From NCBI RefSeq assembly GCF_006345805.1, contig NC_043002.1, positions 84,258,001 to 84,322,000 of the forward strand: a DNA stretch of 64,000 nucleotides, in the 5' to 3' direction. A program made the position numbers and the translations under genes. The notes under the pieces were generated by a model. It was not told the origin of the DNA, did no database searches, and saw nothing but the letters and a program-made list of their open reading frames with translations. This stretch comes from Octopus sinensis. Taxonomy: Eukaryota. This document shows, piece after piece, positions 1 to 64,000 of this stretch (position 1 is the first letter of the stretch; each line of letters begins with the position of its first letter).

Positions 1-29
1 ATTTACACGATCCCGTGATATTCATGTTG

Positions 30-215
30 TTTAGTCCCAGGTCATCCCTGATCCAGCAGACCTGTGATCATATCAGTTGTTCCAATGGCACAGTGCAATC
101 AAGACCGCATTATTCAATAAGCAATCTCCCTTCCTTGTTTTCTAAGACAATAATATGGTATTTGAAAAAGATTTGGTTGCTATTTCTAGCATTTGAAGAG
201 ATCATGTAGGTTCCC
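30..215. repeat. Unclassified short dispersed repeat (family E)
   Basis: Shares motifs such as 'gatttggttgctatttctagca' with copies near 18500-18700, 38950-39140, 42930-43130, 49370-49620 and 52050-52110. Confidence 0.5.
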
Positions 216-573
216 TCAGTGGTTTATATGATATTTATATCTTTTTTGGAGGTATTACCATTGTAGGTGAAGTGAAATAGGCTTCACCTGAAATTGAAAC
301 CCTGATGCCAGGAGGTGAAATTCTTCCCATGCTTGCCTTGGGTTAACATAATGACATGGTGATTTAGAAAAAAATTTTTTAATGTACATGTAATAAATTC
401 TTCAAAAGATTATGTGCAAAAAAAAAAACACCAATATTATTAGGTGTACATGAGTTATAGTCATGTAGCTAGCTGTATGTATAGGTGTATGTAAACTTTT
501 TTCTATAGTTATATGTGGTGCTCCAGCAAGGCCGCAGTCAAATGACTGAAACAAATAAAAGAATATATATATA

Positions 574-1043
574 TCATCATCATCGTTTGACGTCCGCTTT
601 CCATGTTAGCATGGGTTGGACAATTTGACTGAGGTCTGGCGAACCAGATGGCTGCACCAGACTCCAATCTGATCTGGCAGAGTTTTTACAGCTGGATGCC
701 CTTCCTAATGCCAACCACTCCAAGAGTGTAGTGGGTGCTTTTATGTGCCACTGGCACGAGAGCCAGTCAGGTGGTACTGGCAGCGGCCACGCTCAAATGG
801 TGCTTTTTATGTGCCACCTGCACAGTCCAGTGGCACTGGCAACAACCTCGCTCGAATGTTGTTTTCACGTGCCACCAGCACAAGTGCCAGTTAGATGACA
901 CAGGTAATGCTCACGCTCGAATGGTGCTTTTTACGTGTCATTGGCACGGAGGCCAGTTTGTTGCTCTGGCAACGATCACGCTCGTATGGTACTCTTAGTA
1001 CTCCACTAGCACGAATGCCAGTCATCGAATTTGATTTCGATTT

Positions 1044-1046
<3 letters not shown>
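574..1046 (-). mobile_element. RTE LINE 3'UTR fragment (5'-truncated)
   Basis: Reverse complement of the RTE terminus 'ccaacccatgctagcatggaaagcggacgttaaa(cgat)(gat)n', plus GTGCC-nnn-GGCAC modules shared with the ORF-bearing copy at 1693-2590. Confidence 0.8.

Positions 1047-1092
<46 letters not shown>
1046..1092. repeat. (TA)n microsatellite
   Basis: Direct reading. Confidence 0.95.
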
Positions 1093-1094
<2 letters not shown>

Positions 1095-1309
1095 TTTACA
1101 TATACATACACGTACAAGATTCCTTACATCACACTCTAGCTCAAAGCAATCCTACCAAAAACATGCATTAATTTTCTTGACTAAAGGCGGTGCTCCAGCA
1201 TAGCCACAGTCAAATGACTAAAACCAGTAAAAGAGTAATATATAGATGGTGGTGTCCCAGCATGGCCACAGCTCGTGAGCTGAAACTAGATAAAATAAAA
1301 TAGAATAAA

Positions 1310-1565
1310 TAGACAAGGTTGTTTATGGAAGACCAGCAGTCGCCCATGCATACCAGCCTCCCCTCTCTATGTCACTGATGTTATCCATGGGAAAGGCAAA
1401 GGTTGATACAGCTTGGCACCAGTGACATCACAACTCATTTCAACAGCTGAGTGAACTGGAGCAATGTGAAATAAAGTGTTCTCAAGGACACAACACACAT
1501 CCTGGTCTGGGAATTGAACTCACTACCTTATGATTATAAGCTTGATGCTCTAACTACTGAGCCTT
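1310..1565 (-). mobile_element. tRNA-headed SINE (family B variant)
   Basis: Minus strand reads A-box-like 'ggctcagtagttagag' and B-box-like 'gagttcaattccc', then the central domain 'ccttgag...atttcacattgctccagttcactcagctg'. Confidence 0.7.
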
Positions 1566-1580
1566 GTACCTTGTTTACTT

Positions 1581-1583
<3 letters not shown>

Positions 1584-1632
<49 letters not shown>

Positions 1633-1643
1633 ATGTATGTATG

Positions 1644-1675
<32 letters not shown>

Positions 1676-1692
1676 TGTATGTATGTATGTGT
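1584..1692. repeat. (TA)n followed by (TATG)n microsatellite
   Basis: Direct reading. Confidence 0.95.
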
Positions 1693-2590
1693 ATCATCAT
1701 CATCGTCGTTTAACGTCCGTTCTCCATGCTAGCATGGGTTGGACGGTTCGACCGGGGTTCTGGGAAGCCAGAAGGCTGCACCAGGCTCCAGTCTAATTTG
1801 GCAATGTTTCTACAGCTGGATGCCCTTCCTAACGCCAACCACTCCGTGAGTGTAGTGGGTGCTTTTTACGTGCCACCTGCACAGGTGCCAGGCGGGGCTG
1901 GCAACGGCCACGATCAGATTGGTGTATTTTATGTGCCACCGGCACGGAAGCCAGTCGAGGCGGTGCTGGCATCGGCCACGAGTCGGATAGTGCTTTTTAC
2001 GTACCACCAGACCAGGGATCCTGGCTGGTTCAATTCGATTTCGATTTCGCTTGCCCCAACATGTCTTCACAAGCAAAGGGGGTTGGCATGGGTGCCTGTC
2101 GTACGGTCGCATTGGAGTATTTTACGTGCCACGGCCACGAGTCGGATAGTGCTTTTTACGTACCACCAGGCCAGGGATCCTGGCTGGTTCAATTCGGTTT
2201 CGATTTCGATTTCGATTTCGCTTGCCCCAACATGTCTTCGCAAGCATGGGGGGTTGGCATGGGTGTCTGTCGTCGGATGAGGTTCTATATCGACTTCGCT
2301 TGCCTCAACCGGTCTTTGTGTCCAAGGGAGGAAAGGCATTCATAAGTGGGCTGGGCTCACTTGTCCTGCCTGGTCTTCTCACGTACAGAATATTTCCAAA
2401 GGTCTCGGTCTCTGGTCATTTCCTCAGTGAGGCCTAAAGTTCGAAGGTCGTGCTTCACCACCTCGTCCCAGGTTTTCCTGGGTCTACCTCTTCCACGGGT
2501 TCCCTCAACTGCTAGGGATTGGCACTTTCTCACACACCTATCTTCATCCATTCTCGCCACATGACCATACCAGCGCAATCGTCTCTCTTG
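1693..2590 (-). mobile_element. 5'-truncated RTE-clade LINE: ORF C-terminus plus ~660-nt modular 3'UTR and (GAT)n tail
   Basis: Minus strand encodes QERRLRWYGHVARMDEDRCVRKCQSLAVEGTRGRGRPRKTWDEVVKHDLRTLGLTEEMTRDRDLWK (RTE C-terminal motifs LRWxGHVxRM and GRPRKTW); stop at 2357-2359, followed by the tandem-module 3'UTR. Confidence 0.9.
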
Positions 2591-2604
2591 ATAATATACA
2601 TATA

Positions 2605-2821
2605 TGTGTGTGTTTGTGTGTCTGTATTTGTACCCCCAGTATCGCTTGACAACTGATGCTGGTGTGTTTACGTCTCTGAAACTTAGTGGTTCAGCAAAAG
2701 AGACCAATAGAATAAGTACTAGGCTTACAAAGAATAAGTCCTGGGGTGGATTTGCTCGACTAAAGGCAATGCTCCAGCATAGCCACAGTCAAATGACTGA
2801 AACAAGTAAATAAGTAAAGAG
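2605..2821 (+). mobile_element. Octopod SINE family A, 3' half
   Basis: 'gatagaataagtactaggcttacaaagaataagtcctgggg...ccagcat.gccacagtcaaatgactgaaacaagtaaa' as in the full copies at 36486 and 51587. Confidence 0.85.
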
Positions 2822-2856
<35 letters not shown>

Positions 2857-3149
2857 TGTACTAAATACATATATATAGTCAGTGTAGTTATGTTAAGAAA
2901 GTCATTTTGCAACCATCTGGTTCTAGGTTCGTTCCCACTGTACAGCCCAACAGGCAAACATCTTCTGTAGTCATAGATTGACTAATACTTTGTGGGAGGA
3001 AGTTGATGTCAAGGAAACTATGGAAGCCCATCGTATATAGGTCTGTTTTACCCCTTTATGGTTTCTAGAATTAGCAGTTTGACAGAAACCAACATGCAGT
3101 CTAATAACTGAAACTAATAAAATAATTGTGTACGTGGTGTATTGATATA

Positions 3150-5494
3150 AAGTATACAAGTATGTAATGTGTGCGTGGGTATGTCGCATGCGCGCGCGCA
3201 ATGTGGTTCAGAACTATCTTATGTCTGGTTTTGAAGATCCTGTTAAATTTCCACTTTACTGGAGTGTCCGACTTGTAGTAGTCAGCTGAGATGTTGCTAA
3301 CTTGCTCATCGATCCACATACATCTATGCTCTTCACCCCTTTGCCATGAAATAGTATCATCCATATGGTGTGATCACCCTCTCACTATCAGTCACATACA
3401 CTCATGCACTAATCTCTCTTTCTCTTTCACCGTTCTCTCTCTCTATCTCTCTGTATCTGTCTCATATTCACGTTCTTTCTGTTTCTTATAGTGCCTGTCT
3501 CTCTCTATCTGTCTCTTTCCTTCATTGCGTTTATCAGTTTTCACTCGGCACACGGTCGCTTTCGACACGCCGAGCGTTTTCTGATTCCTTGATTTACAAA
3601 CGGTGACTTGTATATTTGTACATACATGTGTATATATATATATATATATATTTCTATCATAATACCAAGAAGACAGAAAGAAAACAAGTTGGACATTCAT
3701 ACATTTTAAAGCAATCCTAACGGGAAAGAAAAAAAAAACTAACGAAACATTTAATTTTGCTCCGGAATTTGGATATATATGTACTGTATAAATATAAATA
3801 CATATATCCTTAGAGGAATTACCGATTTTCTTCATCTCTAAACCATTTGGACACTGTCTACTTTCTTTTACATTCTTGTTGTTGTAAACACTTCTGATAA
3901 TTTATGTATAATTTTGGACCTGGTATGTTTAATTAAACATATCTCAGAAATTAATACTTTTAAGAACAGAAGACAACAACAGAAATACAAGATCGCTTTA
4001 CTGTGTGATTATTATATGAAGTTTTGCTTTGGTCATAATTTTTTTGGCAGAAGATCGGATTTGTGCCGAGTTGGAGGAAGACACAACATATCAGCTTCTA
4101 CATACTTACGCTTTAAAAAAGACTTTTTGAGGAATTCATTCATTTGAAAATTTTCCTCTCACTATTTCATCGGAATTATTTACCCGTCGTTTTCTGTTTT
4201 TTAAACTTTATTTTGTTAAATTGTCAAAAGAACTAGGATTTTTCATATTGTGCGTGTGTGTTGCTGCTGTTTTGTTTCGCGACTTCTCTACAATTTAATG
4301 TATAGTTTTGATCCATCGACGAAAATAATACACGAACATATTTTTTAAGAATATTAACATTTTCTTTTCCTCACATCTCGAGCAATTTACAGACATACAC
4401 TCATCTGTGATGTTATATCATATTTTAAGATCTCTTTCACGGAAAGACCCTATCTTGTATTAATATTCAGTCAAGCAGAATATCGCTCCTTTCTGATATT
4501 TTTATTGATTATTGTTGTTATTTGTGTTTGAATAAGAAAACATTTATTTCCCTCTAAGTGGTGGACAATCCCCCGCCGGCTATCCAATAACATCATTGCC
4601 ACCCACACTATCACTGTCTGTCGTCATCATCTTCGTCTATAACAACATCTTCGTTACCGAAATACATTAGTAGTAGCAGACACAATCATTTCATTCATTC
4701 ATTCATTGCCACTTCTACTAGTAGGATTGGTTTTGGTTGGCTGCTATTACCGTTAGTAGTAATAGAACTGATACAACCAATTACTACTGTAGTAGTATTA
4801 TTCGTGTCTTTTATATTCTCCTTCCAATGAACCCGTTCACCCTGTGTCCTTGGACTCAAAATTCCAGGTGGGGTTCAATGTTATATTAACTTTTGCCGAC
4901 ATAGACCATCGCCAGTTACCTTGGATTCCGGTCATACATCAATATCTGTTCTATGCTATTTCGTTCCACCATTTTCGTTCCACTGTCTTTAGAAATCCAT
5001 TCTATTCTTGCATTTCTATTTATAGACATTTATTACCTTTAGCTCTCTCTCTCCCCCTCATTTAAAATTCTTGGTCAACAACATTTTATCCGTCGCACGA
5101 CAACCAGCTTTCTCATTTCCTCCATCATGTAAAATTTAACTTTCACATTACATTGACACTATAATTTAAAATAACTTATCCTTCCGTAACGTTAGAATTC
5201 GTTTTAACATTTGCCACTGCCATTATTTATGTACTTTAATATATTAATTTATATTCCTTATTCAATGAAATGTCATCGTAGATCATAATTTCAAAGCACC
5301 CCAAAACTAGTTTACATTAATGTCTAGATGACCTTCTCCGACACTCCATTTATACGTACATTTTTATTATTTGTCACCTTATAAAATTATATTTTTATGG
5401 CACCTTGTCGCTTTTTAGTGTTGTCTAGTAGTCGTAGTCACCATCTAATTTCGTGTCATTTGAAATGCATTCCGTCCACCTTCCTATTGATTAG
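3150..5494 (+). promoter_or_regulatory. Candidate promoter / 5'UTR region for the long-exon PISD isoform
   Basis: Free of SINE/LINE copies, with visibly more CpG than the flanking DNA; NRF1-like 'cgcatgcgc' at 3185-3193, GC box 'ccccgcc' at 4571-4577, CCAAT at 4584-4588; lies directly upstream of the 380-codon exon. Confidence 0.4.
3904..3922 (+). CDS. Possible upstream PISD micro-exon (MYNFGP + G), coding part only
   Basis: ATG at 3904 preceded by in-frame TAA; donor CTG|GTATGT at 3923 (phase 1) is frame-compatible with acceptor ttag|G at 5494/5495, giving MYNFGPGWIMLTAVL... Confidence 0.35.
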
Positions 5495-5502
5495 GTTGGA
5501 TA

Positions 5503-6642
5503 ATGTTAACTGCTGTTCTGGTGCTAGTCTGTGAATCTTGGAATCATGCTGTTTTTGTGTACACAACACTTGCCTTAGTTTTGTTAATTAGCCGCTATGG
5601 CACTGTTCTCACTCGTCTGATACTCTTTCAAACCTGGTGGAACAACAAGAATATTATCAACGCACACTCCTCCTCCGTTGGCAAAACACATTTAAAGGTA
5701 CCTGGCTCAACTTACAACAAGTGGACCACATCATCTGCTCAAACAGAATCATCAACTGAAACCTTATCCTCTGAGACTGATCAAAGAGAGGTTAAAACAG
5801 AATTAGCAAATAAATATTTATCAAATTGCTTTAAAAAGTTGGGACTAAGAAAAGAATTTTACAAGACAAAAATGTTACTGGAAAATATCCTTATTCAAGA
5901 TTCTATGCTGTTTGGCAAAATCTTTTCTAAAGATAAACCAGAACTAGATGAGCCATCTGCAGAAATGGTAGCTAATCTACCATCTATAATTATTGATCAT
6001 GACAATGATCTCTTTTTTGAACATTTATCAGCATTTACTCAAATGGTGAACAAAGAAACTGATTGGTTTCAGCATCATTCTAGTGAACCACAACTATCCT
6101 GCTCCTCTTCTTCCTCCTCCTCTTTATCATCTCAGTGGCTAGGGGCACTTAATGGTGATGACTCCTTTTATGAGAGGCTTCCAGCTTCACTACCATCTAC
6201 ACCTTTACGCCAGCGCTTGGCTAATTCCCTAGATTCAGTTGGAAACTCTGTCTTCTCTTCATCATCTTCACCCCTTACAAGCTGCAGTGAAGAGGACATT
6301 AAAATTCTACAACAGCAATATATAGCTGCTTGTCTGGAAAAAAAATTGAAAGATCTCCATAAACAGTCGAAAGAGAACTCTGAGTATCAGCTTGGAGACC
6401 GTAACAACAATGGCAGTGTTGTTAGCTCTAACAATTTCTGCACCAAACCAGAACAACCCTCAAGTGATAGTAATAACTCCTTGTGTAACCATTCCTCATG
6501 TCAGAAGCACAGGAAGTGCTGCTGTCCAAATGCCAATTATTCAACTTCACAAGAACTTCAATCACCCCATCACAATTCTCCACCAAAAAAAATGAAGATC
6601 AATAAAAAACTTAGGAACCCTTTAAAGAAAATTAACAAAACG
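5503..6642 (+). CDS. PISD: Large unique coding exon (380 codons), putative alternative first exon of PISD
   Basis: Only long non-repetitive ORF in the window. Hydrophobic N-terminus, Ser-rich middle, Cys cluster, polybasic end. Ends ACG|GTATGT (phase-0 donor) two codons before a stop, matching the phase-0 acceptor at 38422. Linkage to PISD is inferred, not shown. Confidence 0.65.
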
Positions 6643-6725
6643 GTATGTTGATTATTTTTGTAAATAATGAGAGAAAAAATTTCATTTTTAGTTATCAAAA
6701 TTTTGTCTATTCTGATTTAATTTAA

Positions 6726-6897
6726 CCTTTTTGATACTAATCTACCTGAGACTGCCCTGATAGTTCAAATTTCATTTTAGTTTGTGTTCTAAATGCTAGC
6801 TTAATACTGATAAAGTGATTTTACTAAATTCTTCATTATTTGCAAAATTTATTGAAATAAAGGCAGTATATTTCAATAGAATACTGTAACAAAAGGG
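6726..6897. mobile_element. piggyBac-type MITE (172 bp)
   Basis: TTAA at 6722-6725 and 6898-6901; imperfect 12-bp TIRs cctttttgatac / gtaacaaaaggg. Confidence 0.65.
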
Positions 6898-7233
6898 TTA
6901 AATTTTGACTCAAAACTTATTCACTATTTATATATGTTTGGACAATCGCATTGCAATTTAACAATTCTGTTTATATTGGTTTTTGTTTCATTTATCCCTT
7001 CATTTTATAGTTCCGTTATAATTAAGTTCCTTATGTTTTTATGACATATATTCAAAGCTGATGACATACACCTGTTACTTCTCAGTTTCTTGCAATGTAT
7101 GATCCATTTATCTTCAGATCAGCCATAACAAGAATCTGAGTAGTGACCAAGTGGATTATCAGCTTTGAATAAATCCAGTGAATAAGCAAACTATTACTCC
7201 ATGTATTTTGTACTTTTTCCCCCGTTTGCACAT

Positions 7234-7264
<31 letters not shown>

Positions 7265-7266
<2 letters not shown>

Positions 7267-7401
7267 CATAAGAAGGGCATCCAGCCTTAGAAACCATGCC
7301 ATATCAGACTGGAACCTGGTGCACCCTCTGGCTTACCAGTTCCAGTCAAATCATCTAACCCATGCCAGCATAGAAAGTGAATGTTAAATGATGATGATGA
7401 T
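7265..7401 (+). mobile_element. RTE LINE 3' end fragment
   Basis: 'aagggcatccagc...aacccatgccagcat...gttaaatgatgatgatgat'. Confidence 0.8.
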
Positions 7402-7637
7402 ATATATATACATACACACACACACATGATGAGTATATAGGAATAGATTATCCAGGCAGATACCATAATATAACTCTCAGGTATAGTCTAGGTTATGGCT
7501 AACCGCATCAAGTAGTAAGAAACACCAAGGATTGCTTAAGGTGAACAATCCAACTGTAATTCTTCCGATAGGTAAATTCGATATTGCTTCATGGGATTAT
7601 GAATATGTGTGTGTGTGTGTTTCGAAATATATATATG

Positions 7638-7942
7638 TATCATTATCATCATCATCATCATCATAGTTTAATGTCCACTTTCCATGCTAGCATGGGTTGG
7701 AGATTTGACTGAGGACTGGCGAACCAGATGGCTGCACCAGGCTCCAATCTTGATCTGGCAGAGTTTCTACAGTTGGATGCCCTTTCTAATGCCAGCTACT
7801 CCTAGAGTATAATGGGTGCTTTTACGTGCCACTGGCACGAGGGCCAGTTAGGCAGTACTGGCAATGGCCATACTCAAATGGTGTATTTTACATGCCGCCT
7901 GCACAGGAGCCAGTCCGATGGCACTGGCAACGACCGCTGATG
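7638..7942 (-). mobile_element. RTE LINE 3'UTR fragment
   Basis: (CAT)n followed by the reverse complement of the RTE terminus and hairpin modules. Confidence 0.8.
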
Positions 7943-8769
7943 CATATATGTAGATATATAACGTTCTGTTTCTCTGTACTGTACTATAACAGAAGGGATA
8001 AATTTGTTTTCCTCTAGCAGGACATCTGTAGGTTGGTTGAAGCAACATAATGATCTTCAGATATAATAAAAATAACATTTATACAATAGTAGAAACTGAC
8101 CTATTTCCAGTCTTCCTTTGTGCAGCATATCAGCTCCTTTTGAGCTGCCACTTCCCACAGATAACAATAAAAGATCTTTGAGAGCATCTTACACATCTTG
8201 GCACACTAGGTGAACTTACCTTCATTGTTTGATTAATATAGTCTAAGCTGTGGCTGTTTTTTGTTGGGGATTTTTAGCCCAAATTTCTCCCTAAAATACC
8301 ATCTGTATTTTAACTCTTTAACTGTGAAATTAGATTTCATGTTTATTCCTGTAATAATGTTAAAAATCTACCAAAAAATATATTGTTATTTTCTGCAAGT
8401 CACGTTGCCTCAATAAACTTGACACGTCTCAACAAATAATAGTTTCAAACATAGTATTCCTCAACAAAAGATAGAGTGGTTTATTAAAAATGCTCTCCAC
8501 ACTCAGTTCACAGTTACAATATGGAAGCTCCCTAGTAAGCTCTTACGGCAATCTGTTTCTAGTGTTATGTATCTTGATGGAGATAGCTGTGATACTGGAG
8601 ACTATTCTATATGGAACCAGCTTGGTCTATTTTTACAAGCTTTCCAGTATACATAAATTCTACAGCAATCCCATAGGTTATCTGTGGCAGTGGTGAATTT
8701 ATAATAATGAAGGAATCAATATCTGAATTGTAACAGCTGAAAGGTTCACAGCCTGGAGTATGTTTTTAA

Positions 8770-8988
8770 CCCTTTAGTGTTCTGATTATTCTATCAAAGA
8801 TAATACTTATTGATTCACATTGATTTGAATTAATCATGCATTATCTCATATCGTCAAGAGCTTGATGGTGTAATTACTTAATGTAGATTAACATTGTAGG
8901 GTAGGTGTGAGAGCCTGGATCTGGTCAGTTTGAACATAAAACAGATTAAATATTTTGGCCGGATATGGTCGGTTTAAATACTAAAGGG
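8770..8988. mobile_element. piggyBac-type MITE (219 bp)
   Basis: TTAA|ccctttagt ... actaaaggg|TTAA (TSD 8766-8769 and 8989-8992); related copies at 21568, 50507, 53545, 61081. Confidence 0.8.
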
Positions 8989-9156
8989 TTAAAATATTAG
9001 ATGACAATCCCAACAAAGATAGTGTTTTGTATTTTTAAAAAAGAATTGTATTGGGATATTTATTTAATAGTGACGAAATTATACTCTCACAGCTTTAGTA
9101 ATGTCAAAAGCTTCTAACTGGTGGTGGTTAAATTTTGAATAATAATAATCCTTTCT

Positions 9157-9320
9157 ACTATAGGCACAAGACCTGAAATTTTGAGGGAGGGGACTAGCTG
9201 ATTACTTTGACTCCAGTGGTGCTTAACTTATCGACTCCCAAAACGCGAAAGGCTTGGAACAGGCAAAATACCACTATGCACTTCATCCAGCATGCTAAGA
9301 ATTCTGCCATCTTGCCACCT
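9157..9320 (-). mobile_element. SINE family C, diverged
   Basis: Reverse complement resembles the 'aaggcggcgagctggcagaa' head of the 46684 copy. Confidence 0.6.
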
Positions 9321-10233
9321 TAATTATAATAATAATAGATCTTCCCTTTTGTCAACTTATATTGGGTATCATAACATGCACCAACCATCCTACTAATTAT
9401 TTAATTTATTACTTTCAAAACCAAACAAAAAAAAGCTTGTTGGGATTGATCCCTCCATGGCGTTGGCATCATGCAAGTCATTTCTGTTGTTGTAATTGTA
9501 CAACAGTAACAACTTTTGTTCACTTTCAAATTGTATTTATAACCTGATCATTTTCCACCTACAGTAATTCTTTATTTAAACACCTGCTTCATACGGTGAT
9601 GTATCGATTTAAGTGGATGTATATTGTAGTATGTTATTAAAAATGTATGTGAGTATTTAGGACAATAATACTCTAGACACTTATAACCACTTTGTAGTAT
9701 GTAGTTTGAAGAGTTTTCATAAGTCCACTTAAGTCAATATTTAATTAAACCCTCTTGGCATATGATAACTTCATAGAAGTAACCAGCATCACAAATTCTT
9801 ATTAGAATGGATTTATAGCAGCAATTAGACAGACATATAAGCAAAATATTGGTCACTACTTTCCATAAGGAAAATAAAACTGGTACATATTGTCTTTGAG
9901 ACAGTTTGTCTTATTAATATGTCCATCCTTCTTAAAACTAGGGTGCAAATTGAAGATATGGATACTATTCCTTGTCCATCTGACCCTGTAGAGGCTCTCT
10001 AGTTGGCTCACTGATAGTCTAGATCAAGCACGGGTAACCTTTTTTGTGAAGAGTTGCATGTGACCTGGTTCATCATCAGGCAGGCCTCACTTTTAAAATA
10101 GTTCAAGGTAATTTTTCATTAGATGTGCCATTCAGAAAGTCCCACAGGCTACAATTTCCCCATGGTTGATCTAGATATGGTCCTAGATTTTGTCCTTCCA
10201 TTGATTCCAAATTATCATAGTGTCATCTTTATA

Positions 10234-10480
10234 TGGTGAAAGCATGTGGCTAAGTGGTTAGGGTGTTGCACTCATGATTGTAAGATTGTGGTTTCTATTC
10301 CTGGACCGGTTGATGTAGTATGTTCTTGAGCACAACACTTCATTTCACATTGCTCCAGTCTTCTCAGCTAGCAAAAAAACAAGTAATCCTGTGATAGACA
10401 AGCATTCCTCTAAATGGGGAATATATACACCACAGAAACCAGGAAAGAGCCTTCATGGACCTATGTCATGGGAAAGACCT
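10234..10480 (+). mobile_element. SINE family B
   Basis: tRNA-like head and 'cttgagc...cttcatttcacattgctccagtc..ctcagct' domain as at 29395. Confidence 0.7.
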
Positions 10481-10929
10481 TCGATCCATCTTTACTTGAT
10501 AAAGTTATGTTAATCTCTGCTTTGTGACTACAAGCATTATTTGATACAGAGCATTGATTATTTGAATTACTTTACATTGCAGAGCATAGCAGTAAGGATG
10601 CTCTTTTTAGACTAATGCTCATTTGTTTTGCTGGTGAGCATTCTCTGTTTTGTGGATAAGGATTAATTCAAATAAAGCAGAGAGATTAGTAATAGGCAAT
10701 TTATTTAAATACACACTGATTCACTTGCATTGACTATATGGTAGCAAGGTGTGTTCAGACTTATCTTAAAAGAATAAATATGATATTATTGAACTATTGT
10801 TACTATTGTACCAGTTTCTTCCCATTAGTTTTAGGTTTGGTCCCATTGCATAGCACTTTGGGTAAATGTCTGACCAGAGTTTTGTGAGTGGATTTAAACT
10901 GAAACTAAAAGAAGCTTTTAAACATTCGA

Positions 10930-11040
10930 GCGAGGTTGTTGCCAGTGCCGCTGGACTGGCTCCTGTGCAGGTGGCACATAAAAAGCACTATTTGAGTGTG
11001 GCCGTTGCCAGTATCGCCTCACTGACCGAGTTATGCAAAA
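10930..11040 (+). mobile_element. RTE 3'UTR internal module fragment
   Basis: 'ggtggcacataaaaagcac...gtggccgttgccag' modules. Confidence 0.65.
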
Positions 11041-11689
11041 AGAAACATCTCAATTTACTCTTAGATCACTCTCACTTCTCTATCACCTATTTAAAAATAC
11101 TGCTTCATAAAATATATCATTGAAATATAGAGTGAGACACAGTCCTCCAAACTAAGAGAGTAGTAACATCAAATAAGAACTTACTTGAACTCTGACAACC
11201 TACTCAACCCATGCCGACTTGGAAAGTAGATGTTAAAATGTTGATGATGATTACCATCATCATCATCTGCATTACTACACAACCACAAACTGCACTTAAC
11301 TACTAACCATTTCTCATTGTTCTGTAACCTTACAAAATGTTTCCTTTCTTCCCTAGAGCTCCTACGTTGATCAGAAACTCTCTTCCTGATCATGATTCCT
11401 TAATGACCATTAAGCTTGTTGTAATTCAAATTGATCATTAACTACACTCATCTCATCCAATTTTTTTTCCTACTTCTTCTGTCTAGGATGGTCTATATAC
11501 ATCATGGGTGGTATTATTACTCTTATCTGAACTAAGTAATTAAAAAAAAAATGTCATTTTAAATAATTCAGATAAATATATTGGCAGGCATGCTAAGATT
11601 GAAGAGTAGATATAAACGCATTTTTAAGCAGAATGATGTGTGTGTGTGTACAAACAATTCACATTGTTATCTTCTTTTCTTGTCATCAT

Positions 11690-11890
11690 TTCTCCATTTT
11701 TTCCCTGCTTGCACAGATTATATGGGTCTTCCCCAGTACAGCCTCTTGCCAGTTGTTACACGATTTGATCTTACCTCCTTCTTGAGGGTCAGTATCCTAA
11801 GATCAGCATTTACTGCTTCTTCCCATGTCTTCTTCAGTCTTCCAATTCTGCAAGATGCTTCCACTTGGAACCAGCTCTCCTCTTCCATTT
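11690..11890 (-). mobile_element. Degenerate RTE ORF C-terminus
   Basis: Minus strand VEASCRIGRLKKTWEEAVNADLRILTLKKEV aligns with GRGRPRKTWDEVVKHDLRTLGLTEEM of the 2357-2590 copy. Confidence 0.75.
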
Positions 11891-12354
11891 GCATCACATG
11901 TAGGTAACAGGAAATGTGAATTCTAAGGAACCTGCTAGGCATCTGAAGGAAATCATACTGCAAACTACTTTTGTGCATTTATTGAATACAAGGTCCTTAT
12001 TCTCTGTCAGCTTTCCTGTGATACCTCTGCACTGCTATGCACCCATAGTTTGTATTGGTTACACTGTAGGTATGTAATTCCCACCCACCGCTTTTCTGCA
12101 TGTTGAGCATGGCCATTTCCCAGATGGCTGTAGAGTTTTGTCTTCTTATTAACTAAAACTTATATTTGCAAGGTTTACTTTGAGGCTTCTTGATTCTAAG
12201 CTTTACTTTAATATCTAGAATTTCTTTTCTAATTCAACAGATTTGGTTATAAGAATTAATTCATTGGCATATGGAAGTTTCCATAGGCAGCCAGTTTTAA
12301 ATCTTTCTATTACTGTCTGAAAAACTATAATAAACCAAATGGGACTGAGACTAT

Positions 12355-12690
12355 TAAGGAATTACAACCGTGTTTCATGGTCTGCTACCACAACAGCTCC
12401 TTTATAGGATCCAGTTAGCTCAAGACATCATCAGGAGGAACCACATCTAGTTTCGGCCCCTACTCCTCAACCGTTTTGACGTGCCCCCCCCCTTTCGGAA
12501 GTGTCTTCAACTCTGGTGTTGAGTGCATGTCTTCTTTCTTCTGTTCCTTGGCCTCTTCGATGTATCGTCAGCGAGTTTCTGACTTGTCAAATTTTTCCCT
12601 TTAAATACCCACTGCTAGGCTCCAGCAGGCAGCCCCAGCAGTTGTCACATGACACTGTCTCACCTTAATTGACTAGTGAAGGCGCATTGA
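12355..12690 (-). mobile_element. LTR-like interspersed repeat, copy 1
   Basis: Reverse complement of 41150-41490 with clear homology over more than 300 bp. Confidence 0.65.
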
Positions 12691-12739
12691 ATTCATTGCT
12701 AACTCTTACTTTGCTACCAGCATCTTTGTAATTCCTTTT

Positions 12740-13110
12740 AATTTTCTTTTCTTTTTGCATTAGTGAAGACAAGTGCTCTGCTACAATTCTATACACTTTT
12801 CACTTTTCTCTAATAGTGTCTTGGTCTGCACTGGCACACTGTTTTGCAATCTGCAACATCTCTCAACCTCTTATCACAGAACATTGGCAAACTTCTTATT
12901 TTCAGCATCTCTTTTTGCTAAGTATATATGACATCTTACTTCTCTTCTGGTTGCTTGATATTGTTTCTGACTCTCCCATTTTCTTCCAATCTTTCCATTC
13001 CTACCTCTTAGCTTTTATGGCTCTGTACACACTTCCATTCCACCACCATGGCTCCTTTTCCTTGTAATACATACCAACTAGCATTTCTTTAAATCTATGT
13101 CTGGTCGAGA
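12740..13110 (-). mobile_element. Degenerate RTE ORF internal fragment (between endonuclease and RT)
   Basis: Minus strand with stops and frameshifts: EPWWWNGSVYRAIKAKR*EWKDWKK...YQATRREVRCHIYLAKRDAENKKFANVL, like the WWWN motif region of RTE ORFs. Confidence 0.65.
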
Positions 13111-14484
13111 AGTTGTTTTTTTTAGCTTCCCTGCTTTCCTTCTTGTTGCCTTGTCTCCGATTCCACACACACGATTTTTGAATGAGTTACTTTAAAAGTA
13201 ACCATGCATTAACATTATGTAATATTATAGTTAAATATCAATTTCTAATGTAAGCGTAGTTCTAATATATTCAGTATGGATTGAAAGGCACAAATCCATG
13301 TTATAAATGGATACCCAAACCAAATTCTATAAGTAACATTCCATTGGGTCTAGTTTCATTTTACTCTTGAGTTAAAAAAAACAACAAAAAAAACAAAACA
13401 AAACAAAACAAAAATGGATGGAAAAATGTGATAAGCACATTTTCAATTGTGTAGAGTTTCTTTTTTGCTAAAGTGAAAGTGAAGATCTACATCATTCTTC
13501 ATAATGCGTTTATTTTTTTTTTTCACTTTTTATTTATTCTAACCCCTTTTAAGCTAAAATTGAGCTTGCTTGTTCTTTCCATGAACTCACAAATTTGTGT
13601 TTTATCACCTTTAAGTGATTTACTGTTTCTCACTGAAGCTCTCTTTACTTCTTGCTCATGAATATAGTCTTTCGTTGTTTCTGCATTTGTTACAATTTTT
13701 ACATTTCTCCTTTAATCATTCTTCTCCTCCTCTGCCCGCCCCCCCACCCATTCTCTCTCTCCCTCTCTCTGACTGTTTCTCTAATGCTATTGTAAAATTT
13801 GATTCTCTCTCTCTTCTATTCTTTATTTGCTCAAGATTATTGGTTTGAAAGCATGATGTCCCATCTTGTAACAAACCACTCTATTTTCACGGAGAACCAA
13901 TATCCATGTTTACACACCACACACCAAGACATGACGTGACCTGTTCTCTGGCTTTCTTTCTCTTTCTCTTCCTATATGTTTTCTGTTAGTCATTCTCTTC
14001 CTCTCTCTCCTCCTTCGTTCTCTTTCATGCATTCTATCTTTACTCTGTCTCTCCTCTCACTCTTATCCTGTCTTGAGAGATTACTCACACTTGTTATAAC
14101 TCTTTCTTGCACTGATATCTAGCACTCTCTACTAGCTTAAAAGCTGTTCAATAGAGTGACTTTTAAGCAACTAACCCTGAATGGGAAGATCTGCAAACAG
14201 ATCTCAGACTTGTTTTGGAGAACTTGTTGCAATTGCTTCCTCCAGAGTCATATCCCAATGATCATATTCGTTGCTAAAAATCATGTAAAAAAATTCACTG
14301 AAAACAATCGCAGTAATGAAAACATATGAATCCGAAATTTCAGGATTGCAGGTCTGGATTCGGCCCAGAATGTTTTTGATTTACTCATGGAGTCAGCCTG
14401 ATTCCAAAATCGTATGGTATGTTGGGCAACGGCCACTTGGGGTGAAGTTGAAAAAGTGTGACACACTAACATTTATTATATTAG

Positions 14485-14677
14485 ATGTGTGCCTCACCAC
14501 TGCTTGACAACTGGTGCTAGTGTGTTTACTTTCCCATTACTTAGCAGTTTGGCAAAAAGAGACCTACAGAATAAGTACCAGGCTTAAAAAAAAATAATAA
14601 TTACTGGGTTTGATTCATTTGACTAAAAATTCTTCAGCATGGCCACAGCCAAATGTCTGAAACAAACAGATAAAAGA
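14485..14677 (+). mobile_element. SINE family A, 3' half, diverged
   Basis: 'gcttgacaactggtgct..tgtgtttac...cagaataagtaccaggctt'. Confidence 0.7.
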
Positions 14678-15423
14678 TCTCTTTCTCTCATGAGTCTGTA
14701 GCCTATGCTGAATAATGGTCCTTGAGAAAGTTAGTGAATGTTCATTTTATTACTATTATACTAGTTCTCTTATTTCATAGTAGTAGTGGTGGTGATGGTG
14801 TTAACAATGGTGGTTTTAGTTGTTGATGTTTGTAGTGATTAGTGGTAGTTGGTGGGAAGTAAGAGTACCATTGACTTTGTGTGTGCATAATGGAATTGAT
14901 TTGACAAAGAAATTATATACACACAGACACACGCACACACACATATATATAAAGTGTGTATGTATCAGAATTATTGAAATGAAGGAAAATAGTATGATGT
15001 GGGAGTGGCACGAAGTGTGCGAGAATGTTGTGTATGTATATATATAGATATGGGACTACTGATATGTATGTATGATGCATTCCTCAGTCAAGAACATGAA
15101 ACTGAAAGCTGATTGGCTGAGAAGAATGAGGAGAACTGCAATCAGCTGATCGTCAAGGACGTGCTAGCAACTGTTGTAATACTGATGGGACATGTTAAAA
15201 TGAAACTGTAAATAGTGAAGCTATATATCAGTGTATACAATTCTAGGACACTACTTTTATAGGATTTTTAGTTGAAAATATCGGTATTTATTTCAGCCTC
15301 TAACTAATTTTATCGATCTCTGTCTGTCAAACAACTAAGTTAACTTTTGATGTAACTTGATATGATAGTGACAGAGGGCAAATTGATAAATTATTTAATT
15401 GATTGACTATTGTATAGATTTAT

Positions 15424-15845
15424 ACTCTTTACTCTCTTTTACTCTTTTACTTGTTTCAGTCATTTGACTCTGGCCATGCTGGAGCACCGCCTTTAGTCAA
15501 GCAAATCAACCCCAGGACTTATTCTTTGTAAGCCTAGTATTTATTCTATCGGTCACTTTTGCCAAACCACTAAGTTACGGGGGTGTAAACACGCCAGCAT
15601 CAGTTGTCAAGCGATGTTGGGGAGAAAAACACAGACACACAAATGTTTACACACACATACATATATATATATACATATATGCAACTGGCTTCTTTCAGTT
15701 TCCGTCTACCAAATCCACTCACAAGGCTTTGGTCAGCCTGAGGCTATAGTAGAAGACACTTGCCCAAGGTGCCACACAGTGAGAATGAACCCGGAACCAT
15801 GTGGTTGGTAAGCAAGCTACTTACCACACAGCCACTCCTGCACCT
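15424..15845 (-). mobile_element. SINE family A, full length
   Basis: Minus-strand head 'ggtgcaggagtggctgtgtggtaagtagcttgcttacc...ggttccgggttc' (A/B boxes) through the (gagtaaaa)n tail. Confidence 0.9.
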
Positions 15846-15989
15846 TATATAAATTTTATATGCACAAACCAATGAGTATAGTAATGAAATAGTTCCTCTT
15901 GTTGTTCAAAAAGATTATAACCTTGAGAAAGTTATATAATAGCATTGACTTCAGATTTTAAAAAATCTGACTGCAATATGTGTGTGTGT

Positions 15990-16200
15990 CTAGGCACATG
16001 ACTTAATAGTTAGGGTGTTGCACTAATGATCATAAGACTGCCTGGTCCAGTGTGTTCTTGTGCAAAACATTTCATTTTATGTTGCACCAGTCCACCCAGC
16101 TGGCAAAAATGAGCAATTCTGTGATGTACTGGTCTCCCTTCCAAGCGTGTAATATATATGTTACAGAATCTGGGAGACTGGTCTTATGAACCTATGACTC
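15990..16200 (+). mobile_element. SINE family B, diverged
   Basis: Homology to 29395-29648. Confidence 0.6.
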
Positions 16201-16984
16201 AAAAAGAACCTTTTGATTCTTTTTTTTTTTTATATATAAGACGCATACCCATCATTCAAAGTGAGTATGATCTGGCAGCTTATACCGTGGTTTCACTAAT
16301 TGTTTTAGGTACCTATGTGATCACATGCAGGCATAAACACTTTCTTGATCTTCCTGCACTTGACTAATTGGATCATTGAGGATGTGATAACTAGAGGGAG
16401 AGAAGGCTGCCTCAGCAATTGGCTGATGATCATTTTCAGTTGAATTGACTGGACCCACATGAAATGAAGTGTCTTGTTTAAGGTCGCAATACACTGAATT
16501 GAAGCTTTGATCTTATGATTCTGAACCAATCACCCCTAACTACTTGGCTTCTACTTAGACTCCTTCTACCAAATTCTACTCCACAATACTTTGTAAGTGA
16601 AATTTGGTAAATGAGGTTCAGTAGTAGATATTTGTCCAAAGTGCCATCTTTTGTATTTATATTCTTTCAAAATTTCTTGAGTTTATTTTTGATTTTTTTG
16701 TTTGTTTTTAAGATACTTTAAAAATATGCTTTAACTTTTTTTTTTATTTTTCTGTTTTGTACATATTAGAACTACATTAAAAAAAATTTCTGTTCACAGT
16801 ACAAAAAGAAATAATCATTGACCTCACTGGCTTAAAAATAGACACAAACACAGCTAGTAGCTGTTTAATAAAACATAATTGATTATATTAAATAAGTTAA
16901 TAAAGAGAACATCTGCAACAAAGCATTCTAGGTTAGATGAGTGAGGATTAGCTGTCAGTAGATAACAACTTTCACTGCCTTTAT

Positions 16985-17190
16985 ATCATCATCATCATCA
17001 TTTAACTTCCATGTTCCATTCTGGCAAGGGTCAGATTGCTCGACAGAATCCAGTGTCCAACAACTGCATCATGCTCCAGTGTCTGCTTTGGCCTGGTTTC
17101 TACAGCTGGATGTCTTTCCTAATGCCATCCATTTTACATCATGGGCTGGGTGCTGCTTTTTTTTTTATGCCATCTGCACATTGTCGAGAC
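16985..17190 (-). mobile_element. RTE 3' end fragment, diverged
   Basis: (CAT)n plus 'ttctacagctggatg.c.ttcctaatgcc'. Confidence 0.65.
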
Positions 17191-17383
17191 TACTATGCAG
17201 TTTACTGGATTATAAGCACTGGGGGGGGGGAGTCAGTTTCATCCTGGGGAACAAGAGGATTACTATGAAGAGGGGGAGTGCAGAGCAGGTTCTTGTAGAA
17301 GGGTATTTATGACTACACACATCTAGTAGGGGAAAGCGAGGAGATGTGAATATTTTGTATAGACTTTGCTGTATATAACAACC

Positions 17384-17690
17384 GGCACAGCCAAGTGGTT
17401 AAGGAGCTTGCTTTGCAGTCATATGGTTTTGGGTTCTTCTATTATAGCCCCAGGCCAGCCAATGTATTGTAAGCAAATTTGGTTGATAGAAGCTATGTGG
17501 AAGTCTGCTTTATGTGTGTATGTGTGTGTGTGTGTGTCCGTCCTTCCACTACTTGACAGTGTCTGTTTGTTTATGACCCTGTGACTTAGCAGTTCAGCAA
17601 AAGAAATTAGTACCAATTTGTTCAACTAAACTAAAGTGATGCCCCAGTATGGCTGCAATCCAATGACTGAAACAAGTAACAGATAAAAGA
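17384..17690 (+). mobile_element. SINE family A, diverged
   Basis: Head, central (GT)n and 3' 'aatgactgaaacaagtaa' recognisable. Confidence 0.65.
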
Positions 17691-17724
17691 TATAACTGGT
17701 TAAAACTAAAGCTGTTAATCTAAC

Positions 17725-17880
17725 ATAGTGGAAGCACTTGGCTGAGTGGTTGGGGGTGTTCAGCTCATGACCATAAAGATGTGGGTTCAATTCCTGGACC
17801 AGATGTCGCATTGTGTTCTTAAGCAAAGCACTTCATTTCATGCTGTTCCAGCCCATTCAGTTGCAAATAAGTTCTAGCTG
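17725..17880 (+). mobile_element. SINE family B, 5' part
   Basis: 'ggctgagtggtt...gggttcaattcctggacc...cacttcatttcatgctg'. Confidence 0.65.
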
Positions 17881-18939
17881 AATGCTAATACAGTTCTCTC
17901 TCTCTCTCTCTCTCTTTCCTACTATCACATTCTGAATGTTCCAATGCCTCAAGGGTGGGAGGAAACCGAGAGAATGACTCTCTGCCCACAATTGTGTAGG
18001 CTTGTAAAGCTGTTAGCAAAAGTATGATACATTCTATTCAGGCCTACTTGCTTGTGAGTGACAGCTGTGTAATCTAACATGGTTAATGAATGGTATTACT
18101 ACTAATGGTTCTCATCAGGTATCAGATTCTTTACAAAGTTGTACCATAGAACATCATTGATTTGCTTTATTTGTTTATATATTCATTTTGTTGTTGTTGT
18201 TGCAGACAAGGTTTTCTATTATAAACAAATTTGTTGTTGGATTCTTGTTAGATTGTTGTACATTATCGGAAGCCAATGGCATTAGGGTGATAAATACAGT
18301 ATCATTTCCGGCATTTTTGTAATCAACTAACTTGTTTAAGGCTAATTAATGTTGTTGTTCTTTCATTTCAAAAGTGTTCTATGGTTTCAATGCATCAACA
18401 GCAACGGAATTGTCTTAACATCTGCTTTTCTATGCTCATACAATATGTCAAGTCGGGAATAAAAAGGCGCCTGTTGTACCTATTTTTGTTGTGTTACTTC
18501 AGATTAGCTCCAATTGAACAGATCTATGGTCAAGGACGCTCCAACCATGACCATCTTTTTTTGGTCTTTGTCAATGTACCTAGGATCACATGATCCAGTG
18601 TGGTACTTTTCTGACGGTGACAGTATGGTGAGATATGAAAGAATTTTGGTTGCTATTTCTGGCAGGTCAAGTGACCATGTAGTGACTCCCCTCCTTGGTT
18701 CATGATTGCATTTTGTTCCATGTGAGATTCAATGTTTTCAGCTCTGCTTTTATTCTCTTCAAAAGTCTTGATCTGGCCTGTACAATAGGTACCTTCCACT
18801 ATTAATTCATCATATTTTCTCCATCCTACCCCCAATAAGATCAGTCTATATACATATGTGCCACAATAAAAAGCACTCTCGTGTCACTACATCAAAGAAA
18901 CATGTGGGCAGAATTTTGAACATTAAAAAAAACAAAATT

Positions 18940-19377
18940 AAAAAATCAAATCAAAATCGAAATCGATCAACATCAATGGAATTTGTAGTTGTGGTACCAG
19001 TGCTGGTGGCACATAAGAGAACCATCCGAACGTGGCCGTAGCCAGCACCGCATCGACTGGCCTCCGTGCTGGTTGCACGTAACAAACACCATCCGATCGT
19101 GGCCATTGCCAGCCTTGCCTGGCCTCCGTGCCAGTGGCACATAAAAGGCACCATCCGAGCATGGCCGTTTGCCAGCCTCGTCTGGCACCTGTGCTGGTGG
19201 CACGTAAAAAGCACCCACTACACTCATAGAGTGGTTGGTGTTAGGAAGGGCATCCAGCTGTAGAAACACTGCCAGATCTGACTGGCCTGGTGCAGCCTTC
19301 GGGCTTCCCAGACCCCAGTTGAACTGTCCAACCCATGCTAGCATGAAAAGTGGACGTTAAACGATGATGATGATGAT
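18940..19377 (+). mobile_element. RTE LINE 3'UTR fragment, low divergence
   Basis: Hairpin modules plus complete terminus and (GAT)n tail. Confidence 0.85.
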
Positions 19378-19387
19378 TATTTTAAGC

Positions 19388-19700
19388 TTTTGTTTCAGTC
19401 ATTAGACTGCAGCCATGCTGGGGCATCATTTGAAGGGGTTTAATTGATCTTATCAATACTGGTACTTAATTTTATTTCAGTAAGTTACAGGATGTAAACA
19501 AACCAACTTAGTCATATGGCAAAATACAGAAACAGACAAACACATACCTGAAGGGTTTCCATAAAGTTTCTGTCAGTTGCTGGGGACTGGTTAACCTGGG
19601 ATTGTAATTGAAGACTCTTGCCTAAGGTGTTATGCAATGGGACTGAACCTGACCTTGCATGGTTGTCAAATGAACTTCTTGACCATGCAGCCATGCTTGC
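19388..19700 (-). mobile_element. SINE family A, diverged
   Basis: 'tgtttcagtcatt.gactgcagccatgctggggca' through 'gggactgaacc...accatgcagcc'. Confidence 0.65.
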
Positions 19701-19875
19701 CTGTCTGTCCACATATATATTTTTCTTTCATTAGATAAACACAAGGCATTAAGTTTATAGAGAAAATAAATGTCATTGCTTTTCTTGAGGATTTTAGTCA
19801 TCTAAAGTAAACTGGTTTTAAACTGGAAATCAAGCTCTCTTATTTACTTTCTCCTCCATGCCCAAATCACTTATT

Positions 19876-19877
<2 letters not shown>

Positions 19878-19944
<67 letters not shown>
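19878..19944. repeat. (CT)n microsatellite
   Basis: Direct reading. Confidence 0.95.
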
Positions 19945-19948
<4 letters not shown>

Positions 19949-21019
19949 TTGTTATTGTAAATTGCAAATTCCAATACTGTTGAAGTGTTTATAAGCAGAC
20001 TAAAATCACTTCAGTAATCTTTTTAGCAATACAAAAAATTACATATAATGATATTTTCTAAATAATTATCATTTGTATTTTATTAATGTAATTTATGTTA
20101 ATTATCATTTAATTATGCTAATTTCAACTATATATTGATCAATATTATTTTTAAGATCATTAATTAGCCTCCTTGGTGGAGGCCTTCCTATTTGCATAAT
20201 TTTTCCTCTAACATTGTTTTGATCAAATGAATTAAAGCAGGCGCAAGTTTTTGTTCCAATTTGTTACAAGTCTGAAGCTATTATTAATGTTATTGTTTCT
20301 ATGTTAATTTTAAACATTTTGTTGTCAGCAAAATGTTTTATGATGATTCTTAGTTCTGATGGCAACTAATTGTGTTGTTGGGACAACATTGGTGATTTAC
20401 TCTTCATGGAGAAGTACCAGGGAAGATATACTAGGCTTCTCTTACATGGAAATTTCGAGGCTCATAAAAGCTACTGGTGTCGGTGGAAAACTCATAAATT
20501 ATAGAGAGAATGCTGACAAAGCTTAGAGCTATGTGAGATTCACCTATCATCATCATATCTGTTTACAACTAAGTAGACTGTGAGATTTAAGTGTTTAAGC
20601 CATGAAGCTCAACATTGGCGACAGGATGAAAACCATTGACCTTTTGTTTGGTAAGACTAATATCCTATTGACTTGACCTGCTGCAGATTTTTGCAACAAA
20701 TTAGTTTCATAAAATAACAATGAGAAATATAGCATTTCAAGAATATTTTGTATAATGTAAATAGTAAAACACAATATAGTTTTCTTAAAGAAAAAGCACT
20801 TAGTTCCTCTATCCCTATTATATATCTCTTTTATATATTTGCCTTCTACCTTGACCTCACATCACTCTCTTTCCAGATGGGGGAGCCATGTACTCATCTC
20901 TTCAGTAAGACACCTGCTCCTGACCCTCTTATTACTTTCTTAACCCTCAACATCATACCAAACTCAGTTGAAGAGTCTTGTATTGCGAGCACTTGGTGAT
21001 CTCACTAGTACTGGTGCTA

Positions 21020-21185
21020 TGAAAAAAAAAGTACCCCGTACATGCTGTGAAGTGGTTGGCGTTGGGAAGGGCATCCAACCAAAACAGACATTGAAGCTTG
21101 GTGCAGTTCTCTGGCTTGTCATTTCATGTTCAACTGTCCAACCTCTATGCTAGCATTGAAAAGGTGATGTTAAATAATGATGATG
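21020..21185 (+). mobile_element. RTE 3' end fragment, diverged
   Basis: 'gtggttggcgttgggaagggcatccaac' and a degenerate tail. Confidence 0.6.
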
Positions 21186-21567
21186 TTTGTGTGGTTGCAT
21201 TTTGTCATGGCACCAGCACTAAAAATAAAAGAATTATCATGTACTAAGCAGGACTAAAGGGTCCTCTAGAGACTATGTTGTTTCCATTTGTTTGCCAACC
21301 TCTTTACAGAATGTGGGGTACAGAGTGCATTTTATCATGGAACCAACACTATTGAGGTAGCTTTTTTCCTTGTAAAACTAAAAAAGTTTTCACTATTCTG
21401 TAGCAAATCTATTTGCTCGAGGTAACGTGACCAAGAAATATGCATTTTATACCCAGCCAACCCATGTAAACATACACATAAGTCCAACTATATAAATGTT
21501 ATTGAATCAGTATTGCTAGCCTATGTTTCCTCTACATGGGTGGTATGAGTTTTTTTAAACAATTTAA

Positions 21568-21786
21568 CCCTTTAGTGTTCACATTATTCTGCCAAAATTA
21601 ATCCTTTTTTTATCCACATTGCTTTGAATTAATCATGCATTATCTTGTAGCTTTGAGATTTTGATGAGGTAACTGTTAACTCTTAAAATGATATTGTAGG
21701 GTTGATGTGAGAGACCAGATCTGGTCAGTTTGAACATAAAACAGGCAGAGTACTTTTGGCCGGATATGGTCGGTTTAAAAGCTAAA
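21568..21786. mobile_element. piggyBac-type MITE, right TIR degraded
   Basis: TTAA|ccctttagtgttc start; internal homology to 8770-8988. Confidence 0.7.
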
Positions 21787-22104
21787 CCCATGTCTTTTAT
21801 ACGACATTTAATTTTGCTAGCTGCAGGATCTAAAAACAAAAACCAGAACCTCAAGCTGTTGGGGCAACAGATTGATTTTCTGCTCCACCAACAGAGAAAT
21901 AAACAATTCAAATTACAACATACGTTTAATAGAATAATTAGTTTACAAGTCGTTTTGATTTGCATTAATTTCCCCCTTTTATTCCTCGTGTTTCTGATTG
22001 TATTTCTGATATATATCGATTACAAGACATCAAACCAATTTTGTTTAAGGAATGTATAAATACATAGCATGGAAAATGAATAATAAATGATGATGAAGAT
22101 GATG

Positions 22105-22137
<33 letters not shown>

Positions 22138-24189
22138 TCACAGACAGACAGACAGACAGAAAATAGGGAAAATGGATGTTAAGTGATAATGATAATATAT
22201 ACATCATTAATCTGAATAAGCAGGAATCTGTCTCCCGATATGGATCAAACGTGTGACTGTCACCTGATCAGAATAACCAGCTTACCAGTTGTTTTACATT
22301 TATTCTTTGTAAATCTTTTAAGACATGGCTGGAGTATATTCTCACTGGAAATTCTTTTATCTGGATTACAATAATTTCACTCGGCAGATCAATGGAAACT
22401 AGCTGTGCTGATCATTATTCCATTATATTAAACCTGTGATTCAATCTTTTCGCATGACCAACATGCTTAGGATTGTGAATTCAATCTCAATTATGTTATT
22501 ATGTGTCTCTGGACTTTTCCACACGTGAATTCTATTATTGATTACAAGACTTTATTTATTTTATTTATTTATTTATTTATTTGAGGGGGTGGTCCTACAG
22601 TCTCCTTTCCAATTAAGATTTGCTGTGAAATTATAGTGTGTGCTGCAATCGATATTTGATATGAAGAAAAAATTAAAAAAGACTTTGATTTAAAAAAAAA
22701 ACAAAAGAAATTCTTGGTAAAAGTGTTTTTATGTGAAAAAGAGAGAGTAATGTCTATGTTAGATTTAATAGAATTCGTTTGATCTTTTACTGGTTTCCTT
22801 TATTGGGTTGTGGTCATGCGTGGGTACTGGCTACAAGAATGTAATCAGTTACTGACTGTAGTTCTTTCATTGGTACTTATTATATTTTATGATGCTGAGG
22901 AGGATGGAAAAATGCTAAGTTTCAGCTTTAGTGGGATTTGAACTTAGAATGTAAAGGAAACATAACCTGCTACCACAAAGTTGTTTTTTTTTTCTTTTCT
23001 GGCTCTCTACCAGTTCTGCCAACCACCATGCTTGTAAGTTCTAATTGGAAGAGAGATTGAAGGTCTACACCAGCAAATAAAATAACTTGAGAAATAAAGA
23101 AAGCTTTGTAATTGATAAAGAACTTCACACGTGGAGAAGTCCAAAGACAAAAATGTAATTAACTGAATCTGCAGTGCTAAGTATGTTGGTCACGCAAAAG
23201 AGATTGAGTCACGAGTTTGATATTACAAAATAATGATCAGCACAGCCAATTTCCATTGATATGTTGACTGAAATTATTGTAATCCAGATAACGGGAATTT
23301 CCAGTAAAAGACAATACACAAGACTGTTTACGGAAAATTTATACAAAGTATCTGTGATAATTTGTATTTTTTAATAAAATTCTATCCCCTATCTGGCATT
23401 ATTCATCATCGTCATCACTTCTGTGTCCACTTTCCATGCTGGCATGGGTTGGATGAGTCATCATCTGAATAATTTCTTTTTTGGGAACCACTACTCTCAT
23501 AGACTGGTGTTTGTTTATGTAATTTTAACTTTTCTATACCTTCATGACCTTCATATTATCAACCTCTTTGCAGAGTGTACAGGATGCATTTTCTCACGGC
23601 ACTAGCACCAAAGAAGTGTCACAGGTCCTCAGTAACTCAAGAGTAAAGAGACTTCATAATTTTCTGCTTTATTCATCTGTTTACCATCCTCTTTACAGTG
23701 TCTAAAGAATGCATTTTTTATGGTACCAGTATTAGAGGAGTTGTTAAAATCCTCAGTGATACAAGTTTAAAGAGAACTCGCAACCCTACTCTTCCTCTGC
23801 TCATTCACCAATCACTCTATTGTTCACTAATAAACACCTTCAGTAGTGACAATTTCATTTTTCTAATATCACATTTTAGAGGTTTATTTTTCTCAGAAAT
23901 ATTTTCCACAGTAGTTGCAGGCATGGCAGTGTGGTAAGAAGTTTGCTTTCTAACCACATGATTTCAGGTTCAGTTCTAGTGTTTTTCTGATATAGCTCTT
24001 GGCTAACCAAAGTCTTGTGTGAGCGTATTTTGCTGTAAGAAGCTCTGTGCATGTGTGTGTGTGTTACTATTTCCTTGCCTTGTCATCATGTGATAGTTGT
24101 AAGCAGATGTCACTGACATTCAAGCAGTGTCCTTCATTTCCATTCTTCTGTGAAAATGTGTTTGGATATGAGGAAACCGCACCTACTTG

Positions 24190-24350
24190 AAAATAGGTGA
24201 GGGTTGATTACAGGAAAAGGATCTGTCCATAGAAAATCCACTCGACAAATTCTGTCCAATCCATGCCAGTGTAGAAAAGTGGATGTTAAAACAATTATGA
24301 TTATAAAATTGATCATGCTAGCTTGGAAGCCAGATGTCAAATGATGATCA
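24190..24350 (+). mobile_element. RTE-type 3' end fragment
   Basis: 'tccaatccatgccagtgtagaaaagtggatgttaaaa'. Confidence 0.55.
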
Positions 24351-24829
24351 CAGAGTCATGTTCTTATTTCTTCTTTTTCTTTTCCTCTCCTAACATTATC
24401 ATATTCCTATATCATCATAAAAATCTACTTCACTTTTAGTGATATATAAAATTACTGGATCATATGTTTCTATAATCTTTTTATGATGTATATATATATT
24501 TTGCACATATTGACCCACATTCTCACACTTTACATCTATTCATTATTGTTCCTCCCTTGCTGTTTTACTGACTGCCAATCCAGTGATGCATTAAGGCATG
24601 AGCATACTGAGTAGTTACCAGGCAGGGGTGGTGGCCTTAATTATGTATGCATGTATTCCGAGGTTCATATAATACTGCTAAGACAACCCTACACCTACAA
24701 ACACCTTTTTCCTCTTGATTACCCCTTTTTTCCTAACTTCTCCTTCTTATCTCTTTCCTCCCCTACACATCTTTTAAACTTATTTCTCATGGTTATCATA
24801 AAGATCTCTTATCTTCTTTACCCACTTAT

Positions 24830-25100
24830 TCCGGGGAGGTTTGTGGAAGTATAGTTCTCAAGCATTCCTTTCATTGGTGCCTGTCATAAGCAACCATCTT
24901 CAATTGATCCAGCCGGGTCTCCAAGTGAGTCCAACAAGCTCATGGATGCTATCCAGCCAGCTTGCTTTTGGTCTACCCCGAGGTCTCCTGCTGGTTGGTT
25001 TTGTCTGTAAAACCTGTCCAGCAATTCTTTTCCCGAGACATTCTTACCACATGTCTGTAGTATTGGAGCTGTCATTTCTCAGTTCAGAAAAGTAGTGGCT
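24830..25100 (-). mobile_element. Degenerate C-terminus of a second RTE-like LINE family
   Basis: Minus strand with frameshifts resembles GHVVRM...KP.GKRPRGRP.TRW...LG...L.MVA.DR. Confidence 0.5.
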
Positions 25101-25248
25101 CTACCTAGAGATTTATTGGAAATATCAGGGATTCTCATCAGCCTATGTCACATAATATCAAACCATACTATCAAACCAGCCTATGTCACATAATATCAAA
25201 CCATGGAAACTTTAATTGTTATATACTGATATACAGAAATATATGTTG

Positions 25249-25462
25249 GCTTCAAATTTTGGCACGAGGCCAACAATTTCAGGGGAGGGGTTAAGTTGAT
25301 TACACTGACCCCAGTGCTCAGCTGGTACTCATTTTATCGACCTCCTTAAAGATAAAAGGCAAAGTTGACCTCAGCAGAATTTGAATACAGAACGTGAAGA
25401 TGGATGAAATGCCGCTAAGCATTTTGCCTGGCAAGCTAACAATTCTGCCAGCTTGCTGTCTT
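25249..25462 (-). mobile_element. SINE family C
   Basis: Reverse complement of the 46684-type head and body. Confidence 0.75.
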
Positions 25463-26039
25463 GATATAAAGTAATATATATTGATATGTATTGAGTCTCA
25501 CAATGAAATTAAGCTACTCTAATTGAGGTTTGAATTTACCAATTCCACTGCTATTTAAAGATTCATCAAAGTTCACTCTCTTCTTACTCCTAAAGTGAAG
25601 TAACAAATGGAAATCTATTTGTTAAAATATAAACGGAACTATGTCAGGCACTGCTTATTTACATTACAATACAAGATTAAAAACCTGGCAATGATTACCG
25701 TATCTTGTGGGTCGCTAAGTAACAATGGAATTTTGATCTGCATTCAAAGCTGCTATAAAATCGTTTGTGGACCTAATTTCACATTGAGATTAAATACCCA
25801 TAGATATGGCTTTATATATCTATTTATTCATAACCTATACTCTGTTGGTACTCTAATTCAGTGGATAATAATAGGAATGTCATGTATTGCTTTATACACT
25901 GTGTGTGGTGGGTAGTACTTTTTGAAGGAGTGTTTTGCAGCCAGATGCCTTTATTGCCAAGCCTTTAAGCCATCTTTTACAATGCATAAGGATATAGTGT
26001 ATTCTAAAAACCAAACCAGGATATACAGATTTTATATAC

Positions 26040-26081
<42 letters not shown>

Positions 26082-26959
26082 GTGTGTGTGTGTGTATGCA
26101 TATATAGGTACAGGATGTCACCAACTGGGTAAACGACATGAAATATGTATATAAATGAGTTAAATATGTTAACAAGAAGAGAAAAAAATATCAAAAACAG
26201 GACAACACAGAGAAACGACCCTTCATCAGTTGTCAGCTGTCTATCTACTCATTTTGAGTATTCAATGACAATATGAGTCTTCAAAAGCAGCTGCTCCCAT
26301 AAATTCTAAAATAAAATTCAGGATTTATGGCAGGTCAAAGTTGGGAACAAAAACAGGACAGCGGAGTCATACAAGGAAACAAAAACAAACATGGAGGGTC
26401 GTTAGACCAGAACGAGAGGAAAATAGTGAATGCTGGGAGAAATGTTTTCTTTGAAAAGAGAAAAGATAGAAGAGAGAGAAAAAAAAGACGCCCAGCCCTT
26501 TGAATGTCCATGCAGGAAAAGAAAGGTCACATGAGGAAAGGGAAGATGGACAATGGTCACATGTGAGCAACAAGAGAGAGAAAAAGAGAAAGCGGTGGGG
26601 GCGGGGGAGACAGACAGATAGAAAACACACACACACATATATGTAACTATTTTAAACAAATTACTCTTGTGAATAATTATGGTTCCTGCTGTCTTTAAAA
26701 GCTTCATTGTTCAGTGTATTATAATATCTACCTAAGGATAGAATAACTGAACTATTTGTTTTTATTGATATAGCTTTCAAGGTGGTGACATTTAGTTTAT
26801 TTAATCTAAATATTACATTGGTTTTTATTATATTGTAATCTCTTTAACCTTCTTTGTTCCTCTCTCTGTCTCACACATATGCATACAGACACTCTCCTGG
26901 TAGCTTCACATCCTCACCATAATAGTAGCCTTCCTCATCAGGACCAAAAAATAACTTCA

Positions 26960-27380
26960 TTTCCACCACTAACTATTAGGCCTCTTCAAAGTTCATGCTA
27001 AATCCACTGTGGAATACTGTTCCTACATTTGGAACAATGCTACTGTTACACTGGCATCCTTCATCAGCTCATCAAAATGCACTTCTGATTGGCTAGCATA
27101 AGATCGCTCAGCAGTACACTACACACTCCAACCCCAACCTTTTGCACACACAAATGATGATCCCTCACTCTGTGTCTTCTACTTCTACCACATTAGCCTC
27201 TTCTCTTTGCATCTGGCTGATCTCATACTGCTTCCAATCAAACCAGCCAGTTTCAGTCCTCTTTTATCCTCTCATATTTATAACACATCCTTCTTTTTTG
27301 CTTCAGCCTCACACTAATTATACCATATAGTCCTTCCTACTTAGAATATCAACTTTATTATTCCATTCTTGTCCATGTTT
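26960..27380 (+). mobile_element. Degenerate LINE (Jockey/CR1/L2-group) RT C-terminal remnant
   Basis: LLGLFKVHAKSTVEYCSYIW from 26973 matches the LYKxxxRxxLEYCSxIW motif. Confidence 0.55.
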
Positions 27381-27499
27381 TTCCTGCAGTTATGGAAGAA
27401 GAACATTACCCACATAGATCGCATGGGTATGCAAAGGTTATGGACTCTATTTCACCAAATGAAATTGTTAAGATATAACATTTGTCTTTGAATGACTTG

Positions 27500-27920
27500 G
27501 GATCTTTTCGGTTTGACCGGCAGTTTTTTAAAATAATTTCCACATAACTAAACACTTTTAAACTTCGTATACTGGTAGAATGTGTTTATAAAACATCTTT
27601 TTCTCTTGGCTTTATTGAGAAAATTCTATAGTTTGTAAGATATTTGTTGTTTTTTTCTTCAAGTTCTGCAATTTCAACCAATCAATGACGTCTATTGAGG
27701 TGAAAACATTCTGTGCTATATGAATATGTCCCTCGTTTAAGAAACAGATTGGGTTTATTTACATTTCTGAAGAAAAAAAGATACCCTTCCCCCCGAACCC
27801 TAACTAACCCTAAGCCTAAAACAAATTGAAATGCAATAGATTGATACTAGGGTCATAATTATGGGTGACAATTTCATATGACGCCGCTAGAAAAAACTGC
27901 CGTTCAAACTGAAAAGATCC
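27500..27920. mobile_element. Non-autonomous DNA transposon (421 bp), Merlin-like
   Basis: 29-bp TIRs ggatcttttcggtttgaccggcagttttt / aaaaactgccgttcaaactgaaaagatcc; exact 8-bp TSD atgacttg at 27492-27499 and 27921-27928. Confidence 0.85.
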
Positions 27921-28280
27921 ATGACTTGTGCCATCGTGTCTCTAATTCATGTGTTTATATATGCACATGGTCATTTTCCTTCAAAATCCTCCTCTCCTAA
28001 ATACTGCCAATCAAAACTGTTGTTTTGGGAGTGAAGTTCAGAACTTCATCCTATTATAGTGGATTAGACAGATAAGAACAAATTTCTTTCAACACTTCAT
28101 TTGAATTAGGAAAAAAGAAGTTATAAGTATATGTAGCATACATTATACTCTAATAGGTGTGTAACACTTGCTGTTATCAAATTAAACATCAGAATATTCA
28201 TTAGTTAGCACAGCTGTGCATGTGTAACATTTTCCTCATTTTTTACATCTTAATATATGTTGATACACACACTACATATA

Positions 28281-28343
<63 letters not shown>

Positions 28344-29012
28344 TGTATAAGGAACTTGCCTTGTACAAGTATGCGTGCAAAACTATTTAACTATTCTAGG
28401 CATGTTCGGCAAATGAAAAAGCTATTTCTGTAAGTTTCATAGAACTGATCTAATCTGCTCGTTTAATCATCATCCTCTCTCCCTGCTCTTTTATCACTCT
28501 TCTTAACCATTCCTACTCTGTCTCTCTCACCTTCTTTTTTTTCATCTCCCTACCTGTGTCTCTCCTACCCTGTCTCATATATATCACTTCATTTTTTCTC
28601 CCTCTGTGCTTCTCTCTTCTCATTTTAGAAAATAGTCATGTGTTCTAGAAAGATTATTCATCAAAATCCTTTGAGACTCAGCAGATCTCAAAGAACCAAA
28701 GGTTAAATTCTTTTCTTAATATTACAGTTGTGTTATTCTAACTAGTGGAGGGCCTCAAGTTTGTAAGATTAGGAAAATGGAATGTTGTGATGTTTATGCT
28801 TTTCCCCAATAGTTTAAAGCAATTTCAGTTAAATGGAATTGCTTCATCTGTGAATCAAAAGAATTTTGAGGATTTGTCTCACTGGAAGCATTAATCTTGC
28901 TCCATGGCACAATGTCAGCACTTTTGATGATTTCCCATATACAGATTTGGTTAGAATTTGTTTTCCACAACACTCTTCTGAAAACTTTGTGCATATGTGT
29001 GCATATATATAT

Positions 29013-29190
29013 ATACAAAATAAGAAAATGGAGAAATACACCTTAATCAATAATCAACTACCAGATAATACCCAATCACATAATTTATTAACAATGTTCA
29101 TATGTAGTGGGTTAATAAATTATGTGATTGGGTATTATCTGGTAGTTGATTATTGATTAAGGTTTATTTCTCCATTCTCTTATTTTGTAT
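29013..29190. repeat. Foldback inverted repeat: 80-bp arms, 18-nt spacer (probable MITE)
   Basis: 29013-29092 is the reverse complement of 29111-29190 with 2 mismatches; a single-arm copy lies at ~45805-45885. Confidence 0.9.
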
Positions 29191-29359
29191 TATTAATTTG
29201 TGGTAAAACATTTTACCTTTGCCCATATAATACAATAAATGAATTAATTGCATCGCAATTCTTAACATTTATGTATTAACTTTGTTGGGTGCTTTACTGG
29301 CAGTATATTGGATATATGTTATCCCATGGTGGGTTGCACTCACAACCCCTATCTCAATT

Positions 29360-29394
<35 letters not shown>

Positions 29395-29395
<1 letters not shown>

Positions 29396-29648
29396 GAGGC
29401 ACATGGCCTAGTGGTTAGGGTGTCAGCATTATGATCATAAGATTGTGGTTTCAATACCTGGACCGGGCGACGCATTGTGTTCTTGAGCAAATAACTTCAT
29501 TTCATGTTGCTCCAGTCCACTCAGCTGGCAAAAATGAGTAACGCTGCAATGGACTGGTGTCCCGTCCAGCTGGGGAACACATACGCCATAGAAACCGGAA
29601 AACTGGGCTCATGAGCCTGGCTAGGCTTTAAAAGGGTGCATTTATTAT
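29395..29648 (+). mobile_element. SINE family B, full length
   Basis: 'ggaggcacatggcctagtggttagggtg...gtggtttcaatacctggacc' tRNA-like head, central 'gttcttgagcaa...gttgctccagtccactcagctgg' domain. Confidence 0.85.
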
Positions 29649-29749
29649 TTATATATATATAATGTGTGTGTGACTATATGTCCATTTATATATAATAGTG
29701 TGTACGTATATGTGTGTTAGTATATGTCCATATATATAATGTGTGTGTG

Positions 29750-29797
<48 letters not shown>

Positions 29798-30018
29798 CAT
29801 ACAGATGTCATGTAACACAGTCAGTATGAATCAGCTGTGTCTAAGAATAAGTTGTAAACCACTTTATTATTCCTTAAAGCTATTAGTAATGAAGATGGAC
29901 AGATTTCTGTTATTCTATAAATATATAAATTAATACTATATTCATTATTTTGATTCTTTTACTTTTTGATATATGAAATTTGTTCTTATTGTGTGTGTGT
30001 GTGTGTTCATATATATAT

Positions 30019-30401
30019 TGTGGCACTCTGTCAGTTACGACAACGAGGGTTCCAGTTGATGCAATCAATGGAACAGCCTGCTCGTGAAATTAACTTGTGA
30101 CTGGCTGAGCATTCCACAGACACATGTACCCTTAACGCAGTTCTTGGGGAGATTCAGCGTGAAACAGTGTGTGACAAGGCTGGCTCTTTGAAATACAGGT
30201 ACAACAAAATCAGGAAGAAAGAGTGAGAGAAAGTTGTGGTGAAAGAGTACAGTAGGGTTCGCCACCTCCTCCCCTTCCCTGCCAGAGCCTCATGGAGCTT
30301 TAGGTGTTTTTGCTCAATAAACACTCACAATGCCCTGTCTAGGTATCAAAACCGTGACCACAAGTCTGCTGCCCTAACTACTGGGCCATTGCACCTCCAC
30401 A
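30019..30401 (-). mobile_element. tRNA-headed SINE family D
   Basis: Minus-strand head 'tgtggaggtgcaatggcccagtagttagggcagcagact...ggttttgatacc'. Confidence 0.7.
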
Positions 30402-30767
30402 CACGCACACATAAATAAATGAAAATTGACAAATCCATCTGAGCATCAGACAAAATACCTTCAACATTTAGTTTTAGCTAATTCAAATCCCGTCAAAAAC
30501 AACTCTTCTTGTCATCTTTATGAGAGTGGTAACGCAAAGTGCCTTTCATGTACTAGGATCAATTTAATGTTCCTGTAATACACTCTAAATGTTAATGAAA
30601 TTATAATAGAAGGCTTGTCTGTGTAGTTAAGCAGTTTGCTTTGCAAGGACATAGTTTATGTTTCTGTTCGGCTGCATGGCGCCTTTGGTGTCTTCCATTA
30701 TAATACCAGTCTAGTAACTAAGGTCATCAATTAATTACCACCACCACAGCTCAATATTTATGGCCTT

Positions 30768-32679
30768 ATGAACATCAATGGAATTTGTATCTTTGTGGTT
30801 CCAGTACCGGTGGCACACAAGAAAACCATCCGAACGTGGCCGTAGCCAGTACCGCATCGACTGGCCTCCGTGCTGTGGGCACAACAAACACCATCTGATC
30901 GTGGCCGTTCGCCAGCCTCATCTGGCACCTGTGTCGGTGGCACATAAAAACACCATCCGAAGACCCGGCGACGTAGTCAGTCCACCTGTGCATACCTTCC
31001 CTCTTATGACACTTGTGAAGACCTGTTGAGGCAAGTGTGTGACACTTGTGAAGACCTGTTGAGGCAGAGGCAAGTGTGTGACACTTGTGAAGACCTGTTG
31101 AGGCAGAGGCAAGTGTGTGACACTTGTGGAGACCTGTTGAGGCAAGTGTGTGACACGTGTGACACTTGTGAAGACCTGTTGAGGCAAGTGAAAATCAAAA
31201 CAAATCAAAATAGATGAACATCAATGGAATTTGTATCTTTGTGGTTCCAGTACCGGTGGCACACAAGAAAACCATCCGATCGTGGCCGTTCGCCAGCCTC
31301 ATCTGGCACCTGTGTCGGTGGCACATAAAAACACCATCCGAAGACCCGGCGACGTAGTCAGTCCACCTGTGCATACCTTCCTACTTATGACACTTGTGAA
31401 GACCTGTTGAGGCAAGTGTGTGACACTTGTGTAGACCTGTTGAGGCAAGTGAAAATCAAAATCAAAATCAAAATCAAAATCAAATCAAACCAAATCAAAA
31501 TAGATGAACATCAATGGAATTTGTATCTTTGTGGTACCAGTACCGGTGGCACACAAGAAAACCATCCGAACGTGGCCGTAGCCAGTACCGCATCGACTGG
31601 CCTCTGTGATGTGGGCACATAACAAACACCATCCGATCGTGGCCGTCCGCCAGCCTCATCTGGCACCTGTGTCGGTGGCACATAAAAACACCAACCGAAG
31701 ACCCGGCAAGACTAGTCAGGCCATAACCCGTGGCCCCTACTTGGGACGTAGTCAGTCCACCTGTACATACCTTCCTTCCTTCTTGTGACACTTGTGAAGA
31801 CCTGTGAAGACCTGTTGAGGCAAGTGAAAATCAAATCAAATCAGATCAAAATAGATGAACATCAATGGAATTTGTATCTTTGTGGTACCAGTGCCGGTGG
31901 CACACAAGAAAACCATCCGAACGTGGCCGTAGCCAGTACCGCATCGACTGGCCTCCGTGCTTGGGCACGCAACAAACACCATCCGATCGTGGCCGTTCGC
32001 CAGCCTCATCTGGCACCTGTGTCGGTGGCACATAAAAACACCATCCGAAGACCCGGCAAGACTAGTCAGGCCATAACCCGTGGCCCCTACCTGGGACGTA
32101 GTCAGTCCACCTGTGCATACCTTCCTTCTTGTGACACTTGTGAAGACCAGTTGAGGCAAGTGAAAATCAAAATCAAATCAAAACAAATCAAAATAGATGA
32201 ACATCAATGGAATTTGTATCTTTGTGGTACCAGTGCCGGTGGCACACAAGAAAATCATCCGAACGTGGCCGTAGCCAGTACCGCATAGACTGGCCTCCGT
32301 GCTTTGGGGACGTAACAAACACCATCCGATCGTGGCCGTCCGCCAGCCTCATCTGGCACCTGTGTCGGTGGCACATAAAAACACCATCCGAGCGTGGCCG
32401 TCTGCCAGCCTCGTCTGGCACCTGTGTCGGTGGCACATAAAAACACCATCCGAGCGTGGCCGTTCGCCAGCCTCGTCTGGCACCTGTGTCGGTGGCACAT
32501 AAAATCACCCACTACACTCTCGGAGTGGTTGGCGTTAGGAAGGGCATCCAGCTGTAGAAACACTGCCAGATCTGACTGGCCTGGTGCAGCCTTCGGGCTC
32601 CCCAGACCCCAGTTGAACCGTCCAACCCATGCTAGCATGGAAAACGGACGCTAAATGATGATGATGATGATGATGATGA
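30768..32679 (+). repeat. Tandem array of five RTE 3'UTR-derived units ending in one RTE terminus
   Basis: 'atgaacatcaatggaatttgtatctttgtgg' recurs at 30768, 31214, 31504, 31855, 32197; only the last unit has the 3' end and (GAT)n tail. Confidence 0.9.
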
Positions 32680-33540
32680 ATTAACAAGCATTAGAGCATT
32701 GGTTTTAAATGCCTTGTGATATTTGTTTCGGGCCTTCACATACTGGGTTCAAATTTCACTAAGGTCAATTTCACTTTTCACCCTTTTGGGGTTAATAAAG
32801 TACCAGTCAAATACTGAGGTTGATATAATTGATTAAACCACCTCCTCCATCCCTACATTGCTTGTCTTATTCCTAAATTAGAAATTCTTATTTCACCCAG
32901 GCTTTCAGACAATATGAATTTTAATTCCACAACGGGCAATTGTGTTTCTTTGTCTTTTGCCTTTGCTCTTTCTCCTCTTTGTTTGTCTGTCTGTCTGTCT
33001 CTCTCTCTCCCCCTTTCTCCCTCTCCACTAATTTTCTCACTTCTTATTGTCCTATTTCTATAATTTAAACTTTAGCATTCAGATGTATTGCTGATTTATT
33101 CACTTTGTTTTATGGCTTCAAGATTTTGATAATGTATTTGCTTATTTCTAGAATGACATTTTAGGGTAGGTATGAGAGGCCAGATCTGGCCATTTTTAAC
33201 ATAAAATTCAAATCCTGCCAAAATCCTGAAATTGCTGGCTTTGCGCCAAAATTTGAAACCTATTTGAGCTACATACAGTCACCTTAAATGCTGAAGAGTT
33301 AAGTCAGTATAAAGTTTCTGAATTAATTGCATTATAATTGTTTAGTTTCTTTTCTGCTCCAAGTTCAAGTCCTATCAAGGACTAACTTTGTTGTTTCATC
33401 TCTGGGGTTAATAAGTACAAGTAATACACTATGTTCTGTCAACTCATTCCTTTTCTCTAGAAAAAAAAAAATCAACCTTTTCCCCTACTACAAAGAAAAT
33501 CTTCTTGGACTGTCATGCATTATCACATCTAATAGCATTC

Positions 33541-33755
33541 AAATCGGCAAGCTGGTAGAACCATAACCATGCTGGGCAAAATGCTTAGCAGCATTTAAAA
33601 CCTCTTTATGTTCTGAGTTCAAAGCTGCCAGGGTCGACTTTGTGTTTCGTCTTTTCGGGGTCAGTAAATTAGGTACCAGTTGAACACTGGAGTCAATGTA
33701 ATTGACTTACCCGCTTCCCTTGAAATTGCTGGCTTTGTGTCAAAATTTGAAACCT
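33541..33755 (+). mobile_element. SINE family C, diverged
   Basis: Homology to 46684-46926. Confidence 0.7.
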
Positions 33756-33917
33756 ATATCTCATATCATTGATTGATGTCTTCTTATGTACAAAGAATTA
33801 AGACAGAGCTCTTCAATAAACTACTTTCACAGTCATTTCACAAATACTTTTACTTATTTCCTAACCTGTTCTTCTTTTCCCTTTCCATCTTAAACAGTAG
33901 TAGTTGTGATGACAGTA

Positions 33918-33951
<34 letters not shown>

Positions 33952-34304
33952 TGCTGAACAAGTAAATGATTGTATTGGATGTATTGAGATGATGACAGTT
34001 TTTACATTTATTTTCTGCTGTTTACTGTCTGAACTTAATGTATGTATATCTAATCATTCCGTTAGTGAGCATGCTAAGTAGGGAGGGCTTGAAGATGGTG
34101 AATCTGAATAAATTCCTGCTCTTTGATGATAATAATGAAAAGCAGTTTGGTTTTTCAGCAAGTGTTTGTGTGTGTGTATGTATGTGGTGGGGTATGTATG
34201 ACGATGTATAGCTTTTCTTTTCCACAATACATTTGTACTTTTCTGATATATTTCTGATTTCTTATATGCTTCTATCAAACATTTCTGGTTTCTTATATCT
34301 TTCA

Positions 34305-34358
<54 letters not shown>

Positions 34359-34476
34359 ATATTCCTTATGCTTTCATCATGTTTTTGTTGTCATATTTCT
34401 TATATTTTTATTTTATATTTCTTATACTTTCTTCATCTATTTTCCCTTTATAATATACAATTGAATATTTATCTGT

Positions 34477-34534
<58 letters not shown>

Positions 34535-35149
34535 GTCATTCATCATTTGTCTGTCGATGCACATCTCTCTATGTGTACGTTTTAGTTTGCTTTGAACTCA
34601 GGCAGACTAAAACAATATAAAATGGCTGACTTCCAAATAGAGTTCATAAATTTAACTCTGATTTGTACTATGTATATATAGTGGTGGTGGTGGTAATGAT
34701 GGATATGTATAGCCGCACACTCATACATAAACACACTTTTTATTTTCTTCTACAATTTCATTGGCATTGCAGAAGAGTACCCTGGCATTCGAAAACATTC
34801 TGGGGTTGGTGATATTGATGTAGTTGATGTTTAGTTTGAACTATTCGAAGTTGATGACTGTTGGGATGGCTTGGAAAGAATTTTAAGGATTGCAGTTTGA
34901 GGGAAGTGTAGTATGGGTTTTTTTTAATATTTTGTGGGGAATAACAAGAGAAGAGATTGGTGTATTAAATAGACTTAGATGGTGGTGGTTAACAGCATAT
35001 TAGTTGAGAGGAACTAGAGGCAAAACTGGTGGAAGACAGCCTGGTTGTTTGTGTTTGTAGTTACTGAGTGATGGACTGTCAATGAGTTGAATGAGTTTTT
35101 CTTATTTGTGTGCATATAGCAACTGTTCTACTTCTGATATGCTAATAGT

Positions 35150-35600
35150 ATTCTTGTAGAAAATGCTTATGCCTTATTATAGAGTAGCGGCTATGTGTCT
35201 GAGGAGAAGGCTTGAACTATGAGGTCCAGTTTTGGTTGTGCTATAAATAGATGGTGACCAATGAGTGATCATTAGAGGTTGTGTAGCCTAAGATTTGAGT
35301 AGAGAGGATGAAGTTTTAGTTGTGGTTTATTGATGAATGGTGGGGATGTTGCCAGTGCTGGCTTAATGTGTGGGCCCAATGTTATTCTGTGTATTCTGTA
35401 GTTTGCTATCAATAAATAAATGTAGCCCCTCTCTATTCAGTGTATTGCTTTGTCCAAAGGCCTATAATGCTGGTAAAATGGCCTTGAGCATAGGGTTTCA
35501 AAGTTTTCTGCTTGATATGTGTGTTGACTATGTTTTGGTGAAACAAGGGGGACCAGGTGATGTTATATCTCTGTTCAAGGATAATCTTTAAGGCATTTTC
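35150..35600 (-). mobile_element. Highly degenerate LINE remnant (Jockey/I-like)
   Basis: Minus-strand fragments ITWSP...IVNT and MLKAIL...GQSN resemble the post-RT region LTWSPH...LKALAGT.WGQ; many stops. Confidence 0.35.
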
Positions 35601-36485
35601 CTTGAAAACAGTCCTAATGACACTTGTGTGTGTAGGTTGTTGAGGGAAGTGGGTTGGCATTTGCATAGCAGTGCATTTCCCCAGAAATAACAATGAGAAA
35701 AGATGTAGATGGCATTACAAAATGCTGATTGAAGTGAAACATAAGCTGCAAGATTCCATCAACACATTGTGATGGAACCATCTAAAAGGTAACTTCCTTG
35801 CAGAGATTTTGACAAATAACCAGAGAATTCTAACAAGTCTTTGGGTTACCACAAAAAAAAAAAGTGTTATGCTCTGTGTTAAGGGCACGTCAGCTTCACA
35901 GTCCACATCTCCCTGTTCTATTGCAACTTATCTTCATTTCCAACATGCCAATGATAATGGAAATTGTCATAAATGGCTTTTTCTTCTTTTTTTTTTTCAC
36001 CTAAAATCTTCCTTTCTCAGTAAATGAAATGAATTGACCAGCAATTGAACCTATATTGTAAATTCATCTCTAGGAATCTAATACCACAGTGTGCATGCAC
36101 ACACACACCACACACACACACACATTCAAGCAAAGATTATCATCATTAGCTTAACTGTGCTGTCATCACTCCAGGATATTCTTAACTCTTTTAACACCTG
36201 TTATTAATAAATCTTTATGCTTAAGTACTGCATTCTTAAGGGGAAGAAAATGACAAAATTGAAATCTTGGACAGGCTCTAAGGATTATTCACTTCTCAAC
36301 AACATTATTGCATGCAAGCACTTATAATAGCCAGTGATAGATTGACATTTCAATAATTTATATGATGTATGGAGAAAAATCTGCTTTTTCTAATTTTAAT
36401 TTTCTTTTCTTTACAACAACTATATTTTATACTCTTAAGCTCTAAAAGACCAGTAAATAATTTTTTTTATGCTTAGTAATTCTTT

Positions 36486-36866
36486 AGTGGCTGTGTGGTA
36501 AGTAGCTTGCTTAACAACCACATGGTTCCGGGTTCAGTCCCACTGTGTGGCACCTTGGGCAAATGTCTTCTACTATAGCCTCAGGCCTACCAAAGCCTTG
36601 TGAGTGGATTTGGTAGATGGAAACTGAAAGAAGCCCGTTGTATATATGTATATGTGTGTGTATTTGTGTGTGGTTCCCCCCACCAACATCGCTTGACAAC
36701 CGATGCTGGTGTGTTTACGTCCCTGTAACTTAGCAGTTCGGCAAAAGACACCGATAGAATAAGTACTAGGCTTACAAAGAATAAATCCTGGGGTCGATTT
36801 CCTCAACTAAAGGCGGTGCTCCAGCATGGCCACAGTCATATGACTGAAACAAGTAAAAGAGTAAGA
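36486..36866 (+). mobile_element. SINE family A, near full length, young
   Basis: A/B-box head, 'ccttgggcaa.tgtcttc' domain, intact tail. Confidence 0.9.
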
Positions 36867-37136
36867 GAGATACTACAGAACCAATCATTTGAAAATTTCT
36901 CAATGTGTATTTTTGTAAAATGTCATTCCTTGTTGATATATTCCTATTTTTACTTGCTTTCACATCCTTTAATTCGATATATCACCTTCCTTCTCAATTT
37001 ATTCAACCTGAAATTATAATTCAAAAGAAAGCCCTTCTCTCTGATTATGGCTGAACATTTTTATCTTTAATAACTTCAAATTAAGAAAAAGATGATTATA
37101 ATTATTATAATTATTATAACTAATTATTATTATTAT

Positions 37137-37583
37137 GTGAGAGAGCAGTGCATGCCATCAAAGTGGCACTCAGGTAAAATATACGAAGCCCAGTATACCC
37201 ATCATGACTACCCGTCTGATAAGGGTACACTAGGCACATGCATCACAACCATATGTGTGCGACATGATGATCTCATATCAAGATAAACAGCACATGACCT
37301 TGCAGGTGGGGCCCAGTTAGAATTTTCTTCTGGTCAAATAGCCCATCCCACTCAAGAGGTCCCTGAATAAGGGTTGTTTAAGGATGTTGAACGAAACACC
37401 CATGTTTCCAGAGATGAACCATTCAAACCCCAAAGAATCCCTCTCAACACACGGCTATGATGCTCCCCTACTACTTCTGCTCGTGATCAGAAATGCACAT
37501 ATCGTCAGCCACTAAGGGACAAGCTCAACAGATTAAGGTCAAACAACTGACAAGCAAATCTGTGGTATTGAGCAGAATATTTG
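37137..37583 (-). mobile_element. Unclassified retroposon-like element with (TAA)n tail on the minus strand
   Basis: Compositionally distinct ~450-bp block flanked by (TTA)n; minus strand ends '...gcactgctctctcac(ataataataat)'. Confidence 0.5.
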
Positions 37584-38421
37584 ATTATTATTATTATTAT
37601 TATTATTATTCTGTTGTGCTCATATATCTTGAGGGTTCTTTCCTTGTCTTCATTCATTTGTTTTAATGTCCATTTTTCTGTGGTTCTTGTTGAAATATGT
37701 CCTTAGGCATCTGTCATGCAAATATCTAAATTAAAGTAATTGACCTGAAAGCAGCATGGATGGAGAAATGACCATAAATATATAACTCTAAAGGAGTAAA
37801 TATTCCCAAACAAGGACCTCCACTCAGCTGAGAGAGGGGAAAGGGTGTGACTTTGGAGTATTCCTTCACATTTATGCATATTAGGCAATCACCATTTGCA
37901 GCTGCATTCAGCAATTTTGCAGTCATGCTTTCACATGCACACAGCATGCAGATGTGTGCTTACATATAAATTTATAATCATAAACTTTATAACCGAATGC
38001 ATTGCTAATTACATAGATAACATTTACACATACAAATAATAATAATAATAATAATAATGGTTTCAAATTTTGTACCAAGGGCAGCAATTTTGGGGAGGGG
38101 ATGAGTCAATTACATCGAACCCCAGTGTTCAATTGGTATTTATTTTTATCGCCCCCCCCCCAAAGGATGGAAGGTAAAGTTGACCTCAGCAGAATAATAA
38201 ATGAATTCAAAGTGAGATGTGATTGATATGTATACGCACACACACACACGCATATGCACACACAAACGTGTGCTCACACAAACACACACACACACGCATA
38301 TGCACACACAAACGTGTGCTCACACAAACACACACACAAGTACATGCATTATTTGTTTTGCTTTATTTTTACTGTGAAATTCTTAAAAGTCATTGATTGC
38401 ATAACTTTCTTCACATTTTAG

Positions 38422-38658
38422 GTAACCCTTTACCGAAAAATGCCTCTTCGGTCGCTGTCTCGCTTATGGGGAAAAGTAAACCAACTAGATCTGCCTGTTT
38501 TCATGCGGATACCTGTATTTCGGATATACATTTGGGCATTTGGCTGCAACATTGAAGAAGCAGAGGAAGAGGACTTGAAAACGTATCGAAATCTTGGCGA
38601 ATTCTTCCGCAGAACTTTAAAACCTCAAGTGCGGCCAATTGATGACATACATTTATTG
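38422..38658 (+). CDS. PISD: PISD conserved exon (237 nt, phase 0-0)
   Basis: tttag|GTA...TTG|gtaagc; VTLYRKMPLRSLSRLWGKVNQLDLP...YRNLGEFFRRTLKPQVRPI matches animal PISD [21 protein letters not shown]...YRNLSEFFRRKLKP. Confidence 0.97.
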
Positions 38659-39629
38659 GTAAGCAAGACCTTTCTTGGACATCTGTAATTCATTGCTGTT
38701 TATTTAATACTAGTAAGAATATTAGCAATTCTTGAAGAGGAAGAGACAAGAGAATTCTTTGCTTTTTTTTTTACTTCATTACTTTCACATGTAAACTGAT
38801 CAGATCCTACCTTTCACACTTATCTTACAATGTCATGTCATCAAAATCTTGAACTTATGGATGGTGAAATGAAAAAACAAAATGTATGAATAAATAAGCA
38901 TTACATTTGATAGAGTAATCTGGATGCAAAAGGATTAAATTGTAGATTCTCGATTAAGCTCCAGATCATGCTCTGATGAAGTAAGCCTATGATCAAAGGC
39001 TTTCTAGCCATGACTATCCCATCTTTTAGGGTTGTGTATATGACCACATAACTGATGTGACCCTACTCTTTTTTCAAAATGCTATGGGTATAATTTGAGG
39101 GAGATATGTCTGGTACAACGTGAGTGACCATGGAGAAGTTTCCTTGAGTTCTTAAATGCGAAATCTCTGAAATAGTTTTTCATTAGTCACTGATATCCTA
39201 TAACATTTTACTTTGCCTTCTTCCTCCTCTCTCTCTCTCTCTCTCTGCAATATTTGTGTCATCATTTGCAGTGCTGTTCAAACAGCATTAATAAATTATA
39301 CTACTGTTGTGAAACAAAAATATTAAAAATAGATTATAAATTTGTTATAAGTGTTATCAGAACAAATATTATTCTAGTATTCTGTCGTTAGTTTTTAGTG
39401 TTTAGTAATGACAAAAGGTTAGAAGTTTTCTTTACTGCTCATATCTCAAATCCGCTAAACCTCATTAGGTTTTTACTAAGAGATTAATTATTTCATTAAC
39501 AAATCATAAAAATAATCAATTTATCAAGTATCTGTTGGATTAAATCATTCTAGATCAGTAACCCCCTTCTTCAATGAACAATATTTTACAAAAGTCCAAC
39601 CGTTTTAATTTTTGTGAATAAGAAAAATA

Positions 39630-39970
39630 TGGCTGTGGTAAGAAGTTTGTTTCCCAGCCACATGGTTCCAGTTCAGTCCCACTGCACGGTATCTTGGACA
39701 AGTCTCTTAGCCTTGGGCCAACCAAAGCCTTGTGAGTGGATTTGGCTGACAGAAACTGAAAGAAGCCCGTTGTGTGTGTGTGTGTGTGTCCCCTCCCGAC
39801 TGTTTAACAATTAGTGTTGGTGTGTTTACATTCCTGTAACTTAGTGGTTCGGCAAGAGAGGCCAATAGAATAAGTACTAGGCTTTTAAAAAATAAGTGCT
39901 GAGGTTGATTAATTCAACTAAAAGTTCTTCAAGGTGGTTCTCTAGAATGGCCACAGTCTAGTGACTGAAA
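39630..39970 (+). mobile_element. SINE family A
   Basis: Head, body and 3' part recognisable. Confidence 0.8.
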
Positions 39971-40448
39971 CCTTGTGCTTAAAGCAGAAAAGGAAGGGTT
40001 GTTATTATTTTCTGTGGTTATTAATTAGGATGATTTTAAACAATATTTTTGCCTTCTAGTTTTTCATCTTTTTCAATCAATACTTTTTCAGAATTTACTC
40101 AACACTATAGCTGTGTAATTAAATGTAAATATAATAGGTTTTTGTAGAGTATAAACATATAATTACATCAATTAGTCACTGCGTTTATGCAAAGTTTTTC
40201 TTGGGCATTATAGAATGACAACAACTTAGATGTAGAACATCATTAATCAATATGATTTTACTATATCCTACTGTTTTTGTATTTTGTATAATAATTATAC
40301 AGGGAGGAAGATCAAAGCAAAGAACAAATCATTAACAAGTAGTAAAACAAAATAGTTGCTACACCCGGTTTAGTATGGCAGCTTGCATAGATCATCATCA
40401 TAATGTCCACTTTTTCATGCTTGTATGGGTTGAGTGGAGTTTATTGAT

Positions 40449-40837
40449 ACTCTTTTACTTGTTTCAGTCATTTGACTGCGGCCATGCTGGAGCATTGCCT
40501 TTAGTCGAGTAAATCGACCCCGGGACTTATTCTTTGTAAGCCCAGTACTTATTCTATCGGTCTCTTTTGCCGAACCGCTAAGTGACAGGGACGTAAACAC
40601 ACCAGCATCCGTTGTCAAGCAATGCTAGGGGGACAAACACAGACACACAAACACACACACACATACATATATACGACAGGCTTCTTTCAGTTTCTGTCTA
40701 CCAAATCCACTCACAAGGCATTGGTCGGCCTGGAGCTATAGCAGAAGACACTTGCCCAAGATGCCATGCAGTGGGACTGAACCCGGAACCATGTGGTTGG
40801 TTTGCAAGCTACTTACCACACAGCCACTCCTGTGCCT
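40449..40837 (-). mobile_element. SINE family A, full length, young
   Basis: Reverse complement of the 36486/51587 type. Confidence 0.9.
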
Positions 40838-41042
40838 ATGCAGTTTTTTTGTTTTTTTTTATGGGTGGAGGTTCTTCCTGTTTCCAAGCAAGGTAATATT
40901 TCCTCATGGTCAGACATGTTCTTGCAGAATACTGGAAATGAATAACACTGCTTATCTGACAGTGACAACCATATTACAACTATTGAAACAGTCTATATAT
41001 GGTTGAAGTAGGAAGAACCAAAATAGCTTGAAAGTCATAACA

Positions 41043-41490
41043 TGCCGGCAGGAAAATAACATCACTAGGTGAGACAGGCTGACTCTGAAGTAGCTTAACT
41101 GATTGACAGGCGATGGTCTCGTTTAGAGAATGCGTGGGCTAGGACTACGTGCCCTCCATTGGTCAGTTAAAGTTTAGACAGTGTCACATGACAACTTGCT
41201 GGGGCTGCCTGCTGGAGCCTAGCTGTGAGTATTTAAAGGGAAATTTGATAAGACAGTCGCCCACTGACACTCATTGACGCTGCATCGAAGAGGCCAGGGA
41301 ACAGAAGAAAGAAGACATGCACCCAACACCAGAGCTGAAGACACCTCCGAAAGGGGGTGGGCACATCAAAGTCGTAGAGAAGTAGGGGCTGAAACCGGAC
41401 GTGGTTCCTCCTGATGATGTCTTGAGCTAACGAGATCCTATAAAGGACCTGTTGTGGTAGCAGACTACGAAACATGGTTGAAATTCCTCA
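41043..41490 (+). mobile_element. LTR-like interspersed repeat, copy 2
   Basis: GC-richer ~450-bp block with TATA-like tatttaaa (41230-41237); homologous to 12355-12690. No TSD found, so the class is uncertain. Confidence 0.55.
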
Positions 41491-41519
41491 AGGAGAAAGA
41501 GAAGGAGACACACACAGAC

Positions 41520-41645
41520 GTTTTTCACTTTCTGTCTATGAAATCCACTCACAAGGCTCTAGTTGGCCCCAGACTATAGTAGAAGACACTTGCCCAAGGT
41601 GCCATGCAATGGGATTGAACCCAGAACCATGTCGTTGGGAAGCAC
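41520..41645 (-). mobile_element. SINE family A, 5' part
   Basis: 'aaatccactcacaaggct...gacacttgcccaaggtgcc...gggattgaaccc'. Confidence 0.75.
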
Positions 41646-41799
41646 ATAATGTAGCAAATTGGCCAAATCATTAGAATGATGGATGCAATACTTTCATGGT
41701 TTTTACTAGTGAGATTGACTTTGCCATTCAAATTTTACTTTTTGGTGGGGTGGGGTCAATAAAAGCAATACCAATCCATGGTGGTGGATTGAGGAACTG

Positions 41800-42450
41800 T
41801 TAGAGGATAATGTAACATCCCTTACAATGTCTTTTCTGAATTTTTTTGTTTTTTGTTTTTTGCATTTGACAGTAGTGTCTGATGCCTTTGATATTTGCAT
41901 GTATCGGCCCAAGTTGGTGGACTTTTCCTTGGATAAACCTCCACGGCATAGGGAGGGAAAATATGTAGATGCATAGTCAGTGTGAACCAACGGAGGTACT
42001 ATATTGCGTGCATAGTTAATAGGAGAAGTAAAAAAGGTATGTCACAATACAGGCCAAAAGAACCTAGACAGTCCTCAGTTGTATCTATACTGCTTGATAT
42101 ATTGAGAGCTATATACGTTCCATGGGAGAATGGCATACCAAAACGAAAAATTACCTTAATTTTTTTATTATTAGTGTGGCCTACATGATGGCATACCATG
42201 TCTCATGCAGTCTGCTTCTCAAAATGGTTGTTCATACCTAATCTAGAGGGAGCAGTGTCAGAATGTTCCGAAACTATAGTGATGTCCATTTGGCAGCTGA
42301 TGAAGGGAATGGAGCACATTGCAAACTGTATGTAAGATATTAGAACATGGGGAATATGAGAACAAGATTTCACTTCAAAACTTTTGGGAGTGGTAGGCGT
42401 AACCTGTTCCCTGGTTTAACACCACTGTCTGGTTTTGGCTTGCTCTGTTG
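41800..42450 (-). mobile_element. Highly degenerate LINE RT remnant
   Basis: Minus-strand GTYIALNISSSIDT resembles RT motif xxVxLDISKAFD, with a degraded GVPQG-like segment downstream. Confidence 0.35.
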
Positions 42451-42769
42451 CAAGCTTTTAGGTTGAGTCTTTAGTTAAATGAAAACTTCCTTCCACCTGG
42501 CCCGTGGTTCTGAGAAATGAAAAGTCATGAGCACTGCCCTTCCTCCACTGACTGAGCACTTAAAAAAATACAGCAAACTTATCAAATTGTCCATAAGTCT
42601 ATTGTTATAATTTTTATTTTTGTTTTCACCAAATGTCCTTATTTATGAACCTTCTTAGGAAATTTACTTCTAACTGCTTATCCTGCTATGAAGTCATTAA
42701 CCTCACTGTTATTACTAAGATCGTCTTTTTTTTTTTTAGAGATTTCCTTTTTCTTACCTCTTTCTCTTC

Positions 42770-42802
<33 letters not shown>

Positions 42803-43658
42803 TTTTTTCTCTCTTCTTTCTTTCAGTATTTTGGTGGGTGAAACTTAGAATAATAGTGTTTTCTTTTGAAAACCCATTGGAAAATTAGGCAACTGCTTGC
42901 TTCTGTTGCTGCTGTCTGTTTTTAAGTGTTCTTAGCTCAACAGAATCTGCTTTAGACAACACTGTTTTCGATAGCCCCAGATCAACCCTGACTGAACAGG
43001 CCTATCACCAAATAGTCTTCCAACTATGACCCTCTCATCTTCATTTAAGACAGTAAGGTGTCATTGGATTAGGAATTTGGCTGCTATTTCTAGCAAGCTG
43101 AACAACCATGTAGACATTCTCACATTGGCTCACAAGACATAATTCCTTTTGATTTGTTACATTTTGCATTATTTTTCTCTTTTCTAAGAATTTCAGGCTA
43201 AATTGTCCACAAATTCACTTCCAGGCCAAATATATCTTCTTTTTGTTTTGTCTTGGGAGGGTCATTACGCCAATATTAATAACACATGTATGGGTTCAAT
43301 TCCACTCCTTTATTCTTAGTCAGCTGTTTAAATATGTTATCTTCCCTAAACTGAGTTCCAAGACAAATGGAAAGAAAAGAAATGTTTAATTCTACATGCA
43401 AAACCTTTACCAAAACTTAATATGGTTTGATGATTTAGATTTCTTTTTTTTTCTCATTTGGATTAACGCGTACAATTAGACAGGTACCATTATGTTGGGT
43501 TATTACTCAGGATTGCAAAGTTGTACTTATTCAAGGTTAATATTTATGAGAGGCAAATCCTAAAAAAATCGCTGTGCAAGAGATAATGGGTTTTTTTCTC
43601 TATAGATGAAGAATAAATAGAAGGGAGAAATATGTGATCAATTTCTTTTGTTCTTTGT

Positions 43659-43700
<42 letters not shown>

Positions 43701-44699
43701 CTCTCTCTTCTCTTTTTGACTTTCCCTTTCTCATTTTGCCTTTCACTCTCTCATCCTACTCTCTCTTTCTCTCTCCCCTCTCTTGCTCTCTCTCTCTCTT
43801 TGTTATCTTATCCCATTCTCTCTCTCTATGTATCTATCTCTACCTTTCTTTGTCTCTTACTACGTTTATGCACCATGAGCATCTGATGTTATAGAAGGCT
43901 ATCCTGTCTTCCTGTCCAGTCAATAATGGCTTTTCCCACTAGTAAACATATTTAATATAATTTCCAGTCTCTACTGTATTGCGTAGGCGCGTTGTGTGGG
44001 AGGAATATTTTTCTACCAGCTGATGACTGTGCCCCCACTCCACACCTTGCACTCCTTTTACCTATCTTTCTCATTAAATTTCATCTGTCTGCTAGTCTCT
44101 CTCTCTCTACTTTCCACATCTCTATCCCTTTCTTCTTTTACTCTTTGTTTCTCCCCAGTATTTCTCCTATTCTTCTCTCTTCTTTGGTTGTTCATCTTGC
44201 TAACAGTTAAGTTCACTCTTAGCATATTATTTTTTTTTTTTTGATAAAGCAAGTGTTGAAATATCTAAGTAACCTTGTTCTAGTTGTCATAGAGACCTTG
44301 AACAGTAACAGGAGTGCAGCCCTGACACCATATCTACTGTTGGCAGTTTATCTCTGTCTCCTTGATTGCTTACATATAAAAATACCTTCACTATTACATA
44401 CTATGATTTCTTTCTGGATTTCTGACTCTTTTTTTTTTTAATAAGCAACTGTGTAATAGCTATGACATTGGAAGATCATACATATTTTAAACTCTCTCTT
44501 TTTCTATCATACATGCAAACACACACAATGTCACTCACACTTGTATGCACAATGTCAAAGCATACACGCACACAAACACTTTTTTTTTTACTTACTCTCA
44601 TACCTGTTTCAATCTTTGGATTGTGGTCATGCTGTCCCCTATACTTATTTTGTCGTTATCTGCTAGTCAAATCACTACAATTGAGGGAATGCAAACAGA

Positions 44700-44897
44700 C
44701 CAACAATGGTTGTCAAGTGATGTAAGAAAAGCATAAAGTTCAGACACATACGGTGGGCTTCCTTGCAGTTTCCATTGACAAAATTCTCTTACCAAGCTTT
44801 GGTCAGCCCCAGGCTGTAGAACAAGACACTTGCCTGAGGTGGATGTTAACCTAAAACCATGTAGTTGTCAATTGAATTTCTTAACCACACAGCCATA
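44700..44897 (-). mobile_element. SINE family A, diverged
   Basis: 'ggttgtcaagtgatg' through 'cttaaccacacagcc'. Confidence 0.6.
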
Positions 44898-45024
44898 TCT
44901 TTGCCTATAAGATATATACTAAGAAATATATTAATACTTATCATATTTCAATTATATTTGAAAACTGTGAAGGATTTAGTAAAGTAGTTTTACCATTATT
45001 AAGCTGGTGCCTGGGACAATTTAT

Positions 45025-45252
45025 ATATATATATATATATATATATATGTCTAGATATGTATATATTTATATGGGTGCGTATGTATATATATATATATAT
45101 ATTGCGAGGATAATCTGGTGCTTGACTGAGGAAAGAAAACTTCGGATGACCTGTCCTTGTTTTCTTTGTATTGTCTATCTGGATGTTTTGTTGTCCCTTT
45201 TTGTATCACCTAGCTGTCCGGATGTCTTGTGGTCTTGTCCCATTTTGTATTT

Positions 45253-45306
<54 letters not shown>

Positions 45307-45395
45307 TATATATATATGCATATGTGGGTGTATGTGTATATATGTGTGTGTATATATTTATGTATTTGTGTGTATGTGTACACACACACACGCAT
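45025..45395. repeat. Compound (TA)n/(CA)n/(TG)n microsatellites enclosing a short unclassified repeat
   Basis: Direct reading. Confidence 0.85.
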
Positions 45396-45707
45396 AGATG
45401 CTGTTGGAGAAAAATAATGTAAAACTGAAGGTGATAGTTGTGATGTCACCGATGGTTATATTGTTGGTGATGATGATGATGGTAATCTTTTAAACTCTGA
45501 CCATTTCCAAAATAATTCCTCCAAGACAAAATGTTTTTCTGAAAATTGTAATCTCTTCTTTTTATATATTTTCTTTTTCTTTTCACTATGTCTTTTATCG
45601 TATTGGTATTATTGATTTATGAAAAATATTTGCTATTCTAATTTTTTCTTTCTTTTATCTTTAATGATATTTGCAAAGAATAAGTTACATTTAAATATAG
45701 AATCTCT

Positions 45708-45739
<32 letters not shown>

Positions 45740-45878
45740 CTCTTTTATGTACACTGTTTTGTTCTATATTATTATGTTGACCTTAAAGTTTCTTATGTGG
45801 TGGTTTAATAAAGTATGTGATTGGGTATTATCTGGTAATTGATATTTGATTTGGATGTATTTCTCCATTTTCTTATTT

Positions 45879-45981
<103 letters not shown>

Positions 45982-46399
45982 ATTGTAAATATGCAGGTCA
46001 CGCAGGGATAAACGTGATTAGACTCCATGACATAAAGATCTAGCAATATGTGTGCCACATCAACAGAGATTCATGGCTGCAATTTGCGCCAGAAACGTTG
46101 CATGGCTACATGGCTACCTCACTTTGAATTATTCTAGCAGACTGGTTTACCATTGTCTGTCATATATATCTTATAATATCAATGTATAGAACTGTAGCTG
46201 ATTTAGATATTGTGCTTTGAGAACCATCTGTGCACATTGATATCAAAATAGCCTGTAGTATGTATGCAGATCTTGTCACTGGATAATGAATTTATTATCT
46301 TGCTCTGTTCAGTATTGTGGGGGGATTTTTTTTGTTTGTTTTTTTTTCCCAACGGTTACTATAGCATAGAAATTAACTATTTTGCTAATTGATGGTGTG

Positions 46400-47010
46400 C
46401 TTAAGAAGGCTGCTTTGCAGGCATGTCATTTCAGGCTCAATTCCACAGTGTAGCAGCACGTGCAAGTGTTTTCTGCCACAGCCTCATGGTAGCCATTGTT
46501 TTCTGAGTGGTAGATGGAAAGAGTGTGAAAATACATCACTCACTCTCTCTAACACACACGTCTTAAGAGTTTGCCTCTCTCATCAGTGTTAGTCCCCCCC
46601 CCCCCCCACACACACATGCATAAACTCTGTAACTTAGCAGTTCAGCAAAAACAATAAAAATGACTGATAGAATAAGTCCTGGAAAGGCAGCGAGCTGGCA
46701 GAAACGTTAGCATGCCGGGCGAAATGCTCAGCAGTATTTCCTCTGCCGTTACGTTCTGAGTTCAAATTCCACCGAGGTCGACTTTGCCTTTCATCCTTTT
46801 GGGGTCGATAAATTAAGTACCAGTTATGCACTGGGTTCGATATAATCGACTTAATCCCTTTGTCTGTCCTTGTTTGTCCCCTCTATGTTTAGCCCCTTGT
46901 GGGCAATAAAAAAAAAAAAAAAAAAAGAATAAGTCCTGGAGTTAATTTGATTGACTAAATTTTTCAGGGTGGTGCTCCAACATGGCTGCTAGACAACAAC
47001 TGAAACAAAT
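46400..47010 (+). mobile_element. Old SINE family A copy interrupted by a SINE C insertion
   Basis: The A body '...gatagaataagtcctgg' resumes after the insert as 'gaataagtcctggagtt...ggtggtgctccaacatggc'. Confidence 0.7.
46684..46926 (+). mobile_element. SINE family C, full length, with poly(A) tail and 15-bp TSD
   Basis: TSD agaataagtcctgga at 46669-46683 and 46926-46940; A19 at 46908-46926. Confidence 0.9.
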
Positions 47011-47062
47011 AAAAGAATAAAAGGAATGTGTGTGTGTGTGATAAAATTTAAAATATGCAAAA

Positions 47063-47100
<38 letters not shown>

Positions 47101-47669
47101 GGAATAAATACTTGAGTAAATTTTTCCGATGTCATTGCTATTACACTGTTGCTTTTAAAAGAAAATAAATGAGTCAGGAACCTGAAGAGAAATCACAATA
47201 TATGTCAAAGTGTTTTATTTATTCATTTTTTTTCATATACAGCTGAGTAACAGCCAACTGTCTATATCGGGGCTGTTTTCTATTATAGTTTTAGGTCTCT
47301 GTGACAACCAAAACGGGGTTACTTAGATATTTCAGAGTCCACTACATTAAAACATATGAAAACACATGCACTAACATGCACGCACACATACACACACACA
47401 CACACACACAGAGTTTGTGTGTGTTTATCTCCACATGTTTTTGCATTTTGTTGCATTGACACCACTTGGACAGTGAAATTTGCTTACATCCTGCATAAGT
47501 GAAAAGTCTAGTAGTTCAGCTGTTTAACATACAAATTCTTGATTACTTTATAAAAAAAAATTGATCGAATCACCTGGACAGTATATTTCATTAGGAATAT
47601 GATAATGATTGTGTTGATGTCCTATGATTTCTTATGTTGATCTGTATTGTAGAATACTAAGATTTCATT

Positions 47670-48161
47670 TCCGATCAATTCGATGACTGGCATCCGTGCT
47701 AGCGGGGTGCAAAGAGCAGCTATTCAAGTATGATTGTTACCAGCGTCGCCTTACTGGCACCTATGCCTGTGCTAGTAGGGTGCCAAGTGTACCATCCGAG
47801 CGTGATCGTTGCCAGAGCAGCCAACTGGCTTCCATACCCGTGGCACATAAAAGGGCACCATTCGAGCGTGAACGTTACCAACATAGCTTCACTGGCACCT
47901 GTGCCAGTGGCATGTGTAAAAAGATTCGAGCGAGGTCATTGCCAGTACTGCCTAACTGGCCCCCGTGCCAGTGGCACATAAAAAGCACCCACTACACTTT
48001 CAGAGTGGTTAGCGTTAGGAAGGGCATCCAGCTGTAGAAACTCTGCCAGATCAAGATTGGAGCCTGGTGCAGCCATCTGGTTTGCCAGCCCTCAGTCAAA
48101 ATCGTCCAACCCATTCTAGCATGGAAAGCGGACGTTAAACGATGATGATGATGATGATGAT
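47670..48161 (+). mobile_element. RTE 3'UTR fragment (variant subfamily)
   Basis: Hairpin modules, terminus and (GAT)n tail. Confidence 0.85.
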
Positions 48162-49840
48162 TATAAATCAAGACAAAAGACATTGGCATTCACTTTATAG
48201 ATATAAATAGTGGTACTAAGAAACTTAATATTTTTCGGTGCCTTTGATTAACTAATATCATCTTCAGAAAATGTTGCCTGTGATACAGGCATTTCCTGTG
48301 TTATGGAAGTGTTGTGTTCCTGAAAATCTTGCTGTTTGTAGAATTCCATAATACAGAACATGTTTCCCATTGGCTTCCATATTCTAATATGAAAACCACT
48401 GGAAAATAGGTTTCACATTATGGGCAGAATTTTCAGGAACACAGTATTTCTGTAATGTGGACGCTGTCTGTACTCATTTATTGCTATCAGTTTTTATTAG
48501 CTCTATCCTAATTAAGCAAACCTTTGAGCAAAGGTGTCATGGCCAATGCTTTTCTATACCCTCCTACCACCCCTGACATAATGTATATAAGACTATTATT
48601 TCAGGTGCTCTTTTGCTTTTATTATGGTACAGTGTTATTAGAGAAAAATGTAACTCCAGTACACTAATGTGTTCTTCCACATTTAAGACATTAGGTAGGG
48701 TTTGAAGAAAACATGACCTCGATGTGCTCGTGTGTGCTTCCATATTTAAGATATTAAGATGTGATTTGGTTAGGATTTGGTTACTGTTTTTTGCAATTCA
48801 AATGACCAGAAAGAGACTCCCTCGTTAATTTTGTCTAGTGATGAGAAGAAAAAAAAGTATTTTATTTTTAAATGTAAAGGAGTTTTTTTTCTGCTAAGCA
48901 TTGGTTTGATAAAAAAAAGAAACTGAAATGTAATCCTTGTGATGTTTAACATCTCTCAGATTATTGAAATGTATTAATGATATATAATGAGGTTATCTTC
49001 TGAATTTAGCTGCTGTTCAGCTGCCTTACGAGTTTTGTTCTAGGTGCAATAGTGCACTTATCAGTGTATAAACCAAGGAAAGAGATTAGTGTTTTTGTCC
49101 CACCCCTCTCACTGGGGATTGGCTATTGCAGGTCATCAAATAGGATTGAATCTATTACTCTCTCTCCCCCTCTCTCTCTCTCTCCCTCTCTATCTATCTC
49201 CCTCCCTCTCTCTCTCTCTCCCTCCCTCTCTCTCTCTCTCTCTCTCCTCTCTCTTGGTCAACATCATCTTATCTATAGACTAAAACTAAATATAATAGCG
49301 TTTGCACTGAAATATACCAGAGGAAGCAAGATTAGGATGGTGCTTTATACTAAATTTATGTTATTTGTTGTCTAGCCTTTGGTCATTCCGGTTCAAGCAA
49401 AGGCTTCCAATTGTGACAATCCCATCGTTTATTCTGACAATTCCATTTTTTGTGTCTTCCTTTTAAGAAGGTATGGTATAATTTGATGGAAATTTAGCTA
49501 TTTCTAGCAGGTCAGTTGACTGCACAGAAGCTCCTTTATTGGCTTGACTGAAGTCATTGTTAGCTGTAGCAAAAACTTGATTAAGCAGACCTATGATCAA
49601 ATGCATTTATTTCAGCCATGGTCGTCAGTGGTTGAGAGATCACATGGTTCTGTTAATTTGACTAAGTGATGTCATTGAGTAAAACTTCAGAAAACTCCTT
49701 TTAAAGATTTATGGCAGTTTATTATCTAATATTTTGGAGGTCAAATTATACCAAAGTGAAGTGTAATGAAACAAAGATTATACAATTAACCATAGAGTTC
49801 TGTGTTATTTATTATGGCACTGAACCTGTCAGCTTACCTT

Positions 49841-50372
49841 TTATTCTTTTACTTGTTTCAGTCATTTGACTGTGGCCATGCTGGAGCACCACCTTGAAAG
49901 GTTTTAGTCAAAGAAATCAACTCCAAGACTTATTCTTTGTAAGCCTAGTACTTATTGTGTCAGTCCCTTTTGCCAAACTGCTAAGTTACAGGGACATAAA
50001 CACATCAGCATTGATTGTCAAGCGATGGCACAGGTACAAACACAGACATAAATACATACATGCATGCATACATACATACATACATACATACAAGAATGTA
50101 TGATGCACTTCTATCAGTTTCCATCTACCAAGTCCACTCACAAAGCTTTGTTTGGCCCGAGGCTATAGTACGGTGGTTCCCAACCTGGGGTTCACGGACC
50201 CTTGGTGGTCTGCAAAGGTAGTTCTGGGGGGTCTGTAAACTAAATTCAAAATTTCATGCACAACTGGGAATCACTGCTGTAGTAGAAGATGCTTGTCCAA
50301 GGTGCCATGCTTTGAGACTGAACCCAGAACCATGTGGTTGAGCAGCAAGCTTCTTATCACACAGCCATGCCT
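49841..50372 (-). mobile_element. SINE family A carrying a nested hAT MITE
   Basis: SINE sequence 'cccgaggctatagta|...|ctgtagtagaaga' split at the insertion. Confidence 0.85.
50171..50276. mobile_element. hAT (Charlie-like) MITE, 106 bp
   Basis: TIRs cggtggttccca / tgggaatcactg; 8-bp TSD ctatagta / ctgtagta (7 of 8 match). Confidence 0.75.
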
Positions 50373-50506
50373 TGTTTATGTACTTGCTAACAAAGACAGA
50401 ATAGCTTCCTATATTGCATCAGTTACACTGAAGACAATTGCTTTGTTAACCAGAGCTACAGTGGAGTGTGGGGTTGTTTCTAGTATTGTTGAAACTAAAC
50501 AATTAA

Positions 50507-51058
50507 TCCTTTAACATTTAAACCGACTATATCCATCCGAACTAGAACCATCCGAACGTGGCCGTTGCCAGCGCCGCCCCGACTGGCCTTGTGCCGGTGG
50601 CATGTAAAAAGCACCATCCGTTTGTGGCCGTTGCCAGCCTCGCCTGGCCCCCGTGTCGGTGGCATGTAAAAAGCACCATCCGATTGTGGCTGTTTGCCAG
50701 CCTCGTCTGGCACGTAAAAAGCACCCACTACACTCACTGAGTAGTTGGCGTTAGGAAGGGCATCCAGCCATAGAAACATTGCCAGATCAGACTGGGCCTG
50801 GTGCAGCCTTCTGGCTTCCCAAACACCAGTTGAACCGTCCAACCCATGCTAGCATGGAAAGCAGATGCTAAACGACGATGATGATGATGATGATGATGAT
50901 CCAGCCAAATTTGGTCTCTCACACCAGCCCTACAATGACATTCAAAAAATTAAGTTGCATTATCAAATCCTCAAAGCTAGGACATAATGCATGATTAATT
51001 GAAAACAATATCAATAAATGAGCATTAAATTTGGTCGAGTAATCTGCATGTTAATGGG
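50507..51058. mobile_element. piggyBac-type MITE interrupted by an RTE fragment
   Basis: TTAA at 50503-50506 and 51059-51062; both halves homologous to the reverse of 8770-8988. Confidence 0.7.
50546..50900 (+). mobile_element. RTE 3'UTR fragment nested in a MITE
   Basis: Modules, terminus and (GAT)n tail. Confidence 0.85.
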
Positions 51059-51586
51059 TTAAAGGTAAATCCATTTGTCAAACCGTTTTCTGTCTCTCAG
51101 ACCTTCTAGACTCAAACTTTTTTTGTTGTCTTAGACCATATAGATGTAGCTGGTTATAAGGCTGGAATATATTTATATTGTACTTTTCTAATGGCATGCA
51201 AACAATCATCATTTTTATTTAGGAACTGTATTCTCCGTTTACACATGAAAATGCCTTAGAGATTTAAATATGCAAGTTAGAACTTTTGTACTTGTGTTGT
51301 ATGCTGATAGGAGTCCACATTCAGATGGATGATACACACCGCATGAAAAAGGTGGTGGTGTACCCGACAATAGAATTAAACCAAGGAAATTTGGAGGAAA
51401 AGGAGTTAGGTCAGATTTGACAACACTGGTCTTCAGAGATGGATGTGCAGGTTTGAGGTACAGGGAGAGACACTGTATTAAAGCTCTATTCAAACATGTT
51501 CCAATTTGGAAATGTAAACATTGAAATGGCTCAATAAAAATTATCTTTATTCCTTTTTGATTGTAAAAGTTATTGATGCAGTTGTA

Positions 51587-51987
51587 GGCGCAGGAGTGGC
51601 TGTGTGGTAAGTAGCTTGCTTACCAACCACATGGCTCCAAGTTCAGTCCCACTGTGTTGCACCTTGGGCAAGTATCTTCTACTATAGCCTCGGGCCAACC
51701 AAAGCCTTGTGAGTGGATTTGGTAGATGGAAACTGAAAGAAGCCCGTTGTATATATATATTTGTGTGTGTGTGTTTGTGTGTCTGTGTTTGTCCCCCTAG
51801 CATTGCTTGAAAACCGATGCTTGTGTGTTTATGTCCCCGTCACTTAGCGGTTCAGCAAGAGACCGATAGAATAAGTACTGGGCTTTCAAAGAATAAGTCC
51901 CGGGGTCGATTTGCTCGACTAAAGGCGGTGCTCCAGCATGGCTGCAGTCAAATGACTGAAACTAGTAAAAGAGAAAGAGTAAAGAGA
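51587..51987 (+). mobile_element. SINE family A, full length, young
   Basis: 'ggcgcaggagtggctgtgtggtaagtagcttgcttaccaacc' head through tail. Confidence 0.9.
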
Positions 51988-52979
51988 GATGCTAAGTGTA
52001 TTTATTGGGCTACATGTGTCAGATATACCCGTTATTTATTTATTTATTTTGAGAGGTGTGAGTGGAGGGATATTTGGCTGCTATTTCTGCAGATCGAGCA
52101 TCTGCGCAATGGCTCCTTTGTTGGCTTAGTGACACAGCTGTTGTCAACTGTTCTGAAATGCCTCTCCTTTGGCCTCAAACTCTTTAGCCTTTACTGCCTT
52201 TTGTTTGCAGCACTGATTCCCCAAAAGGTTCATGCATTTACCAACCACACAGCTCAGTAGAAGACTGGAATACAAATTTATTACATGATCACCGGTGATA
52301 CAAAATGAATTAAATGTAACCGTGTTGTTAGTGTTGAATGTAATAAACTAACTAGGACATGTGAACTGTTACAAAATTGAACTGTTATGTTTTCAATATA
52401 TGTTTTTCTCCTCTTAAAATAACCAATTAGTATAAAACAGTGACCCTTACATTCCAGTACTCCAGAGATCCAAGCTGCATAGTTGGCCTGGTGGGAGTGA
52501 GGTAGTGGGCGGAGACTAAGAGTAGTGGTAGGTGAAGAAAAATGAAGGCTGCACGTGTCCACGAGTAGAATGAAGTTAGTGCGGTGATGCTGTTCTAATA
52601 TATTTTTTTTCTTTTATATTTTTTTCTAGCAGTAATGTTTGAAACGTTTTATTGATTTCCTTTGGTTATTTTTTTTTCAATTATTTTGCAGTTTTTTGGG
52701 GTTTTTTTTTGGGGGGGGGGGTTCTCTCTCAACTGTTTCTAAGTAGAAGAAGAAAATAGAAAGAACGACTGTTCACGAAGACATACATTAACAGTCACGT
52801 GTCGGAGCAGCATGAGCTACAATACTGCAGCAGTTATGCATGTGTGCAAGTGTGTACATGCATGTGGCTGCAGTATGGCTTTGATCAGCCTTGTTCTGGT
52901 CTCTCTCTCTCTCTCTCTCTCTCGGCCTGCTTCGTTTCTCTCTGTCGGTCTGTCTCTCTCTCATGTATGCATATGCATG

Positions 52980-53095
52980 TATATAATTTTTTCTTTCTAT
53001 CCCATTTAATTATGTGTGTGTTTGTGTATATCATTCTATCTTTATCTTTCAACACTGTGTAATATATTGTATATATTATGATTTTTCTTTCTTTC

Positions 53096-53132
<37 letters not shown>

Positions 53133-53155
53133 ATATATATATGATACATGCAGTC

Positions 53156-53186
<31 letters not shown>

Positions 53187-53220
53187 TATGACTGCATGTA
53201 TCATGCTTTCTCTCTCTCTC
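52980..53220. repeat. Compound TA/TG/CT microsatellite
   Basis: Direct reading. Confidence 0.85.
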
Positions 53221-53544
53221 TCACAAATAGAAACATGTATGTCATTCTGTCTTGTTCTCAACACGTCTACTGACTCATTGCCGCAAAGCATTGGTACTTT
53301 CTAAACTCATGTGTACAAGGACACACACACACGCGCGCACGTGCACACACGCACACTGCCATGTCTATAAGGATTATTTGAAAGCGTTGCTTCTTGCAAC
53401 AGTGACAGATTAAGACTTTAATTTTATCTAATAAAAATTTTTTTTATTAGAATTATGTTATTTCCCTCTCTGTTTATCTTTGATTGTATTTGAATGGCGG
53501 TGCCCCAGCATGGCCACAGCTTGTGAGCTGAAACTAAATAAAAT

Positions 53545-53750
53545 AGCATTCAGATTACTCTGTCAAGTGTAATGTCTATCCAGTTTTGAATTAATCATGC
53601 ATCATCTTGTAACTCTGAGATTTTGATGATGTAATTGTTTATTTTTAGAATGACATTGAAGGATCTGTATGAGAGGTCAAATCTAGCTGGTTTGATCATA
53701 AAACTGGTAGATTATTTGGACCAGATAAGGCTGGTTTAAATGCTAAATGG
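53545..53750. mobile_element. piggyBac-type MITE, diverged
   Basis: Right end 'tgctaaatgg|ttaa'; internal homology to 8770-8988. Confidence 0.65.
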
Positions 53751-54530
53751 TTAATTCTTTTTACCACGTACATGGGCTGGATGAGTCTTGAAAAACCTCA
53801 CCTACTTTACAGCAAGGGTTCAGTATATTTTCTATCATGACACTGGCTCTAGTGACCCTGTCTGTAATTTGGAGTCACCTTTCTCTTGAACAAGTTGACC
53901 GCAATGCAGTTCATAACTCTAGATACACTGTCTGAAAATGAGAAGGCATGAAGAATGTTGGAATACTTTGATCATAGGCTTCTTTGCCTGATCAGATCTA
54001 CCCAAGGGCTAAACAGCATCAGTAGTTCTTTAAATCCATCTAAGTTACAGTAAGTAGCTGTCTCACTTCATTGTTGAGTGGTTAGAATTGCAAATACTAT
54101 CCATTTATGAATTCATGTGCAAATGACTGAATTTGTAGCATAATTAGCATTGCTTAGTTTAATCCATAAGTATAAAGCAGTCTAAGCTGACTTCTCAGTG
54201 AAATTATATAAACCAAGGTGTGTATAAAAAAAAGTCAATGAATAGTTCTGGTTTCTTAGTTTAGAATTAATTGGTATAATTTGTTAACCTATTATTGAGT
54301 TCGTGGAGACGCAATGGCCCTATTCCATCAGGAGTTAAGGTCCCAAAGTCCTTAAGGTCTCGGGTGCAAGAATACTTTCCTCTCTCTCCTCCCCACCACC
54401 AGTCTCAGGGGCTTTCTAAAGAGTCAAAGGTACCACTTTTCTTTCTGACTAAAAGATAGAAAAAAAAATTGTGATATTACTATTTACCTTTTCTTGTTAG
54501 TAATTGTCCTTTTCTCTTTATACTTTTCAG

Positions 54531-54948
54531 ACAAGTCCTTCAGATGGTACTATCACACATTTCGGTCGAGTGGAGAATGGTGTTATCAAGCAAGTAAAAG
54601 GAGTGAACTTTTCTGTTGAGGGTTTCATTGGACCAGTTAGTTGGAAATCCCCATTTTCATCATCGTCATCTTCATCCTCATTATCATCATCATCCTCACA
54701 ATCATCTTCACCAGACTCTTCATCAATGTCCTCTTCCTCCTCTTTGTCATCATCATCTCTTCGAGAGGACATAAACAACAGTCATAATAATGTAAATGCC
54801 CACATTGACCAAAACCAGAAGATTCTTTCCCAGCTGATCCATCCAGATAATGTATTATATCATTGTGTTATTTACTTGGCACCCGGAGACTATCACCGCT
54901 TTCATTCCCCTACAGACTGGATAGTTTACTTCCGAAGACATTTTCCAG
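54531..54948 (+). CDS. PISD: PISD exon (418 nt, phase 0-1) with catalytic Asp and His and a Ser-rich insertion
   Basis: tttcag|ACA...CCA G|gttggt; TSPSDG (Asp codon 54543), [28 protein letters not shown] (His codon 54894), RRHFP. Confidence 0.97.
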
Positions 54949-55324
54949 GTTGGTTGAACATTGTTTTTGTTTATGTTTGCCTTTCACATTTTGTTGCATT
55001 TTTTTTTTTTTTGCACTAACGTTGTTGCTTGGTAACAAATACTTTCTTGAATCAGGGAACATGTTGTTTTTGTAACTGTTTAGTCCAAGACTGAACCGGA
55101 TCCAATAGATATATGATGAAAGGCATTCTTCTCATAACCATTTAATAGTTTTTGATCATGGTATGTTTCTGGATAAAATCCATCATTAAAGAAAAATTGA
55201 TGGTGATCCGTGTCGTTAACGATTAGTCCATAAGAGCTTTCCTCAACAATTCAGTCCCAATGGTGGGAGGGAGCCTGTAAAGGCTATGGACACAACCCTT
55301 TCTTTTAGACTAAACCAGTGAAAT

Positions 55325-55470
55325 TGTGAGTGCATGGCCTAATGGTTAGAGTGTTGGACTCATGATCATAGGGTTATGGATTTGATTTCTGGAGTAGATA
55401 ATGTGTTGTGTCCCTGAGCAAGCCACTTCATTTCATCTTGCTCCAGTCTACTCAGTTGATAAGTACCAAC
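55325..55470 (+). mobile_element. SINE family B fragment in PISD intron
   Basis: 'gcatggcctaatggttagagtg...ccctgagcaagccacttcatttcatcttgctccagtc'. Confidence 0.65.
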
Positions 55471-55774
55471 CAGATGCTGGTTAGTCCTTTGACCTGGATT
55501 AAACAACAGTCCTGTATTATGATCAAAGGCATTCAAGTCAAGATCATCCTGTCTCTTTTGACTTTCCATCAGCTGAGCTAGCTACAACTCCATACATACT
55601 GATTATCCCTCAATTTCTTTACATTTTTGATGACAAAACAGAAGAACTATTCAAACTATGTGCAACAATTAACAACAATTCAAGGCAGAATGCATAAAGC
55701 ATTTTTACTTTTCACTTCCAGCAATATTTTTCACCAATTTTTATTTACTTTTTTAATTTTGTTCACATTTCCAG

Positions 55775-55935
55775 GTGAATTACTGAGTGTACATCCTGGT
55801 ATGGCACGGTGGATCAAAGGACTATTCAACCTTAATGAGCGTGCTATGTATGTAGGACTTTGGAAACATGGATTTTTTTCGATGACCGCTGTAGGGGCTA
55901 CCAACGTCGGTTCCATCCGTATTTATAATGATCAT
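55775..55935 (+). CDS. PISD: PISD exon (161 nt, phase 1-0)
   Basis: ttccag|GT GAA...CAT|gtaagt; [22 protein letters not shown]...[21 protein letters not shown]. Confidence 0.97.
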
Positions 55936-56129
55936 GTAAGTTTCATATGTTTTGCCTATATTTCAATATATTGCTTTGGTAGTTTCACTTTTGTATAAAA
56001 TTAAATGATGGTTTTATCAATAGAAACAAATGGATTCTTATGGTGTTAATGACTGTCATATTGTGCGCTAAACAAATTTGTTGGGGTTGTATGGGCCCTT
56101 TTGGTCCTGTTGACACTTCTCTTATACTG

Positions 56130-56320
56130 GTACTTTGAAAAATGCACCTAGTACACTCTGCAAAGTGGTTGATGTTAGAAAGGGCATCCAGCTGTAGAAA
56201 CCGTACTAAAAATGAAATCCAAGCAAGACAAGTTCCTTAGCCTGTCTAGAATCCCTGAATACCTGCTGACTCCAACTACAACTCATTTACCCCATACTAT
56301 GGAAAGCAGATGTAAAACAA
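56130..56320 (+). mobile_element. Diverged RTE 3' end in the last PISD intron
   Basis: 'gtggttgatgttagaaagggcatccagctgtagaaacc'. Confidence 0.55.
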
Positions 56321-56595
56321 TGAGGTGGAGGACAGATTTGGGATTACAGTCCAGAAATTAGAACATTCCCTCCAACAGGCCTCTATGTTGTTTCCATCAA
56401 CCAAATTTCATTCAGAAGGCTTCAGCTGATCTCTTGCAGAGGACACTTGCCCAAGGTGCTGTGAATTTATTTCAGACAAAGAATTTAGTGTACTTGTGTT
56501 AATGTTAGAATGTTTTGTTTTTTTTTTGTTTGATGTACAACTGTGGTTAATTGTTATGACATTGTATTTATGAATACTTGTTCTACCTGTTACAG

Positions 56596-56814
56596 GAACT
56601 TGCCACAAATACATGGAAAAAACCAGATGGTAATAACACTGACAAGTATTTACCAAATGAACAAAGTCCTGGAATTGAAGTTGGGAAAGGTGATCTCTTT
56701 GGTGAATTCAATTTAGGTTCCACCATTGTTCTTATTTTTGAGGCTCCTAAGGATTTTACATTCAACGTGGAGCCTGGACAGAGAATAAAATATGGTGAAG
56801 CCATTGGAACATAG
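56596..56814 (+). CDS. PISD: PISD last exon with LGST autocleavage motif
   Basis: ttacag|GAA; GEFNLGSTIVLIFEAP (Ser codon 56719-56721, the pyruvoyl precursor); TAG at 56812-56814; predicted alpha subunit 31 aa. Confidence 0.97.
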   Translation, partial: ELATNTWKKPDGNNTDKYLPNEQSPGIEVGKGDLFGEFNLGSTIVLIFEAPKDFTFNVEPGQRIKYGEAIGT

Positions 56815-57029
56815 CATTTGCATGACCAGTTGGAATTAATTTGTGACCAGAAACATGCTGAGAAGATCAATATGTTAGGCAGGGAGGAAAATGATTTTAA
56901 ACAATGAGTCAGATTTTCAAGCTTCCCTACAGATTTTTGACAATGAAACCAAGATTGTATGTGTTAAAACCGGACCATATGTTTATGGAAAAATTTTTAG
57001 GTGCAGGAGAGAGAATCGAAATTAGACAA

Positions 57030-57043
57030 AATAAACAAATAAA
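57030..57043 (+). other. Candidate polyadenylation signals (two AATAAA)
   Basis: AATAAA at 57030 and 57038, ~220 nt after the stop; the hexamer is common in AT-rich DNA. Confidence 0.3.
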
Positions 57044-58238
57044 TAGATAAAACAGCCAAGAAAACAATTAACAAAATGTTATTTTCAGTCAATGAGAAAG
57101 ATAAAATCTATACCTCACCAAATTGAAGAATCTAGTCCAAGAGGCCTTGTTTTCTTTTACTTTTTTTTTACTTTTGTTTTCTTCTCCCACTTGAAAAATT
57201 CAGTATACTCGTAAGCCTGGCTCTGGCACAATATGAATACATAATGTTATGGTCTTATTTTAAGAAAATGCTAAGTTTTATGCTAACAGTTCATATTCAT
57301 GAAATCTTCCCTCTTTTGTATATATATACATATATATATATATAATATATGTATGTATATATAATATATATGTATATATATATTTGGTTTTATTCATTAA
57401 AAAATGTGTACAAATTTAATTTACATAAACTTGTTGAAAACCAAAACCCTACACAGACTTAAGCTATAAAAGGGAAATGAAAAAGATTGTTGCAGTCATT
57501 ATAAAAATACTTCTTTCTCCCATTGTTTCCTTTTTTTTCAATAGCATTCTTGTAATAGCCAAAGACTGGGTCTTTGGATCATTTTGTGCTACATTCTTGG
57601 TAGTGGTTACCTTATGTTTTAACTTATAGGATAAATATATTTTCTTTTCTTTTTGCATAAAAAAAAGTGGGAAGAAGACACTAAAAATGAGTGGGATGAC
57701 CTGTCTCAAATTACTTATTTTGCTTATAGGAATTTTAATTGGTATATTCTATTTGTGGGATGGTAGATTTTTTTTTTGTACCATGTAAGATTATGGGGAT
57801 TAAAAAAATAAATACGTAAATAATTTGTTCTCATCTGCACCACATCAACATTGAAATAAAGCTACTTGAATCCAAACTAAGCTACAGCCACTAAATTATA
57901 CCTCTAGGTATATATAACAGTTGATCATGTTGAAAATAACTGTTGCTTTCACTCTGCAGTATTAAAGGAGAAAGTATAATATTTAGGAAGGTTTGGAGTT
58001 TTTTTTCTAATATGCTTGGTATTTTGTACTTAATACCCATTGCAAATAGCATACTATAAAATAATTACAACAGTGATACAAATTAAAACATGTACACTTA
58101 TGCAATACACAGTCATACATATGTCAACATAGTTTTTCTTTTGTTTTTTTTTGTTTTTATTTTTACCTTTATAACTCAAAGCCATTCTCTTCATAAATTG
58201 TGCAAGTTGACAACCAAAGTCCTCCAAGGAATGGACTG

Positions 58239-58294
<56 letters not shown>

Positions 58295-58739
58295 CAGACA
58301 ATCATTTGGAGGTACAAATGAAAGAATACTCAACACATGGTGTAGAGTATATATATATATTTAGGTGATAAAACAATCATCAGAATTATCACACACAGTG
58401 AAAAACTCTGAGTAGCGACAGAGTGAATCATCACCTTTTTCCAGAAATATGTTGTGTGTGTGTGTGTGTGTGTGTGTATGTTTATACTGAGGGTATGTGT
58501 TTGTAAATTCTTTTTCTAACTGATCGTCATTTAACAGTTTACTCAAGTGATTGCAACATAGATATGTGGTTTGATTACACAGTATCAAAATCTGTGTCCG
58601 TTTTTTTAAATATTTTATATATCTTGAGAGATATATATATAAAGAAAAATTGTTACAGACCAACTCCTTTTGCTATCATTCCTTTCAATCCACCAAACTA
58701 ACAAATCCAGAATTCAACAAATGATGAATCTCTGCTTGT

Positions 58740-59039
58740 ATATAATTTATATATGCATGTGTATATATATATATGTATACGTGTATATATATATGTATGT
58801 GTATATATATATGTATGTGTATATATATATGTGTATATATATATGTATATATATATGTAAATATGTGTATGTATGTATATATATATGTGTATGTATATAT
58901 GTGTATGTGTATATATATATGTGTATATATACATATATATATATATACGTGTGTATATATATATATGTATATATGTGTATATATGTATATAGTATATAGT
59001 ATGTATATGTATATAGTATATATATGTATATGTATATAC
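58740..59039. repeat. Long degenerate (TA)/(TG) microsatellite
   Basis: Direct reading. Confidence 0.95.
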
Positions 59040-61080
59040 AACAGTTTTAGAAACATCAGGAGTTTCAGGCAATAATCCTTGTCATCTTCCAAAATTATGA
59101 ATAGCATTAAATGCATTGGTGATTGTTCTTGGGGTGTTTTTTTAAGGTTAACATAACAGAATATGTTGTGATGTCATAGAGCAATTCGCTTCATCATAGC
59201 TCTGCTTAATCTTATTTCAAATATTCTATTCAAACTATGTCATAGGTGAAGCGCCTATCAAAGTGTGGATGTCTTGAGAAATATTTTCAGTGAACATTAA
59301 TTTTATGTCCTTAATTTATTAGACAGCCTTTTGTCCATTTTTTCTTTTTTCAAAAACCATTCTTTTCAATGTCTTCCAATATATCAATAATCTTCACTCA
59401 ACAATCACTTTCTGATTTGGAATTGGTTTTCTTTGGAATTCAAAAAGTTATGACTTTGAATGTTTTATCATTCAATATCTTAGATAGATTGAATACCCTG
59501 GAAATTTCAGCTATATCTATCAATAGAAGTTAATGCCATTTCTGCTTAAATTTTTCGTGATTCAGGCTATTCTGTTTTGTTTTTCTCTTCACATGGTGAT
59601 AAGAAAAGTGGAGTCTAGCCATTTTATGTCCATATTCCAAGTATACTCCTTGGTAAATTCAGGTTGAAAATATATTTTGGTTGACCTCTTTGGACAAGCC
59701 AGAAATTGAATCAGCAAGGATTACAAGAAGTTTAAATATCTCCGGGTGTTGTTGAAGAGATTTTCTTGGATAATACTTTCGATTGGATATAATACAGTGT
59801 TTCATTCATATGACCTAGTTTTGATAGAAACTAGGTCATTAAATTCTTTTACTAAACTTGAATTTGTCAACACACGATATAATCCTGATGTATCTTTAAT
59901 TTAGGTACCATAGTGACATTGCCATCTGTTGATCTTATTGCTTTCATTTGGTTCTTCTTCATGTAGGTGATCATGTCTCCCCAACTATCTACTCAGATTT
60001 CATGAACACCTACTTTTCTTAGCTCTCCATTTGCTCTATTCATAATTTTTGTGTGAAAATCACTGTTCTCAAGAATTGTTTCTACTAAGTTTCATGCATG
60101 CGTAGATGCATACATGTTTTGCAACCAGAACACAAATGAAATGAATATGCATACAAGAAAATATGTGTTTATAAGGTTTATCCACTTAAAATAATAAAGT
60201 AATTTATAGTTAAATCTATGTATTTACTGCATACATACTTTTTTCTCAAAGGAAAAATTTGAACAACATAAAATTTTAGTGGATCGTGGCTACTAAAAAT
60301 ATTAGAGAAAACATTGGTCTGAAGTTGTCAAGCTTTAAATGGGATGTTTATGTGTCATTACTTTCTCGTTGTTCTTGGATTGTCTTGTAAATATTAATAA
60401 TTTAATAACTTGAATTGATATGTAGTTCTTTCCAAACTTTGTTGATAAAAATTGATCTGCATTTGCCTTGAACTCAAAATTACTGATATTACAATTCCAA
60501 CTTTATCATTCATATTGGGACACTTGGTATTGTTTATAAGTCTTGGAATTTGGGTGTGTGCTTATAATCGGATAGATGAACTTGAATTTTGAAGTGATTC
60601 ATTTAATGTGTAATGTGTGGAAAGAAGAAAAAGGAAATAATTCAGGAAAATTGGAAAGAGAACACAAAATGGGAGGGGAGCATACATTTTTGAGGGCCAA
60701 ACTTCAGAAGAAAGTGGGATAATGCTTGTACAGGTTGTAATGTTTGCTGCAAATGAAAATGAATAAATGTAAAGGGCTAATTATAACAATAATGGAAAGC
60801 GTTTTCTGTAATATTTTATTGGCATCTTACTGAACATGTGTTTCTAGCTTTTGCAAGACCATTGATAATAAACACAAGCAGAGAAATTAGTTTTTTAAAT
60901 AAATATATCCCTTGGTCCTTGTTGAAAATACTTGTTTGAAATTTGAAAATTAGTTGAGTTCTGGTTGCATTCTTTTATATACTAATAATTAGTATATTAA
61001 GTTTGGTGAAAATTAGAGTTGTCTTTTAAAGACAATTTTAATTTTATTTAATATATCATTAATCATTATAACATGCATTA

Positions 61081-61285
61081 CCTTTAGTATTTAAACCGGC
61101 TATATCCATCCAAAATATTCTCTTTTATGTTCAAACTGACCAGATATGGCCTCTCTACAATGTCATGGTAAAAATAAACAGTCACACCATCAAAATCTCA
61201 AATCTACAAGACATTACTTGAGTAATTCAAAGCCATGTGAATAAATAGGCATTACATTTGATAGAGTAATCTGAACGCTAAACGG
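61081..61285. mobile_element. piggyBac-type MITE (reverse orientation)
   Basis: 'cctttagtatttaaaccgg' ... 'gctaaacgg|ttaa'; homology to 8770-8988. Confidence 0.7.
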
Positions 61286-64000
61286 TTAAAATATTTTCCC
61301 CCTTCTTTTTTAACATCAGTAATAGCAGGAAAATAATGAAGTTTAAAAAATAGTCTATCTTATCATATTAAACGAGAAAAATAGGAAATCAATCTTTTAA
61401 AATCTTTTCTTAAAGGAGCATTTTTTTTTTCTCCTTTAAGAATTGGTCTCTCTCCTTTGTGAACAAATCTCTTGGGTCATGTGACAATTGCAATCTCATT
61501 ATTAATATTGATGTGATTTCTATCATTGGAATATTTTTGTGTTTTTTTTTTTAACTTTCTCTCAGTGCAAGTAAATTTAATCTTGTTGACATAAAAATTA
61601 CACACACACATACCTGCATGCACATATACACACATACAGATACCTTTAGGTCTGCATACTTAAACTGTGTTAAACAATGGCTGTTGAGGTTTTGAAAATA
61701 AGGTTCTTTTATCAATTTGAAAACAAATATAATGAAATGTGATGTTATTCATTGAAGTGAATGCTGATATTTTACTTTGTTATTATTATTTTTTTTTTGC
61801 TTTTTGCTTATCTTGGACTGTATTAATATTTCATTGATCTTGTGATTGGTTTTGGTTTCTTTTTTCCTTTTTTTTTTTAGCCATTGTGGCTTGTGACTTG
61901 TCAACAATATTGCTAACTGTGATCAAAGAAGTTCAATCACATCATTGAAATGGGTAGTAGGAGTGTAATAATATATACGCACATATATCTATCCATATAT
62001 ATACACACAATCACAGACATAAATGTATATATATTTGAACCAAATTAATTCAAATTTGAACTACTGTCTTTCCAAATGGGAAATGGAAAATGAATAAAAA
62101 GAGATGAGTCTACTGAGGTATTTCGTTGGAATACTTTTCAGTGTCTTCACCATATAATACTCCTTCTTGGAGTAGCCATAATAGATCTAAATATTTCCTT
62201 CCCTTCAACGTGGATATTTGAGCAATGTGTAAGGTAACAATGTCTCAGAGATGATACTGTGAACTATTGGTTGTCAAGATGGAATCATCTTCATTGTCTC
62301 TGAGTTTATATTTCTGTAAACATTTTAAAAATACCTACAGAATTAGCTCTGGTGAAGTATAAATAAATAAATAAAACTTGTTTCCAGACATGACTTTTTT
62401 TTTTGTTATTTCATATGACTGATAAATATTTTATTCGCATCATCTTTTTTACGAAAGGATTAAAAAAGAAAGGTTTTGTGGAGTTAACTTTATTTAATCT
62501 TATTTGAACACTGAAATATCAATGTCCAGAATTTTGCTTCTATGTTATCATTTCCACTACAAGACATGAAGCTGTTGTTGCTTGTTTTACTGATCACATC
62601 CATATTCCCAATTCTGGTTGCCTCCTTAGAGATTTACAGTGTAATAGTTACTTTAACTTTTACACTATCTCTCACTCTCTCATACATACACACACATATC
62701 ATATCATGAGTTCATCAAATCTACATAGAACATTGTTATTCTCTTGATCAATATTGTTACTCATTGTGTTGTGCTAAAGTATGTAACTGCCATTATCACT
62801 TCAGTGTAATGCTTGGCATATATAAAAGCAGTTTATAATCCAGCAATTGCTGAAATAATGTGAATTTGTATAAGCATACAAACTACATTAGCAGATACCA
62901 TTGATTAAAGTGGAGTGTGAAGGGATTGTAAAAGCATTAAAAAGAAAATTTCAGATTGGTAAAGAAAATATTTGTTTCTATGCTTGCTTTGCTGGTTTTC
63001 ACAGGAAACCCAAGTCAGTGATATTTTTTTGTTTTCTAGGCAGGTTTGTTAACAGCTGGAGAGAAAACGCACATTACCTTTCTATCTAGAGAGATAAATG
63101 GAGTTGTGATGAAAATAAAGATTAAAAACATAGCTCTTAAACCACAAACTCTTTGGGATTAAGATATCAATAGTTATATCCAAGCTTGTTGATGACTTTA
63201 GTGGCTTATGTTCTCTGGAACTACTCCCACTGTAATCTGTGCATATATATATATATATATATATAAATTTTTTCCAAATGTTTATTGCACAGTTGTATGG
63301 ATCTAATATGGAAAAAAAACCTTCACTCACAGCTTCATCAGCTAAATGTTATGTGAATGTTGGCAAATTAATTTTTAAAAATATCAATGTATTTTCATCC
63401 CATCCATTCATTCATAAGCATGCATATGCGCACAGTAAACTATAAGCTTATTTTGTAATATTTTGTGTGTGTGTGTGTGTGTGTGTTTTATTGTTTAAAT
63501 TGTGAGCATTGTAGAGTAAAATACGTGAAGTTCAAATGCTAGTGATTCCCGGTTGCTTCAATTTCAATTCTCACATCCTCTACCCCACAAAGAACAATGG
63601 GCTCATAACCCTCTGATTACTAAACATCAGGCTAATGAATCTATTTATCACCTTCATTAAATAAATGAAGTATTTGACTGAGACATTGGCAACACAAGCA
63701 ACAGCTCCTTTTGGATGTCTTTCATATATATATATTATTAAAATCTTATGTATTGATTAAGTCTTTCCTTGTTTGTTTTGCAAAATAGTGGTTTTGTCTC
63801 TAATAATATTTTATATATATATATATATATATAATGTTTGCAAATAAAATTTACATGTGTATGTTTAATAAGTATACAATCAGCCTTGCTGTTTATTAAA
63901 CATCTGCTTGTTAATATATTTACAAAATTTATCATTAGGCAAAGCTGTCTCTACTTTACCTAAACATAGGTATATGTATTTGTGTGTGTATGTAGTGAAG

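What the first reader, a model, noticed from the sequence alone, without database searches (positions are those of the whole stretch)
5503..6642. A 380-aa alternative N-terminus for PISD, suggesting a non-mitochondrial membrane-anchored PS decarboxylase
Seen: the only long unique ORF ends at a phase-0 GTATGT donor, and the next coding exon, 31.8 kb downstream, is the phase-0 PISD exon beginning VTLYRK. The ORF starts with about 45 hydrophobic residues and lacks an Arg-rich, acid-free presequence. Known: this junction is where vertebrate PISD swaps its mitochondrial exons for a short alternative first exon, an isoform reported at lipid droplets; yeast Psd1 also has an extra-mitochondrial pool. 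Inferred: octopus may encode a ~724-733 aa PSD whose N-terminal extension is several times longer than the vertebrate alternative exon, possibly making PE at the ER, lipid droplets or another membrane.
Basis: partly seen in the sequence, partly recalled or inferred. Interest (0 to 1): 0.75.

Follow-up and report, generated by a model that had tools for sequence, protein, structure and literature searches.

The report
Alternative first exon of octopus PISD
The 380-codon open reading frame is a real alternative first coding exon of the octopus phosphatidylserine decarboxylase gene, replacing the mitochondrial targeting exon with a hydrophobic anchor and a long floppy linker; public databases already hold this 724-residue protein as an unstudied gene model.

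Summary
ORF 5503-6642 is the only long ORF in the window (chance expectation about 7e-7). It ends in phase 0 at a GTATGT donor. The next PISD exon, 38422-38658, starts VTLYRK at the position where human PISD-M and PISD-LD diverge.

The ORF joined to the four PISD exons gives 724 aa, letter for letter XP_029637590.1 (Octopus sinensis "uncharacterized protein LOC115212912 isoform X1"). O. vulgaris has the same model (724 aa) and O. bimaculoides a 728-aa one.

The exon is under purifying selection: dN/dS is 0.23 against another octopus. Its start codon and donor sit at the same positions in a distant, unidentified relative, probably a cephalopod.

What I add: it looks like the enlarged cephalopod version of an alternative PISD N-terminus found in gastropods and bivalves. 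These share an N-terminal hydrophobic LY(S/T)TL motif and an exon end (L/I/V/F)N(K/S)T before VTLYRK. In a bivalve this N-terminus and the enzyme lie in one ORF on an mRNA-like contig. It shows no detectable similarity to the vertebrate PISD-LD exon.

Localisation is inferred only. I saw no octopus junction reads.

The parts
5503..6642 (+). Alternative first coding exon of PISD (380 codons), N-terminus of isoform X1
   Evidence: ORF. Joined to the PISD exons it is identical to XP_029637590.1. dN/dS is 0.23 against L001. Homologous ORFs are P0001, P0002 and P0131.
5503..5679 (+). Hydrophobic N-terminal region, aa 1-59: three predicted helices (2-14, 16-32, 35-59); putative membrane anchor or hairpin
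   Evidence: Hydropathy. AlphaFold2 helices at pLDDT about 60-67. Conserved in P0002. Scores 12.1 bits against the mollusc LYSTL-motif HMM, exceeded by 0 of 2000 shuffles.
5869..5922 (+). Conserved island, aa 123-140: KMLLENILIQDSMLFGKI
   Evidence: Nearly invariant between octopus and the distant relative P0002. By eye it resembles the (L/I)IIQGL(K/R)WGIP island of other molluscs; this was not tested statistically.
5977..6003 (+). Conserved island, aa 159-167: LPSIIIDHD
   Evidence: Conserved apart from one residue (H166; S in P0002) across the four sequences of alignment A1. Function unknown.
6289..6390 (+). Predicted long helix, aa 263-296, inside an otherwise disordered linker
   Evidence: AlphaFold2 pLDDT 68-78; the rest of aa 54-387 is mostly below 50.
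6577..6642 (+). Basic tail SPPKKMKINKKLRNPLKKINKT ending at the splice junction
   Evidence: RNPLKKINKT is invariant in P0001, P0002 and P0131. The ending INKT fits (L/I/V/F)N(K/S)T, found in 12 of 13 other mollusc alternative N-termini. Chance of such an ending is about 2e-4.
6643..6648 (+). 5' splice donor GTATGT, phase 0
   Evidence: The donor sits at the same position in L001 (GTATGT) and L003 (GTAAGT).
38422..38658 (+). First common PISD exon (VTLYRK...IHLL, 79 codons), preceded by acceptor AG at 38420-38421
   Evidence: Identical in isoforms X1 and X2.
54531..54948 (+). PISD exon (TSPSDG...RRHFPG) with an octopod Ser-rich insertion
   Evidence: The insertion has pLDDT below 50 at aa 503-544.
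55775..55935 (+). PISD exon ([12 protein letters not shown]...IRIYNDH)
56596..56814 (+). Last PISD exon, with the LGST self-cleavage motif and the stop codon
   Evidence: PF02666 scores 177 bits on the 724-aa protein.

Best explanation
Window 5503-6642 is an alternative first coding exon of the Octopus sinensis PISD gene (LOC115212912). Its GTATGT donor at 6643 is spliced across a 31.8-kb intron to the first common exon at 38422. The product is the 724-aa isoform X1. The canonical 423-aa isoform X2 instead uses a 79-aa mitochondrial presequence and anchor exon that lies outside the window.

Shown: the exon, its reading frame and its donor are conserved under purifying selection. The joined protein equals existing gene models in three Octopus species. 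The catalytic part is a complete type I PS decarboxylase proenzyme. The exon carries the N-terminal and junction motifs of an alternative PISD N-terminus present in gastropods and bivalves.

Inferred: isoform X1 lacks a matrix-targeting presequence. It is held in a membrane by its hydrophobic N-terminus (aa 1-59). Basic residues follow the hydrophobic stretch, so the rest of the protein should face the cytosol. A linker of about 300 residues, mostly disordered and enlarged in cephalopods, tethers the catalytic domain, which would make phosphatidylethanolamine from phosphatidylserine outside the inner mitochondrial membrane.

My estimates for the site: ER or lipid droplets about 0.5, outer mitochondrial membrane about 0.3, elsewhere about 0.2.
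For: - The exact 724-aa sequence is in public databases as XP_029637590.1. O. vulgaris CAI9724067.1 (724 aa, one substitution) and O. bimaculoides XP_014786901.1 (728 aa) carry the same junction.
- Against another octopus, dN/dS is 0.23 (38 synonymous and 34 non-synonymous differences; Fisher p = 2e-9). All indels are in frame. Coding identity is 91.6%, against about 84% in the gap-rich flanks.
- The donor follows ...NPLKKINKT in L001, L003 and P0131, and similarity ends right after it.
- The junction is the isoform switch point in Haliotis, Tubulanus, Pomacea, skate and human (PMC7938800).
- N-terminal motif test: 12.1 bits, 0 of 2000 shuffles as high; for P0002, 3 of 2000. An exon ending that fits (L/I/V/F)N(K/S)T has a chance of about 2e-4.
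- In a bivalve the homologous N-terminus and the PSD domain form one ORF on a 1985-nt Logan contig, which looks like mRNA.
- Hydropathy and charge. AlphaFold2 gives three N-terminal helices, a low-confidence linker and a confident PSD fold. PF02666 scores 177 bits.
- The O. vulgaris annotation added alternative forms from Iso-Seq and RNA-seq with PASA (PMC10700109).
Against: - I saw no octopus RNA read or cDNA across 6642->38422. All three proteins are computed gene models, and the O. vulgaris pipeline also used O. bimaculoides proteins as evidence.
- The two protein searches listed no further protein joining this exon to a PSD domain; the octopus models themselves were not listed and turned up only by exact look-up.
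- Whole-exon similarity to other mollusc N-termini is not significant: 80-112 of 1000 shuffles score as high, and hhalign gives probability 11.6%.
- Hydrophobicity is only moderate and the region is interrupted by polar residues, so topology is uncertain.
- In human cells the unique PISD-LD segment alone, and the common segment alone, each target GFP to mitochondria (PMC7938800). Losing the presequence therefore does not prove a non-mitochondrial location.
Confidence: 0.78

Rival explanations
1. Gene-model artefact. The ORF is the coding 5' exon of a separate gene, or a nested gene in the first PISD intron. Prediction software joined it to PISD only because the phases and splice signals fit.
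For: No transcript evidence was seen here. XP_ and CAI records are predictions. RefSeq names the O. sinensis and O. bimaculoides models 'uncharacterized protein'. The searches listed no further protein joining this exon to a PSD domain.
Against: The exon ends at a conserved phase-0 donor, so it needs a downstream partner. I found no other coding exon between 6643 and 38421: there is no long ORF and no PISD-like match. Its last residues and its N-terminal motif match the alternative N-termini that are joined to VTLYRK in other molluscs, once on an mRNA-like contig. Annotations of three species carry the same junction, though they are not fully independent.
Confidence: 0.07
2. The isoform is real but still mitochondrial. 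The moderately hydrophobic N-terminus with a basic C-terminal flank acts as a signal anchor for the outer mitochondrial membrane, or internal signals in the common region bring the enzyme to mitochondria. It would then be a second mitochondrial form rather than an ER or lipid-droplet enzyme.
For: Kyte-Doolittle hydropathy is only about 1.6-1.7, and R31, R38 and K49 follow the hydrophobic stretch. This pattern is typical of outer-membrane signal anchors (my own knowledge). Human PISD-LD 1-73 and 74-375 each go to mitochondria (PMC7938800). The common helix VTLYRKMPLRSLSRLWGK is conserved and has a hydrophobic moment like the human one, 0.39 against 0.37.
Against: There is no Arg-rich, acid-free presequence. 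Keeping a separate 380-codon exon under selection suggests a different destination or regulation from isoform X2. The same features also fit an ER anchor with a cytosolic C-terminus, or a monolayer hairpin.
Confidence: 0.3
3. The exon is transcribed and spliced, but the long isoform is a minor or regulatory by-product: low abundance, unstable, or not translated. It would then make no distinct contribution to PE synthesis.
For: No expression data were available. Most of the extension is low-complexity and predicted disordered. RefSeq calls the protein 'uncharacterized'.
Against: The open frame is kept over 380-413 codons in octopods and in a relative with only 33-35% identity. dN/dS is 0.23. 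Short islands are invariant. This argues that the protein itself is under selection.
Confidence: 0.08

Closest known systems
RefSeq and ENA gene models XP_029637590.1 (O. sinensis), CAI9724067.1 (O. vulgaris), XP_014786901.1 (O. bimaculoides)
   Same: They are the same protein. The 724-aa sequence built from the window is identical to XP_029637590.1.
   Different: Nothing differs in sequence. The records carry no functional note: RefSeq calls two of them 'uncharacterized protein', and UniProt labels them 'mitochondrial'. I found no paper on an octopus PS decarboxylase.
Vertebrate PISD-LD (human NM_014338; PMC7938800)
   Same: It is an alternative first coding exon that replaces the mitochondrial presequence exon at the same phase-0 junction, before V-x-L-Y-(K/R). 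The unique part has no predicted presequence and contains a hydrophobic segment. The common helix just after the junction is conserved.
   Different: The unique exon shows no detectable similarity (hhalign E = 0.41 and 0.69). The vertebrate unique segment is 73 aa in human (75-128 aa in the fish aligned here), with a Pro-rich hydrophobic segment 10-25 residues before the junction. The octopus exon is 380 aa, with the hydrophobic part at the extreme N-terminus and about 300 mostly disordered residues plus a basic tail before the junction. Lipid-droplet targeting is untested.
Alternative PISD N-termini of other molluscs (for example Haliotis asinina X2, Mytilus galloprovincialis X1, Patella caerulea, Lymnaea stagnalis, Arion vulgaris, and several bivalve transcripts)
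   Same: They use the same junction. The exon ends (L/I/V/F)N(K/S)T. They have an N-terminal hydrophobic LY(S/T)T(L/I)...(K/R)(G)YG-type motif and a basic C-terminal part.
   Different: These N-termini are 104-146 aa, against 380-413 aa in cephalopods. Whole-length profile similarity is not significant. As far as I could find, none has been studied.
Yeast Psd1 ER pool, and type II PS decarboxylases (yeast Psd2, plant PSD2 and PSD3)
   Same: They make PE by PS decarboxylation outside the mitochondrial inner membrane. Type II enzymes also have long N-terminal extensions (PMC7938800; PMC8886813, abstract; my own knowledge).
   Different: Yeast Psd1 reaches two organelles from one polypeptide, not through an alternative exon. 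Type II enzymes are separate genes with C2 or other domains. The octopus extension has no Pfam domain, and its catalytic part is a type I animal PISD.

Membership tests
Type I phosphatidylserine decarboxylase proenzyme (PISD, Pfam PF02666) | PS_Dcarbxylase domain | tested here: met
   PF02666 scores 177 bits, E = 4.7e-52, on the 724-aa protein. The best homologues are animal PISD.
Type I phosphatidylserine decarboxylase proenzyme (PISD, Pfam PF02666) | LGST self-cleavage site and the conserved DYHRFHSP and SPSDG catalytic motifs | tested here: met
   FNLGSTIV lies in exon 56596-56814. GDYHRFHSP and TSPSDG lie in exon 54531-54948. The role of these motifs is from my own knowledge.
Type I phosphatidylserine decarboxylase proenzyme (PISD, Pfam PF02666) | Exon 5503-6642 is part of the same mRNA as the PSD exons | not testable with these tools
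   No reads or octopus cDNA were available. Gene models in three species carry the junction. The homologous bivalve N-terminus lies in one ORF with PSD on an mRNA-like contig.
Vertebrate PISD-LD isoform | Alternative first coding exon swapped in at the junction before V-x-LY(K/R) | tested here: met
   Human residue 108 aligns to 38422. The first 107 aa of PISD-M and the first 73 aa of PISD-LD are unique (PMC7938800). Skate X1 and X3 diverge at the same point.
Vertebrate PISD-LD isoform | Sequence similarity of the unique exon (...FPQLALRRRLGQLSCMS...WPLSFLYFFLPF...GWRPTSR) | tested here: not met
   hhalign of the vertebrate LD exons gives E = 0.41 against the mollusc exons and E = 0.69 against the cephalopod exons.
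Vertebrate PISD-LD isoform | Pro-rich hydrophobic segment just upstream of the junction, followed by an amphipathic helix across it | tested here: inconclusive
   The 31 residues before the octopus junction are basic and polar (8 K, 1 R) and hold no hydrophobic segment. The helix after the junction is conserved, with a similar hydrophobic moment (0.39 against 0.37).
Vertebrate PISD-LD isoform | Localisation to lipid droplets | not testable with these tools
   This needs cell biology.
Mollusc alternative PISD N-terminus (unnamed; isoforms in RefSeq, GenBank and UniProt records) | Exon ends (L/I/V/F)N(K/S)T directly before VTLYRK | tested here: met
   The octopus exon ends INKT. Twelve of 13 other molluscs fit the pattern. 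The chance of such an ending is about 2e-4.
Mollusc alternative PISD N-terminus (unnamed; isoforms in RefSeq, GenBank and UniProt records) | N-terminal hydrophobic LY(S/T)T(L/I) motif followed by basic residues | tested here: met
   The motif HMM scores 12.1 bits on octopus aa 1-50, and 0 of 2000 composition-preserving shuffles score as high. For P0002 it scores 6.6 bits, with 3 of 2000 as high.
Mollusc alternative PISD N-terminus (unnamed; isoforms in RefSeq, GenBank and UniProt records) | Significant similarity over the whole exon | tested here: inconclusive
   The whole-exon HMM scores 1.0 bit, with 80-112 of 1000 shuffles as high. hhalign gives P = 0.0026 and probability 11.6%, for the N-terminal segment only.
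Type II PS decarboxylase (Psd2-like) | C2 or other lipid-binding domain in the N-terminal extension; separate gene | tested here: not met
   No Pfam family matches the 380-aa extension even at E up to 10. The extension is an exon of the single type I PISD gene.

The most novel reading that the evidence does not exclude
Molluscs, and perhaps Lophotrochozoa more widely, may have their own membrane-anchored extramitochondrial PISD isoform, unrelated in sequence to vertebrate PISD-LD. It would have evolved at the same ancient phase-0 intron. In cephalopods its linker has grown to about 300 disordered residues. The anchored enzyme could then reach across a membrane contact site and make PE on a neighbouring membrane. 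This would revise the published view that a second PISD form 'first appeared in fishes' (PMC7938800).
Probability: 0.25. Interest if true: 0.6.

Novelty: new variant of a known kind. Interest (0 to 1): 0.4.

Why it matters
PISD is usually treated as an enzyme of the inner mitochondrial membrane. The one well-studied exception in animals, PISD-LD, was reported to have first appeared in fishes (PMC7938800).

This locus shows that octopuses keep, under selection, a different alternative N-terminus at the same splice junction. Related N-termini occur in gastropods and bivalves. Other kinds of alternative N-terminus at this junction occur in a nemertean and in hemichordates.

So swapping the targeting exon of PISD looks like an old and repeated way to place PE synthesis on different membranes. 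This can be tested by localising the octopus or mussel N-termini in cultured cells or yeast.

For the scan itself the result is modest.

Tried and rejected
- Pfam on the 380-aa ORF: no family, even at E up to 10.
- Mitochondrial exon (MMSLRY...SNLK): tblastn found no copy in the window. It must lie upstream. The annotated gene spans 105.8 kb, and only about 51 kb of coding span is in the window.
- Fetching the whole O. sinensis locus failed because the gene range is too long. O. vulgaris P0003 is not on record. So I could not place the mitochondrial exon or any 5' UTR exon.
- Word-indexed search with the ORF: only P0001 and P0002. Profile search of 1.84 billion representatives: only P0002 and P0131. 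Neither search lists the octopus X1 cluster itself; I found it only by exact-sequence look-up.
- Whole-exon HMM of 13 non-cephalopod N-termini against the octopus exon: not better than block shuffles. hhalign was weak. Only the motif-level and junction-anchored tests were significant.
- Similarity to the vertebrate PISD-LD exon: rejected.
- A possible FFAT-like motif in DHDNDLFFEHLS: considered by eye. I dropped it because the core positions do not fit and the P0002 sequence differs.
- A cleaved signal peptide (MLTAVLVLVCES|W): considered and not favoured, because a second hydrophobic helix follows at once and the two-part pattern is conserved in P0002.
- Literature: no paper on an octopus PS decarboxylase.
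- Searches were technical failures: hmmsearch does not accept --max together with --nobias.

Full report
**1. The observation**

ATG is at 5503, and 380 codons run to 6642. GTATGT follows at 6643-6648, and TGA at 6649-6651. An in-frame TGA lies at 5488-5490, so the frame cannot open further upstream.

It is the only long ORF in the window. The next longest, 184 aa, belongs to a dispersed repeat. Given the window's composition, about 7e-7 ORFs of this length are expected by chance.

The next PISD exon starts at 38422, after TTTTAG. It reads VTLYRKMPLRSLSRLWGK and ends at 38658. The remaining PISD exons are 54531-54948, 55775-55935 and 56596-56814, the last ending in the stop codon.

According to PMC7938800 the first 107 residues are unique to PISD-M and the first 73 to PISD-LD. 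So the octopus exon boundary is the vertebrate isoform switch point.

**2. What it is**

I joined the ORF to the four PISD exons and looked up the resulting 724-aa sequence by exact match. It is in the public collection as XP_029637590.1, [quoted passage not shown].
- O. vulgaris CAI9724067.1 is also 724 aa and differs by R38H.
- O. bimaculoides XP_014786901.1 is 728 aa.
- The window is therefore O. sinensis (GCA_006345805.1).

The canonical isoform X2 (XP_029637591/2, 423 aa) starts with MMSLRYLVAKTY...PSNLK. This 79-aa stretch holds 12 basic residues and one acidic residue, and it joins the same VTLYRK exon. That exon is not in the window. The annotated gene spans 105.8 kb, so it probably lies upstream of the window.

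The homology searches did not list this cluster. This is why the isoform first looked absent from the databases.

**3. Conservation**

Against another octopus (Logan contigs L001 and L002; protein 88% identical, 91% over aligned residues):
- dS is 0.17, dN is 0.039 and dN/dS is 0.23. There are 38 synonymous and 34 non-synonymous differences (Fisher p = 2e-9).
- Indels in the exon are all in frame.
- Nucleotide identity is 91.6% in the exon, against about 84% in the gap-rich flanks.

A much more distant relative (P0002 on L003, 33-35% identity; species not identified, probably a cephalopod) keeps several features:
- the start codon;
- the hydrophobic N-terminus;
- the islands KML(L/V)ENILIQ(D/E)SMLFGKI and LPSIIID;
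- the tail RNPLKKINKT, followed directly by a GTAAGT donor, after which similarity stops.

A second distant ORF, P0131, ends in the same way. So the frame and the donor are old and under selection.

**4. Link to other molluscs**

The PISD search returned many lophotrochozoan isoforms. Thirteen gastropod and bivalve proteins share an alternative N-terminus of 104-146 aa. It has a hydrophobic LY(S/T)T(L/I) motif near the N-terminus, a basic C-terminal part, and an end of (L/I/V/F)N(K/S)T directly before VTLYRK. Twelve of the 13 fit that ending.

The octopus exon reads VYTTLALVLLISRYG near its start and ends KKINKT. The tests gave mixed results:
- The whole-exon HMM is not significant.
- hhalign finds only the N-terminal segment (P = 0.0026, probability 11.6%).
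- A 42-column HMM of the N-terminal motif scores 12.1 bits on octopus aa 1-50. None of 2000 composition-preserving shuffles scores as high. For P0002 the figure is 3 of 2000.
- The junction-anchored four-residue ending has a chance of about 2e-4.

In one bivalve, this N-terminus and the PSD domain form a single 438-aa ORF on a 1985-nt Logan contig, which looks like spliced mRNA.

I conclude, with moderate confidence, that the octopus exon is the enlarged cephalopod version of a mollusc-wide alternative PISD N-terminus.

It has no detectable similarity to the vertebrate PISD-LD exon.

**5. How it probably works**

The catalytic part is complete. PF02666 scores 177 bits, and the [12 protein letters not shown] and SPSDG motifs are present.

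The extension has no Pfam domain. AlphaFold2 on a 30-sequence alignment gives:
- helices at 2-14, 16-32 and 35-59 (pLDDT about 60-67);
- a linker mostly below pLDDT 50;
- one helix at 263-296 (pLDDT about 70-78);
- a confident PSD fold.

Hydropathy is moderate (Kyte-Doolittle 1.6-1.7). R31, R38 and K49 follow the hydrophobic stretch.

My model is inferred, not shown. The N-terminus anchors the protein in a membrane, either as a signal anchor with a cytosolic C-terminus or as a hairpin. The catalytic domain sits on a flexible tether of about 300 residues and makes PE away from the inner mitochondrial membrane.

ER or lipid droplets are my first guess (about 0.5). An outer mitochondrial membrane anchor is a serious rival (about 0.3). 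Moderate hydrophobicity with a basic flank suits that membrane, and both halves of human PISD-LD can target mitochondria (PMC7938800).

**6. What is missing**

I saw no octopus read or cDNA across the junction.
- The three proteins are computed models.
- The O. vulgaris pipeline used O. bimaculoides proteins as one line of evidence.
- That pipeline did add alternative forms with PASA from Iso-Seq and RNA-seq (PMC10700109).
- I could not fetch the upstream part of the gene.

**7. Verdict**

The isoform is already in RefSeq, so its existence is not new.

Two points appear not to have been described. First, it belongs to a mollusc-wide alternative PISD N-terminus. Second, that N-terminus is unrelated to the vertebrate LD exon, although PMC7938800 states that a second PISD form first appeared in fishes. 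I found no paper on an octopus PS decarboxylase.

I rate it a new variant of a known kind, with moderate interest (0.4).

Noticed in passing
window 56701/56702 (internal donor G|GTGAAT) and 61881-61946 (+): This is an alternative terminal exon, AIVACDLSTILLTVIKEVQSHH*, preceded by a long T-run and AG. O. vulgaris isoform CAI9724065.1 (P0003, 408 aa) uses it through a donor inside the last PISD exon. That splice removes the LGST self-cleavage motif, so the product should be catalytically dead.
   Followed up: partly
window 54650-54760 (+), inside exon 54531-54948: A Ser-rich low-complexity insertion ([34 protein letters not shown]) sits in the PSD beta-subunit. It is shared with O. bimaculoides and Argonauta hians and absent from other molluscs. 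AlphaFold2 pLDDT is below 50 at aa 503-544.
   Followed up: partly
window 1701-2020 (+), with copies at about 19069-19369 (-), 32359-32663 (-), 47956-48147 (-), 50596-50880 (-): A dispersed repeat of about 300 nt, 82-85% identical between copies, with an internal duplication at 1973-2276. It accounts for the MLAWVGRF... ORFs in the ORF list. It is probably a SINE-like or transposon-derived element in the PISD introns.
   Followed up: partly
window 2357-2707 (-): This ORF reads ...ERRLRWYGHVARMDEDRCVRK...GRGRPRKTWDEVVKHDL.... From memory it looks like the C-terminal tail of a LINE-type retrotransposon ORF2 common in invertebrates. It was not tested.
   Followed up: no
proteins P0012/P0017 (Tubulanus), P0007-P0010 and P0021 (caenogastropods), P0042 and P0099 (hemichordates), P0024 and P0039 (JGI): Other, mutually unrelated alternative N-termini join PISD at the same junction. 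A nemertean form has an N-terminal transmembrane-like stretch and ends ...RFNKK. A short Cys- and Arg-rich form occurs in caenogastropods. Hemichordates have a hydrophobic, Pro-containing form just before the junction. N-terminal swapping at this intron looks widespread in animals, beyond the vertebrate case described in PMC7938800.
   Followed up: partly
window 5480-5494 (+): A pyrimidine-rich stretch and AG (CTTCCTATTGATTAG|G) end 8 nt before the ATG. L003 has TTAATTCAG|ATAATG, ending 3 nt before its ATG. The start codon may therefore lie just inside an internal exon, with a 5' UTR exon further upstream, possibly outside the window.
   Followed up: no
protein P0131 (640 aa; profile match at residues 410-618): The second distant relative matches only the C-terminal half of the exon. 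Upstream, its ORF is low-complexity Leu/Pro/Ser sequence. That may be a frameshifted or repeat-disrupted assembly, or the exon may be split in that species.
   Followed up: no
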